Source of the DNA: a virus
Lineage: Duplodnaviria > Caudoviricetes
DNA: 37,554 nucleotides
Virus record (IMG/VR): IMGVR_UViG_3300047545_000175
Location: 1-37,554 of that record
Direction: 5' to 3' (one strand)
In this document: positions 1 to 37,554 of the stretch, in pieces
How positions within the stretch are numbered: the first letter of the stretch is position 1
Layout of the letters: each line of letters begins with the position of its first letter
Position numbers and translations under genes: made by a program
The notes under the pieces: model-generated
Seen by the model: only the letters and a program-made list of their open reading frames with translations
Databases searched by the model: none
What the model was told of the DNA's origin: nothing

Positions 1-25
1 AAAAAAAGGGGCCTGTCAAGCCCCT
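1..25 (-). terminator. Rho-independent terminator
   Basis: Minus strand AGGGGC-TTGACAG-GCCCCT followed by a T run, directly after the 30..398 stop codon. Confidence 0.75.
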
Positions 26-29
26 ATCT

Positions 30-398
30 TTAAAAAAGTTCAGTTTTCTTTCTAAACTTGTTCAGCATTTCCCTTACATGGTCAGGCATTGGGGCTGCTT
101 TCTTGGAATCTTGCTCGATCTTGACCAGCGCAGGGTCTTTGTAAACACTCACATTGACCATGATGTCAGGCACTTCAGCGCCATCCCACCGCATTTGGTT
201 GATGTAAACCAAGGGAGCTGGAATAAAAGCGCCGCTTTCCTTCTTCCAATCGTTAGTTGTTTTCATCCAGGTCACATGAGCAATGATCTGCTCGGCCTGA
301 GTGTCTAGCTTTAGTTTGTCCCATTTCGCTCTGCAAAGAGATTTAGCGCCCTTGCGTTGTGACTTAGGCCAAGCGTCCCAGAATTGTTCAAATGTCAT
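30..398 (-). CDS. Protein resembling the C-terminal domain of phage replication initiators (replisome organiser-like)
   Basis: FEQFWDAWPK..K..K and FIPAPLVYINQMRWD motifs; ATGA coupling with the upstream ORF. Confidence 0.6.
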   Translation of the reverse strand: MTFEQFWDAWPKSQRKGAKSLCRAKWDKLKLDTQAEQIIAHVTWMKTTNDWKKESGAFIPAPLVYINQMRWDGAEVPDIMVNVSVYKDPALVKIEQDSKKAAPMPDHVREMLNKFRKKTELF

Positions 399-622
399 TT
401 TGTGCCTTTCGGTGCTTTGCCAAAGTATTGTTTTGTTCCGTCTGGATTGTCTTTGCGCAACACTGTCCACAAGTGGTCACGTTCAAGACGAGACAGGCGA
501 CTATGGGGACTTGTTGTCGGCAGGTAACGGGCAATCTCCGCTGCTGTCGCCCCCTCCTTGCGCGACAGTATCAGCTTCAGTCGAGCCATTTGACTGGCTG
601 GTTTCTTGGACGTTGTTGACAT
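395..622 (-). CDS. Small winged helix-turn-helix protein
   Basis: GATAAEIARYL..SPHSRLSRLER plus beta-wing; all 12 differences from the second copy are synonymous third positions. Confidence 0.75.
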   Translation of the reverse strand: MSTTSKKPASQMARLKLILSRKEGATAAEIARYLPTTSPHSRLSRLERDHLWTVLRKDNPDGTKQYFGKAPKGTK

Positions 623-713
623 TTGACTTTCCTTTAGAAAAGATGGCATTCCATCGGTTTGAAAACTCCTCTGCGGATACAGAGAAGGGGCGAGAAACTG
701 AACCTTTGCTCAT
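501..713 (-). CDS. Small hypothetical protein; its C-terminal half overlaps the HTH gene
   Basis: ATGA coupling at 710-713; N-terminus MSKGS..RPFSVS.EEF..RW..IF looks like a small phage protein. Confidence 0.5.
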   Translation of the reverse strand: MSKGSVSRPFSVSAEEFSNRWNAIFSKGKSNVNNVQETSQSNGSTEADTVAQGGGDSSGDCPLPADNKSP

Positions 714-901
714 TTTGGCGATCTCCGAAAATCACGTTTCTTAGGTGTTGCATGGCCCACGTGGAAGAATCCACAATGCCCACAGCGATAAGCCTCCATT
801 GGGCTGTCTCTACGCCGACCAACAATGACTAAAGCCAGTTCTTTTGTTGGCAGCTTGTCCTTGCCTTCGCATTGGCTGCTTGCGTCTGTTGTGTATGTCA
901 T
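710..901 (-). CDS. Small zinc-finger-like protein
   Basis: YRCxxCxxxHVGH motif; ATGA coupled on both sides. Confidence 0.7.
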   Translation of the reverse strand: MTYTTDASSQCEGKDKLPTKELALVIVGRRRDSPMEAYRCGHCGFFHVGHATPKKRDFRRSPK

Positions 902-1320
902 GCTCGGCTATATGCAATCACTTGCACTGGTGTGTTGTAGTTGTTAGGCTTGCCCTTGTTCATGGACGCAGCAAGCTCTGCTTTGTTAAACAAGCCTTTG
1001 GCTGTTGACAGGTCAAAAGCATTGCCAGTTGATTTCTTTGTGCCACAAGGCCAAAACTCCGTCATGGAAACTTTCTTTTCAGACTCTTTGTTGTGTACAA
1101 ACTTTTTACCAGTCAAAACATAAAAATGATTGTTTTTGCTCGTTTTGCCGATGCGCTCAGACCTTTCCAGCTTGATGTAACCTTCATTCAGTAACTCATC
1201 TCTGATAAGTGCTGCACCAACATCAAAACGCCAAAGCATACGCTTGGAAATTTTGCGGTGATGGTCGTTGGTCTTTGCGAGTTGCTCAAGGTAAAACAAC
1301 TTAGCGAGTGATTTGCTCAA
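898..1320 (-). CDS. Hypothetical protein, possible winged-helix domain
   Basis: TTG start at 1320 preceded by AGGAG; ELLNEGYIKLER...YVLTGK resembles a wHTH wing. Confidence 0.6.
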   Translation of the reverse strand: MSKSLAKLFYLEQLAKTNDHHRKISKRMLWRFDVGAALIRDELLNEGYIKLERSERIGKTSKNNHFYVLTGKKFVHNKESEKKVSMTEFWPCGTKKSTGNAFDLSTAKGLFNKAELAASMNKGKPNNYNTPVQVIAYSRA

Positions 1321-1483
1321 TGTAAATTCTCCTGTTGAAAAGGTGTTCCAGCGTAGCAATCAGAAGGGCTTTTGTGGCCGCATCTACATCGCCAGGATGG
1401 TCTGTGTAACGAGTAACAAGTGAAACCGCATAGTCTAGCAATGCTTCACTGGCTTCGTATTCGTCTTTGTCGTGTGTGTTCAT
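1301..1483 (-). CDS. Small hypothetical protein, first gene of the leftward operon
   Basis: 60-aa helical ORF from ATG 1483, overlapping the next gene. Confidence 0.6.
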   Translation of the reverse strand: MNTHDKDEYEASEALLDYAVSLVTRYTDHPGDVDAATKALLIATLEHLFNRRIYIEQITR

Positions 1484-1516
1484 AGCGCAAAGATTACAGC
1501 AAAAAAAAGTCTTGTC

Positions 1517-1536
1517 CATTAGGGTTTGTACTAATG
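1517..1536. promoter_or_regulatory. Palindromic operator-like site in the divergent promoter region
   Basis: CATTAG-GGTTTGTA-CTAATG; related copies at 27431 and 33606. Confidence 0.55.
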
Positions 1537-1588
1537 TTTTTTTTATTGCAGACCAATAAGATAGAGGCTCAACAACTTAGGAGAGTTC

Positions 1589-1744
1589 ATGAAAACACAA
1601 GCCCTCAGTAAAGTTCGCAGCTTGTTCTGCGTTGATGGAGTGCCAGTTAGCACACAGCGACACAACTGCCGACAGTGGGTTCGATCCATTCGTTTCCTTG
1701 GAGACAAGTGGTTGTTGGCAAAACCAGTGAGCAAAGCACAATGA
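1589..1744 (+). CDS. 51-aa hypothetical protein (not in ORF track)
   Basis: AGGAG RBS; MKTQALSKVRSLF...WVRSIRFLGDKWLLAKPVSKAQ; ATGA overlap with the ERF start. Confidence 0.75.
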   Translation: MKTQALSKVRSLFCVDGVPVSTQRHNCRQWVRSIRFLGDKWLLAKPVSKAQ

Positions 1745-2313
1745 AAGTCTATCAAGCAATCAATAAAGTTCAAGCTGAACTTGCAAAACAAGGCATTGGC
1801 AAAGATCGTAAAAACCAAGCCCAAGGCTACAAATTCCGATCTATTGATGATGTTTACAACGTGTTGTCTTCAATACTTGCGGAGAACAATCTTTGTGTTT
1901 TGCCCCGCATAATTTCACGCGATCTTAGATTGGCTGAAACAAAAAGTGGTGGCTCAATGCACTACGTCACAGTTGAAGCTGAGTTTGACTTTGTTTCAAG
2001 TGAAGATGGAACAAAACACACTGTAAAAAGTTATGGTGAAGCAATGGATTCTGGCGACAAAGCAACCAACAAAGCAATGTCGGCGGCTCACAAGTATGCA
2101 ATGTTGATGGCATTTTCCATCCCAACAGAAGGTGACAATGATGCCGATCAAGCACCGCAAGAAGTAAAAAAGCCAACATTGACCAACAGTCGCTTTAATA
2201 ACGCAGTACAAAAAATCATTGCTAAGGAATACAGCGTTGAACAACTGCGCGACACCTTCACTTTGACAGCAGAACAAGAATCTGCACTGGTACAGGCTTT
2301 GGCAAATGCTTAA
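1741..2313 (+). CDS. ERF-superfamily single-strand annealing protein
   Basis: GYKFRSIDDV and GEAMDSGDKATNKAMSAAHKYA motifs; next to exonuclease and SSB. Confidence 0.85.
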   Translation: MKVYQAINKVQAELAKQGIGKDRKNQAQGYKFRSIDDVYNVLSSILAENNLCVLPRIISRDLRLAETKSGGSMHYVTVEAEFDFVSSEDGTKHTVKSYGEAMDSGDKATNKAMSAAHKYAMLMAFSIPTEGDNDADQAPQEVKKPTLTNSRFNNAVQKIIAKEYSVEQLRDTFTLTAEQESALVQALANA

Positions 2314-2941
2314 ATTCAGAGCATCCTCTTTGGCTGAAATCATGACTGACCCAAAGGGCAAAGACGAAACTTTGTCTGTTGGAGCAAAAACAGCAATCAT
2401 TAAACAAGCCAAAGAGTTTATCTACGGCTATGATGAGATCATCACATCAAAATATATGACTAAGGGTCTTGAGGTTGAAGATCAATCCATTGAATTGCTT
2501 AACTCTGTCTTGTTCACAAACTTTGTAAAGAACACTGAGCGCAAGACAAATGACTGGATTACAGGAGAATGCGACATTGTTGGCAATAACAGAATTCATG
2601 ACATCAAGTCATCATGGTCGTTGTCTACGTTTCCCGTTCTAGCATCCCAAGGAGAAGACAAGACATATGAGTGGCAAGGTCGAGCATATATGATGCTATG
2701 GGACATGGATGAATTTGAAATTGATTATTGCTTAGTGTCTACACCAAAGCATTTAATCGGATACGAAAATCCAGCGATTCACAATGTTGACCACATTACA
2801 CCCGAGCTACGGGTTACCCGAGTTCTTTACAAACGCGACAAGGCGCTTGAAGACAAAATAAAAAAGAAAATAGAGGAGGCAAACAAGTTCTATGAACAAA
2901 TCATTAAACAAATCTCGAAAGAGCATGAAGGAAATCTATGA
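2306..2941 (+). CDS. YqaJ/lambda-exonuclease-like PD-(D/E)XK nuclease
   Basis: FRASS, KG.EVE, GECDI...DIKSSW, YEWQ..YM motifs. Confidence 0.8.
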   Translation: MLKFRASSLAEIMTDPKGKDETLSVGAKTAIIKQAKEFIYGYDEIITSKYMTKGLEVEDQSIELLNSVLFTNFVKNTERKTNDWITGECDIVGNNRIHDIKSSWSLSTFPVLASQGEDKTYEWQGRAYMMLWDMDEFEIDYCLVSTPKHLIGYENPAIHNVDHITPELRVTRVLYKRDKALEDKIKKKIEEANKFYEQIIKQISKEHEGNL

Positions 2942-3381
2942 ATAACATTACAGTCGCTGGTCAGCTTGGCCGTGACGCTGAAGTGCGCTATTTGCCTAAT
3001 GGCGACCCAGTAGCAAACTTTACTATTGCCGACAGTCAAGGCAAAGATAAAGACGCTATCTGGTGGAATTGCCAATTGTTTGGAAAACGTGCTGAGTCAT
3101 TGGCGCAGTACCTTACAAAAGGTCAGGCTGTAACCATTACTGGTAGCGTGAGCCAGCGCAAATACACAGATAAGAATGGTGTTGAAAAGATCAGCACAGA
3201 CGTTCGAGTCAATGATGTTGCATTGCAAGGCGGAAAGCGTGAAGCAACACAACAACCACAACAACCACAACAACGTCAGCAAGCGGCAAAGCCAAGCAAT
3301 TCTGGTGGCTTTGAAAACATGGACGATGACATTCCATTTGCCGACCCAATGAAGCGCCGTGCTTACGCATTAAGCGTTTGA
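2938..3381 (+). CDS. ssb: Single-stranded DNA-binding protein
   Basis: OB-fold motifs GQLGRDAEVRY and YLTKGQAVTITG; acidic DDDIPF motif near the C-terminus. Confidence 0.93.
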   Translation: MNNITVAGQLGRDAEVRYLPNGDPVANFTIADSQGKDKDAIWWNCQLFGKRAESLAQYLTKGQAVTITGSVSQRKYTDKNGVEKISTDVRVNDVALQGGKREATQQPQQPQQRQQAAKPSNSGGFENMDDDIPFADPMKRRAYALSV

Positions 3382-3440
3382 TTAACGGGGCTGAACATGG
3401 TGATAGACGTTATCTCTTGAGCCGTTAGTAAGCCCCACCT
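3379..3440 (+). ncRNA. Candidate structured intergenic RNA element, copy A
   Basis: TGATTAACGGGG...CCCCACCT boundaries; GGGGCT/AGCCCC stem with GAA/AGTA (loop E-like) internal loop. Confidence 0.45.
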
Positions 3441-3459
3441 TTTTAACCTGGAGAAAATT

Positions 3460-3696
3460 ATGAGTGATACAAACGAAATGACTTTTGGCGAAAAAGCTGT
3501 CGGACTGACTTTTAACCCAAGCAATGATGACAATGTATCTGCTTGCAAAGCAGGATTTGCCATTCTTATAAACATGATGAATGACTTACGCAACACGACT
3601 GAAAATCCAGAGGTCAAGCGCATGTGCAGTGTTGCAATAACAGAAGCGCAAACAGCACAGATGTGGGCTGTTAAAGCAATCACTTGGAAGTACTGA
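3460..3696 (+). CDS. Acb2/Tad1-like helical-hairpin protein, candidate anti-defence nucleotide sponge
   Basis: GGAG RBS; C-terminal R..SVAITEAQTAQMWAVKAIT resembles the Acb2/Tad1 hairpin helix (recognised by eye). Confidence 0.55.
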   Translation: MSDTNEMTFGEKAVGLTFNPSNDDNVSACKAGFAILINMMNDLRNTTENPEVKRMCSVAITEAQTAQMWAVKAITWKY

Positions 3697-3780
3697 TTAA
3701 CGGGGGAAAGCGGATGCTGTTAGTGCCACTTCAATTGCGGTGGCCGTCATATGCAAACAGACGCAGCGAGTACCCCACCT
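3694..3780 (+). ncRNA. Candidate structured intergenic RNA element, copy B
   Basis: Same TGATTAACGGGG...CCCCACCT boundaries; GAA/AGTA loop, CTGTT/AACAG and GCCAC/GTGGC stems. Confidence 0.5.
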
Positions 3781-3852
3781 ATCAAATTTAAGGATGTATA
3801 AGGCTGTCTATTAAACTCCTTATATCTTTTAACATCTCAACAGGATAATTCC

Positions 3853-4014
3853 ATGACTTTTACACTTGAACCAAATGAAGCCGCTTTTATTGTCCGTGTG
3901 CTTGGACAACTTCCAACAGAATCAAACGCATATCCATTGCACCAAAAACTTGTTGCTCAGTTCAAAGAACAAGAGGGCGAACAAGAAGTGATGCAAGTTG
4001 GAGGCACTGATTGA
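3853..4014 (+). CDS. 53-aa hypothetical protein (not in ORF track)
   Basis: AGGA RBS; MTFTLEPNEAAFIVRVLGQLPTESNAYPL...; TGATG coupling to the next gene. Confidence 0.7.
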   Translation: MTFTLEPNEAAFIVRVLGQLPTESNAYPLHQKLVAQFKEQEGEQEVMQVGGTD

Positions 4015-4331
4015 TGAAAGAAACCCAATCTTTTGGCATGACAGAGTTCCAAGTCATGCAGTGGGCTCAAGCTCGTGGCATCTATGAAAACGGTACAGCA
4101 CTAGGCCAAGCCAGCAAGACCGTTGAAGAAGCCTGTGAGTTGTTGGTAGCAATTGCCAAGAATGACAAGGCTGAGATTGCTGACGCCATTGGTGACGTTA
4201 TGGTCACACTGGTTAACGTAGCAGTGCTGTGTGACATGGATGTGCGTCAATGCTTCTATAACGCTTACAAGGTCATTGAGCCACGTAAGGGTTACATGAA
4301 TAAAGATGGCGTTTTTGTAAAGGAGTCGTGA
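4014..4331 (+). CDS. MazG-like NTP pyrophosphohydrolase
   Basis: K..EEACEL and EIADAIGDV.VTL motifs; ending AY..I..RKG.M.DGVFVKE. Confidence 0.85.
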   Translation: MKETQSFGMTEFQVMQWAQARGIYENGTALGQASKTVEEACELLVAIAKNDKAEIADAIGDVMVTLVNVAVLCDMDVRQCFYNAYKVIEPRKGYMNKDGVFVKES

Positions 4332-4621
4332 TGCTTTGCGATACTTGCGAAACAGTTGCCACTTGTTTAAAGTCTGGATGCAGAACAACAATTCATATTT
4401 CTGCACTTGATAAACAAGTATCGGGCAATCACTACAAAGACAAAGGCATCCAGCCCATTGTCTACATCCATGCAAATGATCTTGGTTTTTGTGCCGGGAA
4501 CGTGGTGAAGTATGTGACTAGGTACAAAACCAAAGGCGGGGCTGCTGACATCAAGAAAGCAATCCATTACCTAGAACTGTTGCTCGAGCTGGAGTACAAA
4601 GATGGTAACACTGCCGTTTGA
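4331..4621 (+). CDS. DUF3310 (SaV / T7 gp1.7-like) protein
   Basis: QV.G.HY, IQP, GNVVKYV.R...KGG..DIKKA.HYL motifs. Confidence 0.85.
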   Translation: MLCDTCETVATCLKSGCRTTIHISALDKQVSGNHYKDKGIQPIVYIHANDLGFCAGNVVKYVTRYKTKGGAADIKKAIHYLELLLELEYKDGNTAV

Positions 4622-4790
4622 TTACAGCAGGTGTGAGCCAGAGTTACCAGACTCACACTGCAAAAACTGCCGCCGATGGTTTCATCACCCTGAACAGGTG
4701 AACAATCCTTACGGTCAGTCTGTTGTCAGTGTGGAGTCCAGCAGCTCAGAGGCTTGCGTGTATACGCCAATCAGCTTTCTCAAGCGTTAA
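4602..4790 (+). CDS. Small Cys-rich hypothetical protein
   Basis: GGAG RBS; D.SRC...CxxCRR...C pattern; last gene of the operon. Confidence 0.6.
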   Translation: MVTLPFDYSRCEPELPDSHCKNCRRWFHHPEQVNNPYGQSVVSVESSSSEACVYTPISFLKR

Positions 4791-5296
4791 GCCATGTCCA
4801 AGCCAGTTTTTTGAACCTCTGCAACCCTACGGCCCCACCCCTTGCCAAAGGTGTCCCATGTCTGTAAGTCCATCAAAAAAGACAAGCGGCGTTTTGCATA
4901 GTCTTCAATTAACTGGTTTGTGTCAAAGGCGTTTACAGCGGCCAACGTCTTTGGGCCTATGCCACCATCAGGCTCAACACCAACACAGGCTTGCAGCCAC
5001 TTTGCAGCCCTTCCTGGGCCACTGTTAACAGCAGCATCAAAGACAACGTAATCAACACCTGTTGGCAGGTCATCACCTTTGATCTTGTCCCAATACTTGA
5101 CTTTGTACATTGGCCCGACAAGTTCAGGCGTTAGGTTACGCATAGTCTTTTCATCAACCTCATGCCCAACCCATTCTTCCCAAACACGTTTTGTTACGCC
5201 AAGGTTAGTCATGCCACCGGGATCAGCAGGGTGATTAACGTAGCCACCCTCATGATGCAAGATGGCTTTTAGTGCTGCGTCAAAGTTGTCTTTCAT
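4787..5296 (-). CDS. Endolysin, glycosyl hydrolase family 108 with peptidoglycan-binding domain
   Basis: HEGGYVNHPADPGGMTNLGVT, FDAAVNSG, DG.IGPKT, FGKGW.RR. Confidence 0.93.
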   Translation of the reverse strand: MKDNFDAALKAILHHEGGYVNHPADPGGMTNLGVTKRVWEEWVGHEVDEKTMRNLTPELVGPMYKVKYWDKIKGDDLPTGVDYVVFDAAVNSGPGRAAKWLQACVGVEPDGGIGPKTLAAVNAFDTNQLIEDYAKRRLSFLMDLQTWDTFGKGWGRRVAEVQKTGLDMA

Positions 5297-5703
5297 TTCT
5301 TGCCTTTCATGTCCATGATCTTCTCAAGCGTTCTGCCACCAAAATAAAAGCTCATGATGAGCATTCCCCACTGACCAAGCAGCTCAACATACGCTTGATT
5401 GGTGTTCAGATTGAAGGCCGACATCATGGCGAATGTGGAATAGGCCAACAGAATGAATATAAGGGTCATAGGACGGATGTTCTTGGACAGCCAAGAGTCA
5501 GACCCCATATCTGCCTTTAAGCGGTCTGTGAGGTTGTTTTGCTCAGTCTCAAACAGCTTGGTGTCGTTAGCCATCTTGGCAAGCTCACCGTCTTGCTGCA
5601 TCTTCAGCAACTCAGCCTGAGCTTTTGCTTTGGCCTCTGGGTCAGGGATCAGCTTATCAATAAGTTGAGAACCAATACCTAAAATTGCAGTCAATGGGAA
5701 CAT
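5293..5703 (-). CDS. Holin (GTA 3TM-holin-like)
   Basis: LIDKLIPDP, SWLSKNIRP, two hydrophobic helices, FYFGGRTLEK; adjacent to endolysin. Confidence 0.8.
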   Translation of the reverse strand: MFPLTAILGIGSQLIDKLIPDPEAKAKAQAELLKMQQDGELAKMANDTKLFETEQNNLTDRLKADMGSDSWLSKNIRPMTLIFILLAYSTFAMMSAFNLNTNQAYVELLGQWGMLIMSFYFGGRTLEKIMDMKGKK

Positions 5704-5706
5704 GGT

Positions 5707-6267
5707 TTACTCTCCATAAATACGCAGTATATTTTTTGCAAAAGTGCGAAGCTCATCAAGGTCAGCCATGTTTTTCATTGAGTTTGCTTTGCGCGATATA
5801 ACTTCAATGTTGCCTTTCACGTAGCCTTTTGATGAATCAATCCGATCCAATGATGTATTGCTCCACACCACTCCATCTCCAAGCAAGCGAGTAAGTGGAA
5901 TTCCAAGATACTTGCAATGCGTGGGAATTATGATGTCGGTTACATCAAGATCAAAAGGGATATTTTTTCGATTTGCCGTAGCTTTTGCTTGCCATAGCAT
6001 TTTCATTTCCCAATTTTCTGCGCGGTAACTTTCAATATTTTTTAAGTGATTTTTTTTGTTGCTAAGATAGTTGTTATTACGTTTTGTTTTCTCGCAAATT
6101 AAACAATACGGTCTGCGGGAGTGAATTTTTGCTTCAGTTCGTAACCGAAACTTTTTAGAAGGCTTTGCTGTATTGCAAATTTCGCATTCGCGATAAAACA
6201 CCCCAGAGTCAAGTCCAAGCATTTGATGCTTGCCGCCAACATCAAGTAGGGCTGTCAGTGGGGTCAT
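5707..6267 (-). CDS. Free-standing HNH-type homing endonuclease
   Basis: Two CxxC pairs; SLDRIDSSKGYVKGNIEVISRKANSMK; AT-rich relative to neighbours. Confidence 0.8.
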   Translation of the reverse strand: MTPLTALLDVGGKHQMLGLDSGVFYRECEICNTAKPSKKFRLRTEAKIHSRRPYCLICEKTKRNNNYLSNKKNHLKNIESYRAENWEMKMLWQAKATANRKNIPFDLDVTDIIIPTHCKYLGIPLTRLLGDGVVWSNTSLDRIDSSKGYVKGNIEVISRKANSMKNMADLDELRTFAKNILRIYGE

Positions 6268-6556
6268 CTTTCACCTCTTTTGGTTCTTGTTTAACAACAG
6301 CACTCACGGCACGTTTACCCATGATGCCGCCAATACCGCCAACAATCAGCAAAACAATGTCGTTCAGCATCTTGGTGTATGCCTGGTCAATCGGAGCCAT
6401 TGCTTTAATGGGCTGCTCAACAAACGTCACAGAGTAGAGCAAAGCGCCAACAATGAATGACAGGATCAGAGTGACAGCAACAACCACAAAAGCCCATATC
6501 CTGACTTCAATAGCGTCTGCTGATAGACGTTCACTCGGCTGGTTTGACTTGTTCAA
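6242..6556 (-). CDS. Two-TM membrane protein of the lysis cassette (holin/antiholin-like)
   Basis: TTG start after GGAG; two long hydrophobic segments. Confidence 0.65.
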   Translation of the reverse strand: MNKSNQPSERLSADAIEVRIWAFVVVAVTLILSFIVGALLYSVTFVEQPIKAMAPIDQAYTKMLNDIVLLIVGGIGGIMGKRAVSAVVKQEPKEVKDDPTDSPT

Positions 6557-6725
6557 TTTGTTTCTCCAAGACAGGCGCAATGATGTATTCAGGGCAAGTT
6601 TGCGAAAACTGGCAAATCGGCTTTTGACAAAACTCTTTATGGAAGTTCTGCGGGTTTTGGCATTGGTATCGATAAGTAGGTTCACAGCCAGCCAGTAAAA
6701 ACAGGATTAGGAAAAGTCGCTTCAT
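6531..6725 (-). CDS. Small lipoprotein (o-spanin candidate)
   Basis: Signal peptide with LAG-C lipobox; Cys-rich mature part; within lysis region. Confidence 0.6.
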   Translation of the reverse strand: MKRLFLILFLLAGCEPTYRYQCQNPQNFHKEFCQKPICQFSQTCPEYIIAPVLEKQIEQVKPAE

Positions 6726-7204
6726 TGCTTCATCCCATACATGACAAGGTAGACACCAAAGCCAACAAGCACAAAGATGACAACAATGCCACCAACAACA
6801 ATTAGGATTTCAACAAGCTCTTCACGTTCTTGCTTGGCTCGTAAAGCACGGTCACGGGCAAGCTGCGCGTCAATCTTGTCCTGCTTGTCCATCTCAGCCA
6901 CTCGGACCATGATGGAGTTCCAAACATCCATGTTGTTCGGAAAGAACAATCCCTTAACTTGCTCTTCAAAGTCTCTCTGTGCTTTCAGGTCAAGCTCGAT
7001 TTGAACAGCTTGGCCCATGTTAGAGCCACCCTTTTTCTTGGCGACCTTCAGGGCTTTGGTGACTTCATGCTTTTGCTCAAAGTACTTACCGAGCAATGGA
7101 CCCAGGCTGCGAACATCGTCCGCTGTTTTAGAGGCTTGCTTTATCAAGGAAACCGTTTTTTGAACAGCAGCCATTGCTGTCAGGGCTAGTGTGATCGGCT
7201 CCAT
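6722..7204 (-). CDS. Coiled-coil protein with C-terminal TM helix
   Basis: MEPITLAL start, helical body, hydrophobic C-terminus; coupled on both sides. Confidence 0.7.
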   Translation of the reverse strand: MEPITLALTAMAAVQKTVSLIKQASKTADDVRSLGPLLGKYFEQKHEVTKALKVAKKKGGSNMGQAVQIELDLKAQRDFEEQVKGLFFPNNMDVWNSIMVRVAEMDKQDKIDAQLARDRALRAKQEREELVEILIVVGGIVVIFVLVGFGVYLVMYGMKQ

Positions 7205-7296
7205 TACTTCAGCACCTCAAAAAATACCTTGGCGCACCATACGATGAGGCCAACAACAAGGGCCGCTGCAACAAAGCTAACGGCCCAATCTTTCAT
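7204..7296 (-). CDS. 30-aa single-TM peptide (not in ORF track)
   Basis: MKDWAVSFVAAALVVGLIVWCAKVFFEVLK; ATGA and TAATG coupling fill the gap exactly. Confidence 0.6.
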   Translation of the reverse strand: MKDWAVSFVAAALVVGLIVWCAKVFFEVLK

Positions 7297-7517
7297 GGCT
7301 TGTCGGCTTTACCGTCTAGCTTGTCAAAGATTTGCTTGAGGATTGCTTTGACCTCTGCAATGTCTGATCGATAGTCATCCTTGGCAACATAAACATGCGG
7401 CAAGTCGCTAACCTTGTCTTCTAGCTTTTGAATCGTGCGGGTCAAGTTGTTGATGACATAGACCGCCAAGCCCCCTGCAACTGATACGACTAAGTTGAAA
7501 AGCTGTTGATTGTCCAT
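7293..7517 (-). CDS. Small TM plus coiled-coil protein (lysis-associated)
   Basis: N-terminal TM; YVAKDDYR.DI..V...L..IFDKLD motif. Confidence 0.7.
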   Translation of the reverse strand: MDNQQLFNLVVSVAGGLAVYVINNLTRTIQKLEDKVSDLPHVYVAKDDYRSDIAEVKAILKQIFDKLDGKADKP

Positions 7518-7548
7518 GTCAAAACTCGGCTAGAAAAGGTGGTTTATT

Positions 7549-7851
7549 TTACCAAGGTGTGCCAGCGGCCACAGGAGGGTTCTTCTGAGCAGCGATGTTG
7601 TTTGCCAGAGCGAAGTCAACAGCAGCCACGCCTTCAGCGCCCAAAGAAGCCTTCACCCACTCAACGACAGTGGCTTCTGTCAGCTCGTCATATGGGATCA
7701 GCGTTTGACCGGGTTGCTCTGTGAAGCCCACTGTGGAGTAGGTCGAGGCAGAGAAGTCGCCATCGGTCTGTGATGCGGTGTAATGCACGGTGACGACAAA
7801 ACCTGTTGGGGTCAGGCGGTCCATGTTGGTGATTTTGAATGTGGTGGTCAT
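7549..7851 (-). CDS. Tail-fibre-associated small protein
   Basis: AGGA RBS; IPYDELTEATVVEWVK and C-terminal GTPW typical of genes following tail fibres. Confidence 0.7.
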   Translation of the reverse strand: MTTTFKITNMDRLTPTGFVVTVHYTASQTDGDFSASTYSTVGFTEQPGQTLIPYDELTEATVVEWVKASLGAEGVAAVDFALANNIAAQKNPPVAAGTPW

Positions 7852-7864
7852 GATGAGTCCTTAG

Positions 7865-8350
7865 TTAAGATTTGGCGTAAGCGCCGTGATACAAAGAGCG
7901 TGCTTCAGTTGCGACAAGTCCAGCCAACTCCAAGTCTTTGAAGTAGCCGATGATGTGACTTTTTCCGTCTTTCATTACTCGAACATACCAAGATTTTGCG
8001 TGTTTGTGCCAATTCACGCCGGGGTATCCGCTTTTATTGTTTGATAACGCAAAGCGATTGCATTGGTTTTGGCTTCTGTTTGCTGCCCTAAGATTTTCAA
8101 GACGATTGTCTGCCCTGTTGCTGTTAATGTGGTCAACCTCTGGAGGCAAATAACCGTGTTCAAGCAAGAAAATCAAGCGATGCACCTTATGTGATTTGTT
8201 CAACCATGTCACATAGCGATAGCCAGTTGGGTGCATTGATCCAGCCTCTTGTCCAACAAGGCATTGCTTGTTAGGGTGTGCGACCTTCTTCCAGTAAAGT
8301 TTGCCGTCACGGTACTCAAAGTACTCGGCTACAAGTTGCTGTGTCGTCAT
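7865..8350 (-). CDS. HNH-AP2 homing endonuclease
   Basis: [33 protein letters not shown] followed by an AP2-like domain. Confidence 0.9.
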
Positions 8351-9705
8351 GCGTTTGCCAGTGTTGTCACTGTTCCAGATGAGCCACGATATTTGAGAGC
8401 ACCAGCCTCAACGTACAAAGTACCACCAGCGATGTTTCCTGTTGGCGCTGTGCCGTTGTAAATCACAATGGCTTTTGCTGCGCTAGTTGGGTCAGATGTA
8501 CCACCAAGCAACAAGTTACCAACAGCCGACAGGGTCAGCGCCTGAGTAAAGCTAATAGCGTTACCTGCTGTGCCGGAGGGGGCGGTGTACCAGAGATGTG
8601 CGCCACCTACTTGACCATATGCGGCAGCGAAGTCTGAATTGATATAACGGTTTGTCCCGCCAGTATCGTTGTAAAAGTTTGCCCCAAGGAATGTATCGTT
8701 AGCGCCGTTGTTATACAAAGCAGTGCTTAATACTTGAAATGCTTTGAAACCACTTGCCCAAGCACTCGGAGTAACCCCCAAGCCGAGGTTGCCGGAGGAG
8801 TCGATGGTGAGCCTGTCTGCTGCATTGGTTCTAAATACAAGGTTAGCAGCGTAGTTGTTCCCTAAATAAGAAACACCAGAAAACTGAAACAAAGCAAGTT
8901 CTGTTAAGGCTGCACCAACTTTAAAGTCCGTTGCCCTAGCAGAACCATTTACATCCAACTTATAAGCAGGCGAACTCGTCCCAATACCCAGACCTGTGCT
9001 GGTCAGGCGCATTTGTTCGGAGCCAACTTGAGTCCAGATAAAGCTACGAGCCGTTACGCCACCATCAGTTGAATCAAACGTGACACCAGTGTTTTCCGTT
9101 ACCTTGACTGTGTACTCAGTACCAGCACCAATGGTTGCATTTTGGCGAAGACGCACACCAACCACACCATCAGCAGCGTCTACATCAAGCACGCCAGTAA
9201 CACCAAAATTTGTCCCATCAAACGTCAGCGCAGACCCAGTGGTCAGGACTTTGGAGCCGTTGAGGTAGGGGACTGAATTTGCGGTTGCTCCAGACAGCGT
9301 TACAGCGCCAGAAGCAGACAGCGTAGTGAAAGCACCAGCAGCCGCCGTAGTGCCACCAATAGCAGTGCCGTTGATCGTGCCGCCAGTGATTGCTACGTTC
9401 GCCAGAGCATCTTGCTCTATTGCGTTGTTTAACTCAGCCCTGGTAATGGTCTTGAGTGCTGTTGCGCTTTGGTCGTAGATGAAAAACTTGTCATCAGAAG
9501 CGGTAGAAGCACCATCAATTGATGACAGACCAGAAGTCGTGACGTTAGCCAAGTTCTCTTTTGCAAGAGGATAACCACCAGCCAAAGTACCGTCATGGAT
9601 GACAGCCGTGTCTTTTGTGGTGTCAATCGTGAGTTCACCCTCAAGACCAGTAAAGGTTGAGTGTTCTGCGGTAGTTCCGCGCCGATGTTGGACAGCAGTA
9701 GTCAT
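8347..9705 (-). CDS. Tail fibre protein with Mtd-N-like N-terminus
   Basis: [26 protein letters not shown]-terminus; Gly/Thr-rich; RL...GLGIGTSSP fibre repeats. Confidence 0.8.
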
Positions 9706-9747
9706 GTTTTTACCTCTTGCGAATTATCTCATGTCAAAGAAAGTTTG

Positions 9748-10566
9748 TCAGTCATATAACGCACCATCAGCCACCATTGCAAATCTTGGCTGTTCTGAAA
9801 CATTAAAGTTTGATCCAGAGGTTACGCTAAAAAAAGTATTTATCCACTCAAATTCCAAATTTCCTGTATTTGAATTAAAAGACGCACACAATTCATAAAA
9901 GTACAACTGAGATGTCGAACTTTTCCAAGTTGCGCTTTGTGGAGCAGGAAAATAAATTATTGGTTTTGATATTGCTTCACTGCTAGAAGCTAAAGGACTT
10001 GAATATGTTAGTGTCTTATTTTGATATGAAGGGCCATTGCCTACATAATTAAAACTGCCAATACTTGAAGCCCTAAGACTACTTTCTTGAGAATTATGTT
10101 GATATACTCTACTAACAAACAAACTATTATCTTGGGTTGTAAATGCTGGAGTTCCATCTGATCTCAAAACATTCATTCCAAAACCACTTGTAGGAACATT
10201 ATTTGTTTCTGCAAATGCGTAAACAGTAGGAGCAGATGTTCCAGCGCCAGCCCAACTTGATGCGACAAATATAGTATCAACTCCATTAGTTTTTTCTACG
10301 CCAATAACAGATGATTTTTTTGGATACTCTGCGTGAACAAAGTACACCATATTTCTTGTGCCAGAAGAAAAGCTGTATCTGTAAATACTTGCTAAAGGCC
10401 AATTGTAAAGAGTTGTGCCAAAATAGTTATAGTAGTATGCAGGGAAATTTCCTCCAATACCTTGCACAGATACAAATGTAGGTTTCCCAACAAAAACCAT
10501 TGATTTTGACTCTGATGTTATCAATAACCTAGAGTCATCGCCACCTAGATAAAGTCCATAGGTCAT
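9748..10566 (-). CDS. Tail-tip accessory / putative receptor-binding protein
   Basis: MTYGL start and internal FGMNV..DG duplication typical of genes downstream of J; AT-rich, aromatic-rich. Confidence 0.6.
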   Translation of the reverse strand: MTYGLYLGGDDSRLLITSESKSMVFVGKPTFVSVQGIGGNFPAYYYNYFGTTLYNWPLASIYRYSFSSGTRNMVYFVHAEYPKKSSVIGVEKTNGVDTIFVASSWAGAGTSAPTVYAFAETNNVPTSGFGMNVLRSDGTPAFTTQDNSLFVSRVYQHNSQESSLRASSIGSFNYVGNGPSYQNKTLTYSSPLASSSEAISKPIIYFPAPQSATWKSSTSQLYFYELCASFNSNTGNLEFEWINTFFSVTSGSNFNVSEQPRFAMVADGALYD

Positions 10567-10856
10567 TTGACGAACACCAATATTGTCGCATTAGATGGCG
10601 TTGATCCACTATTAGTTGGAGACCAACTAACTATCGGAAGTTCACCAGAATAAGAAACTAAAACTTGAACAATGCCTGCTGGTGTAGCTGAAAATTTTTG
10701 CGATGTTGCATAAATTTCATATCCAGTTAACTCAGGATAAGATTTTGATCCAGTTTCACCACCAGAAACAACAAAAATATCATGAATCATTCCTGTAAGT
10801 TTTGAAGAATCTATTATTCTTCCATTGTCTAAAACAACTTTGAAACCATAGCTCAT
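10563..10856 (-). CDS. Small tail-tip accessory protein
   Basis: MSYGFKV...G..I.DS; ATGA coupled to J. Confidence 0.6.
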   Translation of the reverse strand: MSYGFKVVLDNGRIIDSSKLTGMIHDIFVVSGGETGSKSYPELTGYEIYATSQKFSATPAGIVQVLVSYSGELPIVSWSPTNSGSTPSNATILVFVK

Positions 10857-13800
10857 GCTGTTAAGTCTCCAATTTGCACACGGAGAACACCAGAAGAATC
10901 GTAAACTTTGATTGCTCGGTTTGTCATCTCCATTCGTGCGCCAGTTGTTGCTGTCTTGACATCAAAGTTTGCTGTTCCTACAAGTGAAATACTTTGAATC
11001 TTTGCCGCCGTGATTGCCGCATCTTCAATCTTTGCAGTAGTGATAGCACCATTGGCAATCTTGGCATTGGTGATAACCGCATCATTGATCTGAGCAGCAG
11101 AAGTGATAACACCAGCAGTTGCGAGCAATCCACCAGTAATTGAGTTGGCAGCAATCTTGTCAGTCTGAATCGCACCAGCCAGGATTTTCTCTGAGGTAAT
11201 CGCATCAGCAGCAATCTTGCCAGCAGAGATAGCGTTTGCCGCAATTTGGTCGGCAGACACAGCACCTGCGGCAATCTTGCCTGTTGTGATTGCGTTAGCC
11301 GCGATCTGGTCAGCGCCAATAGCACCTGCTTGAACTTTTGCGGCTGTAATTGCTCCTGTTGCAATCTTTCCTGAGGTGATACTGTCCGCAGCAATAGCGT
11401 CAGCCGTTACAGCACTTGCCGCAATCTTTGCAGCAGTAATTGAGCCAGCAGCCAGTTTTTCCGTTTCAATTGCACCCGCAGCAATTTTTGCCGCGACAAC
11501 AGCACCTGCCTCAATCTTTGCGCTTGTGATGGCGTTCGATGCAATAGTGTCAGCAGTTACAGCACCAGCAGCAAGTTTTGCAGTAGATACGCTACCAGCC
11601 GCTAATTTCCCAGTACTGATAGCACCATCTGTGATTTGCGTTTCAGTGATTGTGCCTGTGAGCTTAGAAGTGGCAACAGCAGCAATCTGATCGTTTGTAA
11701 GTTGACCAGTAACTTGAGCAGCCGTAACCGATGCAATCTGAGCAGCAGACAAAGTGCCTGAAATGTCAGTTGATGGAACCGCAGCAGTCCAAGCAGTGCC
11801 TGTGTAGCGATACAGCTTGTTGTCTGTTGTCAACAGAATAGTACGGCCTTGGAAGTTTCCAGATGAAGGCAGCGCAGCAACGATCTCAACAGGACGCAGT
11901 GATTGACTGAATGCCGATGCTGGAAGCGTACCTTCAAGATCAGCCGTATCAACACCACTTGTCCATGCAGAACCTGTGTAACGATATATCGTGTTGTCTG
12001 TTGTCAGAAATACAAGTTTTGGACCTGTATAGCCAGAAGGATTTGGCAACTCAGTAACAATCTTGACAGGCTCAATTCCAGCAGCAAATGAAGCCTCATC
12101 CACAGACCCAGACGTAATGCTAAAAATGTCATCAGTCCATTCTTCAGCAGTTGCATCCCAACGATACAGCTTGTTTGCTGTTGTGTCGTATTTGATCTGC
12201 CCGTCAAAGTCTCCAGTCTCAGGCAAGGTTGCAACAGGCTCAATTCCATAAGCTCCAGCCTCTTGGAAAAGATTGAGAACTTCTTGAGAGAAAGAATCAG
12301 AGTCAACGAACTCAGTTGTGGCAGATACTGCGCTTGAAAAATCAGACTTGTTGCCAGTACGGTCAACAGACTTCAACCAGTAATAACGAGTGACGTTAAT
12401 ACCAAGAGGCGCATCAACAAAACGTGAGCCACGCAAAACACCAGCAAGAGTAGCAGTGCCAGAGTTGTTTGTGGTGTTGCGATAGACCTCAACATAGTCA
12501 AAGTCTGAGACTGTCGGATTGACCCAAGTCACCACGATCTGTTTGTAGTCTCCAAATGCAACAATGCTAGAAGGCACATTCGGAGCGGTCTGGTCGCCAT
12601 AAGTGATTTCGTTAGAAGTCACAAAAGACGAGCGAACTCCAAGCGTATTGATTGCGCGAACACGAACAGCGTATTCAACACCAGCAATCGCAGGAACAAC
12701 CACATAGTATGGAGTCGTTACAAAGATTGAGTTGTAGTTTGTCTCGCCTGAAGTTGTTGGGTCAGACACAGCACCGTAATCAGCGAATGTGTCCGCAGTT
12801 CCAGTAATCAGGCCATAGTTATCAGTCTGTGTTGAGCTTGCGGTGATCGTGCCATAGTCAAAGTTTGAAGCACCGCGGATGTACTGAACTTCATACTGAT
12901 TGACAAATGAATTTACTGGTGGAGTCCATGTGACAAGCAGACCAGACTGAGTAGCACCATCAGGAGCCAGCACGTTGGTTGCTGTAATTGTCAGGTCAGT
13001 AACAGGCCCAACTTGAAAAGCGTCAGGCAAGTTTGTATTTGGAGAGGGATCGTATGCCTGTTCTTCACTGGTTGACCAGTCAAAAACGTCTGTGCTGATT
13101 TCTCTCAAATCAAGATCAACGCCTGGAGCCTCATCCAAAGACATGGACATCGCCACAACTTCAAACGGCTTAGAAGACCAGCCCATACGGGTATTGTTCA
13201 CATAAACAATGTCACCTACGTTGGCCTTAAGACCTTGCAGCTTCAGAGGCAAAGTCAATGTAATTTGTTGACGAGCCTTAAGAAGCTCAATCTTTGACAG
13301 ACGTTGAGCCATCGTCACCGATGTTGTGAAAGGCAGTGTGATGTTCTTGTAAACAGCCTCACCGTTATCAAGTGCAATAAAGGCATCAGAGATCAGTGGA
13401 GGAAAATCCACCGACATATATTTGTCTTGAGCAGAGACAAACACGCCCTTGATACAGTTGAAGTTCTCACGGCGGCTGACAAGAGACTGAACCGTAAATC
13501 CTGAACGAAGATCGTCTTCATCAAATGTCAAAGTCGGTGTGTAGTAAGCGCCAGCTAGAATGCGCCACTTGCCACTTGTCCAGATAGCCTTACCAGCCAT
13601 CGAGGTCAACATTTGATTGATGATGTCTTCCGGTGTTCCAGAAGTTGTTAAAGAGCCGTGAAGCTCATACTTGTTTTCTGTACCACCAGCGTCAAGAGTT
13701 ACATCTTCATCACACACGTTAGCCGCGGCAATCAAAGCAGCTTCATCAATCTCATCGGCATAAACACAGCCAAGACCATAACGAGTGTTTGTCAGGTAGT

Positions 13801-14500
13801 CAGCAATACACAAGGCAGGGTTTGCAGACCAAACAGTTGTCTCTGAGCGAGGGTCATAAACCTTCTTTCCACGAACTTGGAAAGAGAAGTTAGGCATCCC
13901 ACTTGGGAATTTGTCCTGGTCATACTCGAGGCGAATATAGACCACAGCACGACCACGCAGACGATGGTTTTCTGTCCACAAAGAATCAGACTCAGAAACC
14001 AAATCACTGAAAGCGGTTTGATCGTCAGTGCCTAGTTTTGACTGAATGCGAACCCTGTTGGCGTAAGAGCCAGCAGTTACGTTGCCACTGCCATCAATCG
14101 TAACTTCTTCATCGTTTAAATAGTATTTCTCAATTGCATCAATCTCATGACCAGCAATTGCAACGACAACGTGAAGGTACTTATTGCCTTCAGTGCCTTC
14201 CATGTAAACGATGTTTCCACCAACACGGGTACGACCATAGATGATTTGATGTGGCGATAACGGACTGCGAGCAGTTACAGTTGACCCGGAGTTAACACCT
14301 CCAGATGGGCTTTTGTTCATTGCCTGTGAAACAGCACCAAGAACAAGAGATGTGGTGAACTGTGTTGCAAAGAATGCTGATGCGCCAGTTAAACCAAGCG
14401 AGCTAAAAGTTGCACCAGCAACCAAACCTGGAGTTGCAATAAGACCAACGCCAGTAGCGACCAAACCTACAATAATCGCAGCTTTTACGGCTTTTGCCAT
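10853..14500 (-). CDS. Tip attachment protein J / central tail fibre
   Basis: IIYGRTRVGG, VRGKKVYDPR, NPALCIADYL, FN3-like domains, 10-aa GAITAAKIAA repeats. Confidence 0.9.
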   Translation of the reverse strand: MAKAVKAAIIVGLVATGVGLIATPGLVAGATFSSLGLTGASAFFATQFTTSLVLGAVSQAMNKSPSGGVNSGSTVTARSPLSPHQIIYGRTRVGGNIVYMEGTEGNKYLHVVVAIAGHEIDAIEKYYLNDEEVTIDGSGNVTAGSYANRVRIQSKLGTDDQTAFSDLVSESDSLWTENHRLRGRAVVYIRLEYDQDKFPSGMPNFSFQVRGKKVYDPRSETTVWSANPALCIADYLTNTRYGLGCVYADEIDEAALIAAANVCDEDVTLDAGGTENKYELHGSLTTSGTPEDIINQMLTSMAGKAIWTSGKWRILAGAYYTPTLTFDEDDLRSGFTVQSLVSRRENFNCIKGVFVSAQDKYMSVDFPPLISDAFIALDNGEAVYKNITLPFTTSVTMAQRLSKIELLKARQQITLTLPLKLQGLKANVGDIVYVNNTRMGWSSKPFEVVAMSMSLDEAPGVDLDLREISTDVFDWSTSEEQAYDPSPNTNLPDAFQVGPVTDLTITATNVLAPDGATQSGLLVTWTPPVNSFVNQYEVQYIRGASNFDYGTITASSTQTDNYGLITGTADTFADYGAVSDPTTSGETNYNSIFVTTPYYVVVPAIAGVEYAVRVRAINTLGVRSSFVTSNEITYGDQTAPNVPSSIVAFGDYKQIVVTWVNPTVSDFDYVEVYRNTTNNSGTATLAGVLRGSRFVDAPLGINVTRYYWLKSVDRTGNKSDFSSAVSATTEFVDSDSFSQEVLNLFQEAGAYGIEPVATLPETGDFDGQIKYDTTANKLYRWDATAEEWTDDIFSITSGSVDEASFAAGIEPVKIVTELPNPSGYTGPKLVFLTTDNTIYRYTGSAWTSGVDTADLEGTLPASAFSQSLRPVEIVAALPSSGNFQGRTILLTTDNKLYRYTGTAWTAAVPSTDISGTLSAAQIASVTAAQVTGQLTNDQIAAVATSKLTGTITETQITDGAISTGKLAAGSVSTAKLAAGAVTADTIASNAITSAKIEAGAVVAAKIAAGAIETEKLAAGSITAAKIAASAVTADAIAADSITSGKIATGAITAAKVQAGAIGADQIAANAITTGKIAAGAVSADQIAANAISAGKIAADAITSEKILAGAIQTDKIAANSITGGLLATAGVITSAAQINDAVITNAKIANGAITTAKIEDAAITAAKIQSISLVGTANFDVKTATTGARMEMTNRAIKVYDSSGVLRVQIGDLTA

Positions 14501-14890
14501 TTATACACTCCATGCGTTTCTGGCAACGCTCATGCTGAAAAGGGTCAATCCGTCTTCAGATACTGCCGCCATTTTAACGCCAACACATATTCCAAGGATG
14601 ATATTTTCGCCACTTTGGATCGAAACCACATCACCACGCTTGGCTTGCTTAACAGGCTTTGGCTCGCCTAATTCGATAGTTGCTATGCCTTCTACTCCAC
14701 CAAACTTCTCAAGCCTTCTGATGGCCCCTAAAGCGGTTTTGTAGCCCCTGTATGGCTTGCCATGATCTTTTCCTGTCATAGCCTCCACAGCATTGACAGC
14801 AAACATGCAACAATCGTTAGTCCCCCACTCAAATGGTCCAACAGACTTGAAAAACTCGTTAAGCCTATGTTCCCAATTTTGAAGGCGCAC
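14501..14890 (-). CDS. NlpC/P60-like tail assembly protein (gpK-like)
   Basis: PFEWGTNDCCMFA and RGDVV motifs; located before J. Confidence 0.75.
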   Translation of the reverse strand: MRLQNWEHRLNEFFKSVGPFEWGTNDCCMFAVNAVEAMTGKDHGKPYRGYKTALGAIRRLEKFGGVEGIATIELGEPKPVKQAKRGDVVSIQSGENIILGICVGVKMAAVSEDGLTLFSMSVARNAWSV

Positions 14891-14892
14891 TA

Positions 14893-15507
14893 TTAAGCTC
14901 CGTCATTATTCGTTTGCGTAACTGGTGCGGCAGATGGTGGCGAAGGGTTAGCCTTGCCCCAGGTAATCTGCTTTTCCTGCAAAGAAGCCACAAATTCACA
15001 CCCCAAGTCACCAGCAAAAGCCCTTTGCTGATCCTCGTTGGTATATCGGCTTTCTCTTGACCGTTGCAGGTCAATTAGTCGGGATTCATAAGACAAGGTA
15101 ATTGTTGATGTATCTCCACCCTCTTGAATAGAAGGAACGTCAAGTTTTCCTTCAAACATCAAAATTGGGTCATCAATCACAACACCAGACGAGCTCAGAA
15201 AGCCCATGTGGACCTTGCCAACAGCACCCTGACGGACATCTCCCAAGACAAGAGAAATCAAGTCTGATGGAATTCCAGACATGCTGACAGTAATTCCTCT
15301 AGCACTTATCTCAGAGCCTTCAGATACGTTGGAGATTGCTCCAAGCGTACCAACGCCTGAATATGTGTTGCCATCCCAGACTAGATCGCCATATCCAGAC
15401 CAGACATAAACACTGCCAGATGCAAACGAGCCTTCAAACAAAATGATCGGCTGCACCTCTGTTGCAGAGATCGCACTTTGTACGCCAGCAGAGATGTCAC
15501 GGCTCAT
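14893..15507 (-). CDS. Minor tail / baseplate hub protein (gpL-like)
   Basis: WDGNTYSGVG.LG and RYTNEDQQ...GDLG.EFV motifs; synteny. Confidence 0.7.
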   Translation of the reverse strand: MSRDISAGVQSAISATEVQPIILFEGSFASGSVYVWSGYGDLVWDGNTYSGVGTLGAISNVSEGSEISARGITVSMSGIPSDLISLVLGDVRQGAVGKVHMGFLSSSGVVIDDPILMFEGKLDVPSIQEGGDTSTITLSYESRLIDLQRSRESRYTNEDQQRAFAGDLGCEFVASLQEKQITWGKANPSPPSAAPVTQTNNDGA

Positions 15508-16121
15508 AACGCCTCCACACAGGCAAAGGTGATGCCGTAAACACTGGCCTCGTCAATCGAGTATTGCATTTCATTGGATGCCAAGCGCCATTGTCCTTTG
15601 GGTGACAAAACAGTGATCTGAGCGTTATCAGACGGGCTTGAGCGCAGACTAGGCCAAATGGTCAGAGTTGCATTGCCGCTGCTGTCAGAGTTAACGTCAT
15701 CCAAGACTTTGTGCAGACGAGTAGCAGAGCCAGACCCCAACTGAATCCAGTCACCAGCCTTCAAGATTCCTGTTGTGCTGGTTGTCCAGCCATCGGTAAT
15801 CAGTGAATCTCCAGTTTGCGAGCCGCCATTAACAAGAGGTGTGCCAGTCCCAACACCGCGAGGTGCAGTATTAGCTGGATCGCCAAGAAGAAACGTCCCA
15901 TATTGCCCATTCATCTTCAACAAGAAAGAAGCGACTTGTTCGGCATCGTCACGCTTCATAGGAGGCAAGGATACTTCAGCCTCCCACGCTTGACCTTGAT
16001 GCTTGTAAACCTGTTGCGACAAGGTAAACGGTGACTGAGCAACACCCACAACAGAGCGAGCGCGAATTGTCATTGACCGAATGCCAATGGAAGGGAAAGT
16101 TACGGGGTATGAAATCGGCAT
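15504..16121 (-). CDS. Distal tail protein (Dit-like)
   Basis: SPFT..QQV, LKAGD.I, IWPSLR motifs; directly after tape measure. Confidence 0.7.
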   Translation of the reverse strand: MPISYPVTFPSIGIRSMTIRARSVVGVAQSPFTLSQQVYKHQGQAWEAEVSLPPMKRDDAEQVASFLLKMNGQYGTFLLGDPANTAPRGVGTGTPLVNGGSQTGDSLITDGWTTSTTGILKAGDWIQLGSGSATRLHKVLDDVNSDSSGNATLTIWPSLRSSPSDNAQITVLSPKGQWRLASNEMQYSIDEASVYGITFACVEAL

Positions 16122-16123
16122 GA

Positions 16124-18427
16124 TTACCTCATTGCAGCGGCATAACCGCCACCACGCATTTTTGCATCAGCAACAGCAGCTTTAGCAGCACCAGCAATCT
16201 GAGGCATCAAAGTCATGATCTCAGCACGAACTGTTTGTTGCACTCCAGTTGATACGTTGATATTTTGCACGACAGTAATACCGCCACCTTGCCCCTTTGT
16301 GTGGTCAACAACAGTCTCATTAGGATGCAGCATAGCCATGAAGCCACCCTTGCCATCCATACCGCCAGAGCGAGCGCCGGAGCCAGTGTAACCACCACCA
16401 TCAAACGACTGAGCAGCAAGCATTGCTGTTTGCTGACTGCCTGGAGTTGTTCCATACTTCATTGCAGTAGAAAAGTTATTAAGGCCAGCGCCAAACAATC
16501 CAGACAACGGACCCATGATGCTTTGACGCAATTGGATACGAATCAAGTCAGCAATGATTGAGTTCGCCATGTCCTTAAAACTCAACTTGCCTGTTTGCAC
16601 AAAACGGACAAGCGAATCTTCCATGCCACGCAAAGCACGGCTTGTGGCATCCTCGGTGAACTTTGCAAAGTTTGTGATTTCGTCAAGATAGGTCGTTACT
16701 CCAAGAGTTGCGCCCTTCATCATGTTCTCACGCTCTTTGACTCGCTCAACAGCCAACTCTTTTACCAATCCCAACTGCTCCTCATACTTGATGTTGGCAG
16801 CAGCAATAGCATTCAACTTGCCTTGCTCAGTCAAGTTATCAAGGTTCTTGATCTTGACGATTTCCTCGTTAAACTTCTTGGTCAACTGAAGACGAGAATT
16901 TTCAATAAGAGTCTGTTCAGCAGTTCGGAAAATGCCATCATTCTTGAGTTGGATTTGCTCCAAGATGATCTCCATATCCTCACGGTACTTATCAAGGTAA
17001 TTCAGAGCTTTGTCACCAGCTTCAACTTGCTTTTCGTTGAGCTTTAGCAATTCCTGTTCTGACTTTAACCTGTCTTTTGTATTGTCCTTACGGATAGCAT
17101 CAAACTCAGCAGAAATCTTATCAATTTCTTGATCTTGACTCTTGATTGTAAGTTTGCGATTTTCCAAAACAGTAAGATCATCCAACTGCTTTTTACTAGC
17201 GCCCAATCTTTTTGCTTGCTCAACTGTTAATGCAACCTCACCTTGAGTCAACTTCAGCAACTCATCATTCTGTTGACGCAAGAAGTCAGCAAGTTTCTTT
17301 TCAGCAGCCTCTTGTTCTTTTGTCTTAACAGGAGTTGCAGCAGGTTCAGGCTCAAAAAATCTGCGTGAACCAGTGCGAATTTCATCAAATTTTTGGTTCT
17401 GCAAAATTGCATTAAATCTATCTTTTGCTTGCTTGAGCTTGCTCTCTGTATCTTTAATTTGTTTTTCAACATCAATACCCAAGAACATTTGAGCGTTCTT
17501 TGGTTGCAACTGAAGTTGTTTCAAAGCAGAATCAAGTTTCAAAACCTCAGAAGCAGCATCAGCAATTTTTGAAGTTTCCTTGAGCTTGTTAATGCTTGGA
17601 ACAAGTTGATCTATACCTTTACTGAAAGAAGTAATCCAAGATGCAATTGCAGATGACGTACCAGTCATCTTGTCAATAGAACCAACAGTCAGGAGTATTG
17701 AGTTGTTAACCTGGGTCAAAGATTGACCGATGGTTACAGGCATGTTCTTAAATTGATCTTCCACTTTTGGAAGACCTTTTAAGAAGCCATCAATAAACAC
17801 CTGAGTTGTCAGCTTGCCTTCTTCAGACATCTTCTTGAGTTGACCAGTTGTCACACCCAAGCCAAAAGCAACTGCCCTCAAAATTTCAGGAGCCTGTTCC
17901 TGAACAGAAACAAATTCTTGACCACGCAAAGCGCCAGCCGAGAAACCTTGAGCCAACTGAATCAGCGCAGCAGAAGCAGATTGACCAGAAGCCCCAGAAA
18001 CAACCAATGCCTTACCAATACCTTCAGTAAGAGTAATCAGCTTTTCTTGAGGGACAGCCAAATCTTTGGTTGCACGGGCAAGTGAAGAATACAAGTCAGT
18101 CGTTTGAGAAAACGCTGTCCTGTTGCTCTGTGAAATATCAAAAAGTTGCTGCTGAACACTGATGAAGTTTGCAGTGCCACCAGTTACGTTACCAAGCCGT
18201 GCGGTAACGCTTGTGAACTCGTCTGTCAGTTGCTTGAACTGGACAGCAAGACCACCAATAGAGATGCCAGCAAACGCAGTAGAAAAAGCACGACCAACAG
18301 AGGCCGCACTTTGACTTGTGCGTTGTGCTGACTTGTCAACTGAATCCAGCCGACCAAGAATCGCATTAAAAGCCGCGGCAGTTTGGTCACTGGCAGTTAG
18401 ATCAAATCTTATTTTCTCATTTGCCAT
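16124..18427 (-). CDS. Tape measure protein
   Basis: 767 aa helical; ALIQLAQG...GALRGQEF tape-measure domain; lambda-H-like C-terminus. Confidence 0.92.
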   Translation of the reverse strand: MANEKIRFDLTASDQTAAAFNAILGRLDSVDKSAQRTSQSAASVGRAFSTAFAGISIGGLAVQFKQLTDEFTSVTARLGNVTGGTANFISVQQQLFDISQSNRTAFSQTTDLYSSLARATKDLAVPQEKLITLTEGIGKALVVSGASGQSASAALIQLAQGFSAGALRGQEFVSVQEQAPEILRAVAFGLGVTTGQLKKMSEEGKLTTQVFIDGFLKGLPKVEDQFKNMPVTIGQSLTQVNNSILLTVGSIDKMTGTSSAIASWITSFSKGIDQLVPSINKLKETSKIADAASEVLKLDSALKQLQLQPKNAQMFLGIDVEKQIKDTESKLKQAKDRFNAILQNQKFDEIRTGSRRFFEPEPAATPVKTKEQEAAEKKLADFLRQQNDELLKLTQGEVALTVEQAKRLGASKKQLDDLTVLENRKLTIKSQDQEIDKISAEFDAIRKDNTKDRLKSEQELLKLNEKQVEAGDKALNYLDKYREDMEIILEQIQLKNDGIFRTAEQTLIENSRLQLTKKFNEEIVKIKNLDNLTEQGKLNAIAAANIKYEEQLGLVKELAVERVKERENMMKGATLGVTTYLDEITNFAKFTEDATSRALRGMEDSLVRFVQTGKLSFKDMANSIIADLIRIQLRQSIMGPLSGLFGAGLNNFSTAMKYGTTPGSQQTAMLAAQSFDGGGYTGSGARSGGMDGKGGFMAMLHPNETVVDHTKGQGGGITVVQNINVSTGVQQTVRAEIMTLMPQIAGAAKAAVADAKMRGGGYAAAMR

Positions 18428-18578
18428 TCTTAGACCTCTCGTGCTGCAACTTAGTCCAGATTTGCCACTCTATGAACTCCTCAAGAGACATTTCCTGTTC
18501 AAGCTCTGATACTGTCTTTCCTAATTTTTCGGCAAGGAAAAACTTGAACTGTCTCTCATTAGAGTTTAGGAGTTTTTT
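18417..18578 (-). CDS. Tail assembly chaperone T segment, reached by -1 frameshift
   Basis: Open -1 frame after A-AAA-AAC: KLLNSNERQFKFFLAEKLGKTVSELEQEMSLEEFIEW... Confidence 0.8.
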   Translation of the reverse strand, partial: KKLLNSNERQFKFFLAEKLGKTVSELEQEMSLEEFIEWQIWTKLQHERSKNGK

Positions 18579-18904
18579 TCCAACTCCGATGGATTCACCA
18601 TCATAATTTGAGAAGCAATCCGAGCCAGTACACCAGCGTCAACTTGAGTCTTCAAAGACATCTTGTCTTCAATGGTGAACAGACTGTCACCCTTCTCGTC
18701 CAAAGCCTTCATGACCAACAACTCAGCAAGCATTTCGCTCTCGTTGCTGTTCTTGGTAGCCATCTGCAACTTACCCTGATCTCTCAAAGTAAATGGCTTG
18801 GAATAGATAACGAATGGACCTTTCTCGTCCCCCCACTCAGGCACTTCAATGCGCTTGATCTGGAGGGAGTTGAAATGATCTTTTGCTCGATCAATCGCTC
18901 GCAT
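18566..18904 (-). CDS. Tail assembly chaperone (gpG-like)
   Basis: IEVPEWG motif; ends LEKNS on a slippery site; between tail tube and tape measure. Confidence 0.85.
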   Translation of the reverse strand: MRAIDRAKDHFNSLQIKRIEVPEWGDEKGPFVIYSKPFTLRDQGKLQMATKNSNESEMLAELLVMKALDEKGDSLFTIEDKMSLKTQVDAGVLARIASQIMMVNPSELEKNS

Positions 18905-19296
18905 TAGCTGGCAGTGCTAGTAGCCAAAGCACCAGTGCCCTGGACAGTGATAGAAGCCTCAACCATTCCGTCAAAGGAACCGTTGATTGTCTTGCCAGTC
19001 ACAATAGCCGAGCCAGAATAGAACGTATCGCCAGTGCTTGCGCCTTCTGGATAGAACTTGATGGTGACTTCAGAGCCAACAGTCAAAGCACCTTGACCAG
19101 TCGTGTCAGTCTCGTCCCAAAACACATCCACAGAGCCGCTAAACGACTTCAAAGACGATTTGTAGGTACGCGAAGAATCACCCATAGTGGTGTCTTCAAT
19201 TGTGTCCGCAGTCTCGCTGATCGAGTACGAACGAATTTCAGCCACGGCGGTTGTGCCAACGTGAACTGTGCCCTCAGAACCTGCGTGATTAGCCAT
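18904..19296 (-). CDS. Major tail tube protein
   Basis: AAGGAG RBS; IEDTTMGD...Y..SLKS.SGS; QGTGAL C-terminus. Confidence 0.85.
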   Translation of the reverse strand: MANHAGSEGTVHVGTTAVAEIRSYSISETADTIEDTTMGDSSRTYKSSLKSFSGSVDVFWDETDTTGQGALTVGSEVTIKFYPEGASTGDTFYSGSAIVTGKTINGSFDGMVEASITVQGTGALATSTAS

Positions 19297-19332
19297 TTCT
19301 AGCTCCTTTAAAGATGATGATATTTTGCCACA

Positions 19333-19776
19333 TTAAGCAGCGGATTCAACCTCGTTTTCACGGTTCGTGTAAATTACCTGTACCGTTAAACGCCCAACAC
19401 CAACTGGTTGCTCCCCGCTTCCGTCAAAGTCTGCTTCAAAAGCAATTACCTTGGTGTCTTTTGCATAGCCCCCGCGGGTAACGTCAGCAGCTAGTGCTTC
19501 TTCTACCTGTGCAGCTATCGTATCCAATGTGTTGTCAAGGTTAGACACAGCAGATGCGTATGCCTCAACAACAACTTCCAGTGTTCGCTCTTGCCTACGA
19601 GGTAGGCTGATAGTCGTGTACTCAGTTGTCTCAGCCCGTGTATATACACACAATCCTGGCAGTTTCGATTGCTCAAGAGGGTAAATACGAGTCTGATAAA
19701 CGCGAGATGAAGTCGCAGCCAACCCAGTCACGGTGGTGACAATGTTGCTACGGATAAGTTGTCTTAGGTGGCTCAT
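19333..19776 (-). CDS. Tail terminator (gpU-like)
   Basis: H.RQ.IR, VY.TR.YP, LD.IA..VE.AL motifs; synteny. Confidence 0.7.
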   Translation of the reverse strand: MSHLRQLIRSNIVTTVTGLAATSSRVYQTRIYPLEQSKLPGLCVYTRAETTEYTTISLPRRQERTLEVVVEAYASAVSNLDNTLDTIAAQVEEALAADVTRGGYAKDTKVIAFEADFDGSGEQPVGVGRLTVQVIYTNRENEVESAA

Positions 19777-20075
19777 TGCTTCTCCAAGACAATAAATGTC
19801 ATCCCTGTACCGTCATCTTGAACCACACGGCTCAAGTAAGTGACTCCAGAAACAACGAATGTGTCACCCTCAGTAGCCGAGGCAACATCAGATGTTCGAA
19901 CCATCAACCGCGGTTGCTGCATGGCAAAACCAACCATGCCACCACCATCAACTTCAGCATAGTCATTGTCAAAAATGCCAGTGATCGTAGCGGCAGAGCC
20001 ACCTTGAACAGTGTATGTAATGCTTTGACCGAAGTCAGCCAGCATTGCCAAACGATCAGCGGCAGTTTCAACCAT
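19773..20075 (-). CDS. Head-tail joining protein (FII-like)
   Basis: DFG, GIFD, QDDGTGMT...L motifs; synteny. Confidence 0.7.
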   Translation of the reverse strand: MVETAADRLAMLADFGQSITYTVQGGSAATITGIFDNDYAEVDGGGMVGFAMQQPRLMVRTSDVASATEGDTFVVSGVTYLSRVVQDDGTGMTFIVLEKQ

Positions 20076-20287
20076 TACAGCACCTTTTTAGGACGACCAC
20101 GCTTGATAAGCGGAGCATCAGAAACTTGCAAGCCAACTGATGTATTTGCCAAAACCTTCTCTTGATAAGCGGCACATCGACCACTCTTAATCAGGAGCTT
20201 GGCTTCACGTTCTGGCAACTCAACAACCTGACCAGCGCGAGTATTACCCACGCTAGTCATGGTGTTACGCACGAATTCAACTTTCAT
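20075..20287 (-). CDS. Small head-associated protein
   Basis: GQVVELPEREAKLLIKSGR pattern; follows the capsid gene. Confidence 0.6.
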   Translation of the reverse strand: MKVEFVRNTMTSVGNTRAGQVVELPEREAKLLIKSGRCAAYQEKVLANTSVGLQVSDAPLIKRGRPKKVL

Positions 20288-20340
20288 CGGAACACCCCCG
20301 AGATTTCTCTCGGAGGCTCCCCAATCAGAGGATTTCAGCA

Positions 20341-22473
20341 TTAGGCGATGTCTGCGTCACCCAAGCAGAACGACACGGCGTGACGGACAGCCACGTCAAC
20401 CGACTGCATTGCAACGATACGGACAGTGCCAGTAGTCGAAGCAGTGTAGGGGTCAACCAGGATGTCCAAACCACCCCACATGCCGATCAGCAAGTCGGAG
20501 AAGTTACCGAAGTAAGCATCACCAGCAGCAACTTGGTTCGACACAATGGCGCGATAGCCGTTGATCTGACCGTCTTGCAGCACGAACTGACCAGAGCCGC
20601 TGTCTTTGGTAGTGGTCTTCAGAGCACCAGCCATCGAAGCGTTCATGATGTAGGCCAAGTTGCCCAACAGAGCGTTGTCGGTGGCAACTTCAGTCTCCAT
20701 GCCAACGATCTCAGCGAAAGTTGGGTTAGTGGCAGCGAAGTCTTTGGTGTTGATGCCAGAGGTGGCGCGGATACCAGTAGGCTGACCGTTAGAGCCAGTA
20801 CCAGCCAAAGCACCCAGGTCAATTGCCAAAGCCAGAGCTTGAGCCAAGTCGTTGCGGATCAGGCTTTCCACATCGGGCGAACCTTGCATCATCAACTGAC
20901 GAGTCACATCAGTGAAAGCGCCGACAGTCTTGGGAGCCATAGTGATCGAAGTGATCCCCATTTCGCTCTCAGCAGCAGCAGAGCCTTCAGCAAACCAGCC
21001 ACCAGACGAAGCAGAAGACTTCTTAGGAATCTTCACGTTGCCAGACAGACCAGTCAGCATGGTTGCACCAGCTTGCATCACGCTAGAAGCGTTACGCAGA
21101 ACGTCAACGAATGCGTCAGGACGGAAGTTCTGACCAACCAGACCAGCGTCATCAGAGCTGTTCAGGTCACGCTTGTCCCATTGACGCAGAACGTCAGCAG
21201 GAACCAAGATACCTTGAGCCGATTGACCGAAGGCGCGTTGAGCGGCTTCAGAGCACTCGAATTCAAAGGCAGCAGCACGTTGTGCGGCGCGGTCAGTAGG
21301 GTTAGCCAAGGCGTTGATAGCACGCATCAGGCTGAAGCGTTTAACTTCAGTCTTGCTCATACCAACTTCTTGCACGGGAGCGTCAAAAGCGCGGCTGTCA
21401 ACAGCCACTTGCACAGAGTTTTCCATTTTGGTTTCCTTTGGGGTTGCAACTTCAGTTTCCACGGCGCGGATTTCTTCAGTCACAGTTTCGGTAATTTGCG
21501 GTTCTTCAACCACAGCTTCAGAGATGACTTCCTCAAGATTTCGACCCACGCCTACGGTGACATCCGCAGGAATAGAAACGATACTTGCCTCCATCGGTCG
21601 CCACGCAACAGCGCGATATGTCCGACCGTCTTTTTCCTTCTGCATCTTGCCGATGGAATAGCCAATCGAGACATTACCGCGGATGTTGTCAGCAACATCA
21701 CCGTACACCTCTGAAGCCAATGCGCTCTTACCGAAACGCACTGTCGCCCGCAACTTGCGAGCCGAGCCATCGAGGGACACGGATTCAATCACCCCAATCT
21801 GCTTTTCAGGATCATGGTCCAGCAGCAGGGGTGCACGACCAGAGTTCAGAAAACTCAGGTCAATAGATTGTTCGGAGTGGTCAAGCACCTCGGAGCCATA
21901 AGAACGCTCCACAGGTGTCTCAGACGAGATTGCCATGCGAACACGGCGGTCATCTTCAACCACAGCTTCCATTGCGTCAGAGCGTGTCAGGCGTTGAGCC
22001 TCCCGGCGTTCTGCAACAACTTCTTCAGGAATAACGACTTCCTCAGAAATCACTTCCACAATTTCATCAGTAACGGGATTTTCCATCACAGACCTTTCAA
22101 GTTCGTCTGATTTTAACAACTCTTTTGTTTCAGGAATAGTGTTTTCTTCCATAGAGCGATCTGATTGGATTTTGGCATATTCTTTATCTGCCCAAGACTT
22201 ACCAGCATCACCACCCCAAAGTGACCACGCAATACGACCATTGGATGGATAACCTTCCTCGCCAGGACTGAAGCCTTCAGCCTGTTTATCAACTTCATGG
22301 CGAGCAAAGAAACTGACCATCCTGCCAATAGTGTCATCAGACAAGTCACGACCATTTACGATGTCTCTTGCTCGAGCAATGCCAACTTCTGTGCCGCCAC
22401 GACCAAACTCATCACGCCAGTCAAGACCGCGCTGTGCTTCTTCCTTCATTGACTGATTAGGCACTGGCATCAT
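20341..22473 (-). CDS. Fusion of an N-terminal domain, HK97-type prohead protease and major capsid protein
   Basis: SSETPVER, PLLLDHD, VSIGY, EASIVSIPAD protease motifs followed in frame by an HK97-fold capsid (APKTVGA, FGNFSDL). Confidence 0.9.
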   Translation of the reverse strand: MMPVPNQSMKEEAQRGLDWRDEFGRGGTEVGIARARDIVNGRDLSDDTIGRMVSFFARHEVDKQAEGFSPGEEGYPSNGRIAWSLWGGDAGKSWADKEYAKIQSDRSMEENTIPETKELLKSDELERSVMENPVTDEIVEVISEEVVIPEEVVAERREAQRLTRSDAMEAVVEDDRRVRMAISSETPVERSYGSEVLDHSEQSIDLSFLNSGRAPLLLDHDPEKQIGVIESVSLDGSARKLRATVRFGKSALASEVYGDVADNIRGNVSIGYSIGKMQKEKDGRTYRAVAWRPMEASIVSIPADVTVGVGRNLEEVISEAVVEEPQITETVTEEIRAVETEVATPKETKMENSVQVAVDSRAFDAPVQEVGMSKTEVKRFSLMRAINALANPTDRAAQRAAAFEFECSEAAQRAFGQSAQGILVPADVLRQWDKRDLNSSDDAGLVGQNFRPDAFVDVLRNASSVMQAGATMLTGLSGNVKIPKKSSASSGGWFAEGSAAAESEMGITSITMAPKTVGAFTDVTRQLMMQGSPDVESLIRNDLAQALALAIDLGALAGTGSNGQPTGIRATSGINTKDFAATNPTFAEIVGMETEVATDNALLGNLAYIMNASMAGALKTTTKDSGSGQFVLQDGQINGYRAIVSNQVAAGDAYFGNFSDLLIGMWGGLDILVDPYTASTTGTVRIVAMQSVDVAVRHAVSFCLGDADIA

Positions 22474-23911
22474 CTACCTCCGCTGGAATAGGAGCCTTGT
22501 TACCAAAAGGCTGGAAGGCCATTGACAAACCATATCGAGCAGCCATTTCTTTCTCTGCTTGAATCTGGTCAAAGATTTCTTCAACATCACGACCTTGCTG
22601 ATTTGCAATGTCTTGCATCGACAACAAGCCGTTTTGTAGGCCAACGACAGAAGCATTCATCTCTTTAAGCGGGTCCACCCACTGGAAGCCACGAGCGCGG
22701 AAAACAGTCGCCTCTGCAAACTTGTCAAACCTGCTTGCAGGAATGTTAATCACAGAGTTCTCCATGATGCTCATCAAGAAAGCACGATAAACAGGCTCAA
22801 CAAAGTGCTGAATCAGGAAGTCTTGAATGATCTTCCATTGGTCGCGATCTTCTAAAGCGCCTTGACGGATAGATGAGTAGCTCACTCCCTCAAGGTCATT
22901 TGCCAAAGAAGTGTAAGAAACACCAAGACCCGAAGCAATGCCGCGGAGAATTGCCTTCTCAAAGTCGGCAAAAGCAGTTGTTGGATGTGTTGGGTCAAAC
23001 TGCTGGAACTGAACACCATCAGGCAACTGGTGGAAAGTACCGGGTTCGGCTTCCATGATCGGCACTTTATTGTCAGTGTCGTCAGGCGTAAACCCATCGC
23101 CAGTCGGAGATGTGAAGAAACCCATCTTTGATGCGCCAACACGGGCAGCAACCAACTCAGCCTCACGATAGCCATTCAGCATCTTGAGGTCAGCAATGAC
23201 AGGAGACATCCAAGGCGCACCGCGAGTCTGCATGGCACGTTCTGGCAAGAATGCGTGAATCATCTTGTCAGCAGGAATTCTGTTGTACGACTTACCCATC
23301 CACATGGTTGAGTTGTCGCCAGGGTGCGCTGTAAACAAGTGGTAAGCCACAGGACGGTTAAACGAGTCCAACTCCACGCCCATGCGGATACGATTACCGT
23401 TTGGCAGTGTGACGTTGTATTCCTCGTCTAGCAGGTCAGACTCGATGAATTCCAGAGCAAACCGGAAATCATTTGGGTACTTCACCAGACGCACCAAGAC
23501 CTCGCCATCACGAACAAGGTTTTCGATGAACAGTCGCTGTGCGTCAACCCAAGAAATCTTGCCATCAACAGTGCATTGACCCATGCGGCCCCAACGCTTC
23601 CAAGCAACCTCAATCGAGTCATTGCCAAGATTGTCCATAGCGCCGTTGTCATTACGGGCTTTTACCTGCAAAGTCACGCCTCGGTCACCAACAGTGTTTG
23701 CTTTGGCAAGACTGATGAATCTCCGAGCATAAGCATTGTTGCGAGTCAGGTCACGACAACGATTTCGCAAAACCTTCAGAGCGCCTTTGATTTCCTCATC
23801 GGCAGACCGTGAAGATGCAACAAAGTCAGAAAACAATCGACCCTGATTTGCGCCAGCATAAGCTCGCTTCTTCAGCGGTTTCTTGCGAGAGAAAATATCT
23901 AAGATACCCAT
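22457..23911 (-). CDS. Portal protein, lambda family
   Basis: LRNRCRDL.RNN, RDGEVL, QTRGAPW, YSSIRQG, WVDPLKE. Confidence 0.93.
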   Translation of the reverse strand: MGILDIFSRKKPLKKRAYAGANQGRLFSDFVASSRSADEEIKGALKVLRNRCRDLTRNNAYARRFISLAKANTVGDRGVTLQVKARNDNGAMDNLGNDSIEVAWKRWGRMGQCTVDGKISWVDAQRLFIENLVRDGEVLVRLVKYPNDFRFALEFIESDLLDEEYNVTLPNGNRIRMGVELDSFNRPVAYHLFTAHPGDNSTMWMGKSYNRIPADKMIHAFLPERAMQTRGAPWMSPVIADLKMLNGYREAELVAARVGASKMGFFTSPTGDGFTPDDTDNKVPIMEAEPGTFHQLPDGVQFQQFDPTHPTTAFADFEKAILRGIASGLGVSYTSLANDLEGVSYSSIRQGALEDRDQWKIIQDFLIQHFVEPVYRAFLMSIMENSVINIPASRFDKFAEATVFRARGFQWVDPLKEMNASVVGLQNGLLSMQDIANQQGRDVEEIFDQIQAEKEMAARYGLSMAFQPFGNKAPIPAEVDDASA

Positions 23912-23914
23912 TTA

Positions 23915-24511
23915 TTAACTCCCAAACCGCACTTGAACTGTTGAGCCAGTCGCTTGCTTCTTACGGATACGTTCAGCAATCACTTCCTTTTGGAACTCTC
24001 GCTTGTAGTAATCACGGGCATCAAGCAAATCTTTGAAAGACATCTTGTTCAAACTGCGACCATTGATTGTGTAGCTCGCAACATCAGAATCTGCTTTGCC
24101 AGACAAGATTGACTCGATCTTGCCCAACATGATCTCAGCATGAGTGCGAGGGTCAGCACCGTTAACGTCAAGGTCAGCAACACATGTGAAATAACCTCGG
24201 TCAATGATTATCCTGTTGCTGTCGGAGTTGCGAACAATCTCCAGTTGCCAGTGATACAGCCCAACGACAAAACCAGCAGATGTTGCACTGGATACAGTGA
24301 ACAAATAGTCTGAACCGCTTGCAGTTCCTGTTACTGCAATCTCTGTATTGCCACCACCAGTAATACGAGCCACATAACTAGCCGTATAAGCAGTGTTTGG
24401 ATAATCTGCGCCAATATCGGTGCGCTTCCATTGAAGAAAGTCGCCTGGACTGACTGTTTCAGGTTCAGTCGTTGGAGCTTGCGTAACATCGAAAAGGTTA
24501 GCCATAGCCAC
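23915..24511 (-). CDS. Head completion protein (gpW-like C-terminus) with extra N-terminal beta domain
   Basis: SYTINGRSL...L gpW-like motif; between TerL and portal. Confidence 0.7.
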   Translation of the reverse strand: MAMANLFDVTQAPTTEPETVSPGDFLQWKRTDIGADYPNTAYTASYVARITGGGNTEIAVTGTASGSDYLFTVSSATSAGFVVGLYHWQLEIVRNSDSNRIIIDRGYFTCVADLDVNGADPRTHAEIMLGKIESILSGKADSDVASYTINGRSLNKMSFKDLLDARDYYKREFQKEVIAERIRKKQATGSTVQVRFGS

Positions 24512-24538
24512 CCCATAGTTTCATGAATTTTACTGATT

Positions 24539-26389
24539 TTAACGCCATCTGTTCACAAAGCTACCCATATTTTTAGGTCGCTGAATTGGCTTTTGCTCTT
24601 TGACCACCTCTTGCGCCTCTTTTCGATGACTCATTTTCATAGCCAAGCTATTCAAATTGACATTCAATAGAGCCAAAGCAGCCTTTGCATACACACGAAC
24701 GTCAAGCGCCTCGTTTCTTGTCCTGATCTTTACAAACTCACGCCGAGCAAAACCTTTGTGGTATTTGATCTTGATCTTTTCAGCAGTAAGTTGCTTGTAA
24801 TACTCAGGATCGCGGCCTTCAGGAAAGTGACAGTAACCGGGTCCAGGCTCAGTGATCTTGAATCTTGAGAACAACTCAGCCTTCACCGTGTCAACCCCAA
24901 CAGGGAACAACTTGATCTTACCGATGTTGTTCTTAGATGGCTTGCCAACCATCGGCCTTCCCTCTCCACCTACACCCTTGATTGCAAAAACACGCTTGGC
25001 CTCTCGAGTCGAGACATATTTGTAAACAGCTTGGGTGTGATGACCACCAGAGTCAATGCAAGTAGCCCTGACAACCATTTCTTCACCAAATTCATGCTCA
25101 TACACTCCATAAAGAAACTCATCAAGCTCTCGCCAAACAATCGGTCCAGAGGGGTCGCCATGAATCGTCTTGTAGGCAATAGACCAAGATTCTTCCTCTT
25201 TACCCCAAGCAACAATCTCAGCCTCAAGTCGATCATCCTGAACGTCAACACCTGCCGTCAGAATAAGCCCGTCAGAAGGCACGACATCACCCCAGTCTTC
25301 TGCCCTCTCGGACAAAGAGTAATCATCAACGCCTTCACCGTCTTCTTCCCAAGTCTCAGCAAGGTACGTGTTAACCCAAACTCTCAAGGTCGAAGGTTGC
25401 TTTCTTGCCGCAAGGAAGTCTCGAACTGCGTCTTCCAAAGGAATCCAAGGCGAATACAGTCCAGAAACACAGAATCCAGCGGTCTTGGAGAATTTCTCAG
25501 TAGAGCGCCACTCACCGCGGCGAACAGCACGAGCGCGACTTGCATCATCCCAAATAGAGCCGCAAGACTCACAAGCATAACCAGCACTCTCAGGCCTATC
25601 AGCATCAAACTGAACTTGGCTCCATTTGAGCGTCTGCTCATGACCACAGTCATGGCAAGGAACGTAATAAAGCCGCTTGTCTGATTCTTCATACGCTTGC
25701 TCAATTCTTGAAGCACCCTTGTTTGTCGGGGTAGAGACAAGAATGATCTTGCGATTCCAGAATGTAGCCGAGCGTTTACGAGCCAGCGTTACTGGATCAC
25801 CCTCTGAGCCAGCCGATACAGGAAATCTGTCAACCTCGTCACACAAAACAATACGAATAGGACGGGAAGCAAGAGAAGCAGGACTGTTAGCCCCACAACC
25901 CGTAACGTGACCACCAGGGAAACTCTTATGCAAAGTAGTGTTGCCCGAATCCCGACTTCTAGGGTCTTTGACAAGACCTTGCAAAGCAGGAGTGTCACGT
26001 AACATAGGAGCCAAACGGTCTTTTGACCATGTTTGAGCCATGTCGAGCGTTGGTTGGACAACCAAGATAGGACTTGGGTCTTGGGCGATGTGGTATCCAA
26101 CGACATTATTCAAACACTCCGATTTACCCATCTGAGCGCCCATCATCAAGACAACTGTCTCAATCGCAGGGTCAGAGATAGCGTCCATGATCCCACGCTG
26201 GTACTCAGCTCGAGATGTCTTCCAAGAACCAGGTTCAGCAGAAGCCTCGGGACTTAACTTGCGAAAAGTATCAGCCCACTCACTGACCGTCAGCCTCGGC
26301 GGAGGTTTCAAACGCTTCCTCATCTGAGTCGAGATCGCTCTCCTCAGTGAGTCCTGCTGAATCCTCTTGATTGATTCCGGCAACTTCAT
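24539..26389 (-). CDS. terL: Terminase large subunit, lambda GpA family
   Basis: TVSEWAD, AQMGKSE Walker A, CDEVD Walker B, AGVDVQ, IDSGG, RNEALD; start codon uncertain. Confidence 0.95.
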   Translation of the reverse strand: MKLPESIKRIQQDSLRRAISTQMRKRLKPPPRLTVSEWADTFRKLSPEASAEPGSWKTSRAEYQRGIMDAISDPAIETVVLMMGAQMGKSECLNNVVGYHIAQDPSPILVVQPTLDMAQTWSKDRLAPMLRDTPALQGLVKDPRSRDSGNTTLHKSFPGGHVTGCGANSPASLASRPIRIVLCDEVDRFPVSAGSEGDPVTLARKRSATFWNRKIILVSTPTNKGASRIEQAYEESDKRLYYVPCHDCGHEQTLKWSQVQFDADRPESAGYACESCGSIWDDASRARAVRRGEWRSTEKFSKTAGFCVSGLYSPWIPLEDAVRDFLAARKQPSTLRVWVNTYLAETWEEDGEGVDDYSLSERAEDWGDVVPSDGLILTAGVDVQDDRLEAEIVAWGKEEESWSIAYKTIHGDPSGPIVWRELDEFLYGVYEHEFGEEMVVRATCIDSGGHHTQAVYKYVSTREAKRVFAIKGVGGEGRPMVGKPSKNNIGKIKLFPVGVDTVKAELFSRFKITEPGPGYCHFPEGRDPEYYKQLTAEKIKIKYHKGFARREFVKIRTRNEALDVRVYAKAALALLNVNLNSLAMKMSHRKEAQEVVKEQKPIQRPKNMGSFVNRWR

Positions 26390-26834
26390 TTAGAGCCTCA
26401 TAGATAGCATCGTCAAGGATGCCTTTGATTTCTTTGATGTCTTTTGCAGTGTAGACAAGTCCAGCCACCTTTGACGGGATAGACAACATCTTGGCACGGA
26501 AGTTCGATAGCTGCTCACCAATCTCGTCAGCAACTCGCTCGATCTCCACAACCCTGCCCTGCTCCTTCAAGAGTTCTAGCTCTGCCATGCCAGCCTCTGC
26601 CGCCATCTTACGCCGTTTTCCCTCCTCGAGGTCAATAGCGTCTTGGTTGCCAATCAGGTCGCCAACCTTCTTGCGCTCCATCCAAGCAATCACATCAGAA
26701 GTTTCGTAGTCCGAACCACCCCTTCCCTTGCGCTTGTTCAAGATAGGAAAGGTACTGTCTTTCTGCATCTGCGTCAGCCACTCCTCAGAGCGACCAATGA
26801 TGTCAGCCAGTTGCTTCTTGTTAACAATCATCAC
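26280..26834 (-). CDS. terS: Terminase small subunit (Nu1-like)
   Basis: VNKKQLADIIG wHTH N-terminus; AEAGMAELEL coiled coil; overlaps TerL. Confidence 0.88.
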   Translation of the reverse strand: MMIVNKKQLADIIGRSEEWLTQMQKDSTFPILNKRKGRGGSDYETSDVIAWMERKKVGDLIGNQDAIDLEEGKRRKMAAEAGMAELELLKEQGRVVEIERVADEIGEQLSNFRAKMLSIPSKVAGLVYTAKDIKEIKGILDDAIYEALNEVAGINQEDSAGLTEESDLDSDEEAFETSAEADGQ

Positions 26835-26839
26835 TTCTC

Positions 26840-26970
26840 CAGTTGCCTATTTTTTAAGCAGTTGCCTATTTTTTAAGCAACTTTCTGTCTTTTTCAGGTC
26901 TGTCTTAACTTTACACCAAAAATCCTTGAACACAAGTACTCATGCTGTGTTGCTTAATTTTTAAGCAGTT
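26840..26970. repeat. Three quasi-palindromic repeats (candidate TerS-binding cosB sites)
   Basis: CAGTTGCCTATTTTTTAAG in tandem at 26840 and 26859; TGCTTAA-TTT-TTAAGCA at 26951. Confidence 0.65.
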
Positions 26971-27028
26971 AGCTTTTGCCTATGGGATACAAAAGACTGA
27001 TTGTGAAAACCTATCACTAGACTTTTAC

Positions 27029-27072
27029 GGGGGTGCGAATAACCCTCAATCGCCGTTTGGCCCAGAGGACCC
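27029..27072 (-). other. Predicted cos site (cosQ plus cosN)
   Basis: Minus strand GGGTCCT (identical to lambda cosQ), then about 20 bp later the dyad GGGT-TATTCGC-ACCC, about 200 bp upstream of terS. Confidence 0.7.
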
Positions 27073-27077
27073 GCGAA

Positions 27078-27196
27078 TGTGGATAACTTCGGCCATTTCG
27101 CGCAAAAACTGTGGATAACTTTGCAGATTTTGGCCCGAATCGCTCGAATCGCCAGGTTGTTCACAGGTTGAATACAGGTTATCCACAAAATCCACA
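27078..27196. promoter_or_regulatory. DnaA-box cluster (left)
   Basis: Perfect TTATCCACA at 27078(-), 27110(-) and 27179(+); degenerate boxes at 27157 and 27188; CAGGTT repeated every 11 bp. Confidence 0.75.
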
Positions 27197-27430
27197 TAAT
27201 CCGCCCCCGTTTTGCGAGTTGGTTTTCTCCCTGGCGTTTGATTGATAACCCCGACTTAATCCCCGCCCGGTTTGGTTGTCGTTGTCGGTTGGTTTGGCCC
27301 CAGCTGATCCCCGGGTTGTTGCATGCCCGGTTGTTTGCCCCGTTTGGGGCCATTGGCGGGGCGATTGTTTGCACCTATATAAGACAACCCAGGCGGGTCA
27401 ACCCAGCTGCACCCTAACTGTACAAAATTA

Positions 27431-27450
27431 CATTAGGGTTTGTCCCTATA
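27431..27450. promoter_or_regulatory. Operator-like palindrome
   Basis: TAGGG-TTTGT-CCCTA; shares CATTAGGGTTTGT with 1517. Confidence 0.55.
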
Positions 27451-27523
27451 GAATTTTTTGTGGACAACTGCGACATTTGATGCACGGGTTGACGTTGGCC
27501 CGGGTCATTTGTAGGGGTTGATC

Positions 27524-27691
27524 ATGTTTCATCAAATTTTTGTCGGGTTAATTTGCGCGTTTGGGGTTGTTTTGTTTGCTATTGGCGCGCTGGGTTTGGC
27601 ATTGGGCATCGGCCCGGTTTTTATGTCGTTGGCAATGGCAATTATTGGCGGGTTTGCTGCAATTGGTTTTTCTGGTTTGCTGGGGGATTGA
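27524..27691 (+). CDS. 55-aa two-TM membrane protein (not in ORF track)
   Basis: GGGG RBS; MFHQIFVGLICAFGVVLFAIGALGLALGIGPVFMSLAMAIIGGFAAIGFSGLLGD. Confidence 0.6.
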   Translation: MFHQIFVGLICAFGVVLFAIGALGLALGIGPVFMSLAMAIIGGFAAIGFSGLLGD

Positions 27692-27693
27692 TC

Positions 27694-27894
27694 ATGTTTT
27701 TCATTTTTGACTGCGACAACAACATTGTGGGCAATCCTAAGGGTTACAAAACGCACCGGGGCGCGCAAACACAATGCAACTTGGACAAAAGCAAACCAAC
27801 CAAAACGATGTCACTTTTGTGGGATCGATTCCACGCAAAAGCCCAATTGACCGGGGTCAAAAGCCGAATTTATTCGATCCGCTGGGTTGACTGA
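27694..27894 (+). CDS. 66-aa hypothetical protein
   Basis: GGGG RBS; MFFIFDCDNNIVGNPKGYKTHRGA... Confidence 0.7.
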   Translation: MFFIFDCDNNIVGNPKGYKTHRGAQTQCNLDKSKPTKTMSLLWDRFHAKAQLTGVKSRIYSIRWVD

Positions 27895-27916
27895 AAAACA
27901 CAATAGGAGAAAACAA

Positions 27917-28789
27917 ATGCAAATTAAATCATTCAAAAACGCACCTAAGTTTGCAAAGTTGCAGCAATTAGCAATTGCCGTGCAAACGGGGGATGATCAT
28001 GTTATCGCCCGTGCTTTGCTTCAATTGCAGTGTGACCCGGACTTTTCCGGCCCGGGTTGGCAAACCAACTTGAACAAATTGGCAAACGTGTTTGCTAGCA
28101 AAGCCCCCGTTTTTGCCGTGTTTGCGCTGGGGGGAAATAGTAAATTGCCGTTTGTATCGTTTTCCACTATTCCCGGGGTCACATGCCCCGGGGCGGGGGA
28201 TTGCATCACGTTTTGCTATTCCTATAGGGCTTGGCGATTTCCGGCCGCATTTGCGCGCATGATCCAAAACGCCTATTTGATGCGGTTTGCCCCGGATCAA
28301 ATAGCTATAGCGTTTGCAGCGATTGCAGCAAAACGGCCCGGGGGGTTTGATTTCCGTTTGTACGTTGATGGGGATTTTGCAACCGGGGCCGATGTAGCGT
28401 TTTGGATGTCGTTATTAGCATTAACCCCGGGCGCACGTGCATACGGGTATAGCAAATCTTTTCATGCATTGCTGGGGTTTGACGTTGTCGGGGTTTGGCC
28501 CACAAACTATCAACTTAACATTTCCGGGGGTCACAATGCCCCGCAAACGGTTGTTGATGCGGTTAAGCAATTGCCGATCACCCGGGGGGAATTTATCGCG
28601 GTTTCGATTGGGCGCAAAGTAAAAAGCACGGATCATGGCACCCCCAGCACGAACGCTGCAATCCGGGCCAAATTTCCGGGGGTCAAGGTTTTCCCGTGCC
28701 CGGGGGAATGCGGTACATGTACGGGGGCGGGGCATGCATGCGGTTTGCCCAAAATGAAAAACCGCGTTATCGCGATTGCAATGCACTAA
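27917..28789 (+). CDS. GP88-like Cys-cluster (radical-SAM-like) protein
   Basis: AGGAG RBS; GNSKL, TCPGAGDCITFCYS, RLYVDGDF, YGYSKS, CPGECGTC....HACG. Confidence 0.7.
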   Translation: MQIKSFKNAPKFAKLQQLAIAVQTGDDHVIARALLQLQCDPDFSGPGWQTNLNKLANVFASKAPVFAVFALGGNSKLPFVSFSTIPGVTCPGAGDCITFCYSYRAWRFPAAFARMIQNAYLMRFAPDQIAIAFAAIAAKRPGGFDFRLYVDGDFATGADVAFWMSLLALTPGARAYGYSKSFHALLGFDVVGVWPTNYQLNISGGHNAPQTVVDAVKQLPITRGEFIAVSIGRKVKSTDHGTPSTNAAIRAKFPGVKVFPCPGECGTCTGAGHACGLPKMKNRVIAIAMH

Positions 28790-28800
28790 TGGGGCCAACA

Positions 28801-28974
28801 ATGACCAATCAACAAATTTGCGATTTTTACGACAACAACCCAAACCTTACATTAGCCCAATTAGCGCAAATGCTGCGTTTGTCGGTTGACCAACTAAAAA
28901 CAATCCTACAAACCCCGCCCCCCGTGCAAACGTACGGGAGAAACCGGGGCCGATCCAACAACTACAGGGGATGA
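28801..28974 (+). CDS. Small HTH-like protein
   Basis: GGGG RBS; YDNNPNLTLAQLAQMLRLSVDQLKTIL. Confidence 0.65.
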   Translation: MTNQQICDFYDNNPNLTLAQLAQMLRLSVDQLKTILQTPPPVQTYGRNRGRSNNYRG

Positions 28975-28976
28975 TC

Positions 28977-29198
28977 ATGGGCAAATTTTCTGACATCGAT
29001 TTAGAATTGACGTACGGGGCAAAACCAACAACAACCCCCCGGGTTGGATCTTTTGGGGTTTGTTTGCATGATCCCAACAACCCGCCCCGGTTTTTTACGT
29101 TGTTGCAGCTGATTGGAAATATTGGGTTGTTCGCCCCGGTTGATGACCCAGGATCCATCCTACAATTTGACGTTTGCGATTATTGGGAATTGACGTAA
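28977..29198 (+). CDS. 73-aa hypothetical protein
   Basis: GGGGATGATC-ATG start; followed immediately by a terminator. Confidence 0.6.
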   Translation: MGKFSDIDLELTYGAKPTTTPRVGSFGVCLHDPNNPPRFFTLLQLIGNIGLFAPVDDPGSILQFDVCDYWELT

Positions 29199-29199
29199 A

Positions 29200-29240
29200 A
29201 CCAAAAAGCCCCCGGGTAAAACTGGGGTTTTTTTGGCTTT
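29200..29240 (+). terminator. Rho-independent terminator of the island operon
   Basis: CCAAAAAGCCCCCGG-GTAAAA-CTGGGGTTTTTTTGG. Confidence 0.75.
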
Positions 29241-29263
29241 GCTAAGTAAGTGAGCGCACACTT

Positions 29264-29700
29264 CAGATTTTGGCCCGTTTGCGGGGTTGTTTGGGTTTTG
29301 CTGGGGATTGGCCCGGGTTGGTTGTTTGGCCCGTTTGCGGGGCGATTGGCCCCCAGCGATTGGGCGATTGTTTGGGCGGGGGTTTGGCCCCGGTTGGTTT
29401 GGCGGGTTTGATTGGCCCGGGGTTTTGCTGGGGTTTGATCCCTGATTGTTTGTTTGGCCCCGGTTGATTGATTCGGGCGGGGTTGATGCAATTGGGGCGG
29501 GTTTGGCCCGATTGGTTGATCCGGTTTGCTGGGGCGATTGGCGGGGCATTGCAGCGATTGGGGCGGGTTGGTTTGTGGGTTGACCCCCGACAATTGGCCC
29601 GTTTTGGGTTTAGTTGGGGTCAAATTTTGCGGGTTTATCGGTTGGGGTTGTCGGGTTGGTTGTCGGGTTATATGATAATCGCCCCGATAATCGGCCAATA
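29264..29700. repeat. G/T-rich low-complexity non-coding tract
   Basis: Very few A on the + strand; recurring TTGGCCC, GGCGATTG and GGCGGG words. Confidence 0.7.
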
Positions 29701-29725
29701 TCGGTTTTGGCTGCGTTTGGTCAGG

Positions 29726-29930
29726 TTTTCCACATAATCCTGTGGATTTTCTGTGGAAATGCCGGTTTTCTGTGGACATTTTGCGGTTTTCTCGGCGGTA
29801 CCTGTGGACAACCTGTGTAAAGCCTGTGGATCGATCTGTATAACCTGTGAACAAGCCAAAAATGGCAAATCGAGCCAGAAATTCCCAAATTTTCCCCTAT
29901 AAAGTGCCCGTACCAAAATTTTGTGGAAGT
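29726..29930. promoter_or_regulatory. DnaA-box-like cluster (right)
   Basis: TTTTCCACA at 29726; TGTG(G)A-type boxes at 29741, 29752, 29771, 29803, 29814, 29825, 29846, 29922. Confidence 0.65.
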
Positions 29931-29970
29931 TCCAAATTTCCAAATTGGTACGAAAATTTCTCTCTTTGCT

Positions 29971-30780
29971 TCAGTACCAGCGAGTTCCCTTGACTGTTGT
30001 GTCAAGAGTTCTCTGAATGAAGTTTTCTCTTGCTTGAGCTAACTTGAGTGGAAACTGGTCTTTTGCTGTCTTTTCTGCCACGCCGTAGAAGTCGTAGCGT
30101 TTGCGATAACTTGCCTTGGGTGCAAAGAACATGACTGGCTTGATTGCCGAGCCAAATGCTGTCTTGTATCGCGCCCAGATGCCTGACTTCAAATGCTGGA
30201 CTTTTTCTCCTGTCTTCCAGCTACCTTGTCCAACCCGTGATTCGCCCTTGCGAGCCACAAAATATCTGGCTTTGTAGTTCTGCTTGAGATTACGGGCTTT
30301 GGACTTCTTTGTCTCGTTCTGCTGCGATCCAGACAGGTAGAACGCCTGAAGCTGCGACAGAATTTCGACAATTTGGCTGGGAGACATATTCCCGTAGGAA
30401 TTTCGTCTTACCCCTGAGCCTGGTGCTGGAACTGTGATTTCGTTTGTACCGAGTACGCCAATACGTCTGAGCATGAACTCAAAACGCTTTTGTGGACGGT
30501 TTCCACCGTGTATTTGGGGTAACAGGTAATGGAAGTTGCTGTCTGAGTTCTTGACCGCAACGTAAGCCTCAATTTTCGCCAATGTTGCGTATCGGTAGAA
30601 GATGCTGTTCAGGGTGTATCGAGTTGGTCTGTCGAACACCTTAGTCATCTCTGCTCTTTGGGCATCCCTGATCTCAAATGCTGTTTTGTTGAGTGCAGAC
30701 ACAAAAGCAGATACTTGGCCCTTCTGAATCTTCTTCAGGGCAGTCTTTACTGATGAGATGTTGGAGCCAAGTTCAAGCAT
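29971..30780 (-). CDS. Putative neck/tail-completion protein (HK97 gp10 / lambda Z-like)
   Basis: ALNKTA...VFDRPT.YTLNS motif; basic; YRKRYDFY near the C-terminus. Confidence 0.6.
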   Translation of the reverse strand: MLELGSNISSVKTALKKIQKGQVSAFVSALNKTAFEIRDAQRAEMTKVFDRPTRYTLNSIFYRYATLAKIEAYVAVKNSDSNFHYLLPQIHGGNRPQKRFEFMLRRIGVLGTNEITVPAPGSGVRRNSYGNMSPSQIVEILSQLQAFYLSGSQQNETKKSKARNLKQNYKARYFVARKGESRVGQGSWKTGEKVQHLKSGIWARYKTAFGSAIKPVMFFAPKASYRKRYDFYGVAEKTAKDQFPLKLAQARENFIQRTLDTTVKGTRWY

Positions 30781-30793
30781 GAACCATTATAGG

Positions 30794-30821
30794 AAAAAAG
30801 ACCCGGACTGGATACCGGGTC
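30794..30821 (-). terminator. Rho-independent terminator
   Basis: Minus strand GACCCGG-TATCCAGT-CCGGGTC-TTTTTT. Confidence 0.75.
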
Positions 30822-30835
30822 AAGACTTAGCTCTG

Positions 30836-31342
30836 TTACCCATCTTGGGAGACACAAGACGCAGAGTTTAAGCGAGTAGATTTTACTATCGGCCTTGCTC
30901 TCTTGAGGACAATCTGCTTTGCAACAAAGTCAGCCATGTCCTCAAGCTCTTTGACGATAGAACTTTCAAGCTGCAAATCGTGAACATCCATTGCCAAGTT
31001 CACGGCTTGCATCTCTGGACCACGGAACAAGAACTTTTCCTTCTCAAGTCCTCTTGATGCCATCTCATAAAGCGCGTTCTGTGCTTCTCTGATTTCTGGC
31101 AACCAATCTTTTCCCTTGCCGTGAACAGCGTAAGCCTCACACATATTGAGTGCTGCGATCAATACGTCTATCTGATCCCTGTTTCCACGGCCTTGGACCA
31201 CCTCTGTTAGTGCTGAATGGTTCTTAGCCTTCAGAACCACAATAGCATCACCCACGCTTGCAACTGGCTTCATTCCTGCCAACACCCAATTAACTGCGTC
31301 CAGGCGAACACCCTTTGGTTTGTATTTGCTTTTTTTTCTCAT
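30836..31342 (-). CDS. Hypothetical protein
   Basis: MRKKSKYKPK start, 168-aa helical ORF. Confidence 0.7.
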   Translation of the reverse strand: MRKKSKYKPKGVRLDAVNWVLAGMKPVASVGDAIVVLKAKNHSALTEVVQGRGNRDQIDVLIAALNMCEAYAVHGKGKDWLPEIREAQNALYEMASRGLEKEKFLFRGPEMQAVNLAMDVHDLQLESSIVKELEDMADFVAKQIVLKRARPIVKSTRLNSASCVSQDG

Positions 31343-31349
31343 GATTTCT

Positions 31350-31691
31350 TTATTGCCATAACGGCACACCTTTGACAAATGTGGTCTTGATCTTTGCGAT
31401 TTTTCTGGCCTGTGCTTTTTTCAAGTAACTTTTACGGCTTCTGACCTCTTGAGGCTGTGAGCTTCTTGGTTGTGCGTCTTCGCCCTCACCTAGTGCGTAA
31501 ATCTTGACACGGTTACGGCCATCAGTCTGGTCTGAGTAGGCAGCAACGTAGATCAATTCTTGCGCTTTCATTTCGTTTAGCAACCTGCCAACAGTCTTAG
31601 GGTTGCACTGTGCTATTCGAGCCAAATCCATTCTGCTGTGTTGGCCTTCTAGCAAGGCTTTGAATACTTGTACTGCTTCTGTAATGTTCAT
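31350..31691 (-). CDS. HTH DNA-binding protein
   Basis: SRMDLARIAQCNPKTVGRLLNEM; wing ending IYALG. Confidence 0.7.
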   Translation of the reverse strand: MNITEAVQVFKALLEGQHSRMDLARIAQCNPKTVGRLLNEMKAQELIYVAAYSDQTDGRNRVKIYALGEGEDAQPRSSQPQEVRSRKSYLKKAQARKIAKIKTTFVKGVPLWQ

Positions 31692-31951
31692 GTGTTCCCT
31701 CTTGCTGCCAACCATGCGCCAAACTTTGCGATTTCAGGGTAGTTCTTAAACCAATCCTTCGCCGCTTGTTCATTAAGCGATTTAACGCCATGCTCAAGAT
31801 CAGACTGAACACACATTGACCACTCGTCTTCTATTTGCTCACGCTCATCAGCACGGACAAGGGCTTCAAAGACCAAGAAGTTGTCAAACAAACCGCCAGC
31901 TTCCAACCCTGTCATTCCAGCTTCACGGGCCATGTCTATCGTGTCTCTCAT
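31688..31951 (-). CDS. Hypothetical protein
   Basis: MAREAG...FEALVRADERE pattern; ATGA coupled. Confidence 0.7.
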   Translation of the reverse strand: MRDTIDMAREAGMTGLEAGGLFDNFLVFEALVRADEREQIEDEWSMCVQSDLEHGVKSLNEQAAKDWFKNYPEIAKFGAWLAARGNT

Positions 31952-32079
31952 TGGACTTCCTCAATTTTTTCAAAAGTACACCAAACAGGCGAACGCCAAC
32001 CGCCAACATAAAGGTAACCAGTCATTCCGTTACGTTTAATAAGTTCATATCGTTTGCCATTGGAATATCCGTAAATCAT
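31948..32079 (-). CDS. 43-aa hypothetical protein (not in ORF track)
   Basis: MIYGYSNGKRYELIKR...; ATGA overlaps at both ends. Confidence 0.6.
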   Translation of the reverse strand: MIYGYSNGKRYELIKRNGMTGYLYVGGWRSPVWCTFEKIEEVQ

Positions 32080-32426
32080 GACTTCATTTCTTTCAGCATC
32101 TCTGCCCTGCAATCGTTCCAGCCTTGGATGTATTCCAAAGTTTCACTTAATTCAGTGTGGTGTATTGCATCAGGCACGGCTAACTGTGCCGCCTTGCGCT
32201 CCTCCTCCAGCCGCGCTGCAAAGCTCTGTGCAACCCAGTCAATAAACACCTTGGCGCTTTCTTCTGCGTCACCAGTAAACACCATCTCAGGGCCGTTAAA
32301 GTCCAGCTTGCCGATCTGTTGGCCGTTGTTGTGAAAGCTGATGTTGTAGTCGGGCTTGATGGTTCCAATGGACAGGATTTTTCCTGGCACGGTGTACTCA
32401 GTCCAATTAATTTCTTGCTTATCCAT
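32076..32426 (-). CDS. Hypothetical protein
   Basis: AAGGAG RBS; C-terminal Y..GWNDCRAEML module. Confidence 0.7.
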   Translation of the reverse strand: MDKQEINWTEYTVPGKILSIGTIKPDYNISFHNNGQQIGKLDFNGPEMVFTGDAEESAKVFIDWVAQSFAARLEEERKAAQLAVPDAIHHTELSETLEYIQGWNDCRAEMLKEMKS

Positions 32427-32928
32427 TGTTCTTGCTCCTTAATTTGGCTTCGATGGCTTGCACAACCATTTCAACGTGGTGCGGAGGAATGACAAACAGT
32501 TCCAGCATATGTTTGATTTCCTCATCCGTCAGCCCAACAAATTGCCGCTGTGCTGCGGGTGGGGTGGTGTTGAATGGCGTCAAAAGTGGCTTCCAGTGAG
32601 TCGGTTTCCACGTATGGCTCCAATTGCTTTTTGGTTCACTCCAGTTCCAACCACTTTCTTTTGGCCCCTTCCCCGACTTCCATGCGGCAAAACCCGGCGA
32701 CCCTTCTCCATAAAAATTCATTTGCGTTTCTCTGGCCCCAAATTTTTCATTCCAGCCTAGAATTTTCGTCCCGTCTTGCGGCGCTGTTTCAATCGGCATC
32801 CACGCCACAGGCTCCTGCACAGTAGGCTCTGCAAGGGCTTGCTTGATGGCATGTCGAACATACTTGCGCTCATGTGCGTCAGTTTCGATGTACTCAAGAC
32901 ACATCTGCAATGTTTCGTCTTTGGTCAT
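32419..32928 (-). CDS. DUF551-like mosaic protein
   Basis: WMPIETAPQDGT.IL ... PTHWKPL motif. Confidence 0.7.
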   Translation of the reverse strand: MTKDETLQMCLEYIETDAHERKYVRHAIKQALAEPTVQEPVAWMPIETAPQDGTKILGWNEKFGARETQMNFYGEGSPGFAAWKSGKGPKESGWNWSEPKSNWSHTWKPTHWKPLLTPFNTTPPAAQRQFVGLTDEEIKHMLELFVIPPHHVEMVVQAIEAKLRSKNNG

Positions 32929-33149
32929 GATTCGCTCCTCGTTGCCAATGGCGTAAATTCTTTCTTTGGAATCCATCCTTTGTTGCCGTCCTCAAGTTCG
33001 ACCATGAACTGATCGCCTTCTTCCTCAAGAATGCGGCAACGCCAAAAGCAATCTTGCGTAGCAGGGTTTCGGCCACCACAAAAAAATCCCGTGTATCCAA
33101 CTGGATTCAATGCAAACCCGCTGTTTTGTTTTGCTTCGTCTTTGGTCAT
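32925..33149 (-). CDS. Hypothetical protein
   Basis: GAGGAG RBS; ATGA coupling. Confidence 0.6.
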   Translation of the reverse strand: MTKDEAKQNSGFALNPVGYTGFFCGGRNPATQDCFWRCRILEEEGDQFMVELEDGNKGWIPKKEFTPLATRSES

Positions 33150-33325
33150 AAACAACTCCTCAATGTCATCAAACCAAGCATCAGCACGATGAAGGCCCAC
33201 AGTGCCCAAGTTACCTGCTTGTTTACAGGTGTGTCTTTATCAAGAACTTCTTTGGCTTGTCGGATACGCTCTTTACGGATAGCGCAATGTCTGCCTTGTT
33301 GGCAGTCCTGGTTGCAGCAGTTCAT
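33146..33325 (-). CDS. 59-aa Cys-rich membrane-anchored protein (not in ORF track)
   Basis: MNCCNQDCQQGRHC.IR N-terminus and C-terminal TM; ATGA coupling on both sides. Confidence 0.65.
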   Translation of the reverse strand: MNCCNQDCQQGRHCAIRKERIRQAKEVLDKDTPVNKQVTWALWAFIVLMLGLMTLRSCL

Positions 33326-33552
33326 ACGTTATTTTGCTCAAAGCTGTAATCAGACATGGCGGCCTCTGCTTCCATCTCTAATGCTGTCAGTTGTTCTTTG
33401 GAAAGAATCTCTGTTACGTCAGTGCCGTAATAGTCAACGTAATCAAGATTTGTGTGAATGCTTTCACCGTCTTCGTCAAAGTCTCGATCAATCTTCATGT
33501 GAACAGTGATAGCGCCACCGTTCAATGTCGTGTTGTATTTGAATTCTGTCAT
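33322..33552 (-). CDS. Small acidic hypothetical protein
   Basis: AAGGA RBS; very acidic; GTDVTEILS motif. Confidence 0.7.
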   Translation of the reverse strand: MTEFKYNTTLNGGAITVHMKIDRDFDEDGESIHTNLDYVDYYGTDVTEILSKEQLTALEMEAEAAMSDYSFEQNNV

Positions 33553-33593
33553 ACCATTCCTTGGTTAATGAGCTTCTATTGTCTAGCGGCTTA

Positions 33594-33887
33594 TCAACTT
33601 TGTGTATTAGTGGAAACCCTTAGAAGTGTCCAATTAAGCAATTCTTGTTGTGTGATGCCGTAGTGCTTTACAAAGCCTTTTGTTCCAAGTCCATGAACAC
33701 CTGTGTTGCCTCGATGGTGTTCAGCGCAAAGTGGTATCAGCGTTTTGTAATCTCCCTTCCCCCATCCTCCGGCTCTCAGGTGATGGAGTTCTACGGGTGC
33801 TGGATCGTGTGGCCCATGCAAGTGATGGCAAAGAGCACAACCCAATTCAGCGACTGCGTTCTTGTGGGTCTTTTCATCTTTAGTCAA
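33594..33887 (-). CDS. Ref/DUF968-like HNH nuclease
   Basis: VAELGCALC, ELHH.R.G, IPLCAEHHRG..GVH. Confidence 0.8.
   Translation of the reverse strand: MTKDEKTHKNAVAELGCALCHHLHGPHDPAPVELHHLRAGGWGKGDYKTLIPLCAEHHRGNTGVHGLGTKGFVKHYGITQQELLNWTLLRVSTNTQS
33606..33623. promoter_or_regulatory. Operator-like site, third copy
   Basis: Reverse complement CTAAGGGTTTCCACTAAT; upstream of the 33552 gene block. Confidence 0.45.
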
Positions 33888-34284
33888 AAGTCACCCCGTT
33901 TTCTGCACCCCAAGCAAACAGCCATTCAATGAACTGACTTGACTCGTCTTTCTTGAACTTGCGTGTTTGCAATCCAAGCTGAACAATTCCAGTGCCATCA
34001 AGACTAGGAACTAGCTTGCCAGTGCTAATGCCAACCTCTTTTGCAAACTGCCAAACAAGGAACCGCTTCCAGTCTTCTGCGCTCCACTTTGCTCCAAGAT
34101 GGCTGGCTTGCTTTGCAATCTGTCCAATGATGGAGTGATACATCTCCTCCTGGTCACGGCTTTTTGATTCTTTCTCTATCGTCAACACTAGCTTGTTGTT
34201 AGCCAGCAAGTAAGGTTTAGCTTTTTGCCAAACATCTTTCAGGACTGTGTGGGCCTGTTGAGCGTTGTAGAGGGTGACTTTCAT
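33880..34284 (-). CDS. ninB: NinB (Orf)-family recombination protein
   Basis: SRDQ...YH..IG.IAKQ, AEDWK, VPSLDG, FIEWL.AWGAE.GV. Confidence 0.85.
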   Translation of the reverse strand: MKVTLYNAQQAHTVLKDVWQKAKPYLLANNKLVLTIEKESKSRDQEEMYHSIIGQIAKQASHLGAKWSAEDWKRFLVWQFAKEVGISTGKLVPSLDGTGIVQLGLQTRKFKKDESSQFIEWLFAWGAENGVTFD

Positions 34285-34517
34285 TCCAGCTCTCTTGTTT
34301 CTATTGCTTTCGCACAATGTTTTGCCGCCCATTCAGCAACTGGTTTCATGTCTTTAGATAAATCATTGCAAATATCAGCACAAATTTTGTTTTCTTGTTT
34401 TATTGCTGTTTTTACAAGATTAAAAATCATCAGTTGTCCAACGCTATCACCATCAAGATCAAAATACTCCATCAGACCTTGATCCCATAAAAATTTTTCT
34501 AATTGATCTTTTGTCAC
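34281..34517 (-). CDS. Hypothetical protein
   Basis: GTG start after GGAG; CADIC...CAKAI pattern. Confidence 0.6.
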   Translation of the reverse strand: MTKDQLEKFLWDQGLMEYFDLDGDSVGQLMIFNLVKTAIKQENKICADICNDLSKDMKPVAEWAAKHCAKAIETRELE

Positions 34518-34939
34518 TCTAGCTCCTCCTTCACGCAAACATGGACGCTGGAAATCGTGTCAAAGCGTTTTGTCACATGAAGACTCACCACTTGGCGGTC
34601 ATCTAGATACACAATCCCATTCATTGCATCAAGGATTTGCTTTGCTACGTTATCAATGTCACCGAGGTTTGCTCCTGTTGGCCTCTCAGACCGATTTAAA
34701 CAGGCCATACGGCGTTTATTTGAGTAGCTCTGGGGAACAGCATAGTTAATGTAAATATAGGCCGCAACGGGCGTTTCTAGCGGTTGAGCAGACCCCATTG
34801 CTGCCTTTGCCATCAGCGCCACTTCTTTTTCGTAGGCCAGCGATTCTTTTGGGGTATAAGCATGACCACGCCTAGTGACCCTTGCTCGTTTCTTTGGGAC
34901 TGGTTGCCCGTAGACAGAAAAGATTGTTTGGAAAGTCAT
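34514..34939 (-). CDS. rusA: RusA-like Holliday junction resolvase
   Basis: G.PVPK.RAR, YTP, DIDNVAK.ILDAMNGIVYLDDRQV. Confidence 0.9.
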   Translation of the reverse strand: MTFQTIFSVYGQPVPKKRARVTRRGHAYTPKESLAYEKEVALMAKAAMGSAQPLETPVAAYIYINYAVPQSYSNKRRMACLNRSERPTGANLGDIDNVAKQILDAMNGIVYLDDRQVVSLHVTKRFDTISSVHVCVKEELE

Positions 34940-35142
34940 TCAAGTTCACCAGATTTAAGTTTGACCATGTAAGACCGGATTCGCTCAACTGATCCAGTGC
35001 CATATTTGCGTTCTAGCCACTCAATTCGAACAGGTGTAAGCACCTTTTGGCCTGTTGACTCCCAAGTCCTGAAAAGAACTCTGGCTTCACCCAATTCAAT
35101 CATGTATCTGTCACCAGAGTCTTGTATCTGTCTGCGTGTCAT
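34936..35142 (-). CDS. Hypothetical protein
   Basis: ATGA coupled on both sides. Confidence 0.6.
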   Translation of the reverse strand: MTRRQIQDSGDRYMIELGEARVLFRTWESTGQKVLTPVRIEWLERKYGTGSVERIRSYMVKLKSGELE

Positions 35143-35327
35143 GGGTAAGGCCACAGTTGAATCAAGCCCCACTTCATCTTGGGGTACTTGCGGACAATGT
35201 TTGTCTTTTGAAGTTGGCTGATAGTTGCCCACACTTGCTTTGTTGTCCAGCACGTGATTTCTTCAATCTCTTTGCTGGACAGTTCACCGTGTTCAAGTAA
35301 GCGTCTTAGTGCGTATGGTCGTGTCAT
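35139..35327 (-). CDS. Small winged-HTH protein
   Basis: LLEHGELSSKEIEEITCW..KQV. Confidence 0.7.
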   Translation of the reverse strand: MTRPYALRRLLEHGELSSKEIEEITCWTTKQVWATISQLQKTNIVRKYPKMKWGLIQLWPYP

Positions 35328-35506
35328 TTTTTTTCCTTCATATCCTTCAGTATTTTTTCAACACTGTCTTTAGTCTCAAAGTACTTTTCAATTGTTTCAA
35401 CAATGTTTTTTATACCACCGTGCATTTTTATAAATAGCTTTATTAAAAACCATCCCCAAAAAACACCAAGAGCAATTGTTGATATTTGATACTCGTACTC
35501 TTTCAT
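35324..35506 (-). CDS. Small AT-rich membrane protein
   Basis: One TM helix; ATGA coupling. Confidence 0.6.
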   Translation of the reverse strand: MKEYEYQISTIALGVFWGWFLIKLFIKMHGGIKNIVETIEKYFETKDSVEKILKDMKEKK

Positions 35507-35760
35507 GTGTTTTTCTCACGCAACTTTTCTTCAATAGCACGACCATAATCTTGGTAGTAATACACTGGACCCATCTCAAGATGCAATTCCTTGTATTCAT
35601 CGTCAGTCAAACCGATCCATACGCGATCTTGCAAAGTAGACTGTTTAGCCGATGTGCAAGGCATAGTAAACCTGTAATCAGGTAATTTAGGGCATTTGCA
35701 AGTGCTGGCAGCACCCAATGACCAGCGTTCTCCACAAGCGTTGCATTGTCCGTAAAACAT
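35503..35760 (-). CDS. Hypothetical protein with CxxC N-terminus
   Basis: ATG 35760 after AAGGA; WIGLTDDE...RAIEEKLREKNT C-terminal module. Confidence 0.65.
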   Translation of the reverse strand: MFYGQCNACGERWSLGAASTCKCPKLPDYRFTMPCTSAKQSTLQDRVWIGLTDDEYKELHLEMGPVYYYQDYGRAIEEKLREKNT

Positions 35761-36137
35761 ATCAGTTCCTTTCAGTGTGCTTTTATTGTCCACAGCTTTT
35801 TCTTGTTTGTCATTGGTACTTACCCTATGTTTTATTTTTTTGAGCATAGGTGACCCCCGAGACTCCCGACCTGTACCGATGTGTACTGTCTTTATGAATC
35901 TCTCAGCCAACCAATTAAAGGTCTATAACCAAAAAAGGTCCACTGCTCACTTGATGCCGTATTCCATTGTCGAGCGCCCGTTTCGTGGGCCATGCGCTGA
36001 GTGTCGGTTTGCTTGCTCGTTTTTGTGGTCGCTACGGAACGCCACGCCGCCGGGGGTCATATAGCGGCATCGGTTTCTTGAGTACGGCCCCGACATTGGC
36101 CTATTAGCTAACCCGCTCTGAGGGGTACGGCAGAAAG

Positions 36138-36290
36138 CAAAAAACCCATTGGTGAACGAGCTTTAGGCTTGGTTGCCGCATAGATACAGTGCTAAACCAC
36201 GTATACCTAGCTTTGACGAAGCCCGCTCACCAATGGGTTTGCGGTTATCGCTGTTTAGAGCTACACCGGGTTACCAGTCCGGTGATGTCC
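36138..36290 (-). ncRNA. Candidate c4/CI-like regulatory RNA or attenuator
   Basis: TATAAT at 36293-36298(-), hairpin CACCGG..CCGGTG, long stem AAACCCATTGGTGA/TCACCAATGGGTTT followed by a T run. Confidence 0.45.
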
Positions 36291-36333
36291 CAATTATACA
36301 GTATAAAAAAAGGGGCCTGTCAAGCCCCTATCT

Positions 36334-36702
36334 TTAAAAAAGTTCAGTTTTCTTTCTAAACTTGTTCAGCATTTCCCTTACATGGTCAGGCATTGGGGCT
36401 GCTTTCTTGGAATCTTGCTCGATCTTGACCAATGCGGGGTCTTTGTAAACACTCACGTTGACCGTAATCTCAGGAACTTCAGCGCCATCCCACCGCATTT
36501 GGTTGATGTAAACCAAAGGAGCTGGAATAAAAGCGCCGCTTTCCTTCTTCCAATCATTAGTTGTTTTCATCCAGGTCACATGAGCAATGATCTGCTCGGC
36601 CTGAGTGTCTAGCTTTAGTTTGTCCCATTTCGCTTTGCAAAGAGATTTAGCGCCCTTGCGTTGTGACTTAGGCCAAGCGTCCCAGAATTGTTCAAATGTC
36701 AT
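36334..36702 (-). CDS. Second copy of the replication-initiator-like protein
   Basis: Allele of 30..398. Confidence 0.6.
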   Translation of the reverse strand: MTFEQFWDAWPKSQRKGAKSLCKAKWDKLKLDTQAEQIIAHVTWMKTTNDWKKESGAFIPAPLVYINQMRWDGAEVPEITVNVSVYKDPALVKIEQDSKKAAPMPDHVREMLNKFRKKTELF

Positions 36703-36926
36703 TTTGTGCCTTTCGGTGCTTTGCCAAAGTATTGTTTGGTTCCGTCTGGATTGTCTTTTCGCAACACTGTCCACAAGTGGTCACGCTCAAGGCGAGACAG
36801 GCGACTATGAGGGCTTGTTGTCGGCAGGTAGCGGGCTATCTCCGCCGCTGTCGCTCCCTCCTTGCGTGACAGTATCAGTTTCAGTCGAGCCATTTGACTG
36901 GCTGGTTTCTTGGACGTTGTTGACAT
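36699..36926 (-). CDS. Second copy of the small wHTH protein
   Basis: Protein identical to 395..622. Confidence 0.75.
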   Translation of the reverse strand: MSTTSKKPASQMARLKLILSRKEGATAAEIARYLPTTSPHSRLSRLERDHLWTVLRKDNPDGTKQYFGKAPKGTK

Positions 36927-37017
36927 TTGACTTTCCTTTAGAAAAGATGGCATTCCATCGGTTTGAAAACTCCTCTGAGGATACAGAGAAGGGGCGAGAA
37001 ACTGAACCTTTGCTCAT
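36805..37017 (-). CDS. Second copy of the small hypothetical protein
   Basis: Allele of 501..713. Confidence 0.5.
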   Translation of the reverse strand: MSKGSVSRPFSVSSEEFSNRWNAIFSKGKSNVNNVQETSQSNGSTETDTVTQGGSDSGGDSPLPADNKPS

Positions 37018-37205
37018 TTTGGCGATCTCCGAAAATCACGTTTCTTAGGCGTTGCATGGCCTACATGAAAAAATCCACAATGCACACAGCGATAAGCCTC
37101 CATTGGGCTGTCTCTACGCCGACCAACAATGACTAAAGCCAGTTCTTTTGTTGGCAGCTTGTCTTTGCCTTCGCATTGGCTGCTTACGTCTGTTGTGTAT
37201 GTCAT
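37014..37205 (-). CDS. Second copy of the zinc-finger-like protein
   Basis: Allele of 710..901. Confidence 0.7.
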   Translation of the reverse strand: MTYTTDVSSQCEGKDKLPTKELALVIVGRRRDSPMEAYRCVHCGFFHVGHATPKKRDFRRSPK

Positions 37206-37554
37206 GCTCGGCTATATGCAATGATTTGCACTGGTGTGTTGTAGTTGTTAGGCTTGCCCTTATTAATGGACGCAGCAAGTTCAGCTTTGTTAAACAAGCC
37301 CTTAGCTGTTGAAAGATCAAAAGCATTGCCTGTTGATTTCTTTGTGCCACAAGGCCAAAACTCCGTCATGGAAACTTTATTTTCAGACTCTTTGTTGTGT
37401 ACAAACTTTTTACCAGTCAAAACATAGAAATGATTGTTTTTGCTCGTTTTGCCGATGCGCTCAGACCTTTCCAGCTTGATGTAACCTTCATTCAGTAACT
37501 CATCTCTGATAAGTGCTGCACCAACATCAAAACGCCAAAGCATACGCTTGGAAA
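37202..37554 (-). CDS. Second copy (5'-truncated by window end) of 898..1320
   Basis: Allele of 898..1320. Confidence 0.6.
   Translation of the reverse strand, partial: SKRMLWRFDVGAALIRDELLNEGYIKLERSERIGKTSKNNHFYVLTGKKFVHNKESENKVSMTEFWPCGTKKSTGNAFDLSTAKGLFNKAELAASINKGKPNNYNTPVQIIAYSRA

Follow-up and report, generated by a model that had tools for sequence, protein, structure and literature searches.

Why does a single-copy stretch of phage DNA escape the palindrome avoidance obeyed by the rest of its genome? This puzzle is posed by a cassette of approximately 2.9 kb with an operon of five genes, located at the cos right end of a freshwater phage of the lambda type (genome 36.3 kb). We analysed it within a window of 37,554 nucleotides (the whole stretch of DNA considered here). 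A preliminary description had presented the block at 27075–29960 as a restriction-proof leader that would enter the cell, and be expressed, ahead of the remaining DNA. Compositional change points computed at approximately 27023 and 29959 match these boundaries, and the block can be regarded as real. Five plus-strand ORFs lie between minus-strand neighbours, i.e. the operon does point inward and against its surroundings, as described, and a single copy of the cassette separates cos from the backbone.

The chimera check called for at the time was also run: a single contig of the probable source run covers 25500–30946 with even depth, and this spanning contig, together with the recurrence of the island in relatives, rules out an assembly artefact or chimera. 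Runs from other studies cover the island and its flanks, the cos junction being unbridged among the pieces listed. In one RNA run (X3), contigs cover island and flanks alike, and neither strand nor timing is readable from them.

Adjoining the block are a large terminase of the lambda GpA type (24539–26389, minus strand; PF05876, PF20454, phrog_15) and a small terminase of the Nu1 type (26280–26834, minus strand; phrog_57, E 3e-31). Three 29-nt repeats upstream of Nu1 (26842–26977; repeat family D6) are conserved in relatives and constitute candidate terminase-binding, cosB-like elements. The contigs of relatives L019, L020 and L025 start at window positions 27044, 27043 and 27042, respectively, and such contig starts place the probable cos cut site, i.e. 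the left end of the virion chromosome, at 27033–27045 (minus strand). On the right, last-packaged side, 27–28 nt from this presumed end, lies a cosQ-like heptamer (27066–27072, minus strand); the lambda record has an identical heptamer at 30 nt from its end. Nu1, GpA, a lambda portal and the order cosQ–cosN–cosB, which define lambda-type cos packaging, are thus all found, and the terminal position proposed for the island is borne out, as it occupies the last-packaged right end and points inward. No copy of the leader precedes Nu1 in the three relatives' contigs that start at the cos cut (as judged from contig ends), indicating that there is no long direct terminal repeat.

The first gene of the operon (27524–27691, plus strand) encodes a hydrophobic, likely membrane protein of 55 aa, 76–87% identical in relatives, and the second (27694–27894, plus strand; 66 aa) is a variable slot with one 27% relative; neither matched any family in PHROGs, Pfam or NCBIfam. 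The third and largest (27917–28789, plus strand; 290 aa) belongs to the GP88 family (PF17338, E 4e-15), with a score of 56.6 bits against a curated cut-off of 24.4 and an Atlas value of 0.97. ORF4 (28801–28974, plus strand; 57 aa), helix-turn-helix-like by eye and devoid of Pfam match, is the commonest companion gene (its family occurs in 29 of 71 leader loci), and ORF5 (28977–29198, plus strand; 73 aa) has nine relatives in viral contigs, all its Atlas matches being below 0.9. Searches of PHROGs, Pfam and NCBIfam detected no homologue of A1/A2, Dmp or Ocr among the five ORFs.

GP88 carries two Cys clusters, C90/C96/C100 and C261/C265/C268/H273/C275, invariant across 56 sequences. Its structure model (pLDDT 78.9) predicts a radical-SAM-like fold: the best nine rows of the fold search are all radical SAM enzymes, with spore photoproduct lyase as top match, and sequence search of solved structures returned nothing significant. 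GP88 may share with the radical SAM superfamily (spore photoproduct lyase, QueE, viperin) a predicted partial barrel whose first strands are followed by a Cys triad. GP88 differs from these enzymes by the spacing C90-X5-C96-X3-C100 in place of the canonical CX3CX2C motif, by an extra C-terminal Cys/His cluster, by an identity of approximately 10% and by having no known activity. Non-canonical Cys spacings exist within the superfamily.

The G/T spacers framing the operon are both found: an outer, A-poor non-coding spacer (27200–27430, plus strand; 64% G+T in 27200–27370) and an inner, G/T-rich and likewise AG-poor one (29265–29720, plus strand; 74% G+T), whose character is repeated in six of six relatives examined. 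An Rfam search of the spacers yielded no known RNA near threshold. The announced terminator is present (29210–29240, plus strand; hairpin 29210–29227), with similar hairpins in relatives L017 and L165, and 3′ of it lies a single-copy 16-bp near-palindrome (29248–29263) with similar ones in relatives. A-tract repeats, confirmed near 29885–29945, occupy the inner boundary of the depletion (29860–29959). The supposed operator fared less well: this putative element is a single 15-bp palindrome (27434–27448), with a similar site in L017 and L002, and a related 14-letter pattern occurs 27 times genome-wide versus 21.8 expected, i.e. at chance level. Promoter-like sites are not above chance either (3 versus 3.9 expected), including one 9/12 site at 27427–27454.

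The most distinctive property of the block is its composition. AG/CT steps occur at 0.37 of expectation in 27075–29960 versus 1.02 elsewhere, GA/TC steps at 0.61 versus 0.98, and GAG/CTC 8 times versus 73 at the backbone rate, while AA/TT and CC/GG rise. The edges are sharp, and both strands of the five ORFs are affected (AG: 32 versus 100 expected; CT: 37 versus 101 expected); GP88 recoded with backbone codon use would contain 103 AG/CT instead of the 39 seen (z −9.8). The approximately 0.5 kb of non-coding DNA that follows the terminator is equally purged. This strand symmetry and the extension into non-coding DNA led us to reject an mRNA-level cause (ribonuclease sites, internal Shine–Dalgarno). 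Palindromes are not avoided: six-base palindromes stand at 1.06 of expectation in the island versus 0.33 in the backbone, and, where the backbone rate would give 1.8 and 0, CCGG occurs 33 times and CCCGGG 13 times, respectively. The extreme motif depletion previously reported therefore stands for AG/CT and GA/TC but is selective, and 'restriction-proof' does not apply to a leader that keeps its palindromic sites. A long terminal repeat as the explanation of the kept palindromes was rejected for the present phage, as the cos cut is where the contigs of relatives start. UV avoidance was likewise rejected because AAA/TTT is lower in just one of 45 leaders, and general avoidance of CRISPR PAMs is not favoured because CC/GG is enriched.

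The signature extends to homologous leaders. In 44 of the 45 dereplicated loci with at least 3 kb of backbone each (out of 57), the leader is poorer than the backbone in asymmetric REBASE motifs, and in 44 it is poorer in GAG/CTC; the asymmetric-motif effect survives a trinucleotide null in 43 of the 45 (0.934 versus 1.060). The signal is mostly at the dinucleotide level with a small motif-level excess left over, and a letter-permuted motif control (0.717 versus 0.904) is compatible with restriction or with any other process removing AG/GA. Among six close copies, four-fold sites differ by 24–40% and most AG/CT instances (55%) are private, versus 16–28% for eight further steps and 44% in the case of TA; the purged state is hence under maintenance.

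These data bear on the idea that mutation near the chromosome end is locally biased and converts mixed purine steps into runs, with no role in defence. The rise of AA/TT and CC/GG as AG/CT and GA/TC fall, and the predominance of the dinucleotide level, are what such a bias predicts, and end processing could likewise erase palindrome avoidance. However, the signature is absent from the ends of T7, lambda and L5 and from all 12 GP88-free GpA loci, the words avoided vary between lineages, the motif-level excess persists, and the effect reaches amino-acid choice, Glu being down to 1–3 residues in strongly purged clades versus 5–9 in others. We consequently give a mutational origin little credence.

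The search for the same architecture in related contigs was successful, as the island recurs adjoining terminases. Among 80 GP88 loci (not dereplicated), a terminase is visible in 51, always upstream and divergent and never downstream; in the others, upstream sequence is shorter than 7 kb (28 loci) or amounts to 10 kb (one locus). These terminases are HK97-like (five) or Terminase_6-like (46), with GpA in addition in the window, so that the cassette is not the speciality of cos/GpA phages that it had been taken for: GP88 stands back-to-back with several terminase types in 51 of 51 loci, and related cassettes adjoin the packaging genes of many phages that are unrelated. The layout is repeated in the record of phage DSL-LC05. 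Cultured homologues lie near genome ends, or are present in two copies per record, in the manner of terminal repeats. The family comprises 903 clusters at 50% identity, and GP88 is interchangeable with DUF7227 across leaders. A 76% GP88 was also observed on a 6-kb, possibly misbinned contig within a Polynucleobacter bin. The cargo of leaders homologous to the cassette includes ArdC-N, DUF932, the L5 gp82 family and one SAM-lyase-like gene (Pfam scan of 77 proteins, 75 of them from 129 listed, the spurious-looking or less informative remainder being excluded); known families of the anti-defence type, as anticipated, are thus present.

An empty cassette site in L042 shows that the cassette is accessory, and it is mobile among backbones, as would be an ordinary moron newly imported beside cos with its donor composition retained. 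Such an import is very improbable, and largely refuted, given that synonymous sites have turned over with the signature retained, that the pattern holds in 44 of 45 loci with GP88 identities of 45–93%, and that position and orientation are constant.

How the cassette may enter the cell is best approached by comparison with T5, whose first-step DNA displays AG values of 0.72–0.91 and asymmetric-motif values of 0.81–0.88, versus approximately 1.1 and 1.0–1.2 beyond 10 kb. As this AG/GA drop ends at the injection stop signal, it indirectly supports staged entry in the present phage. The cassette and the T5/BF23 first-step-transfer DNA share a terminal, putatively early block, a sharp-edged depletion in AG/GA and asymmetric motifs (a step at the leader edge that is our own measure and no textbook criterion) and a non-coding inner edge that, in the present phage, carries DnaA boxes. 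They differ in that the T5/BF23 block is 10 kb long and lies in a terminal repeat versus 2.9 kb in single copy at cos, and in that the cassette lacks A1/A2/Dmp. Palindromes also behave differently, being reduced in the T5 leader (0.66 versus 0.87 in the rest) and kept here.

The DnaA boxes could suggest a full T5-type two-step mechanism, with injection arrested at the inner array and resumed through the action of a leader protein. The window contains just three perfect boxes (27078, 27110 and 27179), forming with two degenerate ones an outer cluster (27078–27196), and the four consensus boxes of the 36.3-kb genome all lie at island ends. The inner array (29726–29854) consists of eight degenerate boxes with 1–2 mismatches each and, with the A-tracts, coincides with the change point. 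The arrays, described as inverted, do form a 32-nt, 75% inverted repeat, but box orientation is mixed at each end. DnaA boxes are generally enriched upstream of GP88 (72 in 117 kb versus 25 in 468 kb; at least two in 13 of 44 loci), and the T5 stop region has conserved ones (10.1101/866236), which, with the T5-like compositional step, would favour this mechanism. Nevertheless, the inner array occurs in none of the 10 closest relatives, nine of which bear a different conserved A-tract element at the inner edge, and has been seen only in the present phage, contrary to a conserved DnaA-box injection stop. Boxes are also found near GP88-free GpA terminases (L042, L061), the equivalents sought from T5 and T7 (terminal repeat, A1/A2/Ocr homologues) were not found, and even in T5 no function has been proven for such boxes (PMC10644984). 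A T5-type halt at the array is hence unlikely.

Regions known to enter first provide partial parallels. In T5-like and T7-like phages, restriction is decided by site position in the first-entering DNA (PMC10644984; PMC12455610). The early region of T7/T3 and Murciavirus (Ocr, SAM lyase; PMC12455610) likewise carries inward, variable, first-entering genes, site position there matters for Type I restriction, and the SAM-lyase-like gene found in one related leader recalls its content. Unlike T7/T3, the present phage has a lambda-type head and tail, and a scan of the 64 ORF translations from the window found no single-subunit RNA polymerase, Ocr or SAM lyase; the T7 leader, unlike the cassette, has almost no compositional signature. 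A further parallel is the right-end Pleft region of mycobacteriophages L5/D29, transcribed early (PMC5712189), in which gene 88 is a GP88 homologue (profile E 1e-9), pointing inward and separated from the cos right end by approximately 2 kb; this region differs by its repressor control, its normal palindrome avoidance and the lack of an AG/GA purge. Finally, conjugative plasmid leading regions enter first, as the cassette likely does, and have ArdC-N and DUF932 in common with homologous leaders, but enter single-stranded and display no general target depletion (PMC13478746).

The comparison with L5 also weakens the idea of self-protection, according to which a leader product attacks or modifies AG/GA steps, so that DNA present meanwhile must lack them. 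The motif is indeed very short and strand-symmetric, the top fold match of GP88 acts on DNA, and the signature tracks the cassette rather than any cos end. Yet L165, with DUF7227 in place of GP88, is purged even more (AG 0.21), the GP88 or DUF7227 genes of L5, AM24, PAK_P1 and Jay2Jay lie in unpurged DNA, and several GP88-free leaders are moderately purged, making self-protection quite improbable.

We therefore favour, with a probability of roughly 0.55, a portable GP88 early leader at the last-packaged end, purged of the asymmetric targets of defences that its products likely neutralize. The cassette likely enters the cell ahead of the remaining genome and is likely left exposed for some time until the latter arrives; some host defences are likely disarmed by it. 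Its end would be the first to leave the virion and would be transcribed by host RNA polymerase, entry perhaps being paced by transcription-driven drag or by a stop at the A-tract edge, with DnaA boxes optional. The leader has likely been purged of short A-containing asymmetric words read by some defences, and the selecting agents may be systems that methylate adenine at asymmetric sites (Type I, IIG, III and BREX). Most speculatively, GP88, as a predicted radical-SAM-like Fe–S protein, might blunt SAM-dependent systems, e.g. by consuming SAM. With GP88 acting, asymmetric sites could persist in the backbone, but Type IIP enzymes, being independent of SAM, would still oblige it to avoid the palindromes that they cut. 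This favoured model does not account for the palindromes kept in the leader itself.

A bolder version, which we regard as doubtful, would make staged entry a portable module beyond T5: in small phages, of the cos type and others, an approximately 3-kb GP88/DUF7227 cassette inserted where packaging ends would enter alone, its radical-SAM-like enzyme would switch off SAM-dependent immunity, and the cassette itself would be kept in a state not exploitable by Type IIP restriction enzymes. The present results point to a possible functional class for GP88 and DUF7227, two orphan families that are both widespread, and the loss of AG/GA with palindromes kept, checked against T5, may offer a sequence-only marker for the first-entering end of uncultured phages.

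The island at the cos right end (27075..29960) is real and recurrent. The anatomy proposed in the preliminary description was found where it had been placed, with change points near 27023 and 29959, and one contig from the probable source run covers the region at flat depth. The same island was retrieved from a run of another study, but with 1,181 nt around GP88 (the PF17338 gene at 27917..28789, plus strand) exchanged for 1,333 other letters. The runs containing most of the phage genome are freshwater metagenomes. The phage is complete and circularly assembled (36,304 bp, window position 1 repeating at 36305), and encodes the terminase subunits Nu1 (small) and GpA (large), a lambda portal, a siphovirus tail, ERF/exonuclease/SSB, NinB and RusA. 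Scanning of 64 ORF translations turned up no integrase, methyltransferase or RNA polymerase. Its prohead protease and major capsid domains are fused in one 710-aa protein (20341-22473), and a tail protein (8347-9705) carries an Mtd_N domain, with no reverse transcriptase among the ORFs scanned.

Three related contigs start at window positions 27044, 27043 and 27042, each running into Nu1, and a heptamer 27-28 nt past this point is identical to the one located 30 nt from the lambda right end. Together, these two sequence marks indicate that the island is the right, last-packaged end of the chromosome, present in single copy. In the usual view, this end is ejected first; in one in vitro study, however, either end is reported to come out first about equally often (PMC10287942). 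Upstream of Nu1, three repeats (26842-26977), two of them shared with relatives whose terminase identity is as low as 84%, are likely candidates for small-terminase binding sites.

The island differs sharply in composition from the backbone, i.e. the rest of the same genome. Observed/expected ratios are 0.37 versus 1.02 outside for AG/CT and 0.61 versus 0.98 for GA/TC, the AG/CT depletion being the same on both strands and visible at silent sites (39 AG/CT in the GP88 gene versus 103 under backbone codon use). Moreover, this purged state is kept among six close copies despite a silent-site turnover of 24-40%. Three of the five ribosome-binding sites of the operon (27524-29198) are G-runs lacking AG, with a common short context before the ATG. 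The motif depletion initially described holds for asymmetric REBASE motifs, rarer in the leader than in its own backbone in 44 of 45 dereplicated loci, but is reversed for palindromic ones, more frequent in the leader in 44/45. Of these two results, palindrome tolerance is the more robust: for six-base palindromes, leader and backbone stand at 1.00 versus 0.49 in pooled loci (trinucleotide null) and at 1.06 versus 0.33 in the window, and codon shuffling gives 1.21 for GP88 versus 0.55 for the terminase (GP88 higher in 34/37 loci). L165, a related locus in which DUF7227, loosely alignable with GP88, occupies the GP88 slot, is a partial exception (0.59 versus 0.29), and its purge is stronger. 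Once trinucleotide content is accounted for, a small specific avoidance of real asymmetric sites remains; because it is small, we infer rather than assert that methyl-adenine systems exert the selecting pressure. Avoided words around GP88 differ by lineage (CAA/AAC/AAG in L010; GAC/GTA/ACT in L018; GAG/GGA in L101, where CAG is enriched) and may track the host.

A profile scan of viral contigs returned 333 GP88 relatives, the best 80 of which were retained for neighbourhood analysis. In 51 of these 80 loci the fetched DNA included a terminase, which in every case (51/51) was upstream and encoded on the other strand; of the rest, 28 offered <7 kb of upstream sequence, and one gave no terminase match within 10 kb. 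The cassette, first ascribed to cos/GpA phages, thus does recur beside terminases, but is more general, as HK97-like and Terminase_6-like types also adjoin GP88, several with SU10-type portals. In cultured cluster A mycobacteriophages, 2-3 kb separate GP88 from the right end, and the records of many cultured Streptomyces phages contain two copies; the right end of L5/D29 is described as early-transcribed (PMC5712189 and 10.1101/2025.11.21.689395). Homologous leaders carry ArdC-N (two loci), DUF932 (four), the L5 gp82 family (seven) and one borderline SAM-lyase-like gene. In L183 (4721-5729), which lacks GP88, a 203-aa gene without assigned function and a SAM-lyase-like gene lie upstream of an ORF4 homologue; L104 encodes a C5 cytosine methyltransferase (13134-14639) 2.3 kb downstream of GP88; and in the empty-site relative L042 (8788-10038), a phrog_1924-like gene abuts Nu1 without any cassette, two DnaA boxes lying between.

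DnaA arrays, claimed for both ends of the island, are indeed present at both in the window (all three of its perfect boxes at the outer end, eight degenerate ones at the inner end), but none of 10 close loci has the inner array. Nine of these 10 display instead, just past the inner purge edge, a different element, conserved and non-coding, after which come phased A-tracts and a short hairpin (L001 2263, L002 3171, L003 2860, L005 2766, L017 3408, L142 1702, L165 2540, L178 1291 and L169 801); the window lacks this element and has its DnaA array at that position. The element is a candidate stop or late-transcription signal, and the island 'operator' and promoter are likewise putative. Across loci, DnaA boxes are enriched on the side of GP88 that faces the terminase, although L004 (89% GP88 identity, HK97-type terminase) has none there, and they also occur near some GP88-free cos regions, so that as an end feature they seem optional. 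Terminase_6-type phages L012 (2580-2832), L115, L118, L129 and L138 have oriC-like clusters of 6-8 boxes in the terminase-GP88 interval.

Among reference phages, T5 offers the clearest match: in its first 10 kb, AG stands at 0.72-0.91 and asymmetric motifs at 0.81-0.88, and the annotated injection stop marks a step up to about 1.1. For this AG/GA deficit of first-step DNA (L162 1-10219), ending at the stop, the open-access searches turned up no earlier report. The signature is milder in the DSL-LC05 record, which has the same back-to-back layout as the window, and little or absent in the T7 leader, the lambda and L5 right ends, AM24, PAK_P1, Jay2Jay and 12 GP88-free GpA loci. As T5 is also the sole phage known to pause among the named references measured, this one positive control is the best indirect argument that the island might enter in stages. 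However, the T5 leader is poorer in palindromes, whereas the island keeps them. The T5 stop region and its DnaA boxes are described in 10.1101/866236 and PMC10644984, the latter stating that their role lacks experimental study; PMC12455610 and PMC13478746 treat early-injected DNA with Type I restriction and plasmid leaders, respectively. Searches of the open-access literature yielded no GP88/DUF7227 leader, GP88 function or staged entry in cos phages. Palindrome retention stands as one unexplained feature of the island, which falls outside the T5 system but would work like a first-entry counter-defence leader.

Follow-up and report, generated by a model that had tools for sequence, protein, structure and literature searches.

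Organization of the locus

The stretch of DNA analysed (the window) comprises the 37,554 nucleotides of virus record IMGVR_UViG_3300047545_000175. It belongs to a lambda-like freshwater phage, with a gpA terminase, a Nu1-like terminase small subunit (terS) and a lambda-family portal. The features of the region are given below; L numbers denote the loci of relatives.

24539..26389, minus strand: terminase large subunit (terL), gpA type (PF05876, PF20454, E about 1e-94)
26280..26834, minus strand: terS, Nu1-like (phrog_57, E 3e-31; PF07471 weak), transcribed away from the island
27030..27046, minus strand: putative fixed DNA end (cos or packaging start) just upstream of terS, a motif conserved at contig starts
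27078..27200: left cluster of DnaA-box-like repeats with three strict matches, between the DNA end and the island
27195..29790: compositional island in which both strands are purged of [ACG]AG/GAG and six-base palindromes are tolerated
27524..27691, plus strand: ORF1, 55 aa, a very hydrophobic product predicted to be a small membrane protein
27694..27894, plus strand: ORF2, 66 aa, weak match (27%) in L007, without a Pfam or PHROG match
27917..28789, plus strand: GP88, 290 aa (PF17338)
28801..28974, plus strand: ORF4, 57 aa, 83-100% identity in L001-L003, L005 and L017, 41% in L010
28977..29198, plus strand: ORF5, 73 aa, 65-88% identity in five loci (close relatives), no family match
29204..29237, plus strand: terminator-like hairpin ending the plus-strand unit (stem 29210-29227 with a T run)
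29240..29711: non-coding spacer of low complexity, rich in G/T and made of island-type words
29726..29856: right cluster of DnaA-box-like repeats, in inverted orientation to 27148-27179 (I1, 32 nt, 75%)
29971..30780, minus strand: phrog_1924 gene, the first body gene to the right of the island

ORF1 has 78-82% nucleotide identity in L001, L002, L004, L005 and L017, and a spacer similar to that at 29240..29711 is present in L001-L003, L005, L017 and L149. When the repeats were scored with the DnaA-box consensus, all four strict boxes of the window were found to flank the island. The closest relatives lack the right cluster, and L042, which is without GP88, also has DnaA boxes next to its end motif. 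In relatives without GP88 the phrog_1924 gene directly abuts the end motif.

A 42-nt element (27417-27458) recurs in L003, L007 and L102; it was considered as a promoter and rejected because a looser pattern was too unspecific. A sigma-70 promoter scan showed no excess, with 3 sites where 3.1 were expected. Structured RNA in the island was rejected after Rfam returned one chance match (E 0.51), as were RNA or single-stranded DNA hairpins, since folding z-scores were unremarkable (the lowest, relative to trinucleotide shuffles, was -2.1). Contigs of RNA run X3, which may contain DNA, cover the island, and those of run X4 cover both flanks but at 90% leave out 27268-29642, a gap that carries no weight as proof; all four runs consist of contigs, which show no molecule ends.

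Twenty-six of 79 contigs with terL relatives start at the conserved end motif, and L019 and L020 start at window positions 27044 and 27043. The island begins about 150-190 bp from this motif. L002 and L017 start at one identical site, which in L004 lies between terS and an HNH gene that is also purged (27 AG/kb vs. 124 in terL). The HNH gene that separates terS from the island in L113-L115 has escaped the purge, indicating that position alone does not set the island border. The island is single copy in the assembly; contigs stop at the terS-island junction, and those with the island continue into the body without a break. In contigs of the gpA lineage the fixed end was seen on the terS side only and no island-side end was found. 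In lambda, packaging polarity determines the order of packaging and ejection. By analogy, the island would be packaged last and ejected first, and it is likely the first DNA into the cell because it starts beside the fixed end next to terS.

Depletion of GAG and related words

The first-pass annotation had claimed that GAG/CTC is nearly purged from 27232-29790, with three occurrences where about 80 would be expected. The purge is real: GAG was counted at the same three positions (27907, 28938 and 29252) and CTC not at all, leaving free runs from 27229 to 27907 and from 29254 to 29791. The expectation of about 80 agrees with base composition (81.1), but it is 64.2 at the rate elsewhere in the window and 15.9 from dinucleotides; the corresponding Poisson probabilities of three occurrences are 6e-31, 6e-24 and 1e-4. 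The depletion survives all three nulls (P<=1e-4), and it is not uniform across the genome, as equal-sized windows outside the island contain at least 39 and a median of 61.

AGA/TCT is depleted as well, although the count is 12 (6+6) rather than about 10, and the depletion is wider than had been described. Relative to expectation, AG/CT (0.34) and GA/TC (0.58) are down while AA/TT (1.72) and CC/GG (1.45) are up. The effect is graded and context-dependent, stronger for GAG than for AAG and CAG and marked for GAAC (0.14); [ACG]AG is depleted and TAG is spared (36 vs. 37.4 expected). The number of distinct 6-mers is reduced to 853 vs. 1258±38. Both strands are purged and the edges are sharp; log-odds from a Markov model with a training set of relatives only placed the borders at 27195-29711.

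The GC content of the island is ordinary (0.51), and base composition was rejected as the cause by the composition nulls. Codon or amino-acid constraint was also rejected: the GP88 gene contains no GAG/CTC, vs. 18±4 GAG in synonymous nulls, and 39 AG, where 3 are unavoidable, vs. 92±7.

The possibility was considered that the island avoids CRISPR PAMs, Shine-Dalgarno-like pause sites or UV hot spots relevant only before early gene expression, in keeping with the depletion of GAG, AAG, AGG and GGA. However, coding-strand CTC is depleted like GAG, which argues against an RNA-level cause, and TT is enriched (1.22), which argues against UV. ATG (0.85), TAG (0.96) and CC/GG (2.05) do not fit the PAMs of type I-E or I-F systems, and none of the three causes accounts for the palindromes described below. 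This explanation is extremely improbable, being largely refuted by strand symmetry and TT enrichment.

Distribution among relatives

When 74 GP88 loci were compared with their own flanks, GAG was lower in 73 and palindromes were higher in 72. The most depleted trimer was GAG/CTC in 32 of the 74 and CAG/CTG in 14, and across the loci the strands were symmetric (GAG 0.36, CTC 0.31). Across identities of 45-93%, the signature recurs in the greater part of the GP88 tree, and the set of missing words varies among close relatives (GAG, CAG, AG, GAC/ACT). One clade of nine GP88 rows has intact cysteines and no island. None of the 79 gpA-terminase loci has GP88, and the island is absent from all eight with at least 4.7 kb upstream. 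GP88 is accompanied by terminase large subunits of four other PHROG families (best matches phrog_2, _9, _38 and _979): 35 of the 48 loci scanned have one of these upstream, at a distance of up to 6.5 kb and encoded by the opposite strand. A GAG-poor stretch on the terS side of L086 was rejected as an island, being an AT-rich insertion.

Reciprocal pattern of palindromes

It had also been noted that GATC, CCGG, GGCC and CCCGGG are abundant in the island, and this was confirmed (17, 33, 22 and 13 sites, respectively). The conclusion drawn from it, that classical type II site avoidance is not involved, holds inside the island alone; elsewhere the genome displays extreme type II-like avoidance. 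The 33-kb body lacks 33 of the 64 six-base palindromes, whereas the island has 36 sites of these types, and the density of six-base palindromes is 23.4/kb in the island vs. 4.7/kb in the body. AAGCTT, CAGCTG, CTGCAG and AGATCT are absent from the body where 25, 20, 13 and 12 are expected. The GAG and palindrome patterns are thus reciprocal between island and body, which is new in this analysis, and the palindrome contrast is its oddest part. In the literature searched, which mostly did not extend to subscription papers, no report of a leader released from palindrome avoidance reciprocally to the body was found.

Substitutions among close relatives show the same reciprocity. Synonymous GAG gains numbered 5 in GP88 vs. 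16.7 expected (p 5e-4) and 37 in terL vs. 35.3, while gains of forbidden palindromes numbered 6 in GP88 vs. 7.8 and 2 in terL vs. 23.9. Only GP88 shows suppression of newly arising GAG, and only terL that of newly arising forbidden palindromes. In a toy model, palindromes stayed high (21-25/kb) only when they were cost-free and fell to 9/kb when they carried a cost. Body avoidance of palindromes was stronger where the purge was stronger (rho 0.40, n=74 loci, kin not independent).

A recently imported cassette might retain the composition of a donor phage whose whole genome is purged of GAG. The island is an insertion relative to relatives without GP88, and the cassette, at 84-88% identity, is exchanged between gpA and HK97-like backbones. 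The breadth of the signature over the GP88 tree, the continuing suppression of GAG gains and the purged backbone HNH gene, which acquired the signature inside the island, all argue against import. Type IIP sites should also vanish fast after import, yet 13-18 per 870 nt persist in six relatives. Import is therefore very unlikely.

The palindrome exemption would be accounted for if the leader entered for a time as single strands or in some other non-duplex form, so that type IIP enzymes could not cut it and a reader or mutator of single-stranded DNA (DarT-like, or a deaminase) removed CT/TC words. Plasmid leaders, which are described as entering single-stranded and resisting restriction, offer a precedent in the available part of PMC3874165. 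CT (0.33), TC (0.59) and TCTC (0.14) are low in the island while CC and TT rise. Against this, the purge is equal on both strands, CTA/TAG is spared, folding is unremarkable and contigs run unbroken into the body. The avoidance of a DarT-type target, suggested by the first-pass annotation, is not borne out: of the TNTC and TTT/TCT motifs, presumably those of DarT, TATC, TGTC, TTTC and TTT are unpurged, at 0.69, 0.77, 0.87 and 1.65 of the body rate. A non-duplex leader is distinctly unlikely, if less so than import.

The GP88 protein

The protein matches Pfam family GP88 at 56.6 bits, above the gathering cut-off of 24.4, and the Pfam model matches all 70 members of the alignment. The family comprises 1,405 relatives at 90% clustering and 334 GP88 loci. 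Searches by tblastn for cultured relatives gave weak matches only, in two and four records, and no activity is described in the literature searched. The protein has only 2 Glu, its gene carries 17 body-forbidden palindromes, and clade-1 proteins have 1-2 Glu. Loss of Glu as a general island effect was rejected (median 6 vs. 7 in island-type and non-island GP88, p 0.69).

The cysteines are invariant (C90-x5-C96-x3-C100 and C265/C268/C275), and C-x5-C-x3-C is constant in 146 sequences. This spacing is non-canonical; the radical-SAM CxxxCxxC is absent, and there is no Radical_SAM Pfam match. The predicted structure (pLDDT 96.8) was compared with solved structures. The best matches by VIA were spore photoproduct lyase (Z 8.9, rmsd 4.3, 206 residues aligned), viperin (Z 7.9) and QueE (Z 6.8), and the top 12 VIA rows were radical SAM enzymes. 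Foldseek against the PDB gave none at E<=0.001 and a PDB sequence search gave no match. GP88 is predicted to be a radical-SAM-like barrel. T3-type SAM lyase is not among the Pfam, PDB-sequence or fold matches listed.

It is conceivable that the cassette avoids its own target, the purge guarding a shielded leader against a short-motif DNA-modifying or DNA-damaging activity of the cassette, most likely of GP88, aimed at host DNA or the later-entering body. The island tracks GP88 over unrelated backbones and is missing without it, spore photoproduct lyase, the closest solved fold to the model, acts on DNA, and a word of 2-3 bases is short for restriction avoidance. However, the purge is graded, leaving many avoidable AG in GP88, the word set shifts among close relatives, and a clade with intact GP88 cysteines has no island. 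A body marked at AG would make AG-containing palindromes safe, yet the four named above are absent from it. No methyltransferase or base-modifying gene was found among the ORFs scanned. Self-target avoidance is unlikely, though the least so of the alternatives.

Proposed mechanism

The reading we favour, at a probability of roughly one in two, is that the leader cassette, likely the DNA ejected first, has to withstand defences directed at asymmetric m6A sites (type I, IIG, III and BREX) until GP88, the likely blocker, acts on these SAM-dependent systems. The GP88 cassette adjoining the packaging start would for this reason have lost the cores of such sites, as [ACG]AG words on both strands. 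The readers are probably many systems with shared AG-containing cores, which would spread the purge out and reduce it to 3-mers. Examples of BREX sites are GGTAAG and TAGGAG, and type I and BREX are SAM-dependent while EcoRV is SAM-independent, according to the accessible text of 10.1101/2023.02.27.530186. The putative anti-defence protein may consume or lower SAM or block SAM-dependent enzymes. If it blocks only these, SAM-independent type IIP enzymes would still be active and the body would therefore avoid palindromes. The leader's exemption would need a second protection during entry.

The purge against its nulls, the suppressed GAG gains, the fixed end, the purged HNH gene and the effect on both strands count for the leader reading, as do the reduced variety of 6-mers, the nearby terminases of other families, the gpA loci that have neither GP88 nor an island, the structural matches to radical SAM enzymes, gene 88 of L5 and the link between body avoidance and purge strength. 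Against it count the 36 forbidden sites in the island, their unsuppressed gain in GP88, the toy model, the lethality of an EcoRI site in the T5 leader (see below), the weak motif correlation, enriched CGA, the unpurged HNH gene of L113-L115, the GP88 clade without an island, the non-canonical cysteine spacing, the negative Foldseek result and the lack of island-side contig ends in the gpA lineage. The type IIP-site tolerance of the leader, which also counts against it, is explained by nothing tested.

Missing words were compared with published motifs. Island trimer depletion did not correlate significantly with counts in 848 motifs in the accessible Table S4 of Blow 2016 (rho -0.23, p 0.24); these are text counts over 28 of 32 trimer classes and include names and palindromic motifs. 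The correlation was significant in none of 14 loci and was positive in L010 and L016. CGA, which is common in published motifs, is nevertheless enriched in the L002 and L017 islands. Among the text counts (cag 109, gag 68, aag 40, tag 22, 3 of the last in headings) tag is the lowest, and the sparing of TAG was counted for the asymmetric-site reading. The earlier proposal of selection against asymmetric-site cores is partly supported: it agrees with the graded pattern, with the island's place at a genome end and with the suppression of synonymous gains, but the correlation with published motifs is weak. Of 12 contigs from metagenome-assembled genomes with GP88, the closest (76%) is binned as Polynucleobacter, too weak a link for naming a host. 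As far as the available text goes, the Polynucleobacter and Lake Biwa methylomes (PMC7522526, PMC6329791) offer one type I motif, too rare for a test.

It is possible, though doubtful, that a widespread group of aquatic phages splits its genome into a GP88 leader that is proof against type IIP enzymes and open to asymmetric-site systems and a body with the reverse properties, with an unknown entry shield, and that GP88 is a new radical-SAM class of anti-defence enzyme extending from freshwater phages to mycobacteriophage L5. If so, the first 2-3 kb would be shielded during entry in an undescribed manner. The favoured reading offers a testable function for the GP88 family, and the two-zone signature, with GAG lowered and palindromes raised, provides a simple marker by which uncultured phages can be searched for genome ends and candidate anti-defence genes.

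Comparison with known systems

In Murciavirus phages, a type I restriction-modification system restricts only the first-injected segment at AGAG-N6-GTG, as far as described in the accessible text of PMC12455610. Here too the purge is limited to a segment at a fixed genome end, the words lost are contained in that motif, and an early protector is proposed there. The Murciavirus case differs in concerning one motif, one host and T7-like phages, whereas the island is purged over 2.5 kb down to 3-mers; that text describes no reciprocal palindrome pattern and does not mention GP88. It also states that type I/III-like avoidance is uncommon in whole-genome analyses; such avoidance may be strong yet limited to 2-3 kb.

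An EcoRI site in the T5 leader is lethal, according to the same part of PMC12455610. In the first-step-transfer region of T5 and BF23, sites count only in the leader, and the border is non-coding and repeat-rich with DnaA boxes (available text of PMC10644984), which the DnaA-box-like clusters beside this island may resemble. T5 differs in its 10-kb terminal repeats, where the island is single copy. Its leader must lack type II palindromes, which are tolerated in its body, and in this the present phage is the reverse of T5; the exemption contradicts the T5 paradigm and hints at an unknown DNA-entry feature.

T3 gene 0.3 SAM lyase and T7 Ocr are expressed first and block type I and BREX, and SAM lyase spares type II (10.1101/2023.02.27.530186, accessible text). 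GP88 differs from SAM lyase in its predicted radical-SAM-like fold, its seven conserved cysteines and a Pfam match to GP88 only. Plasmid leading regions enter first, with anti-defence genes and a distinct composition; in the available text of 10.1101/2025.04.03.647016 they enter single-stranded and palindromes are depleted in some groups, whereas here they are released.

Gene 88 of phage L5 is a GP88 homologue (E 1e-12) that shares the core and a CX5-6CX3C motif and lies 1.9-2.6 kb from the right end of the genome, on the side away from the terminase. Unlike the island, the last 3.2 kb of L5 show no palindrome release and only a mild dip in GAG/CTC, to 0.69.

GAG/CTC purge and its borders

Between 27232 and 29790, the first-pass annotation had reported only three GAG/CTC against about 80 expected. 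A direct count reproduced the positions exactly (GAG at 27907, 28938 and 29252; CTC 0), with 81.1 expected from bases (P 6e-31), 15.9 from dinucleotides (P 1e-4) and 64.2 from the rate across the remaining window (P 6e-24). Base composition and dinucleotides both leave the purge unexplained, and it is not shared by the whole genome: a scan of the window found at least 39 in every other equal-sized stretch. The strong depletion of AGA/TCT was also borne out, the count being 12 rather than about 10. A model trained on six relatives placed the island borders at 27195 and 29711, and gave no positive 500-nt stretch elsewhere in the window.

Within the island AG/CT (0.34 of expectation) and GA/TC (0.58) are low and AA/TT (1.72) and CC/GG (1.45) are high, alike on both strands and in coding and non-coding DNA. 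That the region is transiently single-stranded is improbable, and an imported composition is more doubtful still. The depletion is graded by context (GAGT 0, GAGG 0, AAGA 0.08, CAGA 0.18), TAG contexts are not depleted (TAGC 1.14, TAGG 1.81) and 6-mer diversity is low (853 distinct vs. 1258±38). PAM, Shine-Dalgarno or UV effects on such words are very unlikely. A DarT-type target, proposed earlier, was not upheld: taken together, DarT-type motifs show no depletion in the island.

Reciprocal palindrome pattern

Classical type II avoidance had been dismissed. This holds for the island, where six-base palindromes reach 23.4 per kb, but not for the body (the remaining 33.4 kb), with 4.7 per kb (O/E 0.33-0.42) and 33 of 64 types absent, among them AAGCTT (25 expected), TGATCA (21), CAGCTG (20) and TGGCCA (20). 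The island carries 36 sites of these body-absent types. The body also lacks CGACG/CGTCG (0 vs. 23 expected), GGCACC, CGTCTC and AGATCC, which resemble type II sites.

Relatives of GP88, the 290-aa island gene product, were collected as 18 loci plus the best 80 of 334, merged to 80 loci; several are nearly the same, the 76 tree rows comprising 68 different proteins. Among the 74 loci with enough flank, the trimer with the strongest depletion was GAG/CTC in 32 cases and CAG/CTG in 14. In a set of 73 loci and the window, GAG was lower inside the island than in the flanks in 73 of 74 and under half in 51. Palindromes were commoner inside in 72 of 74 (medians 21.5 vs. 7.5 per kb), their rise tracking GAG loss (rho -0.72). 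GGTACC (0.07), GGGCCC (0.05) and TGCGCA (0.14) are rare even in pooled islands. A literature search, of incomplete coverage, found no paper on this reciprocal pattern.

In six close relatives, synonymous GAG gains numbered 5 in GP88 (16.7 expected) and 37 in terL (35.3), and gains of body-absent palindromes, the set being taken from the window's body, 6 in GP88 (7.8) and 2 in terL (23.9); these counts fit selection and local mutation bias alike. In a toy model, selection against asymmetric words gave 20-25 palindromes per kb only without a palindrome cost, and 9 per kb with it; the island's homopolymer excess was not reproduced.

Position beside a putative DNA end

The window, a siphophage-type genome, encodes a gpA terminase, a Nu1-like terS and a portal of the lambda family. 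It is present whole in freshwater metagenome runs, possibly those it derives from. A conserved motif equivalent to window position 27044 is the contig start in 26 of 79 contigs found with terL, which makes 27044 a putative fixed DNA end. terS is transcribed away from this end, and the island starts 150-190 bp beyond it on the opposite side. If lambda packaging polarity applies to the end beside terS, the island side would be the last to be packaged and the first to be ejected. The features are as follows.

27078-27200 and 29726-29856: DnaA-box-like repeat clusters flanking the island
One + strand unit, in order: 55-aa hydrophobic ORF, 66-aa ORF, GP88, 57-aa ORF, 73-aa ORF, predicted terminator, then low-complexity spacer

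The small, very hydrophobic ORF (27524-27691), first in the cassette and conserved among close relatives, might have a role in DNA entry or in superinfection exclusion. Several phage types that are not related to one another also have DnaA-box-like clusters, with partly 11-bp spacing, next to their packaging end (relative to GP88, -1073..-951 in locus L009, -603..-351 in L012, -634..-562 in L013; upstream of terS in L042).

GP88 loci and protein

Of 48 GP88 loci scanned, 35 have a terminase large subunit upstream, encoded on the other strand; of the remaining 13, two share a family with two of the 35, nine have a virion gene and two gave no match. GP88 is absent from all 79 gpA loci (terL relatives), and none of the eight with long upstream sequence has an island. 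The GAG purge is seen across most of the GP88 tree, and a general AG purge is limited to the window's clade (8 rows). Another clade, with 9 rows (L121, L122, L134, L136, L137, L139, L140, L141, L161), cysteines intact and flanks that avoid palindromes less strongly (7-12 per kb), has no island and is a natural control. An HNH packaging gene is inside the island and purged in L004, L017, L002 and L003; 43% identical homologues in L113-L115 are outside and unpurged. Islands in L016, L018, L108, L156 and L104 use another vocabulary, GAC/GTC and ACT/AGT being most depleted; in L016, GATC is enriched 5.9-fold.

GP88 matches PF17338 and has invariant cysteines (C-x5-C-x3-C and three more, 146 sequences). 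Its predicted structure (pLDDT 96.8) gave no PDB match at E<=0.001 with Foldseek; among 48,161 chains the closest were radical SAM enzymes, with Z of 8.9, 7.9 and 6.8, values that are evidence of fold type, not function. A homologue, gene 88 of phage L5, lies near the right genome end, and an incompletely covering literature search found no paper on GP88 function. A rival reading, in which the leader is shielded and the purge spares it from a DNA activity of GP88 itself, is unlikely.

Proposed mechanism

We estimate at about one half the probability that the leader (the island), ejected first, would be purged of asymmetric m6A-site cores and that GP88 would be the likely blocker of SAM-dependent systems. 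This reading covers where the island lies, its link with GP88, the effect on both strands, the grading of the words and their low diversity, and a body avoiding only type II-like sites; it gives no account of the free type IIP sites in the leader. Asymmetric-site cores, as first suggested, agree with graded words, both strands and end position. The direct comparison with motif counts was weak: Blow 2016 Table S4 (PMC4752239) gives cag 109, gag 68, aag 40 and tag 22, but over 28 classes the correlation with trimer depletion was rho -0.23 (p 0.24). A two-zone arrangement, the GP88 leader safe from type IIP and open to asymmetric-site systems and the body the reverse, is possible but rather doubtful.

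The island would work like known leader-restricted site avoidance. It differs from the T5 first-step-transfer region in terminal repeats and in tolerating palindromes in the leader. Leader-only type I restriction has a published precedent (PMC12455610), T5/BF23 are cited in support of the leader reading (PMC10644984), and T3 SAM lyase acts against type I and BREX, not EcoRV (10.1101/2023.02.27.530186).

Other features

At 27417-27458 lies a 42-nt element containing a short hairpin; it recurs in L003, L007 and L102, phages with differing backbones, in either orientation. In L001, L002, L003, L005, L017 and L149 the right island border is followed by a conserved motif of ~50 nt that closes with an A/T tract; its counterpart in the window, near 29870-29900, is faint. 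The gpA relatives L059, L079, L082 and L086 carry a ParB-like gene (by eye also methylase-like) inserted between terS and the end motif, accompanied in L086 by AT-rich cargo. Positions 1-1250 and 36305-37554 form a ~1.25-kb repeat in the replication-initiator region with scattered differences, as would be expected if the map were circular, ~36.3 kb long and put together from mixed strains. A fused 710-aa head protein (20341-22473) joins an N-terminal extension to prohead protease and capsid domains.
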